A stretch of DNA of 63,184 bases, counting the filler, from Reticulomyxa filosa (lineage: Eukaryota > Protista > Foraminifera): NCBI GenBank assembly GCA_000512085.1. It is 22 parts of 22 records of this genome, joined end to end, with 100 filler letters (N's around TTAATTAATTAA, not from the genome) between each part and the next. Parts side by side here need not be neighbours in the genome. Positions count along the whole stretch, not along the records: positions 1 to 14,524 come from ASPP01022115.1; 21 more parts are not named here. One strand, given 5' to 3'. Below are positions 1 through 63,184 of the stretch, one piece after another (within the stretch, counting starts at the first letter, position 1; each line of letters starts with the position of its first letter). A model generated the notes under the pieces. That model saw only the letters and a list, made by a program, of their open reading frames with translations, did no database searches and was not told the DNA's origin. Both the position numbers and the translations under genes were made by a program.

Positions 1-2108
1 AAACTGTTTTTAAGCTCTCTCTATCCCTCTTTTCTTTCTTCTATCCACCCCCTTTTTTTTTTTTTATGTACGTACCTTTGCTAGGAGTTCACGGTTCTGC
101 TGGTCGGGTTGGAGATGCAACCTCTCTTTCTACACACATATGCAAGAGCAAAAAGGCTAATGACACCCTCAAAGTAGTAAGGTGGATGTTACTGTGACTT
201 TGGTAAATAGGCGTCGTGTTAGTGAATTTATTTGTATATTTAGACGCGAAAATTGTTGGGGTTTTTTTAATTTCTTGGTTCTTTTCGAAGAGGGGCCAAG
301 CTCAACTGTTTACTGCTTTGCTGCGGTTTTAAAACTTGATATTGTTGCCATATATAACGCTTAGGATTGCTCAAGATTTATATTGCAATCAAAATTATTG
401 TAAGTTAAGAATTTGTGTCAAAAGTTGCTTTAGGAATGAAAATAAATGCACATCTAATCATTTCAATTTTTCGTCGACGTCTACAAAAAAGGGATCATCA
501 TTTAAGTCTCTTTTACTCAACAACAAAATATTGAAACGATCGCTCAATATGAGCTGCGTAAATAAAATCTCATAAGTATAAAAGAAAATGTTATTCTTAT
601 AATATAATTAAATACGAACAAAAAACCACAAGTATGTGTACAAAATACACTAAATAAATTATGAATAAATTAATCTAAGTGCTATATCTAGATCATATAT
701 AAAATTATTATTTTTGTTTTGGGGACAATGAATATGGAAACAAAAAGTATTACCATATTTATGAGCATTTTATGTTTTTTTGTAAACAGCCACATGAAAG
801 AAGTGCAGAACAATTTGTATAGTTGCTGTGCAGCAGGAAAAATGGTAATACTATTTTTTATTTTAACTCAAAAAAAGGTATTAAGCTCATATTTTCAACT
901 TTCCTTCATCAAAAGACAGTAGAATCATTGACGAAATTTGCACTCACGTTGAAAAAAGGCATAATGTACAAAACTTTTTATATTAGACAAATTTTTACAT
1001 AAAAGCAATAAAACAAACGCTTAAAAAATAAAAAAAAAGGTAAAAATGAAAAAACTCTAAAAGAAAATAAAACTATAAGCCAGCAGTCAAGATATATCTT
1101 TATTTATGTGTTTTTTTATTCGACGAGTTATACAGAAATGTGTTTTTGCGTATCTTTTGAAATACAAAATGTACCGAGTAAAAGTTAGACATATATGTAA
1201 TGATATATCAAAATAAGACAGATTAGTAATAGATGTTGGTGTGTTTCTAATTATGTATTTTTCTTGCTGTGTTGATATTGACATTTGTTATTTTATTGCC
1301 AAGCAGTAATTGGCCTTATGAAAAGTTTTATGTGGATGATTAAGTAATTTAAGACATAGTATTACTTTTTGAATGTTATTGATGTGTAATATATCTTTTA
1401 TGTGATTTTGCATTAATCAATTTGCTTTTTATCGTTGCCTTTTGAGTGTTTTATTTTGCAAAAATATTAAGATATCACAGCAATAAGATAAATTTTTTCA
1501 ATTTATTTTTGATTTTAATTGCTTTATTATGTGTCAAACATTAAAATTAACGTATCCAAAAATTGCACATTAGTTTTTTTAAACAGCAAATGGATAGTTG
1601 AATATGTTTTTTGTTGTCCCATTATTCTGTAAACCTGCAAATGGTACAAAAAGAGACAAAAAATTGATTTATTGTCTTGACTAAATCTATTGGTACATAA
1701 TCATTGTGATCAATTCTTTAGAAATCTTTGTTTTCTTATTTTGAATAAATATGGCAAAGTAAACTGGGAACGAAAATTTTTACCTTACCTCAATTTCACT
1801 TGGCACAAACAATAGCGCAATATTTTCGTTTCAAAATTCAGTGTATGCTTTTTCTTATGTTAGCTTGATTCGAACAATTGCAACTACTTTGTTCTTGATG
1901 AACAAATAGGCAATCTCAATATGGATTAGTCAAGTTGGACTGAAAAAAAAAAGATCAATCCTTTCCAAATGTTTTCTTTCAACTTAAGCAGGCAAAAAAA
2001 AAAAAAAAAAAAAATTCAACATGTAAGAAAGATGTACTCCATATTTACAATACGTATTAGACAACACTAAAAAAAAACCTACTTAGCAAAAAATAAGCAG
2101 TAAACACG

Positions 2109-5100
2109 TCAAAAAGAGTCAACTATATCATAAAAAATAAAAGATACCTCTATTGGTTCCCCATTCAATTGCCTAGCCTTTTGTTTCATGCGCAAGGTAC
2201 GCCAGTAGTATTCTCCTAAGTGCAGGACGTGTTGTTTCCATGCTTCCTCACAAAATTGGAGCGCCTTTTTCTTGTTCCCGTGAGCTTCACATAAAAACAT
2301 TAAGCGTTCAGCTGAACTGCTAATTGACATATCTTTTTGTCCAAATATTTCTTTCTTTATCTTTAGCGAATGTTCAAAATATTCGATTGCTTTTTCATTA
2401 CGTCCAATTCCAGAATACGCATCTCCCAAGCGCTCATACACAACATCAACATCAGAGCTGTTAATACCAAAAATTTCAATTCTGATTTTCAATGCGTTTC
2501 CATAATACTCCAATGCTTTGCTGTGCCAGCTAGAGGGTGCCATTTTGAAATATGTAGTGGCAACATCAGCATGATAAAAACCAAATATATTTAACCTAAT
2601 TTTCAATGCCTTTTCATAATATCCAAATGCATTTCCCGTGTTTTTGAGTTCGTGAAGAGAGGCCAAATTTTGATATGAATTAGCAACTTCGCTGTGACTG
2701 GCTCCAAACATATCGAGTCCCATTCTCAAAGCTTTTTCATAGTATTCAGTTGCTTCTGTGAGCCGGTACTGAGCCAAATGCAAATGTCCGAAATCGTTGT
2801 GTGACTCTATAATTTTTCGGTGCTTTGCTCCAAAAAGAGAGAGTCTAATTTGCAATGCTTTTTTAAAACTGTCCATTACTTTATCGGACATAGATTTTGG
2901 ATAGCTATCATTGCTTTTAGCATAATACACATTACCCAGATCGTGATATGAATCCGCGACATCACTGTGCTTCATCCCAAAAAGATTACGTCTCATTTTC
3001 AATGCCTTTGTATGGGATTCGATTGCTTGGTCGTACTTTCCACTAGCAGCATACACATTTCCTAACTTATTATAGGATGAAGCAACATTGGCGTGATTAT
3101 GTCCAAAAACAAATATATTGATTTGTAATGCTTTTTCATAGTATTCAATTGCCTTGGCATATTGCTTTTTTTTTAAATACACAGTCCCAAAATTATTGTA
3201 CAAATCAGTGAAAGAAATACGACTTTTATCAACAATATTCGATAGAATGTGCAATTCTTTTTCATAGTATTCAAGCGCTTTGCTATAATATCCTTTCATT
3301 AAATATGTATTTCCCAAATTGTCATACGAAGAGCCAATTTTTATGTGCTCCATTCCAAAAAGGGCTATTCTAATGTTCAATGCCTTTTCATGACAGTCAA
3401 TTGCTTTTTCATATTTTTCTTTGACACAGTAGACAAATCCTGCATTGGCGTACGAATCAGCAACATTGTTGTGATTCACTCCAAAAACATCTAATCGTAT
3501 TTTCAACGCTATTTCATATGATTCAAGCGCTTTGTCATATTCCTCTTTTTCAAAGTGAGTGTTCCCTAAGCCATTATACGAATCACTGACTTTACTATGA
3601 CTGGCTCCAAAATAACTGACTCTAATTTTTAATGCCTTTTCATAATAATCATGCGCTTTCTCACACTCCTTTTTGCTGAAATTGGCATTTCCTAAATTCT
3701 GGTATGAAGCCGCAACCTTATCGTGCTTCAATCCGAAAAGATCGACTCGGATTTTCAACGCATTTGCATGATAGTCAATTGCACGATCAATTTGTCCTTT
3801 CACCAAATAAATCTTGCCCAACTTGCTGTACGAAGAAGCGACACTAACGTGATTTGTTCCAAAGATATTTACATTGATTTTCAGTGACTCTTCGTAGAAT
3901 TTGGTCGCTTTGTCATATTGTTCTTTTTTTAAGTGGATATTCCCTAACTGGTAATATACATTTGCCACATCGGCATGACTGTCACCTAAAAGATGGAGTC
4001 TGATTTTCAAAGATTTTTCATAATATTCAATTGCTTTATCATCAATTTTCTTGAAATAGTCATTTCCCAAATCGTAATACAAGTCAGCAATCATGGTATG
4101 ATTATCTCGGAACATATCCAACATAATGTTTAGTGCACGTTCGTGATATTCAATCGATTTGTCAAGCCGCTTTTTATTTGCATAGGTATTCCCCAAGTGG
4201 TGATACAATTGCGCAACAAGCGCATGATTATCTCCATATCTTTTCAATATAACCTTTAATGCTTTTTCAAAATATTCAATAGCTTTGTCATATTGCTTCT
4301 TGGAGTCATGTGTAAGTCCAAGCAAGTTGTATGAAATAGCAACATAAGGATGGTCAAGACCAAATGTATTTACAGAAAGCTGCAAATGTTTTTGCAAATG
4401 AAGAATGGCATCATTATAAAGTCTTTTTTTTGAGCACTGCTCTCCTTTTTCTTCAAAATCTTGGAGTCGTGCCGGGACGTTATAATGCACTTTGGTATTC
4501 CATGGAATGGGTGAAATAGCTTGTTTCAATTGTGAATCAACAATTGCATTTGTCGTAATAAATAGCTGTGACATAATAGTTACATTCCCTTTGCATTGAA
4601 TCTCATTGTCAATTGCATACACATTCCCGGCAATATTTACTTCATTTAAAATTTGCAATTTGCATTTGATCACATACATCCAATATTCACCAAATTGTTG
4701 TTTATTCATCCCATTGTCGTCGTTCATCGACATTACAAATGAAGAATTCGCCCATTCCGCGCTATTATATGCAATCACAATCAATCCCCGCTCCTTTTTA
4801 TTAATCATTTCTTCTGCTATTTTTGCTGCCTCCACATTTGCTTTTCTCCAATTTTTATCACAATATTTCTTCAAATCCAAAGTCGGTGGGATGTCGCTAT
4901 CAGCCTTTGGCTCTGTTTCATCTTTGATTTCGCGATTTCCATTATCTTTACCACTTTGTGGCTGCTTTGATCTTGGGACCAAATAAAGTTCGGAGTGATT
5001 GACAGAAACAGTTTGAGCCACTTCTTTTCTCAACGCCTGGTCAAACACAGTCTCAATGACTTTTTTGACGTTCCAATCAAAGCTTTTATCCATGTTCTTT

Positions 5101-6111
5101 TCAATGCTCTGACAAAAGATGTTGGCAAAATGACTTCCTTTTTGTGCATTTGCACGTTTCGAGTTACCAATGGTCTGTTTTTTAGCAGTGTTTACAAATA
5201 TGGTAAACACATCCACATCCTGACCATACCACACATTTTTTTGCCTCGCATTGTTTGCTCGAGGACTTTTCATTTGCTTATCGTTATCTCTTTCTCCACT
5301 CCACGCGATCTTGATGAATATCTTGGGTTTGCCCGCAAAGTACTCTGTTTTGGTTGCAAACTCGTCTTGAATGTCTTTGATGCCTTTGATCTTGTTATCA
5401 CTTGTGATCAAGGTATCTCTATTGCTGCCAAATCCCCCATGTCCACACCACACAAATATCAACCCATCGTATGGCTGTCCATTGTCGTTGTCGGAACAAT
5501 TCTCTCTCAAATTCGAGCGATGCTTTGACAAAAACTTATTCAACTCATTTAATGTGAGTGACTCCGTATTTGGATTTTGTGGATTGTACGTACTGACTAC
5601 GTGGTAACCCAATTTAAATTCAAATAACATTTGCAATATGTGCAGATCTTGCTTTACATCTTCCAAATACGATTGCTGCTTATATTTCATTGCTCCTGCC
5701 AATAACACCAATGCATTTTTTACTTCGTACGAAAACACTGTTGCTTCTTTTTTTTCTTCTGTCTTTTTCATTTTTTCAATTGCTCCTATTTGTCATTTTC
5801 ACCCCCTTTTTTTTTTTTATTTGCAATTCCATTATGCAATAAAACAGTGTTTTTTTTTTTGTCACAAAAAAAAAACTTGGCCGAAATCGGACAGTAAAAA
5901 ATACTGGGTCCTTTGTAAATGCATCTACTACATTTTGATCAGATTCAACGTCACAACCTTTGCCGTCAATAATTGCCCCTATCACATCTTCAGCATGTGT
6001 CGGCTGAACTGCTAGACTTATTTGCTGTCTTAAGTTTTCGACTGTCAATCCTAGCAATATTATTGTATGCACTTTTGACCCATCATCTATAAATGCTTTG
6101 AATGATGACAT
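2109..6111 (-). CDS. PB1/ubiquitin-like + caspase-fold (C14, catalytic Cys>Trp) + ~18 x 42-aa TPR repeat protein, two exons
   Basis: Exon 1 (6111-5877) joins the 1220-aa ORF in frame through a GT-AG intron at 5876-5786 (..FRP-R-AIEKMKK..). Caspase p20 motifs are GLIFVWCGHG and GKPKIFIKIAWSG; the p10-like part is DVFTIFVNT..KGSHFANIFC..ELYLVP. From ~4470 to ~2150 there are kinesin-light-chain-type TPRs (A.SY.NLG..Y..K..Y.KA.EY.EKAL.I....FG..H). Confidence 0.9.
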
Positions 6112-6299
6112 TTCGTAAAATTAGTATTACCAAAAATTTAAATTATATTTTTTTAAAAATGAATTTGATTATTCCCTTTTGGTTACCCGAAAAGTATTCT
6201 AGTATTGCATGTACAACTTTAGCCACTTTTACTTCTTTTTTCATTAGTTTAAGAGTGTGCGAAAACGCATGCATAATATTTTTAAATATTTAAATTATT

Positions 6300-7540
6300 T
6301 CAAATGATGCAAACTTTGGGTCTTTCAGGCTGTGGCATAAAAAGCATTAAAAATCCCACAAACGAATACGTTTATCATATGATCCAGATATATTGTATTC
6401 ATACCACAGATAATTCCTAATTCATTTGATCCATATTTTGCAATATTCACTCGTTTTTCAATTCAACGAACTGGCCCTTTATTTTAATATACATATTCAA
6501 ATGGTATTATCTCATGATCCAGCACAAATGATCCATTAAATGATGAAAATTCAATGTCATCAACACAACTGATGTGTTTATCAAAAATGAATAGTGATAA
6601 AAGTGTTCGTTGTGGGAAATTTAATCTGGTCAACATATTCAAGTGCCCAATGGACATAAATTTTGTATTATCTGTTGAATATTCATCATTGCCATTTTAT
6701 ATGCTTTTTTATTTGCTTTATTTCATGAATGATCTTTATCAATTTCAGTATTTGTATTAATAAAGGGAAACATTTCAATCACGAATTGTAGTAATTTGAA
6801 TAATTTATCCATCCAATGCTTTTTGTTTAGCCAATTTAGAAATTAATATTAAATTGTCATCTAATGATTTTGATAATTTAATATTTTCATCATCTTTTAT
6901 CAAATCTTTTTTGGTCATATCAATTGACTCTTGTTTGATCAATATCCCCAAAACGAATTGTATTATCTCTTGATCCAGAACATATTACATTTGAATTACC
7001 ATTACCATTCTTTATTACAAATGTAAATATTCAACAGCATGCACATAACGTGTATATCCATTGAACACTTGGATTTGTTGACAAGGTCGAATATCCCACA
7101 AACGAAGACTTTTATCATATTATCCAGATAATATTGTATTCACTAATTTATTTGATCTATATTTTACACTATCTACATCATTATTATGTCCCTTGAATGC
7201 ATTGAATTGTTTGGCTGTTTCATATCCCATATTTGAATAGTTGTATCCCATGGTCCAGAACAAATTGTATATCCATTGCGCCAATCACATTAATATTATT
7301 CATTTTATTATTTTTATTATTATTGTTGCCTTGTAATGATGAAATATCAACATATCAAACATTATTCTTATGTCCATTGAAAAAATGAATGATTTTGATA
7401 TTTGAAATCCCAAAAACGAATGATTTTGTCATGTGATGAAAAACAAATGACATTTTGACGATGATTATGATAATGCTATGACGAAAATTTCACACAAAAC
7501 ACATCATTTGAATGTTTATTGAATGATTGAATTTGTTTCA
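6300..7540 (-). pseudogene. Degenerate WD40-repeat gene(s) of the expanded lineage-specific family
   Basis: Minus-strand pieces KQIQSFNKHSNDVFCVKFSS*HYHNHRQNVICFSSHDKIIRFWDF, TICSGPWDTTI and SGSYDKRIRLWD carry stops and frameshifts. Same family as 62430-63184. Confidence 0.8.
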
Positions 7541-8459
7541 TGAATGGTAAGTCAAAATCAAATTTTTTCAATTTTTTTTGTTAAAAAATATCTACGAACC
7601 TTCAAGTGTTTCAAAATGCATTTAATCTTTTTCTACAATTTTTTGTCAGTTAAACATTTTATCATTTTCTACGACATTAATATTGTGCTTTATTAATTTT
7701 TGTAATTTTTTTTGTTTTTAGCCACTTTGTATTGTTTTACTTTTTTCTTAAAGGTTTTAACGTTGTTTTTACTATTTGTTGTTTGAATGTATGAACTTAT
7801 CATAAGTGCTTTACTATGATTTTTTTTGATGATTTTTGGCAATTGCATTTTGTGTTAATGCACTTTTTAATTTGCATGCATTGTCTATGTTACTATATTA
7901 TCTTGCATTACTTTTAGATTTAAAGTTGTTTAGGCTTTTTGGAAAATATCAAACTTTAAAGAGATATAATTATTATAATTATATCGTTATAATTTTTAAT
8001 TGTAAAATTCATTATTTATTTTTTCGATATTAATTACAAACTTACAGTCTAACATAGGCTGATGCGCAGAAAACTCAAAAAAACTTTATTTTTAAAGAAA
8101 TTATGCTATCTTTGTTGCTTTTCAAATTTTTTTAAATTACAATTACTAATGCAAAAACAAGAAAAAAAAATTCAACGTAAAAATAATACCAAAAAATTTT
8201 AAAAAAAAACAAAAAACCAAATTTACAAAGAAAAAAAAAAGTCAATACAAACATTGGGTGCGGATAGAAGGAATGAAACATGCAGAAATATGTACATAAA
8301 CAAAAAAGAAAGAGTCATAATATTAAGTGACTGCAAATTTGTCAATGATCAAATCAAAGAATATCAAGATATTTTATGCAACCTTGGACACCGGATAAAT
8401 GAAGGAGCAGAAATAATACAACATAGATAAAAACTTTTTCCAAATGTGATCGAAGATCA

Positions 8460-8680
8460 ATTTTTGAAAAGACTGTAATACATCGACTCCAAGTACATGA
8501 ACGCAGAATTATATGCAGACTAATTTCAGGCAAAGTTGGAATAAATAACTGTATCCCATAAAAAAATCAGATACTCCGAATGCACAGTATGCGAACACGA
8601 AACAGAGTCAGTATAGCATTATTTGATGAAATGAGAATATACAATAATGTAAGAAACGACTGGTAATCAAAAATTAAAAA
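8460..8680 (+). mobile_element. Non-LTR retrotransposon (LINE) ORF2 C-terminal remnant, CCHC zinc knuckle
   Basis: Translates as ERRIICRLISGKVGINN / KIRYSECTVCEHETESV*HYLMK*, i.e. the RLxxG..LN motif followed by C-x2-C-x8-H-x4-C. The expected E and last C are mutated to stops. Confidence 0.7.
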
Positions 8681-9588
8681 TCTTATTCTGGATATCAAGG
8701 AAAATGAATTCAATTTTAAAAACTTAGTGATTGAATTAAGCATGGAATTCCGAGACAAGAGTCAAAGCAGTGCAAGAACTTGTGAAATTTGTAGAAGAAA
8801 CAAAAAGGAAAATCTGAATAATGCAGCAAAGACATAAAAAAGATAAAAAATATAATAAATAAGTTTGCAAAGTTAAATCACTTTCAATTTAATAATATCG
8901 TTTCTATGCTCATTTATTCACACATATCACTAGATAAGCCAAATATTAAAGTTATTACAAATTTTCATAAAGAAGCATAAATATCAATAAAATTCTTAAA
9001 GCTTAGTGCTTATGGCTTATAATTCAATTATGATTTTTGGTTCATATACTAATGATCGTGGGAAATCCGAATCTGAAACCAATAACGAACAGTTTTTAAT
9101 ATCACTTTGTTTGTGTGATCGCAAAAAATGACTGTTTACACTATTCTAAAAAAAATAACAAGAACATATAAAAATTTTTCGTTCAAACCACTTTTATTCT
9201 GTCATGAATTTGAAAAAGAACAACGATACAGCAGTTTACAAAAAAATTAGAAATTGCTTGGTGTCTTGGATGTTATAATCTGTTCAAATAATTTCAATTC
9301 ATCCACCTAACCAAATTATTGGCTAGAAAAGAAATAAAAATTTGAATAACTGTTCTTCGTTTTCAAATGTTTGAAGTGATAGCTAAATTTGCTTTGTTTG
9401 TAATAATTGAATTCTAGACAACTGTATCAAAGAAAAAAATAATAATGCACTCGTGAATTTTAAAAACATGTTCTCATTTAAAACTAATGGCTTGGATTTG
9501 AAAGCAAATTAGTTTTATCCACGTAATGCTCCATTTTGACTCAAAACGTTTGAGAATACTGCTCCTTTCACTTGCTCTGAAGTAATCA

Positions 9589-12500
9589 TCAAACATGTAA
9601 TTTCGGAGCAAATTTGGCTCTATAAGCCTCAACAAGCTCATCACCTCTCGATCTACCAGCGTGTTTAAGAATTGTCGTAGAAACAATATCAATTAATTGC
9701 TCTGAGCCTTGATCTGAATTAATTTGTAATTCTGCACATTTACCACCTGAAGTACGAGCTATTGCTTCAAAATGTCTTTTTGCTTTTTCTCCCACATAGA
9801 AGGCATGCACAGTGATGTTACTTTGTTTCAAGAGGTCAAGTTCTTTCTTATAGTAAGTGGGAATAGAGAATTTCGTGCCTTTCCAACAATGTTCGCCTTT
9901 GATCTGTCTTTTCTTGTCCACTTCCTGTCTTTTATTTGGTGGCATGTCTCCAATCAAAATGACTTGTGAAACGTCTTCTTTTCCGGCTTCTGTGTTGACA
10001 CAAGCAAGTCCAATTTCAATGGCCTCATTTCCCAGTCCATAATCTGCACGAACAGTCTCCATAAACTTACGCAAATTATCAGGTTTCGATTCCCAGGGAG
10101 AAGCTTGCAAAATCATATCTTCAGATGCATTGTAATTGCGATACACCATAAATTGCATTTCAAAACAATCGGGAGGTAATTCCTTATCCTTCAAAATAGT
10201 TGAAATTCTATCAAACATAGTGCAAACTGCATTTTTTGCTTTTTGCAATAAATGTTGCATGGAGCCAGTTGCATCCATAAGCACCACTGTATGTGAAGGT
10301 TTTCTCTCTTCCGCTCCTTTATTTCGCTCACATAATAAGTTTTTCGCTGTACTTGCAAGTCCTTTTTTCACAGATGCAATCAATTTTTCACTCGTTTCGT
10401 GCTCTTTTGCAGCATATTTTACATATTTTTTTTTTGTTCTCAGTGCATTGAGTTTTGAAGAATTCACATCGCTTTGCATTGAGCATTGGATAAAAATTAC
10501 CCGCGTTTACGTGCATTTTCTATTTCTGTTTTGCTTGAAAATTTCTCAAGTGATTTATCACACAATACCAAACTGTAAGAACCAGGTCCTCCTTGTCTGG
10601 CAGTTACGCCCTTTGATTTGTACTTCTTCAGACAACTCTTCAGAAAGAAAGGTTTGAATCACATTGTGGTCCACCATTGGCAGCCATAATTTGATTACGG
10701 ACAAACAAAGTCAGTTCCTCGTCCAAATACTTTGGTGAATAATCCCACTTGACCAGAACTGGTAGCACGCTTGATGAGAGATTCTTTCTCTGCGAACGAA
10801 TTTTCTTCAGTCATTACAAATTGCATCATATTTAATTTCAGAAAAATTTGGTGATTCATAAAATTCCATCAATTGTTTCTTGGTTTCGAAGAACACCAAT
10901 ACAGCTCGCTTTGCTCCTTGCGTTTTTTCAACAAGCCAATTATCAATTTCTTTTTTAAGAGTAATGAAATAATCATTTTCATCCACAATGAAAATGTCTG
11001 CTTTTTCTGTAAAGGCGAGTTGGTTCTTGCTGAACAAAGATGGCATATAAGTATATTTGGAAATATGATACTCTTTCTCCATCACTTCTTGTTCAAGTGT
11101 GCTCAATATCTCCAATGTCCCACTAACACCCATAATGCAATAGAAACTTTTAGGAACCTCAGCATATGAAAAATTTCCAATTTGGAATGAAAGGAATATA
11201 TATATATTGTTTTTTTAAACTTTCAGCACTGATTTTATTTTGTGAATGTTCATGATAACACGCAAATAAAGTCTTGTAACCATATCGAATATCGTAAGAA
11301 ATACCACCTTGTTCTTTGTATCCAATTTTATCATTGCTCACTTGATATCCATGAGACTCAAAAAGCTTTGAACATCACTCAACATATCTTTAATCGCTTC
11401 ATCCAACAATGAATCCCATCCTTTCAATACATTACAACATGTCTTGTATTCATTGGATTGTTTTACATCCTTCAATTTCAAAAATTGAGCTTTTATTATT
11501 CCAAATAAAGTCAATAAGTTTGGTGATGGCATCATGTCGCAATATAGTTGCAGGTGAATAGCAGCTGCCATAAAAGTCTGTGTTGAAAAATACATCAACT
11601 TCATCAATTAAAAGTATCTTTGAACGAATGACCTGCTCTCAACTTCATTAGATTTTTTTTTCTTCATTATCATTACCAGGAAGGATTACATTTTCAACAA
11701 GTTTGCGCACATCACCTCCTTCATTAATAATCCTTTCACAAATCTTGTTGAATGTGCCATAATGAATATGGATCAATTACACCCAAGGTATTGAACATTT
11801 GCTCAAAACTTTTGAAATCTCTGCCACTCAAGTATTCACTGTATGAAGTGCAACTCACATCAAAGCCAAATAATGCCAATACACAACAAGCGACTGCCAA
11901 AGTCACTGATTTCCCTTCTCCTGTCCCGAATTTGAATCAAATGATTTGTCAATCCAGATATTTTCTCTCCAACACCCAACATACGGAATATGGAAATCAC
12001 TTGAGCTGGATGTGGTTGTACCAAATAAGAATTTTGATCTTCAACACCTTTGTGCATCATGATAGTATTGTACGTGTTGAAGTGTCCACAATGCAAAAAT
12101 GTTAGCCATTACTTCGGGGATATTGTGTCGAACACTTGGGTCCCATCTTTCATTCCCTGGTATTTGTTTGATATCACTAGCATATATTCTTGCATTATTT
12201 GCAAATACGCTGAGTTGCTTCGGGTCATTTTTGATTTTGTCCAGATTGTTTTGCACAAATTGGCGATATTTTATATTAAACTCATCATACATTTTCTTTA
12301 ATTTCGATGTATCTATTGAATCATCTTTGACATTAATCTTTTCCAAAACATAGTCAATTCCATGTGTCAGGGTTTTCTGATTGAATAATGCAACAGAAAG
12401 TCCTTTGAATACATTATGCTCAGCGACAATCATCTTACTCACTCCGGTTAATTCTTCTTCCAGTTGTATTGCTGCTAGTGCCGTAATATCGACACCCCCT

Positions 12501-14524
12501 ATTGCTCTTTTTTTTTGGTAAGCAATTAATAGTGCATCAATACGTTTGTTAATGGTTATCTTTAAATTCAAAAAAAAGAATATACGGATATGGCTTTCAT
12601 TTCCACTAAGCGGGGTATTAGGAACTTTGGATGCAAGTCATCAATTGCCTCTTTTTCCAATCGCGTAACTCATGTCTTCACAATGGAGTCAATAATTTCA
12701 ACTTGGGATTTCGCAAGATCTGAAAATATGGCATGTCTCTTCATGGCAAGAAAACACTTGTAACACTGGCTAAGATAGCCACAATCTGAGGAGGTCCCAG
12801 TTGGAATTTTTTCCTATTTTCTTAGCAATATCTTGTATGTCCTTTTCTAATTGTTTTGAACATTCCTCTAGTTTCTCAACGCTTGTGACATGAACTTTGC
12901 ATTGAGACATTTGATGCATGAATTCGAGTTTGTCTTTCATGTCTTGGAAAAACTTATCTCGTTTTGTATCGTTTCCTTTAATAGTGATTTCGTTGAAGAC
13001 TCCTTCCCTGTTTATCTCTCGTATCATCTGTTCCAAATTATTATTAAGAGCAACTTTCGTTTCCGAATACGTCCACAGATCAGAGGGGGTCTGATTTTCA
13101 GGAATACCCCAAGATATCTTTTTTTGTCTAAACGACATTATCTTTTGCAAAAAGGGGGTGTTATCACCAACTTCTTTCATGGAGTCCAATACTTTTTGTA
13201 AGTCATATACATTTCTTTGCTCAAAATCGGCATTGTATTTTTTTTTTTTTTTGCAATAATGCAAAACAGTCGGAAATGTTTTTGTCTAATTCTTTCATTT
13301 TTTCTTCAAAATTGGGTGGTATTAATTCGTTACTTTCGCCTTTCAAGCTCATGCATTCAATAGCCAAAGTCCAGCGCTTTTTCAATTGGCTTTTATGGTA
13401 TTGGCTCCAAACTCACAGCGATTAAATGCATCAAAGCTAGCCACTGTTTTTTTTGTTGCACCTTTTCGACCTGATTGGTGAATGTGACTTGTGCAGCTTT
13501 GAGACAATTATCGAGATCGGGTATTGTTATTTTTGTTGACTTTTTCAAGTTATGCAATTCTTTTAACTTTTTCCAATGCCCTCACCGTATCTTCGTTGGC
13601 CCATTTCTGCTCTATGCCTGCGGTCATGTCTCGAGTCATATATGTTGTGGCAACTTTTGTTTCGACCATCTTTTTTTGATTGGCTGTGCACTTATCTAAA
13701 AATTGATTAATATCGTTCACATTTTTGCTGTCAACTATTTTCGGCTACTGCTCCTGCAGCAATTTCCATTTCATATAATATATATCTTTTTCACTTTGCA
13801 TGATCTCTTCCTCAAGCATATTTTTCATGTGATCAGGTAAAAAAACTATTAATACTGCCCCTACAAAGTCGAATATAAGAACCAATTTCCCATGGATGTA
13901 AAATCACCCACTTTCTCACGAAGCTTCGATCAATTGCTTTCGAATTTTTAGAATAATGTCATTTTTCAATCTCTTTCCATCTATCTTTGTATAGAGCGCC
14001 CTTGTTCATTATTGTGCAAAGTTGTTCGTACATTTCTCTGGGTGGAAATGAAGCATAAGGATTAAACGTGTGTCCAATTAGATGAATACTTGTGTATTTA
14101 TCCACAATTTCTTGTAATTTGTTTTCAATTCTTTTCCCTTAGTTTCTGCATGCACAACTCATGATCGTGTCTCTGTTTCTTTCGTTTCCATTACCCTCTT
14201 GTCCTTTCTTCACATCTCCTTCATTGTCTAAGGGCGCAGGTTCACAATAATCTCCTAAAATATCGACAATCCTTTGAACCAGCGTAATTTTGTTTTTTGC
14301 GCCTCCAAAAAAATTCAAAGTATTCACAGATGCATCGAGTGTGTCCAATACCACTTTCATCCACCTTCCAATGGCAAATTTCGTTTTATCTACTGTTTTT
14401 TTTCAATTTCTCTTTGTGCTACCTCATCCACAAATTGGATTACCAAGTGTCGTGCATTTTTGATATGTCCTAAGTTATCCACCAATTTTGTCACTCTGTT
14501 CAAATCCACTTCGTCCTCCCCCCC
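9589..14524 (-). CDS. Large SecA-like SF2 (DEAD/DEVD) ATPase fused to a C-terminal vWA domain; many frameshifts, 5' end cut by the fragment edge
   Basis: Motifs in order on the minus strand: GTGEGKS (11927-11907), SEYLSGRD, LLIDEVD (DEVD 11605-11594), MGVSGTL, AVLVFFE, FGRGTDF (GRGTD 10724-10710), GGPHVIQTF and QIKGRTARQGGPGS (~10620-10578). The vWA MIDAS LMDATGSM follows at ~10270, then VILIGD. Helical ORF pieces at 12041-14360 lie upstream on the same strand. Confidence 0.8.
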
Positions 14525-14624
14525 NNNNNNNNNNNNNNNNNNNNNNNNNNNNNNNNNNNNNNNNNNNNTTAATTAATTAANNNNNNNNNNNNNNNNNNNN
14601 NNNNNNNNNNNNNNNNNNNNNNNN
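14525..14624. other. Artificial contig-joining spacer N44-TTAATTAATTAA-N44 (first of 21)
   Basis: Identical 100-nt blocks start at 14525, 17894, 21659, 22821, 25379, 29903, 31189, 35271, 36384, 42864, 44035, 45728, 47979, 49522, 50964, 54195, 55995, 57213, 58809, 59943 and 61947. The palindromic core puts TAA in all six frames. Confidence 0.98.
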
Positions 14625-16189
14625 GGTTTCATTTAATTGTTATATTTTTGTATCAGAGCAAGTTAAAAGTTTCAAAGATGTTGATGAAAAAGAACACTGC
14701 CAAGCCAGACGAACGAGTCTAGTTCTTTACATGGAACTTCAACCCCCGTCGATAATTTCGAATGATAAAGCTTCTCTTCTGTCTTCTTGGTATTTTGTTG
14801 GTTCATTCCTCGTGGCCCTTACCACTTGTAAATCGCTTCCATGATTATTCGTATGACGAAATTGTGTATCGTTTGGAGCTGCTGCAAGGCCAATATCCCA
14901 ATGAAAACGCGAGTCGTCGATCGTGTGGGTATCCACGTGGACATATATTGTCGACATCTGGCGTCAGCATCTCGTGTATATGTGTTTACGGCTCCTCGAT
15001 CAAATTTCATTCCAAGGGTCTAAGGTAAAAATTTTGCATTGAAATATTATATATATATGTATATAATCTTTTCTTTAAATTGAATTAAAGAGCCGAAGGA
15101 GCCGCGATGCGAACTATTGGAGATTGACTCGAACAACTGGCTGAAAATTTTGACGATGGATACGCAGTCGAAATGGACGTTCGACCTGCTGAAGCTGCGT
15201 GCCGACGTGTTTGCTGCCGAAGCACTGCATGCATCTTTGAAGACAAAGACTCGTTGTTCTTTGTTATTGGAACGCAAGTTATTTTGCAAGAGGATGAGCA
15301 AGCAACGTCGACAAGAGATGCTACAGCGTCGCAGTGAACGCGAGGCCGCACGTGCGCGAGCAAACAGTGGATATGTTAGGACTGGTCCTCGTCGACTACA
15401 GCCAATCTTTCTCAGCGGAAGGAGGCGTTTCCGTCACCACTGTCCGGACACTGTTACCACATACTACGACAGAGACGACCAAAAAGAAAACAGTGTCATC
15501 GACCCCGACTTTAGGGCCAGCCAAACACAAAAAAGAAATTGGTGAGCATTGCCGTCAAAATCGAATTAAATATGGACAATCCTCAAGCTGTCAGTATTGG
15601 CGCCGTCAAAATACCTGAATAGCGATGCAAGATTCTATTCTATGATCAAAATAAGGCTGCATTAATTTTAGACAATTTGACGATCGAAGAAAAGAAAAAT
15701 ACTATTGTAACTTTCATCTGTGGTTGCAAAAGATTGTAGTCATCTCCAAGGAATATCATTATTGCATACGAATAATTCGACTGAATAATCTTATATATCA
15801 ATGAAAACGTTTGTATTGAATTTTACTCTACACTCAATTGTTAAAAAAATCATCTTAAAACTGAAATTGCTTTGGGTCTTTGTTTGCACTTAAAAGAATT
15901 TTTATTAAAATTAGTAGAAATGACTAGTTTTTTTTGCGAACCCAAGAAATACTTACTTTATTTCGTCAGCCAAGAAAACCGATAGCAAATTTCTTTTTAA
16001 AAAAGTATTTTCAGAACATAATACTACTTTACGACTTAATGATAATGCTTTAAAAAAACTTATTGCTGAATAGTGTTAGATTGTATATTTCAAAAAAATC
16101 AAATTTAAAATAAAATTAAAAAACAAACAGTTGTAAAACAAACAGTGGTAAAACAAAAAAGATTTACAATTTTTTTGTTTCCCCTTACA

Positions 16190-17893
16190 ACAAAGAGTAA
16201 TAAATTTTTTCAATTGCATATATGTTCCCCCTTTTCCAAGTCGGCATTTTCTGTTGCAGCGTCGGGCTTGTAAGATGCTTGTTCTTCTTGAATATCTTTT
16301 GCTGCTTCTTCATGCGACTAATAATTTTCATCATCAAAAATGCGCTGATGCATAATTTAATTAATTTATGGACACGACAAGCAAATTTTAATAGATCCGC
16401 CAAGCTTAGTCCACTGGTCAACAAGTCATTCACAATTCTTTCTATATCCTCTGGCCATCCATATTCTACTGTAGCCAAAGAGCAAGACGAATCAACTATT
16501 TGACAGCTGACAATGACTTTTTCCACATTGTCCCCCATGATCTCTTTTATTTTTTTCATAAGCGATCCATAAGCCACTTTTTCGTCTTGTTTCTATAAAA
16601 ACAAACAAATTATACGTAATGTTTTTATTTTTTTTAAAGAAGTATACTTTTTTAAAAAACTAACTTTTATTTCTTCTTCGGTTAAGGGTAAACCCAAACC
16701 TTTGGTAACGTAAACTAATTTCTTTACATAATATTCTCGGAATTGTTGGACTGCGTATTCATTGATAGGGTTCACTAAAAATAAGACTTCAAAGTCTATC
16801 TTATTCAATGCTTCCAAAAACGGCGACACTTTAACATTTGCTCGCGATTCACCTGTAATGTAGTAGATGTGCTTTTGATTTTCATTCATTTCGCTAACAT
16901 GTTCTTTGATTGATGTGAGTTCTCCACTAGATTTGATCTAGTGATATTTCAGCAAATCGGCTAATTTACTGCGGTTCTTTGATTCTTCATTAATTTCCAG
17001 TTTGAGCTTATTGTGGAACTGATCGTAGAATACTTTGAAGTCAGCCTTATTTTCAGCGATTTCGCCAAATAGCTTCGAACACTTATTTACTACATTTTTC
17101 TGGATCTTCACTATCTTATTTTGCTGCAATGATTCTCTACCAATGTTCAATGTCAAATTATCGATGTCCGCTACACAACGAATGAGCGACAGATATTCAT
17201 TGCAAAGATTCTTGCAATCATTCATAATAAAAACTCTTTGAACGAAGAGTTTAATGTTTTTCTCTTTACTCGTCGGCTCAAATGGTGCCTTCTTTGGCAC
17301 AAATAACAAGTCACAAATCTTTTTTTTTGTTTTAAAAAAAAAAAAAGCAGCAACACTTCCCCCCCACCCGTATGTACGTATATCCAAAACAAATAAAAAA
17401 CAAACACAAAACCTTTTTTCTTCTTCTTCTTTGCTTGTTAACAAGTTAATCCGGAAAACAACAAATTGCGAGTGTTTATTAACAATTTCTGTTACAGTTT
17501 TTTCCTTACAAAAGTTTGCGCAATCATTTTTTAAGTATATCTCAGTTTCCCGTTTTATCTGGTACGGGTTATCGCTGTCATCACAAACCCTGAAAGTGCC
17601 GCTTGCTGTAATTTTCCACACATGTTGTTCGTCCTCGTTGTGCTCACTTTGCTTAATTATCACCACCACGCGCTCACTCACTAAACAGGCGCTATAAAAG
17701 CTAACACTAAACTGGCCTGTCATTGATATGTCTGCGCCTGCAGATATTATTTCCGTCAATTGTTTTGTGCCATTTTGGGCAATTTTTCCAAGGTTATTCA
17801 CAAGATCTTCTTTTATCATCCAAATCCCGGTATTTATTATTATTAACACTTTTTCATCGGGATTGGGTATAGTATCAATTTTAAATTCTTTAT
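16190..17893 (-). pseudogene. HSP90: Cytosolic Hsp90 pseudogene
   Basis: NTGIWMIKEDLVNNLGKIAQNGTK..GADISMTGQFSVSFYSA, NIKLFVQRVFI, RESLQQNKI, IYYITGES and SPFLEAL are all recognisable. The ATP-binding D and G residues are altered, there is an in-frame TAG at 16938-16940, there are internal deletions, and no terminal EEVD is present. Confidence 0.9.
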
Positions 17894-17993
17894 NNNNNNN
17901 NNNNNNNNNNNNNNNNNNNNNNNNNNNNNNNNNNNNNTTAATTAATTAANNNNNNNNNNNNNNNNNNNNNNNNNNNNNNNNNNNNNNNNNNNN

Positions 17994-18746
17994 GTATATG
18001 TATATGTATATGTATATGTTTGCTTTACCATTTGCCCTCATTTCACAAACATAGATTTCTGATTGTATTGCAAGACAAAACTGTTTGGTGCCAGCAGAGC
18101 AATATCATCGGCAAATCGGTCAAGGAACTGGAGAGCCGATCGAACGAGATAATGGGCCATCATTGCCGAGTTCATTCGATGGCCTCGAGGAGATGCGTTG
18201 TAGTTTTGTTTTAAAAATTTGTGGTAAATGTCATCACAAAATTTCCATTCTCCTACGTAAAACGACCATTTGATTAGCCCCATGTAGGGTCCATACGTGT
18301 CGAACAGTTCATTGGAAAACATTTCGCGGACCTCATGCATGTAGTCGCTTGTCCGCTCCCCGCAGTAGCGCTCCGTGTGGATCATTGCCCAAATGGCCTT
18401 TTCATACATATTTTAACGACACATACGTATACATATAGAGACAATAGGTAGACATAAAAAAAAAAAATAAAAAAATAAAATAAAAAAAAATAAAATGCAA
18501 ATTGACAAAACATTGAGAGCAGCAGCTTGTCGTAAGTGTGTCTCCAAAAACGGCAGAGACGTGTTTTCACCGTCATTCATCGCGAATTCCCACGCGAACA
18601 CATCGACAGTTTCGGAGAGTGTTGTTTTGTCACTACTGTCCCAGTTGAAGTCGGTGTTGACGGAGGAGCACATTGCCATTTGATACCAAATCGAAGTGGC
18701 AGTGCTCGACGCGCCACCCAAGGCCACGTTACGTACCTGTTGGTGT

Positions 18747-18784
<38 letters not shown>

Positions 18785-20694
18785 TAACCAATCAATAACA
18801 GAACATAACATACATAAGATCTCAACTGAAAAGGCAGCACCATTGGCACCGATTTGCGTCCACAAGCGACTCAATCGACTTTGCAGTTGAATAGGATACG
18901 CAGACGCGAACATGTTATCGTGCCCGGCAGTGTTGTTGCCCCCTGTGAAGACCATGACAAAGGGACGGCCGATGAGCAAGGAGTGGGCTAGTCTTGCGCC
19001 GAGAAAGTCGGTGGTTTGATCAAAGTGTTGATGAGACCGAGTGGACCACAGAAGCGTTTCGTCGCTGCCCCACTCCACGGCCAATTGATCCAGCAAGTCC
19101 CTCATTTTATCGGAGATGCGTCGCAGATCGAAGCGTTTGAGACGTTTGCCGTCGACGTCGACATATGCATCGGAGTTGAAGGCCTTGTGGAGGCGAAACA
19201 CGTCGGGATAGGGCGGGTCGATGCGGTAGACGCCGTTGAAGGTCATGTTTGGAGAGCCCAGCCAAAGCGAATGGATGTAGGTAAGTCTGGGTTTTGTCGG
19301 TTGTCGATGTGCTCGCTGTTGCAATAGTTCGACCGTATGTTATGTATATATGTATATAATGCTAAGAGAGAAAGAAATATATATATGTATATATATATGT
19401 ATATAAACCATGGTCTTTTAATACAATACTCGGGACCCCTTTGAATATTGGCTTCACGACGACAATGAACGACCCCAGAAAAAAAAGTATAGGAGTTGTC
19501 ACGGTCTTGCGTCTGTCCATTTCGGAGCATCGTTTGCACTCCAATGCCGCACTTGCCGTCGTAGAAAGGCCCTCTGGACCACACTCGACCCACAGTGTTT
19601 TGGACGGTGCAATGGACGTCAGTGGGGACGGAGACAGCCCACGAATGGCGAGAAGAGTCCGAGTCGACGTTGTACGGATTGGCCTCGTAAGGCAGCAGAC
19701 GGTCGTCCACGTTGACTGTGTCTGTGATGGCTGGAACGTACTGACAGGGGTCCACCCGCGTGGTTACGTACATCACAAATCCGGTGGCGACGATACTATC
19801 GTCGGATTCGAACTCGACACAAAGCGACAAGGCGGTATGCGGATGGACCCAGTAGCGCAGAGGATTGGGGACAGTGCGGCCGGTCAGTGAAATGGGTACT
19901 TCTTCCATCGTCGCATTAAAGCGTCGTATCAATAGTCGATCAAAGCCGTTTTCCAAATCCATCAATGGAAATTCGATGGTAATTTCTATCGGAGCCATGT
20001 CTCAATTGATTGCATCGTCGTCGTCGTCTTCGTCGTCGTCGTCATCATCGTTCTCATTGTCTGCCAATTGTAATCAAAGTGATAACACCACTTTTTTTTT
20101 TCATTGTCTTTGTACTTTTCTTGTCGTATCTCCTTTGAATCAAACTTGCTATTGTCATCATAGTCATCGTCGCCTAGGATGTATCCCTGCTCAATAGCCT
20201 GAATTGGAAAGGACAGACGATACTTGTGCATCCCGCGCATCGACCCTCCCACACTCGTGTCGTCGAAGACCACGCGTGTCTCCAATGCCATTGCCATGGC
20301 ATCCCAACGCGGATCCATACCCAACGCAAAGTAGCTCCAGCTCACTCCGTCAATCTCCTCCCACGTGCTCATCTCCACCCCGTCGTCCTCCGCCAATGTG
20401 CTCGTCCAATCCGATGCACTGAGTGTCGTGGCGTGGTCCGTTGTCGGCGCAGACGTGTCTGTTGAGACACTTGCTTGTGTGGGAGGCCATGTGTCTATTC
20501 GTTTAGCACTCGGGTTTGGCGTGGGAGGCCTGCTTGGATTATTTGTTGATAATGTTGTTGTTGTTGTTGTTGTTGTCAATGGTTTTAGATTGGTAGTTAT
20601 TATTGAAATATCAGAGGTCGTTGTTGTTGTTGTTGTATTTATGCTTGTGCTTGTGCTTGTGCTTGTGCTTGTGCTTGCAGTTGTAGGTGTGGAT

Positions 20695-20731
<37 letters not shown>

Positions 20732-21364
20732 ATGTCGATGCAATAGCTTCAGTAGTTGTAGTCGTTTTGACTGTTGTTGGCGCCACACTACTAACCACTG
20801 GATTACCGGTTGGCTGGACAGAGGTGCTAGAAAAAGGCATCGACGTAGTTGTGAACGACAAATTGTCCCATTCCGATACTTGTGGAATCTCGTTGAATGA
20901 GTCTTCCTTCACTTCCTTGCTGGTGTTGTCCAAACTCTCCTCCCCTCAAAAATAAAACACATACACAAGAGCATCACACACACACACACACAAACACTGA
21001 TCGCAAGAAAAACTACAACGTAATGCATTCAAATACTCAAAACAAACAAATATGTGCATTCCCAACTCATGTCCAACAGAAAGCCCACCAACATGCCCAC
21101 TGCGACTGTAAATATCGTACAGCCTCCCAATATCATCACTGTATACAAACACAAATGCTGTGGAATGTCTTCGTTCCACGCCTTTTTCTTTCGCTTTCTT
21201 TCTTTTGCGAAAGGGTTTATCTCCGACTCAGAGTCCTCGTCCTTGTCGTTGTTGGCGAGTAATTGTCTTTTCTCCGTTTCTGAACCTGCTTTTCTGTCAT
21301 TCTTTGTTGCGAGCCACGCTCTTTTATCTTTTGATTTTTTTTCATTTTTTGTTTGTGCAGACAT
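17994..21364 (-). CDS. Multi-exon type II membrane protein: TM anchor, Thr/Ser mucin stalk, CUB domain, SGNH/GDSL-like domain (3' end truncated)
   Basis: ATG at 21364 precedes a hydrophobic helix (LYTVMILGGCTIFTVAVGMLVGFLL) and poly-Thr at ~20400-20850. The CUB pattern ITIEFPLMDLENGFDRLLI..LCVEFESDDSIVATGFVMY is at ~19770-19995. SGNH blocks are VFTGGNNTAGH, VRNVALGG and FAWEFAMND. Confidence 0.7.
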
Positions 21365-21758
21365 ATTTGAATTTTGAGGTCTTGGCTTTACTACGAGGGG
21401 ACAATACAACATATATTTCTTTTTTTTTTTCTGAGCACATTTAATCTTTCTTTGCATTTTCAAATAATCCAAAAGCCAACAATTTTTCAGTACAGAGCAA
21501 TTGTAAAGTGCCAATACAGCTATTACCCAAATGGTTTACATGGTGATATAACGTTTTTACTTGCAGTAAGTTTGTTGGTCCAACACAAAACCTGACTTCT
21601 TAGCTTGTGCGTCGAAAAAAAAAAATATGTGCTAGTACGGCCAGAACTACTCGACTTTNNNNNNNNNNNNNNNNNNNNNNNNNNNNNNNNNNNNNNNNNN
21701 NNTTAATTAATTAANNNNNNNNNNNNNNNNNNNNNNNNNNNNNNNNNNNNNNNNNNNN

Positions 21759-22775
21759 ACGTGGAAATGGGGGACTCTCTGGCAACGCATTGCCCGCACG
21801 GATTCGACGGGCAACGTTGCAAATGGCAGTGAAAAGGACAAAAGGAAAGGAACCGTCGTCGAAGACGAGGAGCGTGCGATGCAAGACAAACTGCTATCTC
21901 TGCCCTCGATGAGCGTGTCGGAAATGGATCGCGGGAATGCAAAAAAGGAGGACGTCACGGACGAGTCCAATTGGAGCACTAAATACAGCATCGCCGAACT
22001 GCCTCCCAAAGACGCCGAGAGGATTTCATCTATGCTTATGCAATTCAAGTGAATCTAAACTTATACATATACATATACATATATATGTATATGTATATGC
22101 ATATGTAATATATTGAAATGTGCAAAAAATTGAATGGGGGTTTGGAATTTACAGAACGAAAAAACAATTGCAATTGGAAGTGGAAAAGGCCATTAAAAAA
22201 TTGCAAGAGCTGTTGCAACACCACGCGCAACAAATAATGGAGTCGGAAAACAACATTAGACAACTTCGCGATCAAATAGCCATTGATACGCACAAATGGA
22301 AACTTTGGCATATCATTGATTTACAAATCATTGCTCAGTTATAATATATATATATATATATATATGTACATATACATACGTATATGTATATAATAATTAA
22401 TATGAACAACAAATGAAAAGTGACTATTACGTGAATGCCATGTCATATTACAAGGACCAGATATTATTGCAAAAACTGTACGTGGAATGCTTCAAGGAAA
22501 AACTGAACCGCCTGAACTCGGGGTTGAAAAAGATCGGAGCCAATCGCGAGTGGAGCGTGGAGGACGCTCGTCAAAGCATGGAGACGGCCTTCCACACCGC
22601 CTTCAAAATTCGTCTGTCCAACGACGTGCCCGACAAGCAGCAGAAAGTCGCGCTGCTCAGGCAGGTCATGGATGCTTGCAAGCACGAGTACGATCGACAA
22701 GTTCTTTTATTGGGCGACAAGCATATTTCCTTTCAACAAAGGCAGCAAAACGTTTTCACTTTCTTGCGCTCCGTA
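21759..22775 (+). CDS. Internal exons of an uncharacterised coiled-coil protein
   Basis: Coding-like blocks at ~21759-22047, ~22153-22337 and ~22421-22772 are separated by (TA)n-rich introns. Heptad-rich sequence LEVEKAIKKLQELLQ. Confidence 0.5.
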
Positions 22776-22780
22776 GTTTT

Positions 22781-22820
<40 letters not shown>

Positions 22821-22951
22821 NNNNNNNNNNNNNNNNNNNNNNNNNNNNNNNNNNNNNNNNNNNNTTAATTAATTAANNNNNNNNNNNNNNNNNNNNNNNN
22901 NNNNNNNNNNNNNNNNNNNNACCACAACCACAACCACAACCCTCAAAAAAA

Positions 22952-24269
22952 TTGTCTCGATTGGAACTGTGTGCCAATCCATCGGAACGTGTGAACCAAA
23001 TGAAACGTCTATACAGTCAAATGACTGGACACACGCTATTGCGTGCCAAAATGGCGTGGGCCATCGGACATTCGCTGCTTTATCACGAAAGGGATTTCAA
23101 GACCAGTGAGTGTCTACTGTTCGAATCGCTGTTCATTCTGTCGAATCTGGACGAGTACCATCCCAATCAAATGCAAGTGGTCACCGAGCTAGGCACGCTG
23201 ATCCTCATCGACTACGCCGACGTGCTGCTGGAAAACAAAAAGTACTACATTTCCATCGTTGCCTTAGAACAGGCTATCACGTGTTTGCAAGAGCAGCGCA
23301 TGACCAATCGCGCAATGGCCATCGAGCGAAAGCTGTGTGTGGTGTGCACGGACAAAGACGACTGGGAGAGGGCAATCAAGTATCACAACTCGAGTATTAG
23401 TCATTTGAAGAAATCAGGCATTATCAATCTCAACGAGTTTGTGTATTTGACGCAGCAAATTCGAGCATCCATTTGCGAAGACATGACTTCTTCAGAGCAG
23501 AGATGGAGTTGCAGCAAGGGCTGTGGCACATTTGGTGTAACATACGAGCACGAAAGCTGGCCTTGCTCCAACACATGGGCGAGAGTACTCGGGAGGAAGA
23601 TTTAGACAACGATGACGAAGAAGAAAAAGAGAAAAAAGAAGGAGGAATGACAGGGATAGGACAGTCATGGACGCATACTCACGATAATGGTGATCAAGAC
23701 AAAGAAATGAAATTGGATCAATTGTTGAGCCAAGTAAGCGGGGATGAAAAAGTAGCCATTGGCAATTTGTGTTTGATGTTGGCGAATTTGTATATTGAAG
23801 GAAATAGAATCGTGGAGGCGAAGAGTATCTTGCAATGCCTCTTAGTCGGAGTGTTTGAATCGAGAAGCTATCTGATCCAAGTGCAGGCACAGCTGGGGAG
23901 GGCACTATTTAAAAACGGCGAGTACAAGGACGCCAATTTATTGTTTCGTCAAATGGAAACGTCTCAAAGCACAATTGGCAACAAAGACAGTCTGTTGTCG
24001 TCACAGCAATTCCGAGAGCTTCGCATCATCAACAGCATCCATTGTCACGATTTCAAAAGTGCACTCCGACTGATCGCCGACGAACTCAAAGTCATTTCGC
24101 GTGAGTCGTTTGCAGAAACGGTCAAACTATATTTTTTGAAGGGCAAAGCGTTGCAAGCGCAATGTTGGCACGGCTTATCTCATTTGTATCCTATGATCAA
24201 GAAAGAAAAAAAGCCTGCAGAAAAAGATGGCAATAATAAGAACAACAACAAAATAATAATAAAAATAAA

Positions 24270-24306
<37 letters not shown>

Positions 24307-25222
24307 TAACAATAACAATAACAATAATAATCGACGTGAGGAAAGTTTAATCATTCGTCGTATCAAAGAAATCCCTGCCGTCGAAGGCATGATCAACGCA
24401 CTCGAAACCAAAATACACAAGCCTCACCATGTGAGACGCAAAGGTGGGGCCATCACGTTGGATGTCGACCCCGTGTTGGACTTTCCAAGACCTCGCGACG
24501 TTCGTGAGGCCTTTGTGAAAGTGCTCAATCTCACCGACACGATCCACGAGAAAACATTGGAAGCCAAGTCTTGGCTCGAAATCGCCCAGACGTATTTGGA
24601 GGTGCTCATGACATATTACGCCCTTCCCAAATACTGCAAGTTCTTGCCCGGATATGAGCCCAATGAATCGGTCGAAAATGTCATCCTTCGTCTCTTTGAA
24701 GAGCCCAACTCGACGTCGCTGCACCAAATTTTGGATGACTGCTTCAAAGACATTGAAACGTCTCTCACTAACGCTCTCACGCTAAGCAAAAAACAAATGC
24801 ATGTCAATTTGTTACTCAAGTCGTACGTGAGCTTTGCCGAACTGCATCTTCTGCAAAACAATGAAACTCTCGCCAGACATTACTGGGAACAGGCCAAACT
24901 CTGTCTCTTCCAAATGTATCGCGATAGCAATGACTGGATCTTTCTGCGACGCATGAATCGACACTTTCGATCCGACATTCACACCGTGTTCAAACGCATT
25001 GTTCGCATTCTCATCTGCTTCCCTCCTCGCTTCATCGTCGAAAACATTAGTGTGCTCGACTCCTTTGTCGCCTTCGAGACGTGCATGTTCGCACAGGGCG
25101 ACTTTAGCAGCATGCGCCCACCCCGGTTGCGCACGTCATCCGCAACAGCTCCAAACTCCACGCCGAATTCCACGCCAAAAACTTTGCCTTACATGCGCAT
25201 GGACTGCGTCCGTTTGACGTGA
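22952..25222 (+). CDS. Fragment of a large alpha-solenoid (TPR-like) protein
   Basis: Consecutive ORFs of 217, 278 and 277 aa carry TPR-like helices (DWERAIKYH, QAQLGRALFKNGEYKDANLLF, LYFLKGKAL). Frame breaks occur near 23465 and in the (AAT)n tract. Confidence 0.6.
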
Positions 25223-25576
25223 GCGGCCATGACAAAGCGGACCATCTCATGAAGATGGGCCCGGGCCAGCACGTCGGAAGGAGCGGTGGAGGCGGCGGCG
25301 GCGGCGGAGGTGGTGGTGGTGGTGGTGGTGGTGATGGCGGAGGGGGAGGAGAAGGAAGAGGGGGAAAAGGAGGAGGAANNNNNNNNNNNNNNNNNNNNNN
25401 NNNNNNNNNNNNNNNNNNNNNNTTAATTAATTAANNNNNNNNNNNNNNNNNNNNNNNNNNNNNNNNNNNNNNNNNNNNTATATACATATATATATGTATA
25501 TATATTATTATTATTATTATTGGTTGTTGGATGGGATGGACACTTATAAAAAAAGAAGAAGGAAGAGAAAGAGCCA

Positions 25577-27258
25577 TTGACAGAAGTGGAAGAGCCGTCG
25601 ATAGACTCATCAACGCAAGACCACACGAAGAAAAAAGGGGACAGCCCCCCGTCGACGAGTCACGACGGATATCAAGAGATCAAGGACAGCGAAGACACAG
25701 ACGATATGACGGCAGAGGACAGAGAGAGTAGCGCTAGTGCGTGGATGCGAGTGATAAAAAAGAAGATTAATCCATGGCAGTCGCAAGGAGACAAGAAGAA
25801 AAATAATAATAATAATAAAAATTCAAATGATAAAAAAGAAGAAATAGAAAAGGGAGTATACGTAGCAATGGCAAACGAAAGCAAAACGGACATAAGAGTA
25901 CCTCCATTGGAGCTTCCAGCTGTTGAGTTCGATCCAAATGTGGAGTTGTGGGCGTTTGGAATAACCAGTTTAATTGGGTCATTTTTCTCGTCGCAAATCG
26001 TGTCGGGAAGTTTCAGTCGCTGTGCACTGAATTATGAAATGGAAGCGTATACGCAAGTGTCGGGCGTTGTCCAAGGAATCGTATGTCTGCTTTGTCTGAC
26101 ATTGGTCAGCTCTCTGCTCAAAGACTTGCCACAATGTGTGCTCTCTGCTGTCGTCATCGTTAGCGTATACAGTTTGCTTGTCAATGGCATCGCCGAGTTT
26201 CGCTTCTTGTGGAAAGTTCGACGCCACGAGTTATGGGAGTTCCTCGTCGCCGTCACTGCGCCTTTGCTGGTTGGACTCGAAATCGGAATCGGAATTGGCG
26301 TGGCCAGCAGCATCTTATTGCAGTTCTGGAACACTGCTCAAGCCGAAATCGTCGAACTGGGCGCTCTCATTTTGACCGACTCGGACAAATCCAATCCTCC
26401 TGATCCCTCTTCCCTTCATACTCAAATCACTTATGTCGATATTCGACGCTTTCCTCATGCCCAAGCTTCTCGGGACATTCCTATCTTAGAATTGAGAGCA
26501 GAGCTATCTTTTATTAACTATGAGTTATTTTTATATACAATATACATATATATATATATGCATATATGCATATATATATATGTATATTGTTTATATTTGT
26601 ATATGTATATATATATGCATATATAAAGGTTAAACAAACAAGTAAATAGAAACGATTCAAAAAAAAAAAAAAAAAAGGCGACTATTACACGTATTGGAAG
26701 AGAAAATTAAAAAAAGTGCTATTGTATTGTTTTGTCATTAGCACAAACTTCCCATGTTGACACTACCGCTCTGCGCAATTTAACCACTTTTTTAATAGAT
26801 CATTCCTCAATTTATGTCGCTTTTGCACAGTGTCGAGGTTTGGTGTGTACATGTTTTTTTTTTGTTCATAATGATTCCACTAACAAAATGCAATACAACA
26901 CACACATGCATAAAAAGGGCGAGTTCGTGATGTTTTAGCACGTATACACAGCGAAGGACATTTTGGCGTTGGCAAATCCAATTTGTTTATGACCATTTAT
27001 GACGCGGTGTTACATTGTGAGACTGTTGTCAATAAAAAGAAAGAAGAACAGGCAGCTCACAACTACTCTGTCTTTGGGGCCAACAAGAAAGAGGACACTA
27101 TTGCCTATGATATGACTGCAAATGGTTCTCTCACTCAAGACAGTATGCATCATGAAACAGATCAACTGTTGATTGAAAAGAAAGCTGTACCCCTTGTTGA
27201 TGTACGGCTCGCATATGCCACTTTTACCCCTCAAACTCATTCGGATGAAGATAAATAA
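25577..27258 (+). CDS. SLC26/SulP anion transporter, C-terminal half with STAS domain
   Basis: DPNVELWAFGITSLIGSFF, SGSFSRCALN, LPQCVLSAVVIVSV and GLEIGIGIG are present. STAS motifs are LSFINYE, LSLAQTSHVDTTAL and FMTIYDAV. Introns at ~26523-26677 and ~26838-26917. Confidence 0.88.
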
Positions 27259-27712
27259 TAGTATAAGTAAAATATTGTTGCATTGTGCTTTGTTTTATTT
27301 ATTTTTCCACTCTTTTTTTTTTTACGTAAATTAATTATCGAGCTTTTTTTTATTGTGCTCATACTTAAACAAAATAAATGAATTTGTACTTCATTTTTTT
27401 CTGTCTGCGGTCTATAATAAAATCCGATTCTTTCATTAGGTTCAAAGTTGAGGAGAGAATTAAACAAAACAGACAACAAAAAATGAACAACCACGCACGT
27501 GAAGGAATGTCAAAGCTTTTGGAGGTATTAACGTGACCAAATTTTTTACAACTCCACGAGTTTCATCTAATAAAGATGGAACTAACAAAACAAAGGAAAA
27601 AAAAACACGCATATAACAAAAGAACGCATCAAATTCAACCAAGTTTTCCTTGAACAACAGTTTTACCCACACGTATCTAACTTCGACAAAAATTGCAATA
27701 CTAATTCAAATT

Positions 27713-28757
27713 TTACAACATTGTGCAGTTGCAAGTTTGTGTCTTCTTTCCGTCACCAACGACCTCAGTATCAAGAGTTTGTTCTTTCTTTCTTAATTGT
27801 CGTACAATCTCAAAGTAGCACTCTTCGTTATTGATTTGTGCTTTTGCGCTTGCTTCAAAAAATGCTGCGCTTACTCCTTCCTTTTTCCATTGTTGCACAA
27901 GGTTTTGTCCTTGTTCCATCGACACTGTTCTGCTTTCAGCCAAATCGCATTTATTTCCTTTTTTTTTTGTTTGTGTGCGTTTTGTAAACCACTAAAAAAA
28001 AAAAAATTTTACGTATACGTTTTTTTTGTTTTTTTAAATTTTTTTTTGCAAATGGTTCGTGTGCATACATTATACATTCTCACAATATAAGGGATAAGAA
28101 GAGTAGGTACCAATTACAAATAAAAAAAAACAAACAAAAAAAAACGAACCAACTAAGACAATTGCAATTTCATTTAATTCTTCTTCTTTAATGCGGTGAA
28201 TTTTTTGGAACATTTCTTGAACTTGATTGAATGATGAAGTCCAGGTTATCGCATAAACCAACAAGAATCCTTTGGCCTCTCTGATCCATAAGTCACGCAT
28301 TGCTGCAAACTCATCCTGGCCAGCTGTGTCCAGTATGTCCAAGGTTGCTGGCACTCCGTCAATTTGTACTGTTTTGCGATACGAGTCTTCAATCTTTTTT
28401 TTTTGTTTTGTTTTAATGTCTCGGAAAAATGATCTCATAAGGATAAAGAGATTCTGATTTCTTACTAAAAAAAAAATATTTTTGTGTTTGTGGAGAAACA
28501 AAATTTTTTTCCTTGTCCCTTCCCCTCCCAAACTGTTGGATCATATTCGTCCAAAAAGTTTCCAGATATCAGACGAATGGTCAATGCAGACTTTCCAACC
28601 CCTCCTGTTATTATTCAAAGTTTTTTTGTCAATGTACTGGTTACGAAGGCTTCATACTACTTGCCAACCTTTCTAGAAACAAATAACACACGCAAAAGTT
28701 ACCTCCTCCCATCACGACCATCTTGTATTCTTTTTCGCTTCCATCTGATTTTGCCAT
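27713..28757 (-). CDS. Ras-subfamily small GTPase, four exons
   Basis: Spliced product reads [50 protein letters not shown], and ends in the CaaX box CTML. Confidence 0.93.
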
Positions 28758-29401
28758 TTTCAAATTACTTCTTTGGTGGGTACTGCGATTGTGTTTTAAA
28801 AAAAATGTTAGGGGTAATTTGCCAAAAAAACAAAAGGACAAGTAAAAAAACTAATGTGGTACACTATGAGTGCTCTAAACAGATCAATACTTTAAATTGG
28901 CTTGTATTAGTTGAATCTGCTTGCGCGTTTCTGTTTTTTTTCGTAGTTGTTAACTATGCTGTTTCGTATTATTTAAAGTTTTACTGCTATCTTTTTATTA
29001 TCCTCCAATGATGTATGTGTATACAGTGTTGTTTCCACTTAGTATTGCAATACATTATAATAGACTGCTTTGAAATGTCATCCATTTGTTTTCTTCAATT
29101 GAATACTTGTGCAATGCTTTTGTTGGAAAAAGGGTACAAGATATATCTCAAGAATATATTATAACAAATAATCAAATTTTAATGTTCCAACGACTTCTTT
29201 ATAGTAGTAAAAACACTATTAACTTTTCAAAATAGTATTGCAGACTTAATCATGCCTTTGTGTGATACAATCAATACATTAATCTTATCATAAGAAAATC
29301 ATAATTTTTATTTTCATAGTCAAATTGTGTATTTTTTTACTTTTAAAAGACGACTTTTTCATGTACTTCCCTTTTTTAAAAAATCTGAACACTTCCTAAA
29401 C

Positions 29402-29902
29402 ATGAACAATCAAATCTTTCAAACTTTGAAGGAGTTACCCATTTCACCAGAGAGATCTCAGTGCGTGCTACACAAACACGAACAAAAAGCTTGTCATTCT
29501 TATCATACAATTAAAAACGAACACAAGTTTATCTGTGAGTACACAAATGATGTTTATTTAAATGGACACTGTGTGGCGAAACTAGTAGATAACAACAAAG
29601 ACAGCAATCAAATTATTTTGCTGTCTTTTGGTGGACAATTTTCGAGAAGGCATACATTGATAATGAAATATGTAAATGTTTGGAGTAATATACTAAACAA
29701 TTCAAACAATTACAATGAATGGGTTCCTTTTACAGACAATCAAAATCACTTAAATATCACTGGAAGGTATCAAGATAATTATTATGGAGTGCGCACAGTG
29801 ATTGGTAGAAGCAATAATAATTTGCTATTTATCATTTATAGAAATAATAATATTATTGTATTTGATTTAAATACATTTCAATTTATTAAACACTTTACAA
29901 CT
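29402..29902 (+). CDS. Kelch-like repeat protein of a lineage-expanded family (truncated, possibly degenerate)
   Basis: FQTLKELP..SQCVLHKHE, CHSYHTIKNEHKFIC, GHCVAKL, LLSFGG, WVPF and IIVFDLNTFQF. The expected GG of the first blade is missing. Confidence 0.55.
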
Positions 29903-30229
29903 NNNNNNNNNNNNNNNNNNNNNNNNNNNNNNNNNNNNNNNNNNNNTTAATTAATTAANNNNNNNNNNNNNNNNNNNNNNNNNNNNNNNNNNNNNNNNNN
30001 NNAAAAATAAAAAAATAAAACACTTAAATGGTTTATTCTTTTTCAATTATTTATATTCATCAAAATTTATCTCCACCAATATGTCCCAATATCATTATAT
30101 CCACATATTCCTTTTTCCAAGCCCTTTTTTTAATATTGCACATATACATCTGCTATATCCCTTTATCATTTTTTAATAACCACATTACAACCCTATTTCT
30201 TTTATATATATATATATTTTTAACCTAAA

Positions 30230-30575
30230 TACACACAATTCAATCCAAACAAAATATTATAATACACAATTCAACATACAGCAAAAAACTCGCTACAATC
30301 CAACCCAACACAAGACAACAAATCACAACTCAACCCATCACAATCCAACACATCATAACTCAATACATCACAACGAAAACCCAACAAGACTTAACTCCAA
30401 CATAACTCAACCCGATCAAACTTAACTCCAAAACAATTCAACAAAATACAACTTAACTCCAACACAACCCAATCCAACACAATCTAACTCAAAACAATAT
30501 AACCCAAAACAATTCAATCCAACACAATTTATAATCAAATACAATAAAACTCCAACATAATTCAATCCAGCAAAC
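30230..30575. repeat. Degenerate 5-bp-period CAANN minisatellite
   Basis: Units caatt, caatc, caacc, caaca, caact, taact, caata recur in phase for ~350 nt. The plus strand is almost free of G. Confidence 0.75.
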
Positions 30576-30589
30576 AATAAAACTTAAAA

Positions 30590-31188
30590 TCAATTATTTT
30601 TCCTTCTTTTATTAAAATAAAATAAATTTTTTAATATTGAAGGAATTAATAATCCAAAACCAATTAAAAACCCAATACTAATATTTAACACAATACTTTT
30701 ATCAATTAAATAATAATTATATTCTTGATATGCCAATAATAAATTGTCTACAATTTTATTTATTAATGGCATACCATAAAATATAACAAAGCAAATTGAT
30801 ATTAATATTAATAATATAGATATCCAATTTACTATAAATTCTAAAACTGACTTATCTTGGACTTGTTCTTGCTGTTTCATTTCAGGTCTTTGTCTTGTAA
30901 AATACTCCATTTGTCCTATAAATTTCATATTTCTTTTTTCATAATATGCGAGTTCATTTCTTACTTTTGCAGCACCATCATAAAATGAAATTAAACTATT
31001 ATCATCTTGTAATATGCCTATTTGTTCTTCTTATGTAAATATAACAACAAAACAATTCATATATATATATATACATATGTATATAGTTATTATAAAATAT
31101 AAATTATTAAAATACCTTTACGACAATGTAATTCCATTCTTTCTTGTAATGCTTGTTGTCTGATTAATGGAATTTGCATTGTCGTAAT
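30590..31188 (-). CDS. 3' exons of an unknown protein with two C-terminal transmembrane helices
   Basis: ORF ends with WISILLILISICFVIFYG and LNISIGFLIGFGLLIP followed by a basic tail. An upstream exon lies at ~31118-31188. Confidence 0.45.
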
Positions 31189-31415
31189 NNNNNNNNNNNN
31201 NNNNNNNNNNNNNNNNNNNNNNNNNNNNNNNNTTAATTAATTAANNNNNNNNNNNNNNNNNNNNNNNNNNNNNNNNNNNNNNNNNNNNTAATAATAAAAA
31301 TGAAATAAATTGGGTGTCACCCAATCAAAAAAAAAAAAAAATAGAGTAAAGACTTGAAAGACAGAAGCGAACTGTTAATTCGTGAACGTGATGAAATAAA
31401 AAAACAACGAGAAAA

Positions 31416-32171
31416 TTGGCAGCAGATGGTAGACGAGCAAAAGCAAAGATCGGAAGCCTTCGTAAGCAACAGGATGAGGTGGAGGCACGACACAAAGAAA
31501 TCCTAGAGCTGCACCGCAGTATAACAGAAGAGCGACACAAATTGCACGAAGAGAAGAAAAGGTTTTTGAAAGAGCGAAAAAAATGGGAAAAACAAAAAAA
31601 GCACACCTTCAGATACAGTGCGGAAAATATCCAATTAATGTCGCAATCACAACAGTTGGCAGCCCCTGTGGGATCAATGACATCCATCACGTCCGCAGCT
31701 CTTTATGGCAATGGCAATATCAGTGTCAATCTCAGTGGCAATCTGAATAGTAATGGCAATAATAATATCAATAATGCCAATATCATTGCCAATGGCAATC
31801 TGCTCTCGACTGTCCCAACTACAATTACATTGAAACCAGTTTCAAGTCTCAGCCGACTCGGACAATCCTCCGCATCGTCCGTCACTCAGACGTATCCGAC
31901 TTTACATCCACTGTCCATGATGGGTGGATCTTTGAAAGACACTCGCGCTATGGCCAACTCCATGACCACTCGTCCTTTGAAACGTCTTAGCGGAGGAGAT
32001 CTGGCCTCCGATTATGCCGAAAGTGAATGCGCCGACACTATTATCAGCGACGCAGTCACCGACTTGGAGTCACTCAATAGTCTCAGCGATGAAGAACACG
32101 AAATCGATGATGTCGACAATGTAAAAAGCAAAATCCAATTTCTGCAATTACCTGTTAATGAGTATGAATAA
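31416..32171 (+). CDS. 3' part of a coiled-coil / Ser-Asn-rich protein of unknown function
   Basis: 251-aa ORF with a charged coiled coil followed by a low-complexity region. Confidence 0.5.
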   Translation: MAADGRRAKAKIGSLRKQQDEVEARHKEILELHRSITEERHKLHEEKKRFLKERKKWEKQKKHTFRYSAENIQLMSQSQQLAAPVGSMTSITSAALYGNGNISVNLSGNLNSNGNNNINNANIIANGNLLSTVPTTITLKPVSSLSRLGQSSASSVTQTYPTLHPLSMMGGSLKDTRAMANSMTTRPLKRLSGGDLASDYAESECADTIISDAVTDLESLNSLSDEEHEIDDVDNVKSKIQFLQLPVNEYE

Positions 32172-32835
32172 AATATAAGTTCGTTGTGCAGATGAACCAT
32201 TTCAAACTTTTTTTTTTGTTATCAATTATTTATCAGTTGTCTTTAGTATTGGAATTATTTCTTACTGTGTGTGCGTGTGTGTGTTTTTGTTGTACGGGCA
32301 AATTGCTACTATCCTAATATGTAGTTGCGGTTCTTGGAAAATCTTGTTAATTATTGTGGGCTTGTGTGTGTGTGTGTTTGTAAGGTACACATTGGAGTGT
32401 AGAGCTTTTGTTATTAGAATTATGGACATCAAAAGAACACCATACACAATAATGTAAGTGTTATCACCCCTTTTCTTCTGTTTAATTTGTACGAGTTGCC
32501 ATTTCTGTTTTGTTTGATTTTTTTTTTGTCTGTTGTTTTCTTCTTTTTTTTTCCATTTGGTTTTTCAATGGCACATACGACGGAAAAATGTGCAAAGAAC
32601 ATTCATTCTATATACATTAGCCTTATCTGCTTTGTCTTCATTCCTATTCAAAGAAAAAATAACAATAAATACTCTAAACCTAATCAACAAGACAACATGA
32701 AGCTTATTGAAAATATTGGATGTTTTTGTAAAAGTATTAATCAACCCTGTTTCGTTTCTTGATTGACAACGTCAAGAGCTACTTTTTCCTTCGAAAGGAT
32801 TTTTCCTCCTTTCCCTCGTAGGATAATTGGCAAAA

Positions 32836-34141
32836 ATGAATTTTAACGGAAGTGCATTCGTGAAAATAGCTTCCACGTGTATAGGCGTCTTTGATGGTAT
32901 ATTTGTCGTTTTCGTTTTGTGGCATATTTATACCGAATTACGTTTTAAGTCAAACGCCAGTAGTGTTTCAAAAAGCAAATGTTTACTCTGCACTAAACCG
33001 AGATATGTAACGCTGTATTTTCTACTGTCCGCCTTGGCATATGGAACATTAGCATTTGTCGCTACCCTACACTTAGTATCCGAGTTTTGTCTTTTTTTCT
33101 TAAAACAAAAAATAAATAAAAAGGGCTACCAAAGTTTTTTGTTTTGTTTGTTCTCTCCACTCTTTGTGCTTGAACCTTTTTTATTTGTCAGATGTAAAGC
33201 ATATCTAGTAGCCTTACAAACCTGTTTCCTACTGAACCGATATTTCCTTTTTGTTATATTGATGAAAAGGCTGAAGGTTTGAGACGTTTGTCAGAGGGAG
33301 AAAGGGAGTGGTAGGTACATTTTTTTGGAAGAACGAAAGGGAGGGGGGAATTGAAAAAAATCCTTTTTTTATTCAAAATTTTGTTCCGATGATAGGCATT
33401 GATTTTTTTTTTATTGATGTCCTCCCTTCTTTGATAATAACAACAATAAAGACAGTATACAAAAATACTGCTTATGCAAAAAGTTATAAACTGCTTGTGG
33501 GCATCAACTGGGTAGTGGTATCAGTTTGGCTAGTTGCAGGTTTAGTAGTATCTTACCGTCAAGTTGCCAGTGCTTACCTTGACTCAGAATCGCACGTGTG
33601 CTTCTCCAAACTCACAGAATTAGATAATTCCGTTTTATTTTTTATGTCCATAATTGATCTGTACGTCGAATTTACGTGTTGCTACATGTTTGTCCGGCCA
33701 TTGCGAGATTTACGTGAACATTGCCACAGGTTTTTTTTTGTTCCTTGCATAATTTTTTTTTTCATTATCGTTAGTATACGTTGGATGATCACGGTTTTGT
33801 TTTTTTTGAAATAATAATTTAAAACATTGGAAAGTGTTCAACTACCAAGTGAAGAACGCAAATTATTAAATTTGATGGTAAAATATTGCGTGCTAACGTT
33901 GTTTACGGCAACCGCGTTACTCACTACGGTTTTGCTAGTGTTTGCCACTAGCAGCGGTATATTTGTGTTTGTTACCTACTTTAGTGATGGTGCTTGCGTG
34001 TTATTAATGTCAAAGCAGCACGATAAAATATTCAAGAAACTGTGCTGTGGATGTCGCCAGTGTGTGCTGTTCGTTGCTCAGCGCCAATTAGAGGAATCTA
34101 GTGTAAAAACACATCCGTCAGCCAATGACGTGGAATTGTGA
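32836..34141 (+). CDS. Seven-transmembrane GPCR-like receptor, four exons
   Basis: Splicing at ~33084-33191, ~33277-33450 and ~33730-33834 gives seven hydrophobic helices. There is a Cys at the top of TM3 (ECKAY), a Cys in ECL2 (HVCF), and an amphipathic helix 8 followed by CCGC. Confidence 0.7.
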
Positions 34142-35765
34142 CAATTGCATGCCCTTCCAGAACAATCAAACCCTAGTCCTATAATTTTTAGGACATTAAA
34201 GTAATAATATGTACTAACATTAAATAATACTTATTCATGCTAATAATCAAAATCAATTAAAATAGTGGAGTTGTGAATTGAGTGCAATTTTTAATTTTTT
34301 TTTTGTCTGTTTTTCTGTTTAATCCCCTTTTCACAGAGCTTGAAATATTTTCCATTTTGGGTGGGAAATACAAATCCTTTTTGTTATTACAAAATATGGT
34401 AATAAAGTTGGTATTTTTTGTCTTTTGTTAGAGGTTTTGAAAATAGTTCGTTGCTGAAATTGAATGTACATTTTTTCAATTGTATATTTGAACGGAAAAA
34501 ATTGATTTTAAAAAGATGACTAACTTTTAAAAACGTTTCACTTTTCCAAAACTTTCTTGTTTTCTTTTGTATTATTTCCTTATTTAATTTGTTTTATTTT
34601 ACTGAGAAACGTATTTCAGAACGTAATTCCTTTCATTCTCATTCAATCTTCTCCTCGATATCATTACTCAAAAAGTGGCAAGTTTTTTTATGGTTTTACA
34701 AACATTACAAGCTATTCACAAATAGTATAAAATTCTTTTAGCAACTTTCTTGGCTGTTTTCATAATTTATCTACAAATATCAATTACAATATATAGAATA
34801 ATGCGTTATTACTCTTATATGACAAAATACTGCAAAATATTTACTGTATTTGTCATATCCTTTGCATTTTCATAAACATTAAAAAAAGTTTCTTATTTTA
34901 TGTTATTTAATAAATATACTTATCACGTCAGCACAAACTAATGTTCAGCGAAAAACATTATGTATAATTTGGACTTTTTCTACATAGATTCTATGTATAA
35001 TAAACGACAGTAATCCAATTAAGATTAATTTTTGTTTTTTCTTTTCTGAAAACAATAATAAACTAATGATTCAAATTTAATATAGTAAGTGAAGTATATA
35101 AACTGCAACTATTTATGTTTATGCTAATCAATAATGCGAAAAGAAAACTAATATATGCAAGTTTCAATTATCATCTAAATTTTTTCATAATTTCATAAAG
35201 TTTTCTGTTTTGTGCTTTGATCAGTTGTATGATATCGTTCAAAATTTTTTTCATTGATCAATTGTTTTGCNNNNNNNNNNNNNNNNNNNNNNNNNNNNNN
35301 NNNNNNNNNNNNNNTTAATTAATTAANNNNNNNNNNNNNNNNNNNNNNNNNNNNNNNNNNNNNNNNNNNNTTCCAAAACAAAAGGTAAAGATTTTTTATG
35401 TAACTTATAGAAACAAAAGCATCTGTTCATGAGAGGAATGGAACTCAACAATAAAAACAAAGACCCCTTTTTTTTTCTCTTTCACTAGTGACTTTAAAAA
35501 GAAAAGTAAAATTAAATTGGTATCTTTTTTAGTTTGTAATTTGTTGATTTCTTGAAAAAATTAGACATATTTGAGTGCATCTTAACAGTTGATTCCTGTC
35601 TTCCTTTTCATGGCTCCTGTTAAAGCTTTTGAATCAAACCAAGAAAATAAAAATAAACAATTCAGAGTTTCAAAACTGTCTTGTTGGACGTAACAACGAA
35701 CGACAAAAAGGAGTTGTACGCAGAAAAAGTTTTAAAGAAAGACTAAATTAAGTTAGTAAGAAAAC

Positions 35766-36328
35766 ATGACTTGGTTCTTGAATTTCTTTTGGTTGACCGT
35801 CATTTGCAGTTGGTGGACTCATTTTTGCAGTTTCCTTTAAAAACTTACATTATTCCTTTTCTTTTTTTTTTTTTTTTGTTCGGACTTGTCGTAAATAAAT
35901 GGAAAAAAAAAAAAAAAAAAAAATAGTGAGCCAAACATCAAATTTATCTGAGTCTGAGATGAATGCATTATTATGCTTTTACGATGCAATTCAAGGATTA
36001 AAATGGAACATGTCAACAAATGACGGATGTTCACTTGAAGGAGTGACTTGTGATTCCGAAAATGGACAGTCTACGGTCACTAAAATTATCCTAACCGAGC
36101 AATCCCTGCTTGGAACAATACCTGCATGTGTAGCAAATCTCACCAATTTACAACAATTGAGCCTGATGGAAAATTTTCTGGACGGTTCTATTCCCCCTGA
36201 AATTTGGTACACTTTTTTTGGAGAAAAAAAGTCTTTCCAAAAAAAAACTAGACTTTTTTTTTTTTTTTTTTTTGCACAATAATAGTCAACTTTCAAAACT
36301 GAGATCATTGGAATTAGATTACAATAAG
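35766..36328 (+). CDS. Secreted or receptor LRR protein with a plant-type LRRNT cap (5' part only)
   Basis: A signal-like exon MTWFLNFFWLTVICSW is spliced through intron 35830-35926 to SEMNALLCFY..W..C..EGVTCD. LRRs follow: LLGTIPACVANLTNLQQLSLMENFLDGSIPPEI. Confidence 0.8.
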
Positions 36329-36344
36329 TTTTCCTCTTTTTTCA

Positions 36345-36383
<39 letters not shown>

Positions 36384-36483
36384 NNNNNNNNNNNNNNNNN
36401 NNNNNNNNNNNNNNNNNNNNNNNNNNNTTAATTAATTAANNNNNNNNNNNNNNNNNNNNNNNNNNNNNNNNNNNNNNNNNNNN

Positions 36484-37248
36484 AGGTTGAGGTTGAGGTT
36501 GAGGTTGAGATTGTGATTGAGAATGCTCTTGTTGTTGACTTTGACTTTGATCTTGATTTTGTGGCTCAGCTTGGACTTGTGATGCGCTTTGTTCAGCTTC
36601 TAATTCGGGTGGTTGTACGGAGAGCTGTGGTGCGTCTGCGGCAGCCTGCGATATTTGGAAGAGCATTTCCTGGTAGTCGTAAAACACGGACGCGTGCTTG
36701 CGGGTGTGCAAATGGGCCTCGCATTGCTGACGGGTTTTGAAATTCTTTTTGCACAGCTTGCAATGATATTTCAGAAAATTCGTCGGAAGTGCTCGTCTTG
36801 GGGGTGGCAATTTCCCTGCTGGCATCGTTGACACATTCTCTGGGATTGGGCGAGAGAGAGGTTTTCGCGTCAACTCATAGCTTTTTGGGTCATCTTTTTT
36901 TTTTTTTTTGACTGTTGCAACATTTGAACCTTCACCTCCCCCCCCTTTTTTTGTATTATTCATTTGCTCCCCTCTTCTGACTCAAAAAAAAAATTTTTTT
37001 TACATACCAAATTGATAGTTTTTTTTTGCATAGCGGTAGGTTTGGCTCGCTTGATCTACAAGTCTTTTGTTCACTAGTGCATTCACTTTGCTTTCAAACA
37101 ATTGTTGTGCAATTGGTTGTAAACCGGCGCATTTGCGCTTCACGTTGTACCGATGCCATTCTGAACGATAGTGCTCTGTTCGGAAATTCCATGGAAAATC
37201 CACCAAACACGAGGTGCATTTTAACGTTGAATCATTATTACCTGACAT
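36484..37248 (-). CDS. REI1: REI1/ZNF622-like C2H2 zinc-finger 60S maturation factor (5' part)
   Basis: CTSCLVDF..HYRSEWHRYNVKRKCAGLQPI, and a second finger YHCKLCKKNFKTRQQCEAHLHTRKH. Confidence 0.88.
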
Positions 37249-37492
37249 ATTTAAAAAAATACTGACGGAAATTGAATTTTCTCGGAAGGCTTCAAAAACT
37301 TTGGGCCGCCTTTAACGTGACCCCTTATTCCTACACTTTTTTTTGACTGGTGAGGAGATGAAATGAAAGCGTATTTGAATTGTCGCTTTTGCTGGCACAG
37401 ATGATACAGGTAAGTACTGTTCCCGAAGAGTGTGTAGCTTTTTTTGGACTTTGCCAAGGAAGAAGTGAACTTTTATATATATATAAAAATTC
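37249..37492. promoter_or_regulatory. Putative bidirectional promoter between REI1-like and ankyrin genes
   Basis: Only 244 nt separate two divergent ATGs. A TA-run lies at ~37473-37489 and a GGGCCGCC element at ~37303. Confidence 0.4.
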
Positions 37493-38496
37493 ATGTCCGC
37501 CGGTTTTGTTCCCCTCACAGATGCTCAAGTGGAAGCAGTAGGATCAAAAAAACCAGGCTCGAATGTAGCTCAAGTACGTTGGTTATCTAATCCATTTGAT
37601 GTGGAATTATGTGCAGCTTGTCGTCAAGGGGACGCGAAAGGCGTGAAGCAAGCAATAGAAAAAGGAGCGAACCCAAACTGCCACATCAACAATGCGTTGG
37701 GCGAGACAATTCCAATGTCAATATGTGCAAATAAAGGATATCAAGAGATAGCATCCTTTCTGGTCAAAAGTGGGGCGCATCCAAATAGTACAGTCGGATT
37801 TGACGGAAGCACACCATTGCACATTGCAAGCCGTGCGAATCAAATCGAAATGGTCACCTTTTTGATAGACCAAGGTTACGAAATAGACAACGCCAACAAA
37901 TTGAAACGCACGCCGTTGATGGAAGCATCTGCCTGTGGCAATGTGGACATGGTCAAGTTATTGTGTGGAAAAGGGGCAGACATCGACAAGCGCGATCAAC
38001 AACAAAAAACTGCACTCAGGTTTCGTTCTTTTTTTTTTTTCATTCTCCCTCCCGCTTTCAAAAAAAAAAAAAAAAAGTTCATAATGTATTATTATCCAAA
38101 AAAAAAAGTCCCCTTTTTTTTAAAAAAAATTGTATATGTCTATGACCTACCCTATAACGTATATAAAAAAAAAAAAATGAATGTAGTCATGCATTGGATA
38201 ACATATCTAAAGTAGAGAACAAATGGTATGATACGGCGAAGGTGTTGGTTGAGTTGGGGGCGGATGTAGATGTCAGTGGGGGCTTTGCAAATGGTGTAAC
38301 TATTTTGCACTGTGCAGCTGCGCAAGGGGACGTCGAATTTGTAAAATTTTTAGTAGAAATAAAGGGGGCGAACGTCTTCTCTGGCGATGATAATGGAAAA
38401 ACGCCTTTGGACTATGCGATTTTAAAGCAAAAGGACGATGTTGTGTCTTATTTGCGCTCTGTTAGTGCACAGGAAAACTGCTGTTGTGTCTTATAA
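37493..38496 (+). CDS. Ankyrin-repeat protein with C-terminal CaaX box (CCCVL)
   Basis: TPLHIAS, TPLMEAS, TALSHA (across intron 38020-38186), TILHCAA and GKTPLDYA. The protein ends CCCVL. Confidence 0.9.
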
Positions 38497-39000
38497 ATGC
38501 TATTACTCTACTACTAGCTACTTACTAATATTAATAATAACAATAACAATAGTGTTTTTTTTTTCTTTATAATAATAAATCCCCCTTTTGTGCAGTCATT
38601 TTATAACTCGCAACTCTACTATGTGCATACTTTGTGTGTATTGTGGATGCTCTTTTGGTCATTCAATTGCTTGCTGGTTATTTTTACTGTTTTGTTTTTC
38701 AAATTAAAAAAAAAAGAAAAATACTAAAAAGAGTAACTTAGTTCGTAAATGAAGAGTTGTAATTGGCGTTGTTTGGGTTGAGTTGTGTGAACCTCCAAGT
38801 TTTTTGTTGTATACTAGATATATATCCTTTTCCATTATTTTTCTTTTAAAAGAGGTAGCAGGAATCAAATTTTCTTTTTGGAACTCTTTTCAAGGAAGAT
38901 TTGTTAAGGACTGTTTATTGCTTGCAAACAAGATGAATACTAAAACGCTTATTATACTTACAAGAATGAGGGTAGAAAAAAAACTAAATGATTATTAATT

Positions 39001-40299
39001 ATGAAAACAACTTTTAAAGTATTGCAAAATGTTTCAGCTGATTTATCACGCGTCAAGTATGTCAAATTACCACAAAACATATGCGTTCCAACAAAATTGT
39101 TGAAAAATGTGGGTTATTTCTACGGCGTACCGATTTCGGAAATTCGGGACGACACGTTGACGCACGGATCAAAAGCGCAAAAGCAGTTGCAAATTGGGCC
39201 TTGCCACTCTGCCAATGATTCAAGCATTGGTGTGGATTTATGTGAGAAATATTTACAAGAAATGTTTTCGCCGAATGCGGGTTTTTTTCATCACATTGAA
39301 AGTCCATTGAAATGTGGAAGCGAGAAGTCTGGACTTGGCGAAGTTTCGCAAAAGTTGATAGAAGTGTTAGAAAGTGAATTTGGAATATTCTGCCTGGAAG
39401 TACAAAAAAAGACATGGACAGTGCTTGGGGAAAAGGAGAGCGTAAGAAGGCTTGTTGAAGAAACTGAGCCTCGTTTTTCAATGTTCGAAATACAATTGCC
39501 AAGCAGTGCGCATTGGCATTGGAAAAATATTGAGTTCATATGGGAAAAATCTACTCTTTTGAAACAATTTTTGACAAGTCTTGAATGGGTGTGCAACACA
39601 TTTGCTTGGATACAATCCTTTGACCATGATTCAAGTACTTTAAAATTTGGGGTGTACGGGTCCAAAGGGGACATGCCACGGACACAACATTATATTCGAA
39701 ATTTGAAAGAGTTTTTTATTGCTAATGTATTTCACGTTGTACCCTTGGAAGGGCCGTTAAATAGTGATCTTACTGCTACTTTCTTGCAACAATTTCGCAA
39801 CCACTTTGGAAACTATTACACTCAATACAACTTGCCATTAAAAGCGTTTTTCGATGGCGATAATGTTATTGTTGTCATGTCTCGAAACTCAGATGCATGG
39901 AAACAACAATGGGCCACTGTTATTCAATGGGTCGATTCGCACTTGTCATCTTTGTCACTCAGGAAAATCGAACCTGAAACTTCCGAAATTTCACGGCCCG
40001 AGACAAAAAAGACTATGCGACAAACCGTTTCCAAAAACATTATCCAACAATTCCTGAAATTACAAGATATAAGTACCACTGACAAACAAGAGTGGAGTAT
40101 TGATGAAATCCTTAGTTTGCCTATTGAAACTGTCAATGGGTGCGGTGAAAAGGTAGCATATCTATTACATAAGGAAAACATTCAAACTATTGGAGATATG
40201 GTAAATGTGCGTCATGCATGGACCGAAACTCAAAAAAATAGTGGAAATTGGAGACTTGTCAAATTACATTCTTCTTGTATGCAACTTGCTTCCCAATAA
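39001..40299 (+). CDS. Intronless 432-aa protein with a C-terminal helix-hairpin-helix-like module
   Basis: Long clean ORF. LPIETVNGCGEKVAYLLHKENIQTIGDM fits the LPI..v.GiG.k.A..L...gI.TIGDL HhH pattern. Confidence 0.65.
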   Translation: MKTTFKVLQNVSADLSRVKYVKLPQNICVPTKLLKNVGYFYGVPISEIRDDTLTHGSKAQKQLQIGPCHSANDSSIGVDLCEKYLQEMFSPNAGFFHHIESPLKCGSEKSGLGEVSQKLIEVLESEFGIFCLEVQKKTWTVLGEKESVRRLVEETEPRFSMFEIQLPSSAHWHWKNIEFIWEKSTLLKQFLTSLEWVCNTFAWIQSFDHDSSTLKFGVYGSKGDMPRTQHYIRNLKEFFIANVFHVVPLEGPLNSDLTATFLQQFRNHFGNYYTQYNLPLKAFFDGDNVIVVMSRNSDAWKQQWATVIQWVDSHLSSLSLRKIEPETSEISRPETKKTMRQTVSKNIIQQFLKLQDISTTDKQEWSIDEILSLPIETVNGCGEKVAYLLHKENIQTIGDMVNVRHAWTETQKNSGNWRLVKLHSSCMQLASQ

Positions 40300-41197
40300 A
40301 TCATCAGAACTTTAAATTTGACAAAATTATCATTTTAAAAATTTTCATTAAAAAAATCAGTCAAACTTGTACGTACTTTATTCGTATCTAACTACTGGCT
40401 AAATCAGTTCAGAGTTGCATGATTATCCTAGCTTAGTGCTAAAAAACAAATAAAGCAAAAAAGTACATTAATTTTCGCAATATCACGGCTATGCTAATAA
40501 GGTTTTAAAAATTATTTAATCTTTTCAGGGTAGATGAAAGATTTATATCATTGTGGAAAAAATGCTGATGTTGAAAAAGGTTAAAATGATCAATCTTTCG
40601 AGCGAATTACAATAAAAAAGAAAAGAATGTTAAAAATAAAATGGATAACAAAAAAATCAAACAAAGCAAAGTTTCGGAGAAAAAAATTATAAGTTCAGCA
40701 AAACTTCACTACCCGTACTAGTGCATTATCCTAAATCACTCTTGGTATCTCAATATGTTATAAGTATCTTGATATTGTTTGTTCTATTGCAGAAAATGAT
40801 AGACATAGTAACAGTGAACGTGACTAAATATAATATGAAAGTGGCTTGTTCCGAAAACAAAATTTCAGTAAAACTGAACCAAAATTGATGGAGATCCCAA
40901 AAGAATATTTGAATTTGTATTTTCAAACTGAGACCCCACCTCGATCTTATAAACTGTTACCCAGACAAATATTTTCTAAAAAACTGAATTAATCACAAGC
41001 AGTGTTTTTATGTTTAATCATTAGTGTCTTGTTAATGGAGCTATCTCTTTTAATTAAAAACTAATTAATATAAATAAACAAACACAATCAATCTTGCATA
41101 ACAAATAAGAAAATTTTTTAAATTTGAAAAAGTTTATTTGTGAGTAGTCAAACAAAACAAACTTAAAAAGTTTCAACTTTTTTTTTAAAGTTTCGAA

Positions 41198-41861
41198 ATG
41201 CAACGAAAAAGATGGAAATTGATTGTGGAATACGAGACACAACAATGTGGCTTTAATGATTATCCAACAGTATTGCTGGACGAATGTGCCAAGTTTTCAG
41301 AGGAGTATGAGCCAAAATTAAGATTTATGATTGTGGACGATCTGAAAGGATGCTTAAAAATATCAGATGACAAAATGTCGGTCAAGCACAACAGCACAGG
41401 CCATTCTGGTGTTGTTCATATATGTGACTCTGTGACAAACTTTGAATTAATGTCAATTTTGCGAGTATGTTATTTTGCAAAAATTTGAAATAACATTCCG
41501 AGTGGATAGAAGTGATTCATTTATGTATATGGGCATGTTTCCACACTGGTTAAAAAATAAAACTCCTTTTGACATTGGATCACCTTCATTTCCAGCCTGT
41601 GACTCTCTTTCTCGTTTTTACACGGGCTTAAACACAACACAAAAATTTGAGTGGATCGGCGATATTCAAACATTCAGAGCCCGCAATAATGTAGAAATTA
41701 AAATTTCCATAGATTTTGAGGCGAACCATGTCCAGTTAACAAATGTGACAAAACAACTACAAATCACATTGAAACCGATTCCAGACAATATGGAAACTAT
41801 TGCATTTTATCTTTATTGGTATGATTTAACCATCATTCAACAATCTTGTCAATACAAGTGA
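41198..41861 (+). CDS. SPRY/B30.2-like beta-sandwich protein (spliced or frameshifted)
   Basis: LKISDDKMSV, FEITFRVD, MYMGM and IKISIDFEANHVQL match the SPRY pattern. The frame changes between the two ORFs around 41410-41480. Confidence 0.5.
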
Positions 41862-42421
41862 CAGCTTTACAAAAACAAGTCATTTATTTTTGAGAATTGT
41901 TTTTGGATATAATTTCTTGTAGTTGGTTTATCCTTCAAAAAAAAAAAGTCACTCAGTTCGCATACAGGTATATTGGAGCCAGTCAACTTATTAGCGTTTT
42001 TCTTTTTTATTGTTTAGGGAGAAATTCTCGACATTGTTCATTTTAATTTTTCTGAAAATTTTACTGAGCGACAAATTTGGTTTTATGCTTCATTAAGCAA
42101 TGTAAAAGCTGAAAGATTATGCACACAATCTTCGTTAGTATCGATTTTTTTTAAAGTAACGAATTATTTTCAAAAGTTCTCCATGCAAGTGGTTCTCTTC
42201 TTGTTTATTCGTATATGCAACCTCGCTTCGGAACAATGGATATGCAATTCTACAATTTGCTGAAGCATTTAGATTTAGACCCTTCATATATTCTTTAAGT
42301 ATCAAAGCATTGCCACAGAAGCCAACAGTATAAAATGGATACTTGGCCAAAAAAACAAAGATGCCGAGTCCTTTTTTGGAAGAGAAAAATATCAATAAAA
42401 TCGTGAAGAATAAGAATACTG

Positions 42422-42820
42422 ATGGCATCACAAAAGCGCATCCTACTCAAAATTTTAATACTTGGATCGAGTAGGTATTCTCAACAACCGCTTCTATGAA
42501 AAATGCACAACTAGGAAAATGTCACCCACAAAAAAGCTCAGGAAAGACTAGTATGTTGGAAGCATATTTTGATAAGGAATTCCGACAAAAATACAAACCA
42601 ACCATTGGTGCTGATTTTTTGACCAAAGATTTGGTTATTGGCAAACAGACTGTCGCCGTACAGGTTCGGATTATTCACTTTGCTTGGGGGATGTATCTCA
42701 CAATGCAAAAAAATTATGCAATGATACAAAAAATAACTCTAACCATAACACAAAGCTGTGGGACACAGCCGGACAGGAACGATTTTCAACTCTTGGTATA
42801 GCCTTTTACCGAGGGGCAGG
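42422..42820 (+). CDS. Rab7-like GTPase, divergent paralog (5' part)
   Basis: Spliced MASQKRILLKILILGSSSSGKTS, YKPTIGADFLTK and LWDTAGQERFSTLGIAFYRGA. Confidence 0.88.
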
Positions 42821-43010
42821 TTTGCAAAAAAAAAAAAAAAAAAAAAAAACAAAAAAATTTTTANNNNNNNNNNNNNNNNNNNNNNNNNNNNNNNNNNNNN
42901 NNNNNNNTTAATTAATTAANNNNNNNNNNNNNNNNNNNNNNNNNNNNNNNNNNNNNNNNNNNNTGGAAATAATAAAAATAATAAATAAATAATAATAATA
43001 AAAGATTGAT

Positions 43011-44034
43011 TTAATAAGTTGATTGTGTATCGGATTTAATCATTTCAATAACTTGTTTAATTTTGTCAGGAAAATATTTCATTTGTTTGGTCCTGACATT
43101 TTCAACAAAGGCTAACAAATCATCTTTCATGACATTATCATTTTTTATGGCATTCATTGAGTTTTCATGTTTGAAAATGTCAAATAAGCGATTAATGAAA
43201 TCAGATGAAACATGAGGAGATATAGTGGAAATAATGCGCGGAATAAAATGGCGTAAAGGAGTGCGATCTAATTTCGCGACATGTTTGGATAACATGATAT
43301 CCAAAACAATTTTATATTCTCCATGTTGTAGCATAAAAATTAGCATATCTAATAACTTTTGTAATATTTCCATTTCTTTCAAAGCTTTTAATCCTTTGGG
43401 AATTGAGATCATTTCGTCCATAAGTTCTGCGACATTACATCTCTTGTGAATCAAATCATATATACATATATATATGTTAAAATAAATACATACCAAAAAA
43501 TAATATTTTTGAACAATACTTGCTAATAAACTCAAAAACAAAGATGTGAAATAGCTTTCATAAGTACTATTGAAATATCCCTTTTTTTTAATAACACAAT
43601 ATCGAATCCAAATGATAATGCCTTTGCTAATCAAAGGCGATTTTTGGACACTTTCAAAGAGTAAGTTTTGTGAACGTGGCTACAAGGATACATCATAATT
43701 TTTATCGTGAAATATTTGCGATTAAGAAAAAAGAAAGAATGTTTTAAGTCATTTGTATTAATTTCTCGCGGTTTCATATTATACGCAACAGATTTTGTAG
43801 TATTGTCTGCAATCATTGCACTTTTACTTATTTCATTTGATTTGTTTGGAGTTGGTAGTCAAACTTGTTCTATTTTCATCAGGTTGTTTTCAATGTTTCC
43901 ATTGTTGTCATATTCCAAAGATTTGATTGAAAATTACAAATTGTGCCAAAAAAATCAATACCAAAGGATATCACAAGTCCAAAGAAAAAATTTGCATAAA
44001 ATCGTTTCACTGTCTATCTTGTTGAAAATCTTTA
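43011..44034 (-). CDS. NELF-C/D (TH1-like) C-terminal region
   Basis: PLISKGIIIWI..YF..FLSLL and EILQKLLDMLIFMLQHG..LDRTPLRHFIPRIISTISPHVSSDFINRLFDIF are colinear with the recalled TH1 C-terminus (PVVAMGVLKWV..LLDRMVHLLSRG..DISLIRYFVTEVLDVIAPPYTSDFV). Confidence 0.7.
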
Positions 44035-45539
44035 NNNNNNNNNNNNNNNNNNNNNNNNNNNNNNNNNNNNNNNNNNNNTTAATTAATTAANNNNNNNNNN
44101 NNNNNNNNNNNNNNNNNNNNNNNNNNNNNNNNNNATACTGCAACATCTAGCAGTATCTGAACGAAATTCGAAGTTAATTTCGATTATCAGTAACGATTTT
44201 CGCCGTCAACAAGATTGCGGAAAACAGAAGCAAAGACCAAAGAAAAGAAACTAGTAACATTTTTTTTTTAAAGATAAGTATTAGATTTTAATTTTTGTTT
44301 TAGTTTTGCTTTAATTTGTTAAAAGAAGCGAATTGAATTTCAATATTTTATGAGACTTCAACACTTCGAAAACAAGGACCAGAAGATTCGGTTGAGCGTT
44401 ATCATTGCTCCTGCAATTCCCTCTGACCATTCCACAGGGAAGAGCCAAAATTGTTTTCACAACCGTTGACTGATCTCTAACTCCATTTGAGATTTGCTTT
44501 GCTTTTTTGATAATTAAGACTTTAAATTGTTATTTTTTACTTGTGGTGTTGATTGTAAGTTTTTGATAAATCTTGTAGATCTTTTCTTTTGATTTTTGTT
44601 TTTATTTGAGATCTCATTTTTGCTAAAAAAAAATAAATTCTTTCACAACCACTTCTTTCGTCTTGAATTCGCTAGATGACAAATGATGTATTTGCCTGAT
44701 ACTGCTGCATTAATATCATTCACAATATCTTGAACATTATCCACATTACTATTTCTGTAAAGGCGTACATATATGTCATTTTCAATAATTGTTCATACGG
44801 TCTCACAATATTTTCGAAGATGGCAATTTGATTGGAGTCTTTTGATTTACGACAATGTTTGATGGATCTGCAAATGTGAATACTACTGTTGGAAGCTTTT
44901 CTAGTTGACACTTTATTTTGCCTGGTTGGTTCAGTCGTCATCTTAAGATATCTTAATCTCGATATCGAGTTTGAAGTATCTTGAAGTTTTACGCAGTGAA
45001 GAGCCAAATTTGTTTTTGCAACAAGATGATTTCATTGGTGAGTGATATTCATCAAAATGATATTACAAAAGAAGAAGTTATTAAAGCTATGATACATTTT
45101 TTTTAGCGTGAAAGAATGTAATTTGTTGAATTGATAAAAGGAAAATATTGTAAATAATACAATACGTTATAAAAAGTAACCAACAAATAACATTCAAGCT
45201 TCAACATTTAAATTTAAACCCAAAACTTTTGTGATCATCACACAGCTTATTGCCTTGCATCACCTCTGTGCAGCTTAGAGGGAATCCAAGGGTCCCCCAG
45301 ACCCTACGAGACTTCAGCAAGTGACGTCGTATGCTTCGAAGGTAAATTTCAATCAAATTAAAATAGGTAAAATTCAACACTCCCCTTACAAAATTGAATA
45401 AAACTATTGCAAAAACAAAACAAACATAAAATTGTTGAAGCATTTCAAGTGTTGGTTTCCTTCTTTTTTAACTTGGAAAGTAATATCTTGGCTTTCTAGC
45501 CATCATCTAAAAAAAAAAAATTGTTTCATTGGCAGGGAC

Positions 45540-45720
45540 AATACATTAATATTTGTGGAAGCAATTCTTGGACATTTGTCCACCAATTGCGACGTAGTTC
45601 ACTGTATCGCAAACATTCCATCAGGAAATGCTCGATAGTTTCTTCTTCATTAAATGATCTCAATATCTTCCGACAAAATTTGCAATCAGTAAAGATAATC
45701 ACTCTTCCGAAATATATTTA
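45540..45720 (-). mobile_element. LINE remnant: RNase H-like motif joined to the C-terminal zinc-knuckle half
   Basis: Minus strand reads RVIIFTDCKFCRKILRSFNEEETIEHFLMECLRYSELRRNWW. This is related to the remnant at 8460-8680. Confidence 0.6.
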
Positions 45721-45827
45721 AATTTTANNNNNNNNNNNNNNNNNNNNNNNNNNNNNNNNNNNNNNNNNNNNTTAATTAATTAANNNNNNNNNNNNNNNNN
45801 NNNNNNNNNNNNNNNNNNNNNNNNNNN

Positions 45828-46080
45828 TCGAAGCAAGAGTCGAAGCAAGAGTCGAAGCAAGAGTCGAAGCACGAGCAGAAGCAAAGAAAAAAAAGACACC
45901 ACAAGCAAAAATGAAGACGCTCGAGTCGTGAAAAGGTCCAGATCACGGTCTCGTTCGCGCTCTTATTCTCCTCAGCGAGTGTATTTGACGGAAAAAGTTG
46001 TCTCCGAAAAAGAGGTCTCCAGGGTTATGGAAAAATGGAAACGAGGTAGAGGTGGGCGAGGTGGACGAGGTGGAAAATAG
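45828..46080 (+). CDS. C-terminus of an SR/RGG-rich protein
   Basis: A 12-nt tandem repeat tcgaagcaagag encodes (RSKS)n, followed by RSRSRSRSRSYSP and RGRGGRGGRGGK*. Confidence 0.6.
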
Positions 46081-49000
46081 CCCAAACATATATCCTATTT
46101 ACTCCAACTTTGTACTGCTTGCATTTACATGCAAGATTCGTATTTTCATTACGTAACATTATTGTGTCATTTCTTTAATTGCTACAATTTTATCATTCCT
46201 TTTAAAAATATTTATTTTGTTCCTGTTTCTCATTTGCAAATTATTTTTTTGTAGGCAGAAACAGAGCTCCACTGCTCCGAACAAAGGTGCTCTTTTAGTA
46301 AAATTTCAATAGAAAACGAAAAGTCATTTAAAAAAAAAAAGAGTCTATGTATTTAACAATTTTGATTATAGCTCGTACAATTTCTGCTCAATATGCTTTT
46401 CGATTAGCACTTCAATAGATGGGGCAGTTGCATAACACAAACATTGACGTAAGATCTGATTGGTTACATCTGCCAATGTTCATGCTATGTTCAATTTAGT
46501 TGTAATAAAAATTTCAAATATTCAATCGAATCGTGCAAGATTTTTTCATTTATTTGATTTATCTTTGTTTTGCTGAAAATACTCTCGATAAGGGTACCTG
46601 TCGTATTACACTTACAAATTCTGTGTCAGTGCTTTCTACAAAAGTGCACAAAAATATATATACTGAACTCTTTTTGAAACGAAAAATATAAATTAAGACG
46701 TATTTTGTTCTCCTTGTTATTTTCCTGTCTAAAGAGTTTCTTATAATAACTTCTAAATCTAACAACAATACTTGATTTTCTTTTTTTTGATATAACAAAC
46801 CAATCAAACACAACAAAGCAAATATAAAATGATCTATTACAACAAAAAGAAAGAAACAAAACAAAAGAGCGAAGAAAGTCAGTAGAAAAGTAATTTAATT
46901 GGTTGGACAGTAATAAAATATCCTAAAAAAATTTCTTCGGTCAAAGTTCAGTTCAACGCGAATAATAAAATATAGCTTATGTATTTCTTTAGTGTATATA
47001 TGTTCTGCAGTTGCTAGAACACAATATTTGGAATAAAGAGTGTCTGCAATACTAGCTCCGGAGTCAAATATTTAAATAATTGGCTTTACAACAATAAAGA
47101 AAGATGCGACCATGGAAAAGATCTTAATGTTACGATTTGTTCGTAACGAGTGAACTTTTTCAACAAAATTTTTTTAAAAAAGAAACTTTGGCATGTCAAC
47201 ATTTTTTACATGATTCCTTTATCAAGTAAAAAAAGCATGTCCGCAATGAGATCTTTTGCTAGCCACAACACATCAAAGATGGAGGGAGGTACATCGTTGG
47301 GAGCGATTGCCGAAACATCAAATAAGTTGAAAGCAACAATCTTATGTTGTGTTTGTTTTTGAATGAATGATGTACCTGTTTCGTTTTATAAGCGCAGGAT
47401 TAAAAAAGCTTTGGGATACAAAAAGATGTGGCTTCCTTCCTCTCTTTTTTTTTTTTTTTTTTTCTTCTTCTTTGTCACAACAGTGCGGAACTACTATCAA
47501 AAACGAAGAAATTGAAGCGAGCAGTGAACGCAGTAGAATTATCGACTAGTGTACCTTCTACACAGTCGAGTGCTTTCAAATAAAAGTGACACAGTTACAA
47601 AATCCTCCATCCATCCTTCCAGCATCCGATCTCTTCCACAATATAGAAGCAAAGCAAGAGTTATGCCGTGGTCCGTCTCATCGGATCGCGAAGAAAAGCC
47701 AAACATGCGTAAATATGCATACGTCTCTCCATCTTCAAAGCTTATATCAGGTATGTTCCATGAACAAGAAGAAAAGATATCAGAAGGGATAAAGCGATAG
47801 ATGCATAAACAAGTATTTTATTATTATTATTATTTTTTTTTTTGTATCAAAATATCAAATAATCTATTCATTGAAACAGCTAGTGATGAGCAAAGACGAG
47901 TATCAGAAGAAAAGCATTCAGAGGAGGAACAATCATTAAATGCGAGAAGCACAAAAACCGTAACAATGACGACGACAANNNNNNNNNNNNNNNNNNNNNN
48001 NNNNNNNNNNNNNNNNNNNNNNTTAATTAATTAANNNNNNNNNNNNNNNNNNNNNNNNNNNNNNNNNNNNNNNNNNNNTTTACAAAATAAAAGAATACCT
48101 TTTTTTTACAGTTTTCATATTTTCGAAGAGCTATTGAAATAAATCGTTGACTCTATACTTGTCCCTTAAAAAAAACTTAACCAAGGTGGCGGAAAAGAAA
48201 AAACTGTTCGTTTAGCTAATGTTAAGGACGAGGACTATGTCAAGGTTTTAACGTGTGAACAAGTCACGAAGTGTTTGCCTTTCTGTCTGATGTTGGAACG
48301 GTTTGGCAACTAGTTCATCACCAGCAGCATAACCTACTAAACTGGCATCAACAAGTGTAGTTTTCAATAGGTTTTAAAATTTTTAACACTTGAACAATCA
48401 CTCAATATATTTATCATTGCATTTCTTCTTAAATAAACAGATTTGTTTCATGACCGTTTTATTGAAATAATAAATACTTGTTATCATTCGTTTTTTTAAT
48501 GATACATCAACACTTGCTTAATATCATATATAAAAATATGGAAAAATGCTATTACAAAAAATTGTTAAAAAATTCAAAAGACACTTCGACAATGCTTTTT
48601 CATTAAAAAAAGTACTTTCTTTGAAATGCAAAAAAACTTTAACAAAGCTTCAAAAAACAATAAATTTTCAAACAACAATAACCGTACCACTGTGGCCAAA
48701 AAGACTTCTCTCAGGATCCAACTAATTGAAAAAAAGTCTACTAAATGTATACACAAAAAATGACATCAGCTATTATCTTATCTACTTTTTTTCTTTCCAC
48801 TAACTTTTCTTGTTTATACTGTCAATTTCATATCGAACATCAACATTCCTTGGCAAGACTGCCATTAATAGCTTTACTGCAAATGTATTGATTACACCGA
48901 GCACAGAACCGGTGTTGCCTGGAAAAACGATAAAATCCAGCCTCACTGGCATATTTCCAGACATTGAAGAAGGATTGTAAGTAATCAGCTGCGTGTATTA

Positions 49001-49664
49001 TCTGTCCGCAAAAACGAAACGTAGCAAGTTTTTTTTTTGGGGAGGGTGTAGTGATGGATGAACTTTTTCTTTTTTAAATGGCATATTTAGATCAAATGAA
49101 AATCCAAAATAGGTAATCATTATTCCCAAAGTTTATTTCATCCATCATATATAAAGCTGTCACGGCTAGTATCGGAAATGCAAACGCAGCCACAGTCTTC
49201 CAATGATGCATATGACTCCTCTCTACACGAAGAATATGTAAAAATGCATAAAGATCTGGACATTAACGGCAAAGATGTTTTAATTGATCATCACAATCAC
49301 AACACAAGCACATTAAACTTGACTTACCCAGAATGGATTTTATTGCTTTATGCTGGAGATGTTACGAACGTGGGGAGTGCTTAGAGTTGATGAAAACAAA
49401 CAAGCATTGAAAGTACTTATATTTTACACGATCGCCATATTTATTATGACAAATGGCTTGGTGAAATAATAAAAGATAAGCAATTTTAATTGATGGCAAA
49501 ACAAAACAAAAGCACAACATTNNNNNNNNNNNNNNNNNNNNNNNNNNNNNNNNNNNNNNNNNNNNTTAATTAATTAANNNNNNNNNNNNNNNNNNNNNNN
49601 NNNNNNNNNNNNNNNNNNNNNAAAAAAAAAAAAAAAAAAAACTATTTTTTTTTTTTTTTTTTTT

Positions 49665-50111
49665 TAACATCATCAATGTCTTTTAAGAAAAATTCAATGG
49701 CCGAAATCAAATACTTTTCGGTAAGTTCGGTGCCCAAAATGGAACATATTTCATGCATAGAGCAGGCCAAAGTCTTGCGCGATTTGAACGATTTTCGGAC
49801 GAGGACGTTGTAGGTCTCGTGAAGTTCTTCCCAACGCTCCTTCCCCAGTGCGAGCACAACGCCAGGGAAGTTGAACGCGCAGTGGTTGATGCAGTCGGCA
49901 TCTGCTTCCGCACTTGACAAGTTGGGGATATTGGTGTAATATTTCAAAAATTGCGTACTCACTTGGTCCGATCGAAGTGTAGATATGAATGGACCTAGTT
50001 GTTCGTACGCGCTGTTCCGAACCCAGCGAGAGCTCTATTTCATTTCCAAATCAAATTAAAACACGATTCAAACTTCATTTTCCACTATTGGCACATATTT
50101 AATGTTATTAC

Positions 50112-50145
<34 letters not shown>

Positions 50146-50835
50146 TATATGTACATATACATATATATTGATTATATAAATAAACAATATATACATATAT
50201 ATGTATATATTGTCTATTTATATAATTATATCGCTTATGTTTTGTTTTGATTGATTTGTTGCAAGTCCAACTCACATAACATCATTCAAAAACTGCTCCA
50301 TGATCGGAACAAGTGGAGTTCTGGCGTCTTGGTGTATGGAGTTGGCAACATTGACAAAACTCTCCACACACCCCTTTCGCACACTCCATATGCTGTCTTG
50401 ACATAGCGACTTGAAGACAGGTAGCTTGCATGTCAAGTTTTATCATTTGTGTATTTTATTTTATTTTATTTTATTTATTTTTTGGATTAAAAAAAAAAAA
50501 AAAAGAGTAATTAGAAAAACCAATCAAACATACATACAAAAAAAAAAAAAAAAAGAATACCAAAGATTTTTCCGCATCATCTGCGCCCAATTGCTCACAA
50601 ATGGCACCAAAGTATTGCACTGTAACCTTTTCCACATAAAGCAGATATACCATTGTCATCATAGAGGCCGATATACACACATACATATTGTATTTATATA
50701 ATACAAACAAAAGGGATAAACAAAACTTTTCTGACGCGAAATGAATTATCTTGGCTCAGTGCATGCAAATCTGACGATAAGTAATTTTTGCAAACTGACC
50801 TACCAACAATTGGCGCCAATTCTGCCAACAGCTAA
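49665..50835 (-). CDS. PPP4R1: PPP4R1-like HEAT-repeat phosphatase regulatory subunit (internal exons)
   Basis: HCAFNFPGVVLALGKERWEELHETY..RKTLACSMHEICSILG..FLKDIDDV, LPVFKSLCQDSIWSVRKGC and LGPFISTL. Confidence 0.8.
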
Positions 50836-50923
50836 GAGGTTGCAAAGCACAAAACCACGGATAAGTTGTATGTTTGTGTATTGAGGCGATGAAAGATAAG
50901 GGAATAATGTACAAACAAGAGGG

Positions 50924-50963
<40 letters not shown>

Positions 50964-51893
50964 NNNNNNNNNNNNNNNNNNNNNNNNNNNNNNNNNNNNN
51001 NNNNNNNTTAATTAATTAANNNNNNNNNNNNNNNNNNNNNNNNNNNNNNNNNNNNNNNNNNNNGTAGATACTTTTAAAAAAAGATTAGCATTGTATCATT
51101 CGTAGTCTTTGAGAAAAATCAAAGTGCAAATGATACGCATTCTCGCAGAATTTTCAAAAATCATTTGAAAGAATGTTGATTTTATCCAAAAAAAAAGTTT
51201 TAAAAAAACAATTTCATATTTAAAAACTACAAGATTTGTAGATATTTTTTTTGAAATAAAAAAAAATTATGTCTAAATGTTGATTTTTCATTGAGGAAAT
51301 CAAATATCGTCATAGGATATCGTTTTATGCATTCAGTTTTCTTTGCAACCTACTGTATCTTGATCAATCGTTAAAATTAAACTCCTTTTAATAACTTGTA
51401 ACAAAATTTTATTTTAATTTGTTTTTTTTGTTTTAACATTTATGCCAACAGAACTTGCTTATAATGTACATAAATAGCATGTCGTTTAATTTAATTTTAT
51501 TGAATTTACCAAGTGATCAAGCAAATTTGGCATTGTAACGTGATATCATTTTAGTAGATTTTTTTTATTTATTTCGTTATATCTTGCTGCGTTGTAGGTG
51601 TAGGCTGTGGGCGCATGTGACTAAAAAATGTGAATCTTTAGTATCCTTGAGAATGTTAGTGCACAACATCTTATAATTAGAAAAACTTGATAGTGTTTTC
51701 AACCCATTACAAAGAAATAATGTATGGTAAAGTTAGTTTACAATGACGAATTTGTATTTGAATAAAGTAACAACATTATTTACTGCTGGCCAAGTTTTAA
51801 ACAAAAACGAACGTTTTTATCTGTTCTTGGCAGCTGAATTTATGCACATTTTGCTAATGTTTTCACATACCTTGAATATTGTACTTCTTAGCA

Positions 51894-54118
51894 TCATTTG
51901 GTCTCAAAGCCCTTTTTTTCATAAAAACCTACACAAAGCTCATATGCAGTGGCGGCACATTGTAAACTTAATTCGTCAGGTAGTTTCACGAGAAAGTTAC
52001 TCAAGCCTTGATTTTGTACAAATATGATTAAATGTTGCTTGAACATAATAATGGACATATATTCATAGTTTTGTTGGCATAATTTTGTTTCCAAGAGCAG
52101 CCGCCATTCCTTTAAAAGCATCCACATCTGTACAATGGGAGTGTCTTCAACAAACTGGGAAAGTTTATGTTTCAAAGTCTCTGTTACCGGGTTTCTGTAA
52201 TATAAATTTCAATAACAAAAAAGAAATGATGAAAAACAAGTTATGAATATAAAAAAAAGTCGTTTAACTGATATAACGCATTGACTTTGGCTGGTGTCTT
52301 TTGCCATGTGCTTTCAAAAAGCATATACCATCGTTCCACGTGCTGCCATAAATGATAACTATGCTTCAAAAGCAGATGTAATCCTTTGAAAGGAGCAAAT
52401 TCGATTGGTTGCAGATGCAATAAATCTTCCATGTAATGTCCCATTTCCATGTCACGACTGGGGACAATCATTTGTCGAGATAGTGTGAGCAACACCTGTT
52501 CCAATGCATACGTTGCAGTTTTAAAGGCCGTTAATTTATGTTTGTTACTATTGGAATTGTCGTTCTCATCCATAGTCTTTTCTTCTGCACCCGAGGTGTC
52601 TGCACGCTGTTCGATTTTCATTTTTACATTTCGTATCAATTGTATTGCTGCTTCCTCGAAATAGTCATATTTCGTATCACTTGTTTCTTTGTATTTTCGG
52701 CTTATCTCTGCCATGATTTGTCGCATGTCGTGTTGTTGGGCCAAGTGAAATTTCACGTCATTTAATGTAAATTGTATCTGTTTTTTTCCAATGATATATT
52801 TTTCATTCAGTCGATTTTCCAACATTCGCAAATTCAACAACAGTGGAACATATTGTTCATATTTTGTGTTTTGGGCTGCACACTCTTGAATTTCCCTTTT
52901 TGTTTATTTTTATTTTTTTTTAAGTATTATTATTATTATCATTACTCTTGTTGAAACACTTTTGCTCTTAAATTTCTTTGTTAACTGCAATAAAACAGTT
53001 TCATCCAATGCGACCACGTCGTTTTTATTTGAAATGTGTGTTAACGCGATTTCCCCAATATGTTGGTGTTTCTCAAAACTAACAAAAAAACAAAAAAAAG
53101 CAAAAGAATAAAAAAAAAAAAAAAAGAAAGGTCTGAATATGTAAAGAGACCTGTAGCATTTGAGTAAGCAAGAGTTATTAAGCTGGACCAAATGTTCTAA
53201 CAACAAACGAAGTGCTTTACCAAAGGAATGGCTACATTCCACAGCAAAAGCCAAGGGTAAATGTTTGGGGGAAAGCGTTCCATTTGGTTCTGAACTTTTG
53301 ATAATTGGAAATGATATGTTCAATGTGTCAACCGCATGATTATCACATCTGCCAGTCATGTTACTTGCCATAAAATTCCATCCTTGAACAAAGCCTCTCC
53401 ATGAATCCGCCCATTCTGGTTCGACTTTTCCTTGATAGCGTTTATTGAGTTCCAGCACGTCGGCAGCAGTCAGCGTGGACAACTCGGTCTCCGTCAGTCG
53501 ATAGTTGTAATGCAAATGCACCAACTTCATCCATTGCACAATGGCCGGCAAATGCTGCAACGCGAACAGCGATATTGGATCGGAAGAGTTTAAAAGTTGA
53601 GCAATGGCAAAGAGGACAGGATATTTGGTTTGATTTGCAGGATTTTTTAAGACGTACCATTTGAATTGGGCCAATGTAACAATTTGAAATGGCAAGAAAG
53701 CGCTAGCAAGATATTGTTCTTCAAACATCTGGCATTCTTCATCGATAGCATTAAATCGTTGTTCAACGCGTTTCATCCAAAATTGCGCCTGTGTGTTGAT
53801 CATCGTTTGATCCCTCATGCGATCGATAGTTTCCTTTGGGTCACCATTTGGAAGCGTTGGATTAATACACTGCGTTATCAAATATGTTTCAAACTTGTTC
53901 CGACCCTCCGCCGAAAGGTCTTCAAAGCCGCTGGGGTGCTCTGTCTCAAATGTACAATACAAGCGATGAACGATATTGTGCATCAACAGTATGGCAGTTT
54001 CGCGTGTGCCTGAAATCGCCTTTGCAATCGCATCCAAATAATTTTGAACTATTACAAGTAATTTCACTGCCACCTTGCTGTGGTCACTTCCAAGTTTGGT
54101 AAATCTGAAGTTTTGCAA
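51894..54118 (-). CDS. RNF213/mysterin-like protein, C-terminal domain exons
   Basis: Colinear blocks GRNKFE..INPTL, KYPVL, LQHLPAIVQW, FVQGWN, GKALRLLLEHLVQLNN, NLRMLENRLNEKYIIGK and terminal LPDELSLQCA match the recalled RNF213 CTD pattern (RNAWE, VPIL, FLPEIL, FLSTWN, LIRLHN, FDLEKIQ..FLQGKP, FPEEILL). Confidence 0.65.
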
Positions 54119-54294
54119 ACAACAATATATTTTTATGTGAATTTAAAAGTATCAGATACATGTATGTATGTATGTATGTATATATTACTTTAAANNNNNN
54201 NNNNNNNNNNNNNNNNNNNNNNNNNNNNNNNNNNNNNNTTAATTAATTAANNNNNNNNNNNNNNNNNNNNNNNNNNNNNNNNNNNNNNNNNNNN

Positions 54295-55208
54295 TTGTTG
54301 TTTTTGCCTGTAGCTTGTATCACTTGTTTGGAGTCGCTAATCAAATCCTCGTCCATCAGACGATCCACCACGCTAATCTCTTCCAGAGGCGTGTCTTCTC
54401 CTCCTTCAATATCTGGACGTTCGTGCAGGTGCAAGCCCTGCTCTTGCACTTTGCCCTCTTTGCCGTTCATGTCCATGGTGCTGACGGACAGCTGGTCAAA
54501 CAAAAAGGGACGGGATACGATGGTACGTTGGATGCCAAAGGCTTTGTGCAAACTGGAGCCATATGTCGGCCAGTGCGAAGGGGAGCCGGAAGGGGGGCCA
54601 CCCCCTCCTACTTGGCTGTTGCGATTTTTCATCGATCGAAGTTTGTGCAGCACCGGCATCGATCGACGTTTCGTCTTTTCGTACATTTCTGTGCGTTGCA
54701 TCATTGATTGTTGAATTTCATCGTTGATACTATTGCTTTTTTTTTTTTTGGTTAATTAGTTAAATTGCATTTATTCATTTGGATTATTATTATTATTATT
54801 ATTTTTTTTTTTGAGGGGGGGGGGGGAAAAAAAAACAAACCTTTGTTCAATTTCATATTGCAAAGCATTGTCAAAGTCATCTTTGATTTTCTGCTCTTGA
54901 TCTTCTTGATCTTCTTGCACATCGTCCTTGCACGCGTGGGTGAGAAAAGGGGAGTTGGGAACGGAAGACAGGGAGGACGCGACGGCAGGAGACTCGACCC
55001 ACGATTCGGGCAAAGGGGTGACGGGATCGGAGGAGGAGAAGAAGCAAAACTCTTTGGCCTCGTCCGAGCTCGATTGAAGCGGCAAAGGACATTTGAGAGG
55101 ATGACAAGTTGTTGTTTTTTGGATATTGTTTTGAGCGAAGGAACGACGACGACGACGACGACGACGACCACCAAGGATCGAACGTAGTGGCGGCAGGACT
55201 TGAGATGC

Positions 55209-55246
<38 letters not shown>

Positions 55247-55365
55247 CAGTGGCATCAATAGAGGAAATAGGGACACATGACTGAGAAGAATGTTGTGGAA
55301 TGCATGTATTGGCTGTTGTCTTTGCATGTCGTAAACAGGCGAGCAGCTGTTGTTCGTCGGCATGC

Positions 55366-55401
<36 letters not shown>

Positions 55402-55994
55402 CGTTGACAGCGCTGCTTTGGAGATAAGCGCGTGGACAAGTCGTCATGGATGTAATACAGGGGATACATTTGCTTCCCATTCAACGACGCATTGGAAGAA
55501 GAAGAAGATGATGATGATGATACTGATGATGATAATGAGGAAGATGCAATAATGTGAGTGTTTTGACGACAAAAGATTTGATTCAAACGTATAAACTGAC
55601 GTGACTTGGACGACTGAATAGCCTGTTTGGACTTGGCCGACCGGAACTTCCAACGTGCCTTGTCGATCGTGGCCGGCTGAAAGCGACGAATGCGGATCCA
55701 CTTCCTCCTTCGCACGTGCGTGAACAGCGACGGCTTCGCATACCACTTTTTGCTAGGAAAGTTTTCGGCATACTGCCAGCCCTCTTCGTCGCACCCGACG
55801 CAGCGACAAGTTTCGGGCAATGCAAACGTAAACGGACCTGAAGCGCCAGTACCCGCTGCTGCTGCTGCTGCTGCTGTTGCTGCTGTTGCTGTGGTGGAAG
55901 AGCAGAAAGAAGAAGAAGAAGATGGCAAGGCAGGAGATGCGGAAGACGTTATTGTAGAGGGACCCGAAGAAGAAGAAGAAAAGGCAAAGGCAGT
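54295..55994 (-). CDS. DysF (dysferlin/Pex24-type) domain protein with homopolymeric low-complexity tracts (internal fragment)
   Basis: CDEEGWQYAENF..W..FTHVRRRKWIR at ~55690-55800. Intron 54840-54736 joins in frame to the 54704 ORF. Confidence 0.75.
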
Positions 55995-56389
55995 NNNNNN
56001 NNNNNNNNNNNNNNNNNNNNNNNNNNNNNNNNNNNNNNTTAATTAATTAANNNNNNNNNNNNNNNNNNNNNNNNNNNNNNNNNNNNNNNNNNNNTTTGGT
56101 TTGAAACAGAGTTTATTCATTAAATGTTCTGTTGTTGGCATTGGGATGCCACGTGTCCAACTCTCGCTCTAATGAGAGGCTCTGCTCACTCGAATCGTTG
56201 TCAACCATTTGACTGTGTCGTCCGTTGCATGGCCAAAAAGTCATTCAAACACGAGTCGAACCGTTCCTTTTATATATGTATACATATATGCATACATGTA
56301 TTATATGTGTACATATTTTTGTCATTTATTCCATTTGAATAAACAAAATAAAATCATTAATTATAAATTATAAATTATTATTAAAATAA

Positions 56390-56570
56390 ACCTGTTCGTC
56401 CTGCAGCTATTTCAATACGGTCATTCACTTGCAATTTTTTAATCATTTTACTCAATTCCCCTTTTGCAATTTCTTCTCTTTTTCTTTCGATCCATCGTCT
56501 GCATTTTCGTCCCATTCGTTGAGTTCGACGCTGACAAACTTTTCACTTTTGCCACCTAAAACCCTAAATA
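56390..56570 (-). pseudogene. CAP-Gly-like domain remnant
   Basis: GGKSEKFVSVELNEWDENADDGS, and LQVNDRIEIAAGRTG downstream of a stop codon. Confidence 0.4.
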
Positions 56571-57312
56571 GTTTCAATCCAAAGTGTTCTTATAAAATAA
56601 TGTGTCCCTCCCCCCCAAAAAGTGTGTTTTTGACAAGTTATTGTATACGTTGTTTCCCCCTTAGCGACTACCTTTTTCATCTACACAAAAAAAAAATTGT
56701 ATTTGTCAATCCGATCCCCACTCCTGAAATGTGCAGAAATTATAATTTTGTTTAAATATTTTTGTTGCAATGGTAACACGTCGCTTTTTTTTTAGGTGTT
56801 GCTGAAGACGTACATGCCAAATATCATCGGGTTGATTGTGTATACATTTATCTGTGATTTTTCCTCTGTTTTCGTATTCGGATCACCTTTTTCCCATTAA
56901 TGATATTTCAAAAACAGGATATCCTTTCTTGACTGTGAAGATAGATGTACAACGTCAGCCTGAATGTTGCCAATGTCAGGAGAGGTCACAATAGGCAGCG
57001 TACTTGTTTTGGCCGTGATGACAGCATTTTTTTTTTGAATGGTATTGTTGTTTTGGGTGTATTGGGTTTACACTGATTGTTTTCTTTCTTTTTCGGCAGC
57101 TGTTGCATTTTGCAGAGGAATACATTAGTGAAAAAACTCTCCATGTTGTCTACGTTTGGCTTGTTAGGCTGTTTGAAGAGAGAAGAGTTAAGACCACATT
57201 CGTAAAGCACAANNNNNNNNNNNNNNNNNNNNNNNNNNNNNNNNNNNNNNNNNNNNTTAATTAATTAANNNNNNNNNNNNNNNNNNNNNNNNNNNNNNNN
57301 NNNNNNNNNNNN

Positions 57313-58808
57313 GTGCAGCAACAAGCTGCCGCGACAGCCGCCCCGCATTCCGACGTACCGTCTGCCCAGCTGGCAGACAGTGCCAAACCGGCCAAAGGCC
57401 AGCGCGTGGTAGTGAATACCGACGTGCTGCGCGCCGAGATCGACACCAATGGTGGCGACCTGCGCAGCCTGCAGCTGCTGAAGCACGACGGCGCGGTGGA
57501 TACCACCAAGCCGTTCGAGCTGCTCACCGACAAGGGTGACCGCCTGTACGTGGCGCAAACCGGCCTGATCGCCGCCGGCAACACCGCGCTGCCCACCCAC
57601 AAGACCGTGTTTACCGCCGAAAAAGCCAGCTACGCGCTGGCCGGCGACAAGGTTGAGGTGAAACTGACTGCCCCGGCCGCCAATGGCGTGCAGGTGAGCA
57701 AGGTGTACACCTTCACCAAGGGTAGCTACGTCATCGACGTGCGCTACGACATCGTGAACGGCGGTACCACCCCGCTGTCCACCACCGCCTACTTCCGCCT
57801 GCTGCGTGACGGCAAGGCGCCGGAAGGCGAAAGCCGCTTTGCCCAGACCTTCACCGGCCCGGCCGTGTACACCCACGACGCCAAGTTCCAGAAGGTGAAG
57901 TTTGAAGACCTGGACAAAGGCAAGGCCGAGTACGCCAAAGTGGCAGACAACGGCTGGGTGGGCATGGTGCAGCATTACTTCGGTACTGCCTGGGTGCTGA
58001 GCCCGGAGCAAGGCCAGAAGGTGTGCGCTACCCCGCAAAGCTGTCAGTTCTTGCTGGAACCGAAAAACGGTGCCTACTCTGCGGCCACCCTGGTGACGGT
58101 ACCCACCGTCGCACCGGGCAATACCGCGTCGCTGACCGTACCGCTGTTTGCCGGCCCGCTGGAATACAACACCGTGACCAAGGTGACCGAAGGCCTGGAG
58201 CTGGCCAAAGACTTCGGCATGGTGCACATCTTTGCGTCGCCGCTGTTCTGGCTGCTGACCAAGCTGCACGCACTGGTGAACAACTGGGGTTGGGCGATCG
58301 TGCTGCTCACCCTCACCGTGAAGGCCGTGTTCTACCCGCTGACCGCCGCCTCCTACCGCTCGATGGCCAAGATGAAGGTGCTGGCACCGCGTCTGGAAAA
58401 CCTGAAGCAGCAGTACGGCGACGACCGCATGAAGTTCCAGCAAGCCGTGATGGAGATGTACAAGACCGAGAAAGTGAACCCGCTGGGTGGCTGCCTGCCG
58501 ATGCTGGTGCAGATCCCGGTGTTCATCGGCCTGTACTGGGCGCTGCTGGCCTCGGTAGAGCTGCGCCAGGCGGAATGGCTGTACATCCACGATCTGGCCC
58601 GCCCGGACCCGTTCTACGCGCTGCCGCTGATCATGGCGATCACCATGTTCGCACAGACTTTCCTGAACCCGCCGCCGGCCGACCCGATGCAGGCCAAGAT
58701 GATGAAGATCATGCCGGTAGCCTTCTCGGTGATGTTCTTCTTCTTCCCGGCCGGCCTGGTGCTGTACTGGGTAGTGAACAACCTGCTGTCCATCGCGCAG
58801 CAGTGGTA
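57313..58808 (+). CDS. yidC: Bacterial membrane protein insertase YidC (both ends truncated)
   Basis: Periplasmic domain ([27 protein letters not shown]), [32 protein letters not shown] and [18 protein letters not shown]. No introns, and third codon positions are almost all G/C. Confidence 0.97.
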
Positions 58809-60042
58809 NNNNNNNNNNNNNNNNNNNNNNNNNNNNNNNNNNNNNNNNNNNNTTAATTAATTAANNNNNNNNNNNNNNNNNNNNNNNNNNNNNNNNNNNN
58901 NNNNNNNNTCCATTCAAAAATTTGCGACAATGCAAAAAGCAATGGAAAACATTATCTGACAAATGGAAGAAAGTGTGTCGAGGATTGAGAGAAAATCTTA
59001 AATAGACTTGGCATATTTCACAATAAACGAAAGAACAGATGCTTTTGAAACTTTGGATTAAGATTTGTGCTTCAAAGATGGATATCGCGACATTTTAGCT
59101 TCTAAATTCATTTTGCCGTTTTTACAGAGGCTGGATTTGAGTCTGCAAGATGCTCTTCCTATCGTACACGAACGGGGAACAAATTTTGATGAAAGTATCA
59201 GAAACGGCAACCACAGCGGCGACTAGAGAGGATGGCTTCGTATTTGGAAAAAATACATTGTGGAATAATTGGACAAACTCTATCAAATTAATCCCGGAAA
59301 AACTGGATCTTGGTGCCCGCATAACCACAAATCAAGTTTGCCAAGATAAAAGAAAATGAATACGTAATAATCTTGTGCAAAGTGGTAACGATATTAACAT
59401 TACGGCGGCAGCGATGGATGGACCGAAGAAGTAGAAAACAATGCATACGATGACGAGCACGTTGTTAGAAAATGTTACACTGGTAGCTCAATTTGGTTGA
59501 GGGATCATGCAAAACGAAGCCAAGATCACTGGCAAAAAGGAGAGAAAGAAACATTCCAAGAGTCCGGAGAGCTGTACTGAGCCGGATTTGTTTTGTTTTT
59601 TTTAACCAAAAAAAAAAAACGTTTCTAGGATTTGCTGCATTTGATTATGGAATGGCTCTTTATGAACACAAGCGGCGATTTTGCGCGTTATCAGATATGG
59701 ACGAACTTTCCATAGCGCGCCCCAATGGAACTGCTAGACGAGTGTAACAATATCAAGGCAGTGCCAACCTAAATCATTGGAAAGATTTGTTCACCCATCA
59801 ATGTATGCGTAGACAAGTCTCTGCGGATGATTATCTTTCAACAAAAACAGTATGTGCAGTTCAAATGGAATTCGATCTGGCACTGGAACTCTACATGGGA
59901 TGGCACAGCATCAAAGAGGGAGTGGAATTGCGATTTATCGGGNNNNNNNNNNNNNNNNNNNNNNNNNNNNNNNNNNNNNNNNNNNNTTAATTAATTAANN
60001 NNNNNNNNNNNNNNNNNNNNNNNNNNNNNNNNNNNNNNNNNN

Positions 60043-60519
60043 AACAATAACAATAACAATAACAATGATAATGATAATGACAATAACAGTCAAATTGAAA
60101 ATGAAGATGACACCAAAAGTAAATGCGAAAGTGTGATTGAAAAGAAGGATGAGGATGATAGTGATGAGAATGATGATGACGAGCAACGCCAAATCAATCC
60201 TCGGACTGAGACAACATCAACAACAACAACAACAACAACAGCAACACAGAAACGACACACAACGAACAAAGAACAAATACCTCATTCTGACAAACAGACG
60301 AAGGAACACGTAAACGTGCTTGCCACACCGTCAAAACAGAACAACAAAAAAAATAAAGCCGGATTTTGCTCTCCTTGGTGCTGTTGCAAAAGACGCAATC
60401 TTGAAGATGATGACGACGAAAAAGACAACAGCAAACAAAAACTTATCAAATATCCGTCGTCCAATTACTATGGTAGTGCACAAGATCAATTGCTCACCAC
60501 AAAATCATCAACCGAATGA
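60043..60519 (+). CDS. Low-complexity 3' terminal exon with a Cys cluster (CSPWCCC)
   Basis: Asn/Asp/Thr-rich open frame from the fragment edge to TGA at 60519. Confidence 0.4.
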   Translation, partial: NNNNNNNNDNDNDNNSQIENEDDTKSKCESVIEKKDEDDSDENDDDEQRQINPRTETTSTTTTTTTATQKRHTTNKEQIPHSDKQTKEHVNVLATPSKQNNKKNKAGFCSPWCCCKRRNLEDDDDEKDNSKQKLIKYPSSNYYGSAQDQLLTTKSSTE

Positions 60520-61224
60520 AATTTTTTTTTTTTTGCCAATGCATGGAAAAGAACAAAGGATGTTGTCTTTTGTGTTTATGAAATAATTAATTTTTGGTTG
60601 TCATGCCATGACACGCCTTTGCTTCATTTTAAATGTTTCCTTTTTAAAATTGTTTTTATAGCTCTTTGACTTCGTTATTTCATTAAAAAGTGTCCAACTT
60701 TTTTAATTTTCATTTTATGTTGGCTCTATCAATTTCCATCACTCTTTTCTTTTTTTAGTTTGAAACTTAGCTGCTATTTCTCATTGAAGTAAAAAGAAAG
60801 ATAAATAGGTCTCTTTCATATACCCGATCTTTTCTCCCTAAAAGCATAGATACTAACATAAGATGTTACAGTACATTGTTTCGTTTATCTATGTTTTTTT
60901 TGCAACTTTTGATGTGGGTATTAGATAATTTCGATGTTGTTTGTGTTTATCTTACATTTGCTTTATTTTTTCTTGTAAGATTTTTGACATGCGCCAAGAG
61001 ATGAAATTAAACTGAAATTGTACAACATTTCTTATTGGCACAAAATATCAATATATTGTGAAATCAATTCTGCATAAATGTCAAAACACTAGGTTTAGAT
61101 TACTTGAACAAGACAAAACAAATAATAAAATTTCTTGAAATTTTAAACATTTTTTTTCCGACTTTCCTGAACAAAACTAAATTTTTTTCCCTTGCAAAAG
61201 GATTTTTTTTTTGGCTCCAATAAA

Positions 61225-61804
61225 ATGAGCGAAAAGGATTTGGATCATTTTTGTCCTGAAATACATACATTTCCATTGAGGTTAATATTTTATGGTAATC
61301 CAAATCATGTCTCCCCGCTTCTCATGTTCGGGAGTGTTATCTCATGTCTGACAGTAGCAATAATTTGGACATACTCTCGTTGTCAGAACAACCAGCGCCC
61401 GTGGAAGTACTCTTTTTGCTTTCGAAGACAGGAAACGAATAAAAAGATTGGAGGAAAAGAACGAAAGAAAAAAAACATGGAAGAAGAGAAGAGAAGAGTC
61501 GGGGGCGAGGGTAAGATGGCCGTGACGCCAGTCGATAGGAATAGGAAAGGGAAGACAACGGTGAGTAATGAAAGTGTAATCTTGCCATATTATGAATATT
61601 TGTTATTTTTCTACGTATTGATCCAATGTTATTTGTTATGTATTAATTGCTTGGAATATTATTACCAATCTGATTGTGTGTGGCACCAAAACCACGAATG
61701 GAGGGATCACATTCCCTATTTCAGGGTCGGTTGCGCTGTATACTTGGCTTTGAAAATTATGTTTCAATTATTGGTATCTTTGTTGGTCGCCCAAAAATCG
61801 GCAG
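61225..61804 (+). CDS. First exon of a multi-pass membrane protein
   Basis: Three hydrophobic helices after the ATG at 61225, then a GT donor followed by poly-T at ~61805. Confidence 0.55.
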
Positions 61805-62429
61805 GTATTTTTTTTTTTTTTTTTTTTTTTGAAGTGAGCCTATAGCCCCCTTCCTTACATGCACACATATAAATATACATGTATATATGCATATGTACAT
61901 ATATATCCAAAAAAAAAAAAAAAAAAAAAAAAAAAAGAAAAAAAAANNNNNNNNNNNNNNNNNNNNNNNNNNNNNNNNNNNNNNNNNNNNTTAATTAATT
62001 AANNNNNNNNNNNNNNNNNNNNNNNNNNNNNNNNNNNNNNNNNNNNTGCAGAAATTGAAAAGCTGAAAGAAAGTGATAACGAAAAAAGCAGAGAAATTCA
62101 ACAACTTAAACAATTGAAATTAAAAAAAAAATTGAATGAAAATCTAATCCTAAAACAAGAACTAGTATGATTTTTTTCTTTTTTCCATTTCACCACAAAT
62201 AAATCATAAATTATATACATTAGAATAATCCAGACTTCATTAGAAAAGATATTCAATCAAAAAATCAAATTAATAAAGGTAAAACAGAAAATAATTACAA
62301 TAGTCAATTATCACAACCAAAATACAATCGATCACATAAAATGGTAAGTTTTATTCAAACTTTATAAAAAGGTTGACTGTTTTCAAGTTTTATTGTATTT
62401 ATTGTGTGTGGCTTGTGATTGAATTAGCT

Positions 62430-63184
62430 AGAGGAAAACAAGATCCAAATCATTATTCAACATTGGATTCGAATATTACATATTAAACTTGGATGGATAA
62501 ATGATTTCAATAAATTAGTTGTCAATTATGTTACGTTTTTTTTTATTTTTATCTTTCATTTAATTTAAATAAAAAATAAACAAATATATTTATTATTTTT
62601 TATCATCACTGTTAATACAGTCAACTACATTCTTTATGTTTGACACATTTCGCTCATCATCTAAATTAATCAATACTTTCACTGGACATACAAGCATTGT
62701 CAATAGTATTGATTATTCAACATTTGATGATCGCCAATTCATTTGTTCTGGACCATCTGATGGAACAGTTCGTGTGTGGGATATTGATAATAACAAAAAA
62801 TTTCAATCATTTAATGCATATTCATGCTTTGTGAATTGTGTAAAATTTTCATCATATCTTTATTATAATTATCGTCGACATGTCATTTGTTTTTCATCAT
62901 GGGACGAAACCATTGGTTTTTTGGATTTCAAACATAAGAAATTAGAAATATTCAATGGACATGATGGTGGCGTTTATGGAATTGAATTTTCACCATTTTA
63001 TGGTGGTAGATATTTGTGTTCTGGATCTGTTGACAAAACAATTCGTTTATGGGATGTTGAAACATCAGAATCATTACATGTTTTCAATGGACATGAAGAT
63101 TATGTTTCTTGTGTTGATATTTCACCATTACAAAGTAATAATAACAATGGTAATAATAAAAATAATAAAATGAATAATATTGGT
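62430..63184 (+). CDS. WD40-repeat protein of the expanded lineage-specific family (runs off the window; not in the ORF track)
   Basis: Exon IIIQHWIRILHIKLGWINDFNKLVVNY is followed by an open frame from 62621: FTGHTSIVNSIDYS..ICSGPSDGTVRVWD..FNGHDGGVYGIEFS..LCSGSVDKTIRLWD..FNGHEDYVSCVDISP. Confidence 0.88.

What the first reader, a model, noticed from the sequence alone, without database searches (positions are those of the whole stretch)
2109..6111. Receptor-like PB1/caspase/TPR fusion in a protist: candidate single-chain sensor-protease system
Seen: a ~78-aa beta-grasp-like first exon with an acidic D.KG.DVESDQ motif (PB1- or CIDE-N-like), a caspase fold with both p20- and p10-like halves, ~140 aa of unassigned sequence, and ~18 TPRs. 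Established: the GKPK.F...ACRG signature and p20/p10 layout are typical of caspases and paracaspases rather than metacaspases, and long 42-aa TPR arrays serve as sensors in fungal NLRs and bacterial CHAT-TPR systems. Inference: oligomerisation domain + protease fold + variable repeat sensor would be an NLR-like death or immunity receptor without a STAND ATPase.
Basis: partly seen in the sequence, partly recalled or inferred. Interest (0 to 1): 0.85.

Follow-up and report, generated by a model that had tools for sequence, protein, structure and literature searches.

The report
PB1-like, dead-caspase, TPR protein of a foraminifer
This is a real two-exon gene of the foraminifer Reticulomyxa filosa that joins a PB1-like oligomerisation domain, a caspase-related domain and 17 TPR repeats, but the caspase part has lost its catalytic cysteine, so it is most likely a scaffold and not a protease.

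Summary
The gene model is right. The minus-strand gene 6111..2109, with a 91-nt intron at 5876..5786, equals GenBank RFI_25648 of Reticulomyxa filosa (1303 aa).

**Confirmed**
- The N-terminal 78 aa fold as a beta-grasp (pLDDT 94). The nearest solved folds are PB1 domains (Z 8.7-9.7) and CIDE-N (Z 8.9).
- Residues 96-348 are homologous to animal caspases. The family profile hits Dronc at 4.5e-7. The domain is 41% identical to a paralog that passes Pfam Peptidase_C14.
- Residues 378-528 are a conserved domain with no known fold.
- Residues 553-1267 hold 17 TPR units of 42 aa, of the kinesin-light-chain type.

**Not confirmed**
- There is no ACRG motif. The catalytic cysteine position is Trp240 (TGG, 5303-5301); the histidine is kept.
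- In the R. filosa clade, 44 of 49 members on the tree lack an intact His/Cys pair, usually carrying Tyr. Relatives outside the clade nearly all keep the pair.
- Two dead paralogs show dN/dS 0.32 in this domain, so the dead domain is under constraint.
- The repeats average 30% pairwise identity, with no DNA-level tandem repeat and no clear sign of diversifying selection.

**Verdict**
The gene is a non-catalytic pseudocaspase scaffold from a large lineage-specific family. Reticulomyxa caspase homologs are already published; this architecture and the pseudoenzyme radiation were not mentioned in the papers I could read. An immune or cell-death role is untested.

The parts
2109..6111 (-). Whole gene (CDS with one intron), equal to R. 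filosa RFI_25648, 1303 aa; stop codon at 2109-2111
5877..6111 (-). Exon 1: N-terminal PB1-like beta-grasp domain (aa 1-78)
   Evidence: Model pLDDT 94.1. VIA Z 9.7-8.7 to PB1 domains and 8.9 to CIDE-N. Foldseek best hit is NBR1 PB1, E 4e-3. Conserved K13 and the acidic residues D49/E56/D58.
5786..5876 (-). Phase-1 GT..AG intron, 91 nt, A/T-rich
   Evidence: Same position and phase in the paralog locus L001. No RNA run was listed to confirm it.
2109..5785 (-). Exon 2 (aa 79-1303 plus stop)
4977..5735 (-). Caspase-like (C14A-like) domain, aa 96-348, predicted catalytically inactive
   Evidence: Profile against the PDB hits Dronc at 4.5e-7 and caspase-3 at about 2e-4. 41% identical, E 2e-57, to P0025, which passes PF00656. 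Dyad census.
5439..5441 (-). Codon CAT for His194, the catalytic-His position (retained here; Tyr in most paralogs)
5301..5303 (-). Codon TGG for Trp240, at the catalytic-Cys position (Cys lost)
   Evidence: the direct pairwise alignment puts W opposite C
4437..4889 (-). Family-specific middle domain, aa 378-528: a helix, an alpha/beta part and a short run of beta strands; fold unassigned
   Evidence: Conserved among 18 paralogs, mean column identity 54%. Model pLDDT 79.6. No PDB or Atlas match: Foldseek E above 0.8, VIA maximum Z 3.9, Atlas TM at most 0.51.
2220..4364 (-). 17 TPR units of 42 aa (aa 553-1267), kinesin-light-chain/NPHP3 type
   Evidence: Pfam TPR_12 2.5e-116, TPR_10 2.6e-88, TPR_NPHP3 200 bits. 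Unit parsing. PDB hits are LGN/Pins and kinesin light chains. No DNA tandem repeat.

Best explanation
The locus is an intact two-exon gene of the foraminifer Reticulomyxa filosa. It belongs to a lineage-specific family of roughly 50 to 60 or more paralogs at 50% clustering. The family architecture is a PB1-like beta-grasp, a caspase-like domain, a family-specific middle domain and a kinesin-light-chain-type TPR array.

In this member the caspase-like domain keeps the fold and the catalytic His but has Trp at the catalytic Cys. It also lacks the Asp-pocket Gln and Arg. I therefore read it as a pseudocaspase.

Shown:
- the domain composition;
- the loss of the nucleophile in this gene and in most paralogs;
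- purifying selection on such dead domains in a paralog pair.

Inferred:
- the protein works as a non-catalytic scaffold or adaptor;
- the TPR solenoid binds a protein ligand;
- the PB1-like domain makes head-to-tail homo- or hetero-oligomers with paralogs, including the few that keep His and Cys, such as RFI_27043;
- the dead caspase fold serves as a dimerisation or regulatory surface, as pseudo-caspases do in animals.

The cellular process it serves (immunity or death signalling, or cytoskeletal or cargo scaffolding) is not determined.
For: - Identity and gene model.
- Caspase homology.
- Trp at the Cys position, codon TGG.
- Dyad census across 150 representatives: the WCG[HY]G core family mostly carries Tyr, Trp or Phe at the Cys site and Tyr at the His site, while outer relatives nearly all have His and Cys.
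- Tree: the R. filosa clade (49 rows, SH-aLRT 96) has 44 dead and 5 intact members. The subclade holding this gene has 38 dead and 2 intact.
- Constraint on dead domains: dN/dS is 0.32 at dS 0.39 for P0016/P0018, both Tyr/Tyr. Many structural positions are near-invariant.
- PB1-like fold with conserved basic K13 and an acidic D49/E56/D58 cluster.
- TPRs resemble protein-binding TPRs such as LGN/Pins and kinesin light chains.
- All core-family members I looked up are from R. filosa.
Against: - No expression or splicing data could be obtained; no RNA run was listed.
- Inactivity is predicted from sequence only.
- The window protein has no close paralog, so constraint on this particular copy could not be measured.
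- Oligomerisation through the N-terminal domain is inferred from fold resemblance alone. The Z margin over ubiquitin-like folds is only about 2. No Pfam PB1 hit was found, and 4 of 19 members instead hit GRHL1_C weakly.
Confidence: 0.6

Rival explanations
1. One reading: an active single-chain sensor-protease. Ligand binding by the TPRs and PB1-driven oligomerisation would activate the caspase domain, which then cleaves substrates to trigger death or immunity.
For: The architecture is as proposed. A few paralogs with the same architecture keep His and Cys, for example P0025 with KNACRG. Relatives fuse the same caspase clade to NACHT, Ank, WD40, Kelch, SPRY and jacalin domains.
Against: In this gene the nucleophile is Trp. 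The Gln and Arg of the caspase S1 pocket align with Ile and Gly (alignment). 44 of 49 members of the clade lack the dyad. The protein gives no Pfam C14 hit of its own.
Confidence: 0.07
2. A decaying, functionless duplicate: a young pseudogene within a repetitive gene family, in which loss of the active site is the first sign of decay.
For: The catalytic residue is lost. The family is large and the genome repetitive and fragmented, with many partial gene models. A neighbouring stretch holds WD40 remnants with an in-frame stop. No expression evidence exists.
Against: An uninterrupted 1303-codon frame in DNA of about 35% GC. Structural core motifs of all four domains are conserved across paralogs. 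Aromatic residues recur at the Cys site instead of a random spread. dN/dS is 0.32 for dead domains in P0016/P0018.
Confidence: 0.1
3. Same non-catalytic scaffold, but the role is cytoskeletal or cargo adaptation, not immunity or cell death. The kinesin-light-chain-like TPRs would tether cargo or motors in the reticulopodial network of this organism.
For: The TPRs are most like LGN/Pins, bacterial and animal kinesin light chains and NPHP3. The repeats are old and not hypervariable, with overall dN/dS 0.44-0.46. PB1 scaffolds such as Par6, Par3 and p62 organise polarity and cargo (one search matches).
Against: There is no direct evidence. Large lineage-specific radiations of caspase-related domains joined to repeat arrays are more typical of conflict systems. 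Relatives carry NACHT, SPRY and lectin modules.
Confidence: 0.2

Closest known systems
Animal caspases (MEROPS C14A; Dronc, caspase-3, caspase-7)
   Same: These are the only PDB family hit by the domain profile: Dronc 4.5e-7 and caspase-3 about 2e-4. The alignment runs from the His strand through GKPK-F to the p10 GS-F..C helix. Intact relatives carry ACRG/DACRG and GHG motifs. Published work already groups Reticulomyxa caspase-like proteins with animal caspases (PMC5982838).
   Different: Trp replaces the catalytic Cys. The S1 Gln and Arg are not conserved. There is no CARD, DED or death-fold prodomain; the protein has a PB1-like domain instead, plus a C-terminal TPR array of about 950 aa.
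Animal pseudo-caspases such as c-FLIP(L)
   Same: A caspase fold retained without the nucleophile and kept under selection. From my own knowledge, not tested here: c-FLIP(L) also carries Tyr at the Cys position and regulates an active paralog by heterodimerisation.
   Different: No DED domains. A different lineage, and a far larger radiation of tens of dead paralogs. No partner has been identified.
PB1 domains (Par6/aPKC, p62, NBR1, MEKK3/MEK5, Bem1/Cdc24) and CIDE-N domains
   Same: A bbabbab beta-grasp with best structural Z of 8.7-9.7. A conserved acidic cluster lies on the beta3-beta4/alpha2 region and there is a conserved Lys. This is the pattern such modules use for front-to-back pairing.
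   Different: No significant sequence match to Pfam PB1. The best profile hit against the PDB is Bem1 PB1 at E 0.11. The spacing of the acidic motif is shorter than the canonical OPCA motif.
Bacterial and fungal repeat-coupled death or immunity proteins (CHAT/caspase-like-TPR conflict systems; fungal NLRs with TPR, ANK or WD40 repeats)
   Same: An effector-type fold joined to a long TPR array, in a lineage-specific expansion. Relatives swap the repeat module for WD40, Ank or Kelch, and one carries NACHT.
   Different: This protein has no STAND NTPase. The effector is dead. The repeats are not highly similar to each other (30% mean identity) and show no recent shuffling. PADLOC models match only the TPR part.
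Kinesin light chain / NPHP3 / LGN-type TPR proteins
   Same: 42-aa TPR_12/TPR_10 units; Pfam TPR_NPHP3 at 200 bits; PDB hits to LGN/Pins and KLC1/2.
   Different: The N-terminal 530 aa are unrelated to those proteins.

Membership tests
Peptidase family C14 (caspase-hemoglobinase fold), caspase-like branch | Sequence or profile homology over the p20 and p10 parts of the fold | tested here: met
   The family profile A2 hits Dronc at 4.5e-7 and caspases-3, -7 and -6, with the alignment spanning the His strand to the p10 helix. P0001 aa 96-348 is 41% identical, E 2e-57, to P0025. P0025 passes PF00656 at 66.7 bits against a cut-off of 21.4 and hits caspase-7 at 3e-5 on its own. The window protein alone has no Pfam hit.
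Peptidase family C14 (active enzyme) | Catalytic His in the G-H-G context | tested here: met
   His194, in VWCGHG, codon CAT at 5441-5439. Most paralogs have Tyr here.
Peptidase family C14 (active enzyme) | Catalytic Cys in the (Q)ACxG context | tested here: not met
   Trp240, in KIAWSG, codon TGG at 5303-5301. It aligns with the Cys of P0025 (KNACRG), P0027 (KIACRG) and caspase-3 (QACRG).
Asp-specific caspases (C14A) | S1 pocket residues: the Gln of QACxG and the Arg of SWR in p10 | tested here: not met
   In the alignment to caspase-3, the Gln position is Ile in this gene and the Arg of SWRN aligns with Gly. The third pocket Arg, in the N-terminal part of p20, lies outside the aligned stretch and was not assessed.
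Asp-specific caspases (C14A) | Death-fold prodomain (CARD or DED) or a short prodomain, with activation by inter-subunit cleavage | tested here: not met
   The N-terminal domain is a PB1-like beta-grasp, not a six-helix death fold. Cleavage cannot be tested with these tools.
PB1 domain | Beta-grasp fold with PB1 topology | tested here: met
   pLDDT 94.1. VIA Z 9.7 (1wmh), 9.2, 9.1, 8.9, 8.8 and 8.7 to PB1 domains, rmsd 2.1-2.3 A over 71-73 residues. CIDE-N (Z 8.9) and Par3 NTD (Z 9.0) are tied with these.
PB1 domain | Significant sequence match to the PB1 family model, with a canonical OPCA motif or the beta1 Lys | tested here: inconclusive
   No Pfam PB1 hit for any of 19 members. The profile against the PDB gives Bem1 PB1 only at E 0.11-0.15. 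An acidic cluster (D49, E56, D58 at 95%) and K13 (84% basic) are conserved, but the spacing differs from OPCA.
PB1 domain | Front-to-back homo- or hetero-oligomerisation | not testable with these tools
TPR repeat proteins (TPR_12/TPR_10, KLC/NPHP3 type) | Tandem helix-turn-helix repeats matching the TPR models | tested here: met
   TPR_12 at 380 bits in 13 stretches, TPR_10 at 288 bits, TPR_NPHP3 at 200 bits against a cut-off of 100. 17 units of 42 aa.
NLR / STAND receptors | Central NACHT or NB-ARC P-loop NTPase | tested here: not met
   No NTPase domain was found by Pfam, NCBIfam or PADLOC. The middle domain has no P-loop fold match. One distant relative, P0069, does carry NACHT.
NLR-like hypervariable repeat sensors (fungal type) | Highly similar internal repeats with hypervariable positions under diversifying selection | tested here: not met
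   Mean repeat identity is 30% and the maximum 55%. TRF finds no DNA repeat. For the paralog pair P0016/P0018, TPR dN/dS is 0.46; positions 6, 13, 21 and 30 reach 1.1-1.7, but on only 12-13 codons each.

The most novel reading that the evidence does not exclude
Foraminifera may run an ATPase-free, NLR-like surveillance system built from one gene family. In this reading, tens of catalytically dead 'sensor' paralogs, each with its own TPR array, co-polymerise through their PB1-like heads with a handful of catalytically intact paralogs (such as RFI_27043), and so bring active caspase domains together after ligand binding. That would be a decoy/executor division of labour analogous to caspase-8/c-FLIP, but evolved independently in Rhizaria.
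Probability: 0.15. Interest if true: 0.8.

Novelty: new variant of a known kind. Interest (0 to 1): 0.5.

Why it matters
Caspase-type proteases outside animals are rare. The Reticulomyxa sequences are used as the outgroup for animal caspase trees (PMC10959488, PMC11463336) and as evidence that caspases predate animals (PMC5982838, PMC10565124).

Most of the R. filosa PB1-like/TPR clade studied here is a radiation of pseudo-enzymes, fused to a PB1-like head and long TPR arrays. That changes how those sequences should be read: most of them are not proteases. They are modular proteins whose relatives carry NACHT, SPRY, Kelch, WD40 and lectin modules.

This gives a concrete, testable system for asking how caspase folds are used for signalling without catalysis in a giant multinucleate protist. 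It also flags a conserved domain of about 150 aa with no known fold.

Tried and rejected
- **RNA evidence.** No RNA run was listed for 5500-6300, so read laying was not used and the intron rests on annotation and paralog conservation only.
- **Single-sequence search against the PDB.** Searching the N-terminal 324 aa of the ORF gave only chance hits to haemagglutinin HA2 and MCM7 at E above 0.03. I rejected these.
- **Middle domain.** I tried a profile against the PDB (one chance hit, E 0.043), Foldseek pdb (E above 0.8), VIA wide (maximum Z 3.9; bactofilin Z 3.6 over 61 residues, too weak to claim), Atlas by features (none) and Atlas by shape (TM at most 0.51, no coherent family).
- **N-terminal domain.** Pfam gave no PB1 hit, only weak GRHL1_C hits (4 of 19 members, best 1.9e-4). 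I noted this but did not adopt it.
- **Other libraries.** PADLOC and NCBIfam gave nothing for the N-terminal 540 aa. The ThiO hit at 19 bits against a cut-off of 250 was rejected.
- **Diversifying selection on the TPRs.** Only one sufficiently close paralog pair was available, and the result is inconclusive. The window gene's nearest paralog is about 50% identical, too far for dN/dS.
- **Handling of the spliced model.** Searches used exon references or the database protein P0001 by id. The two exons were joined only inside one script, to check identity with P0001.
Full report
**Source and gene model**

The window is contig ASPP01022115.1 of the Reticulomyxa filosa assembly GCA_000512085.1. R. 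filosa is a freshwater naked foraminifer in Rhizaria.

The minus strand carries a 1220-codon ORF at 5771-2109 and a short upstream ORF starting at 6111. Reading the DNA shows a GT..AG intron at 5876-5786. It is 91 nt, very A/T-rich and in phase 1, and it joins codon 78 of exon 1 in frame to exon 2. The joined product is identical to database protein P0001, which is RFI_25648, 'hypothetical protein', 1303 aa.

The same kind of intron, in phase 1 directly after the N-terminal domain, is present in the locus of a distant paralog, P0025 in L001. The N-terminal domain itself is conserved in 19 paralogs. No public RNA run was listed for the locus, so splicing and expression remain unconfirmed by reads.

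**N-terminal domain (aa 1-78, exon 1)**

An AlphaFold model built on the paralog alignment has pLDDT 94.1 and a bbabbab beta-grasp topology.

Foldseek against the PDB gives only weak matches, led by NBR1 and Cdc24 PB1 domains, ubiquitin-likes, doublecortin, Par3 NTD and CIDE-N (best E 4e-3). The exhaustive VIA search ranks PB1 domains first:
- Par6/aPKC, Z 9.7
- MEKK3, Z 9.2
- MEK5, Z 9.1
- p62, Z 8.9
- NBR1, Z 8.8
- Bem1, Z 8.7

Par3 NTD (Z 9.0) and the CIDE-N domain of FSP27 (Z 8.9) are tied with these. Ubiquitin-like domains follow at about 7.5.

Across paralogs a Lys at position 13 is conserved (84% basic), as is an acidic cluster of D49, E56 and D58 (D58 at 95%). This resembles the acidic/basic pairing surfaces of PB1 and CIDE-N modules.

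Sequence membership in PB1 is not established. No member hits Pfam PB1, the profile against the PDB gives Bem1 PB1 only at E 0.11, and four members weakly hit GRHL1_C, itself a ubiquitin-like dimerisation domain.

**Caspase-like domain (aa 96-348)**

The window protein has no Pfam Peptidase_C14 hit of its own. Three other lines of evidence show the homology:
- Its domain is 41% identical (E 2e-57) to that of paralog P0025. P0025 passes PF00656 at 66.7 bits and hits caspase-7 and Dronc directly.
- A profile of 22 family members hits only animal caspases in the PDB: Dronc at 4.5e-7, then caspase-3, caspase-7 and an ancestral caspase-6.
- That alignment runs from the His strand through GKPK-F to the p10 GS-F..C helix.

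So the fold, with both halves, is confirmed. This agrees with published reports of caspase homologs in Reticulomyxa (PMC5982838, PMC10565124), which are used as outgroups for animal caspase trees (PMC10959488, PMC11463336).

**The active site**

The sequence is GKPKIFIKIAWSGE, with Trp240 (TGG, 5303-5301) at the catalytic Cys position. His194 (CAT, 5441-5439) is kept. In the alignment to caspase-3, the Gln of QACRG corresponds to Ile and the Arg of SWRN to Gly. The Asp-binding pocket is therefore not conserved either.

**The family**

A word-based search found 25 R. filosa paralogs at 33-50% identity, plus one metagenomic caspase-WD40 protein. An exhaustive profile search of 1.84 billion representatives found 699 proteins at E of 1e-3 or better and 61 at 1e-30 or better. 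Every core hit I looked up is from R. filosa.

A census of the two catalytic columns shows:
- The core family, marked by a WCG[HY]G signature, mostly has Tyr at the His site.
- At the Cys site it has Tyr, or less often Trp, Phe, Thr, Ser, Asn, Asp or Glu.
- Only a few members keep both residues: P0025, P0031, P0032, P0042, P0046, P0049 and P0056.
- More distant relatives, with FSGHG...ACRG or DACRG, nearly all keep both.

On a maximum-likelihood tree of 99 near-full-length domains, built with the two catalytic columns removed, the R. filosa clade (49 rows, SH-aLRT 96) has 44 dead and 5 intact members. The subclade holding this gene (40 rows, SH-aLRT 98) has 38 dead and 2 intact. Outside these clades, intact dyads dominate. 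The tree used the quick search and is unrooted, so the order of losses is not resolved.

**Are the dead domains decaying?**

The evidence says no. For the paralog pair P0016/P0018, both Tyr/Tyr, Nei-Gojobori dN/dS in the caspase-like domain is 0.32 at dS 0.39 over 220 codons. The same value is found for P0025/P0038. Core structural motifs (PLVLL.GA, YDGLIFVWCG, ITSDNK, GKPKIF) are near-invariant. The window gene itself has an uninterrupted 1303-codon frame in DNA of about 35% GC. Its own constraint cannot be measured because its nearest paralog is only about 50% identical.

**Middle domain (aa 378-528)**

This stretch is well conserved among paralogs, with a mean column identity of 54%. The model (pLDDT 79.6) shows a long helix, a small alpha/beta unit and a run of short beta strands. 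No significant match was found by any route:
- profile against the PDB
- Foldseek
- exhaustive VIA alignment, maximum Z 3.9; a bactofilin-like beta-helix match at Z 3.6 is too weak to claim
- ESM Atlas by features or by shape

It remains a family-specific domain of unknown fold. It is not a STAND NTPase.

**TPR array (aa 553-1267)**

Pfam gives TPR_12 at 2.5e-116, TPR_10 at 2.6e-88 and TPR_NPHP3 at 200 bits. I parsed 17 units of 42 aa. The closest solved natural proteins are LGN/Pins and the kinesin light chains.

The units are old. Mean pairwise identity is 30% and the maximum 55%, and TRF finds no DNA-level tandem repeat.

For the P0016/P0018 pair, dN/dS over the TPR match positions is 0.46. 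Positions 6, 13, 21 and 30 of the unit reach 1.1-1.7, but on only 12-13 codons each. This is inconclusive and gives no support for the hypervariable, recently shuffled repeats seen in fungal NLRs. Family members do differ greatly in length, from 672 to 1428 aa, although some gene models are partial.

**Relatives with other architectures**

Catalytically intact members of the wider clade are fused to other domains:
- NACHT (P0069)
- ankyrin (P0079, P0092)
- SPRY (P0086, from Bolivina argentea)
- Kelch (P0090, P0113)
- WD40 (P0027; P0158 also has His and Cys)
- a jacalin lectin (P0136)

P0099 also carries WD40 repeats, but it has Thr at the Cys position and so is not catalytically intact.

The named sources among these are the foraminifers Bolivina argentea and R. 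filosa itself, for example ETO01641.1 'caspase 8-like' and RFI_12165. The rest are unnamed metagenome or transcriptome proteins. Within the core family, P0016 and P0018 replace the PB1-like head with a long N-terminal extension; the precomputed Pfam list for P0016 includes Kelch_3.

**Interpretation**

This gene most likely encodes a non-catalytic scaffold with three working parts:
- a TPR solenoid for ligand binding;
- a PB1-like head for front-to-back assembly;
- a constrained pseudocaspase fold acting as an interaction or regulatory surface.

Co-assembly with the few intact paralogs is possible, and is the most interesting reading that remains open. From my own knowledge, not tested here, animal c-FLIP(L) is a precedent: a Cys-to-Tyr pseudo-caspase that regulates an active paralog.

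Whether the family serves immunity or death signalling, or instead cytoskeletal or cargo organisation, is open. No tool available here could decide it.

**Novelty**

Reticulomyxa caspase homologs are published. UniProt already labels several paralogs 'Peptidase C14 caspase domain-containing protein'. In the papers I could search, TPR was not mentioned in connection with them; PMC5982838 has zero occurrences of 'TPR'. I found no description of the PB1-like head, the middle domain or the loss of the catalytic dyad. The literature search is limited to open-access text, and the 2014 genome paper could not be read. I therefore rate this a new variant of a known kind.

**Procedural notes**

Searches used exon references or the database protein by id. 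The exons were joined only inside one script, to compare with P0001.
- Read laying was not used because no run was listed.

Noticed in passing
window 6350-7600, minus strand: Scattered WD40-repeat remnants in different frames, with motifs such as SGSYDKRIRLWD, FKGHNNDV and FNGHKNNV. One stretch has an in-frame stop (7134-7024). The GenBank annotation calls no gene here. It is either a decayed WD40 gene or an intron-rich one. The tblastn E-values are weak (0.17-2).
   Followed up: partly
window 9589-10479, minus strand: A 296-aa ORF with a weak von Willebrand factor A match (PF00092, E 0.007, below the cut-off) and a DxTGS MIDAS-like motif. GenBank annotates a 355-aa product over 9316-10479.
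   Followed up: partly
window 10800-14524, minus strand: A string of minus-strand ORFs (10807-11133, 11338-11607, 12041-12571, 12770-13264, 14139-14360) with no Pfam match. The assembly annotates them as five separate small genes. They may be exons of one larger gene that runs off the contig.
   Followed up: no
P0016 (L003) and P0018 (L004): Two paralogs carry a roughly 330-aa N-terminal extension in place of the PB1-like head, so the head module is exchangeable within the family. The precomputed Pfam list for P0016 includes Kelch_3.
   Followed up: partly
P0069, P0086, P0136 and other outer relatives: Catalytically intact relatives of the same caspase clade are fused to NACHT, SPRY, Kelch, ankyrin, WD40 or a jacalin lectin. 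Several come from the foraminifer Bolivina argentea. This suggests a broad foraminiferal repertoire of modular caspase-like proteins.
   Followed up: partly
A3 members (N-terminal domains of paralogs): Four of 19 N-terminal domains weakly match Pfam PF25416 (GRHL1-like C-terminal domain, best E 1.9e-4) and none matches PB1. This may hint at a closer relation to another dimerising beta-grasp family.
   Followed up: no
P0027 (JGI metagenome, 706 aa): The closest non-Reticulomyxa relative has an intact KIACRG site, two Cys-x2-Cys...Cys-x2-Cys zinc-ribbon-like motifs and a C-terminal WD40 propeller in place of TPRs. Its source organism is unknown.
   Followed up: partly

Follow-up and report, generated by a model that had tools for sequence, protein, structure and literature searches.

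A SecA-derived ATP motor joined to a vWA domain within a giant gene of Reticulomyxa filosa

The window analysed here is a stretch of 63,184 nucleotides of DNA of the foraminiferan Reticulomyxa filosa (GCA_000512085.1), in which 22 records of the genome are joined end to end with filler. The minus strand at 9589-14524 covers about 1640 codons, the 3' two-thirds of an R. filosa gene of a giant-protein family, in which a SecA-derived ATP motor is joined to a vWA domain; the gene runs off the contig edge at 14524. As shown in Table 1, the SecA motifs listed in the original prediction were all located on the minus strand and in the order it gave. Their continuity held in part: the motifs are present, but they are spread over three reading frames, and 'GGxHVI' and 'QxxGRxARQG' became readable only once one base each was removed. 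A vWA domain with DATGS had been predicted after the motor, and it was found there in an open ORF, the AF2 model of 9592-10431 showing a vWA fold with pLDDT 94. The claim of more than 2 kb of upstream coding sequence was borne out as well, since frame-aware alignment showed 12040-14524 (2.5 kb) to be coding, to belong to this gene and to be homologous to the paralog described below. The single intact ORF that such a protein implies did not stand in the window contig, where about 31 frame breaks were counted and the vWA domain is annotated as a separate gene.

The pre-motor region carries 18 frame-breaking insertions plus a TGA at 12672-12670 replacing an Arg codon, and two further insertions give rise to a stop cluster in NBD1 at 11650-11639. 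Four breaks fall in NBD2 (~10817, ~10699, ~10665 and ~10604) and two in the scaffold-helix region (~10507 and ~10431, the latter in an A10 run), and the linker helices and vWA domain contain none before the stop TGA at 9591-9589. The vWA-containing frame is open across 9592-10506, the longest stop-free stretch of the region being 305 codons, and the vWA ORF showed 98% identity to RFI_25649. This database entry is a fragment of a far larger gene, probably in a poor stretch of the draft assembly. A Pfam scan of the pre-motor region returned no family, and an ESM Atlas look-up of it gave nothing usable. Elsewhere in the window, an impression of WD40-like pieces at 6300-7350 was dropped, as Pfam gave no support.

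Table 1 Features of the giant-family gene in the window, with coordinates and the evidence for each.
Feature	Coordinates	Strand	Evidence or identity
Pre-motor helical region, cut at contig end	12040..14524	(-)	Corresponds to P0327 residues 200-1008; frame-aware alignment, DNA alignment to L002
SecA-like NBD1, first part	11585..12039	(-)	Pfam SecA_DEAD E 3e-9, motif coordinates, hhalign to canonical SecA
Walker A GTGEGKS	11927-11907	(-)	Motif location
Motif Ia YLSGRD	11834-11817	(-)	Motif location
Walker B IDEVD	11608-11594	(-)	Motif location
Insert of ~145 residues between motifs II and III, at the PPXD position	11140..11584	(-)	hhalign, VIA-align
NBD1 return segment, motif III GVSGT at 11130-11116	11065..11139	(-)	hhalign, motif location
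SecA-like NBD2	10536..11064	(-)	Motifs; homologs match Helicase_C and P-loop_SecA
GRGTD	10724-10710	(-)	NBD2 motif location
NGG / NVIQTF	10684-10648	(-)	NBD2 motif location
QIKGR	10620-10606	(-)	NBD2 motif location
TARQGGPGS	10604-10578	(-)	NBD2 motif location
Long helix, equivalent of the first helix of the SecA helical scaffold	10366..10532	(-)	AF2 model helix 555-596; hhalign to SecA ~620-697
Two linker helices and C-terminal vWA domain	9592..10365	(-)	AF2 model, Foldseek, conservation
MIDAS-type DATGS	10275-10261	(-)	vWA motif location
LIGD	9957-9946	(-)	vWA motif location
Sole open ORF at this locus, with its ATG at 10479	9589..10479	(-)	Database protein RFI_25649, 'VWFA domain-containing protein'

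An intact paralog, RFI_00186 (P0327), is encoded in the same assembly at L002:51-5498 and holds motor and vWA domain in one ORF; frame-aware alignment of the window copy with P0327 showed 80% identity over 1613 residues. Another locus, L003, contains a tandem array. The window copy was assigned to the family by homology of its motor and pre-motor region and by its position inside the family clade, and it preserves the order from motor to C-terminal vWA.

The ATPase had been predicted to be SecA-like specifically, and the profile and fold searches agreed. In the search of the PDB with the family profile, the best 24 sequence matches were all SecA or SecA2 (E 4e-18 to 7e-11), followed by Mss116 at 2e-6. 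The AF2 model of the motor reached pLDDT 89.3, and its top 36 Foldseek matches were all SecA. VIA-align scored SecA at Z 29.2 with 504 residues aligned, compared with Z ~21 and ~320 residues for DEAD-box helicases, and hhalign against four canonical SecA sequences gave E 1.7e-31, placing query 1-601 on SecA 18-697. In the Pfam check, the Walker A piece alone was enough for the SecA_DEAD match given in Table 1. The insert of ~145 aa was placed by hhalign on SecA ~217-380, including a 'DYIV' strand, and its position, the hhalign result and the aligned length suggest that it is PPXD-like; Pfam SecA_PP_bind gave no hit for it. Pfam SecA_SW had no hit either, and only one long scaffold helix aligned, after which the chain enters two short helices and the vWA domain. 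In the motor, hhalign picked out no counterpart of the two-helix finger with which SecA pushes its polypeptide, which makes translocation in the strict sense doubtful. The motor also scored far below the NCBIfam cut-offs, with 53 bits against 862 for PRK09200 and 34-39 bits against 725-1085 for the SecA2 models. In the tree, a branch of length 1.36 with 100% support set the family clade off from canonical SecA, including that of four bacterial genomes which also encode family members. All these results showed that the motor is SecA-derived, consisting of NBD1, the insert at the PPXD position, NBD2 and the first scaffold helix without the wing domain and C-terminal tail, and that it is not an orthologue of the Sec-pathway SecA, as had been predicted.

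The vWA domain was recognised by fold more readily than by sequence. Its Foldseek matches were CMG2, integrin beta I-like, TFIIH p44 and Sec23/24 domains (E 1e-8 to 5e-7), compared with E 0.086 at best in the sequence-profile search of the PDB, and the proposed Pfam VWA check fell short, at 18.2 bits against a gathering score of 23.8. The predicted MIDAS, DATGS, is a DxTxS variant whose D, T and S are at least 90% conserved, as is the D of LIGD; no residue could be assigned to the Thr of the DxSxS ... T ... D consensus.

Counted as clusters at 50% identity with E<=1e-10, the family comprises at least 977 clusters. Members are typically 2700-3500 aa long, with the motor at about residues 1900-2500, and follow one domain order: a variable head comes first, then a weak P-loop of GTPase type, a helical stretch of about 1500 aa, the SecA-like motor and the C-terminal vWA. 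The head is a U-box, or jacalin plus GBP, in some members. The GTPase-like P-loop domain is visible in relatives, mostly below Pfam cut-offs; an N-terminal GTPase was seen in none of the R. filosa copies, and the window contig ends before the corresponding part. The architecture survey confirmed the vWA fusion as a fixed feature of the family, the terminal vWA directly following the motor in one ORF in 187 of the 204 relatives with a complete motor. Among the examples is a complete ORF in the transcriptome of the choanoflagellate Helgoeca nana. No transmembrane or signal-like segments were found in 120 full-length members, a buried NBD1 element excepted.

Eukaryotic hosts of the family are bdelloid rotifers (Adineta, Rotaria), Hydra, Tetrahymena, Helgoeca and R. 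filosa, and in Tetrahymena and Hydra several family loci lie on single contigs. The family is not confined to eukaryotes: full-length single-ORF homologs occur in Legionellales, Chlamydiae and Gammaproteobacteria MAGs, and Wolbachia has relatives without the vWA. This distribution clearly exemplifies how genes have been exchanged between intracellular bacteria and their hosts. Relatives carry the automatic UniProt name 'SecA family profile domain-containing protein', a literature search found no paper describing the family and no characterised member, and PADLOC gave no match beyond a marginal P-loop hit. The family is catalogued under automatic names alone and is open to experiment, with intact copies in Tetrahymena and Hydra.

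Alignments to P0327 and L002, together with a stop check, showed 29-31 frame-breaking insertions and 1-2 stop codons within 10431-14524. The insertions measure 1-10 bases relative to the intact paralog ORF, which aligns straight through, so that GT..AG introns were rejected as the source of the frame changes. For the tree and the residue checks solely, the window copy was read through with an X at each break; the searches used separate pieces of it. We consider most of the breaks more likely to be consensus or sequencing artefacts than true decay. Decay remains a weighty rival, if the less probable one: a duplicated member would have become a pseudogene through many small insertions, with the terminal vWA ORF RFI_25649 alone surviving, possibly as a stand-alone vWA protein or by chance. 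The sheer number of breaks (31) speaks for decay, and so does the TGA in the pre-motor region, a CGA to TGA change that is not an error of the indel type. A 3.6-kb TPR ORF on the same contig has equal base-run density and 0 breaks where 28 were expected, in two other copies from this assembly 0 and 1 break were counted over 5.4 kb, and the vWA part has 0 where 6.4 were expected (P 0.0017). Decayed relatives exist too, namely the vWA remnant in L003 and the L001 copy, in which 5 shifts and 3 stops were counted. The form of the breaks argues the other way. The frame-breaking indels comprised 29 insertions and 0 deletions (p 4e-9), and 17 of the 18 one-base insertions extended a homopolymer run (p 2e-5); ordinary gene decay yields deletions too, so that an insertion-only pattern speaks against a pseudogene. 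Nonsense changes numbered at most 2, against about 10 expected from 200 neutral substitutions (P 0.002). All 19 invariant motor residues are retained, dN/dS of the window copy is 0.35, and with 51 lineage-specific changes versus 73 its lineage showed no acceleration. Breaks are most numerous in the blocks closest to the paralog, as expected if paralog reads were collapsed together. The genome platform, 454 plus Illumina, is given no evidential weight here. Assembly statistics of R. filosa were taken from PMC13746701. It is barely conceivable that the breaks are biological, the frame being restored during expression through programmed +1 frameshifting or because the transcript loses the extra bases: all of the breaks shift the frame one way (+1 or +2) and conservation of the corrected reading is good, but the sites have no common sequence motif and the 80%-identical paralogs need no correction. 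No such frameshift-correction mechanism is known from Foraminifera.

The best explanation overall, which we hold to be reasonably probable, is that the locus is a gene of the giant family with a SecA-derived motor and a vWA domain, that its breaks are mostly artefact, and that its product is a cytosolic polypeptide clamp acting in conflict. The motor would work as an ATP-driven clamp or remodeller in the cytosol, gripping a polypeptide in a SecA-type cleft that the PPXD-like insert would form together with NBD2 and the scaffold helix. The MIDAS site of the vWA domain may hold a target or partner through an acidic residue, while switching and targeting could come from the GTPase at the N-terminus and from the U-box or lectin of the variable head. 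The family probably has a role in host-symbiont or host-pathogen conflict, as suggested by the expansion of the gene family, its tandem arrays, the variability of its heads and the sharing of the genes with obligate intracellular bacteria. The function put forward in the original prediction, an unfoldase with the vWA as adaptor and possibly used in defence, stays at the level of a proposal. More speculatively, the giants may be an unrecognised class of cytosolic machine made from a bacterial translocation motor, serving immunity or symbiont control in protists and early-branching animals; their genes would have passed both ways between these hosts and Legionellales, Chlamydiae and Wolbachia, whose own copies would function as effectors. 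We regard this wider reading as possible but rather unlikely. SecA is seen as a secretion motor of bacteria and plastids, and a conserved SecA-derived ATPase in hundreds of soluble giants would mean that this motor has been put to another use.

Three other accounts of the motor were weighed against the polypeptide clamp. It might be SecA of the ordinary kind, from a contaminating bacterium or of organelle type and mis-assembled beside a vWA gene, and the Pfam SecA_DEAD match and the automatic naming of relatives are what such an account would draw on. The tree and the NCBIfam scores given above refuted it, motor and vWA are continuous in the paralogs, and the contig, with two genes in 14.5 kb and AT-rich spacers of 25% GC, proved to be eukaryotic R. 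filosa sequence; we give this account next to no credence. A motor acting on nucleic acid is a better candidate, though still unlikely. It would be an SF2 ATPase or sensor that depends on RNA or DNA, with the vWA as regulatory partner, as TFIIH p44 is for the XPD helicase. The core is DEAD-like SF2, DEAD-box helicases and Mss116 come next after SecA in the structural and profile searches, TFIIH p44/Ssl1 is among the best vWA fold matches, and the two-helix finger of SecA was not found, all of which favour it. The motor nonetheless retains the SecA-specific YLSxRD motif Ia context, and the GGxHVIxT...QxxGRxxRQGxxGS signature and, besides the scaffold helix, carries an insert where SecA has its PPXD; SecA matches span ~180 more residues than helicase matches, and Pfam searches of members detected no accessory nucleic-acid-binding domain. 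Quite improbable, in our estimate, is a role like that proposed for giant Omnitrophota and actinobacterial proteins, with the motor of the bacterial members forming part of secreted effectors. This proposal accompanies the description of bacterial giants whose divergent SecA DEAD and preprotein-binding domains come without scaffold and wing (bioRxiv 10.1101/2023.11.21.568195), SecA-like domains are reported from actinobacterial giant toxins (PMC8195603) and from effectors of Amoebophilus (PMC3482391), and the bacterial members of the present family come from host-associated lineages. Unlike the Omnitrophota giants, however, the family has no transmembrane segments or signal peptides, its eukaryotic members have no cytosolic SecYEG partner, and its motor adjoins a vWA domain rather than membrane anchors.

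Canonical SecA is the preprotein translocase ATPase of bacteria and plastids. As in SecA and SecA2, the family motor has RecA-like NBD1 and NBD2 in tandem, and these bear motifs I, Ia, II, III, V and VI in their SecA form. It also has an insert of ~145 aa where the PPXD would lie, and a long helix that corresponds to scaffold helix 1. It differs in having only 14-20% identity to them, in lacking the wing, an identified two-helix finger and the C-terminal tail, in being embedded at about residues 2000-2700 of a protein of ~3000 aa and followed by a vWA domain, and in occurring in predicted cytosolic proteins of eukaryotes without a SecYEG partner.

A second comparison is with the giants of Omnitrophota and Actinobacteria, the Amoebophilus effectors and other 'secondary SecA_DEAD proteins', which likewise hold a divergent SecA DEAD module, also with a preprotein-binding one, in a very large protein and lack scaffold and wing. 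As in the present family, a normal SecA coexists in the same genome and there is a tie to host-associated or predatory bacteria. Compared by description plus weak bacterial tree hits, those giants stand apart by their numerous transmembrane segments and their enzymatic or adhesin domains, with neither vWA nor GTPase reported, whereas the present family is soluble, has a fixed order of GTPase, helical region, motor and vWA, and is abundant in eukaryotes.

An NTP motor coupled to a MIDAS vWA that can grip a target is known from the MoxR-vWA systems (RavA-ViaA, CbbQ-CbbO), Mg-chelatase BchI-BchD, midasin/Rea1 and VWA8, whose motors are AAA+ rings. The likeness to the family, an NTP-driven motor coupled to a vWA with a MIDAS or MIDAS-type motif, is a functional analogy only, as the family motor has the two-lobe SF2/SecA fold, not AAA+, and no sequence relationship to them. 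In TFIIH, an SF2 ATPase also works with a vWA protein, and the p44/Ssl1 vWA resembles the window vWA in fold; XPD and p44 are separate subunits acting on DNA, and by Foldseek the family motor is closer to SecA than to XPD.

All the SecA-type motifs of the original prediction were found on the (-) strand in the claimed order, followed by the vWA motif DATGS, as listed in the table below. They are spread over three reading frames, and introns were rejected as the cause of the motif-to-motif frame changes, since the sequence is continuous across the junctions with single extra bases. The longest open stretch in any frame of 9589-14524 was 305 codons, and the only sizeable ORF, 9592-10506, was 98% identical to RFI_25649 of Reticulomyxa filosa. 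The locus was searched as separate pieces, and a scripted read-through carried X at every break.

Motifs of the locus, the neighbouring gene on the contig, and bacterial loci with the whole protein in one ORF
Feature	Position	Strand	Frame or remark
GTGEGKS	11927-11907	-	frame 2
YLSGRD	11834-11817	-	frame 2
IDEVD	11608-11594	-	frame 0
GVSGT	11130-11116	-	frame 1
GRGTD	10724-10710	-	frame 2
NGG	ends at 10670	-	frame 0
NVIQTF	10665-10648	-	frame 1
QIKGR	10620-10606	-	frame 1
TARQGGPGS	10604-10578	-	frame 2
DATGS	10275-10261	-	frame 1
TPR_12/NPHP3-type ORF	2109-5771	-	uninterrupted, 1220 codons, 12 repeats, E 2.5e-116, no frame break
Whole giant protein as one ORF	L004 10001-19141; L006, L008, L009, L011, L024		Legionellales, Chlamydiae, Gammaproteobacteria MAGs

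The closest intact relative was P0327 (RFI_00186), encoded by one uninterrupted 5448-nt ORF in the same assembly (L002:51-5498). A frame-aware alignment of this protein to the DNA spanned 14521 to 9592; 80% of 1613 residues were identical, and the locus showed 29 frame shifts, each +1 or +2. A TGA at 12672-12670 replaces an Arg codon, and a stop cluster at 11650-11639 conceals two further shifts. The gene runs past the contig end at 14524, a point equivalent to residue 200 of P0327, and therefore at least the N-terminal third of the full-length protein is missing. Of the giant SecA-vWA protein predicted here, the motif order and the vWA were upheld, but the locus itself is truncated and frame-broken. 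At the DNA level it was 87.3% identical to L002, with 36 insertions in the window copy, of which 29 break the frame, and only 2 deletions, neither of which does. Nucleotide identity, 90-96% at the 5' side, dropped steadily until it reached 74-80% in the vWA, and the frame breaks ceased where it fell below ~82% (10431-14524 versus 9592-10431).

The contig has low GC, 25-31% between genes and 34-38% in coding parts, and just two clear genes were recognised on it, each on the (-) strand. The N-terminal ~470 residues of the other one, the TPR ORF, had no Pfam match. The assembly (GCA_000512085.1) is a highly fragmented draft of 50,809 scaffolds with an N50 of 3.6 kb (PMC13746701). At 9400-9700 (-), the RFI_25649 model (P0001) departs from the family-conserved C-terminus (...ELVEAYRAKFAPKLHV, stop 9591-9589) and runs downstream via a predicted splice; its 3' end looks wrong because homologs stop at the conserved stop.

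The frame breaks are, for the most part, somewhat more likely than not an artefact of consensus or sequencing, while we give decay of a true pseudogene a little less than an even chance. Frame-breaking insertions numbered 29 and frame-breaking deletions 0 (p 4e-9), and 17 of 18 one-base insertions extended a homopolymer run (null 0.46, p 2e-5), both arguing for an artefact. Only 1-2 nonsense substitutions were seen where ~10 would be expected from 200 neutral substitutions, dN/dS against L002 with insertions removed was 0.35 for the whole and 0.23 for the motor, and the window copy retained all 19 invariant family motor residues (19/19), which also speaks against decay. The window lineage had 51 private amino-acid changes versus 73 in the intact paralog (outgroup P0137), likewise favouring an artefact, and the breaks were most frequent in the blocks nearest the paralog in sequence, a pattern that fits the collapsing of reads from paralogs into one consensus.

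In favour of decay, the TPR ORF of this contig, with equal base-run density, had 0 breaks versus 28 expected, and other family copies in the assembly had 0 or 1 break per 5.4 kb. Moreover, the last 840 nt, in the vWA part, had 0 breaks versus 6.4 expected (P 0.0017), and an indel-type error would not produce the CGA-to-TGA change. The copy at this locus is truncated and frame-broken, and its integrity is doubtful; the family is real, large, uncharacterised and unusual.

The predicted SecA-type motor was confirmed by profile and fold, both of which gave SecA as the best match, and by hhalign to SecA, and the family motor is specifically SecA-like. A profile built from 84 motors (A1) was compared with PDB sequences, and the best 24 matches were SecA/SecA2 only (E 4e-18 to 7e-11), followed by DEAD-box Mss116 at 2e-6. 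The AlphaFold model of P0327:960-1560 (pLDDT 89.3, pTM 0.86) returned only SecA among its best 36 Foldseek matches. In VIA-align it matched substrate-engaged SecA (6itc_A) with Z 29.2 over 504 aligned residues, versus Z ~21 over ~320 residues for DEAD-box helicases. Using hhalign against four canonical SecA sequences, taken from bacterial genomes also encoding the giant protein, query 1-601 aligned on SecA 18-697 (E 1.7e-31), with the ~145-residue insert between motifs II and III on the preprotein cross-linking domain (PPXD) and the terminal long helix on scaffold helix 1. Compared with SecA, the motor has no wing domain, no C-terminal tail and no two-helix finger that could be identified. NCBIfam SecA models gave no more than 53 bits where the cut-offs are 725-1085, and on the tree the family formed a clade with 100% support (branch 1.36) separate from canonical SecA; on these sequence grounds, the family motor is not a Sec-pathway SecA.

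The vWA domain was better recognized by fold. The model of window 9592-10431 (pLDDT 94) matched the vWA of CMG2, integrin beta subunits, TFIIH p44 and Sec23/24, whereas sequence-level support is weak, with 18.2 bits for Pfam VWA, under the cut-off, and E 0.086 for the profile against PDB. The vWA domain with a DxTGS motif proposed earlier is borne out in motif and fold but not in the Pfam score. DATGS is a DxTxS variant of MIDAS and a putative metal site, and conservation across the family reaches at least 90% at each of its D, T and S and at the D of LIGD.

When the N-terminal motor piece from a metagenomic relative served as query in an exhaustive HMMER search, 1278 cluster representatives were matched, and 977 reached E<=1e-10; they are typically 2700-3500 aa long, with the motor match at about residues 1900-2500. 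Members included the bdelloid rotifers Adineta, Rotaria and Didymodactylos, Hydra vulgaris, several Tetrahymena species, R. filosa, a Gammaproteobacteria MAG and the choanoflagellate Helgoeca nana, represented by a transcriptome ORF that is flagged as complete (3535 aa; motor 2650-3270, vWA 3230-3531). Homologs of the vWA ORF often had P-loop_SecA and Helicase_C in the same protein, and in P0006, P0025 and P0042 GRGTD and motif VI run directly into the vWA. The architecture survey substantiated the predicted fusion: among 204 stored proteins whose motor is complete, 187 had the vWA directly behind it as the end of the protein. N-terminal parts gave weak P-loop GTPase matches (MMR_HSR1, RsgA), with a U-box at the N-terminus of some members; residues 1-380 of P0325 held a jacalin-like lectin (E 1e-12) and behind it a clear GBP-type GTPase (E 3e-15), while others had a U-box or nothing recognisable. 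No transmembrane or signal-like segments were found in 120 full-length members, except a buried NBD1 element.

R. filosa has at least 13 annotated family fragments and rotifers have many copies, while Tetrahymena and Hydra loci are clustered. The R. filosa contig ASPP01003559.1 (L003) is a tandem array, in which a motor and vWA in a 1538-codon open stretch with one frame shift upstream is followed by a decayed vWA remnant (RFI_03865; 1 shift, 2 stops) and then the beginning of a further copy (2780 aa). On a metagenome contig of 31% GC (L001), a close relative (58% identity to P0121 across 2673 residues) is interrupted by 5 frame shifts and by 3 in-frame stops, of which one is a TAA at the relatives' Tyr between motor and vWA. 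Gene prediction breaks it up into SecA_DEAD, P-loop_SecA and a 280-aa 'stand-alone' vWA. Many short vWA database matches may be fragments of this kind.

Scanning prokaryotes at one genome per species yielded 32 loci, the majority of them in Legionellales, Coxiellaceae, Chlamydiae, Wolbachia and Gammaproteobacteria MAGs. Several encode motor and vWA together in one ORF of 3000-3460 aa, and others stop after the motor. The MAG protein P0318, which has a U-box, lies among ordinary bacterial genes (rpmB, rpmG, dut, radC, pcnB), and L004 encodes a eukaryote-type U-box with housekeeping genes around. On the midpoint-rooted tree, bacterial forms without vWA branched first and those with vWA next, and all eukaryotic sequences fell in one clade (95% support) with three bacterial ones (L004, L005, L006). 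With the root placed provisionally at the midpoint, this order suggests that the family arose in bacteria, passed to eukaryotes and was in some cases transferred back. In Wolbachia endosymbionts (L020, L023, L041), vWA-less motor relatives end ORFs of ~1500 aa, and a second, more divergent SecA_DEAD module lies in an adjoining ORF of 2585-3911 aa; a quick search did not pick up canonical secA in the Wolbachia genome. Overall, the earlier interpretation held for a SecA-like motor outside the Sec pathway with a conserved vWA fusion, but the family is also bacterial.

Because the ATPase motifs are conserved, and the insert and scaffold helix strongly so, the family would be an active motor with a SecA-type clamp. 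It would probably not perform membrane translocation, because the proteins are soluble and the setting is eukaryotic; a nucleic-acid-dependent role is a possible alternative. A role in host-symbiont conflict would fit, given the family expansion, the tandem arrays and clustered loci, the variable heads and the sharing with obligate intracellular bacteria.

The literature search found no paper on the family. As the nearest mentions, SecA-like or SecA_DEAD modules have been described in Amoebophilus effectors, as helicase-related domains (PMC3482391), in giant actinobacterial toxins, as an ATPase (PMC8195603), in giant Omnitrophota proteins, as divergent modules without scaffold and wing (bioRxiv 10.1101/2023.11.21.568195), and in secondary SecA_DEAD proteins (PMC4452313). 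The fixed vWA might act as an adaptor gripping a target, a likeness to AAA+/vWA machines that is drawn by analogy only.
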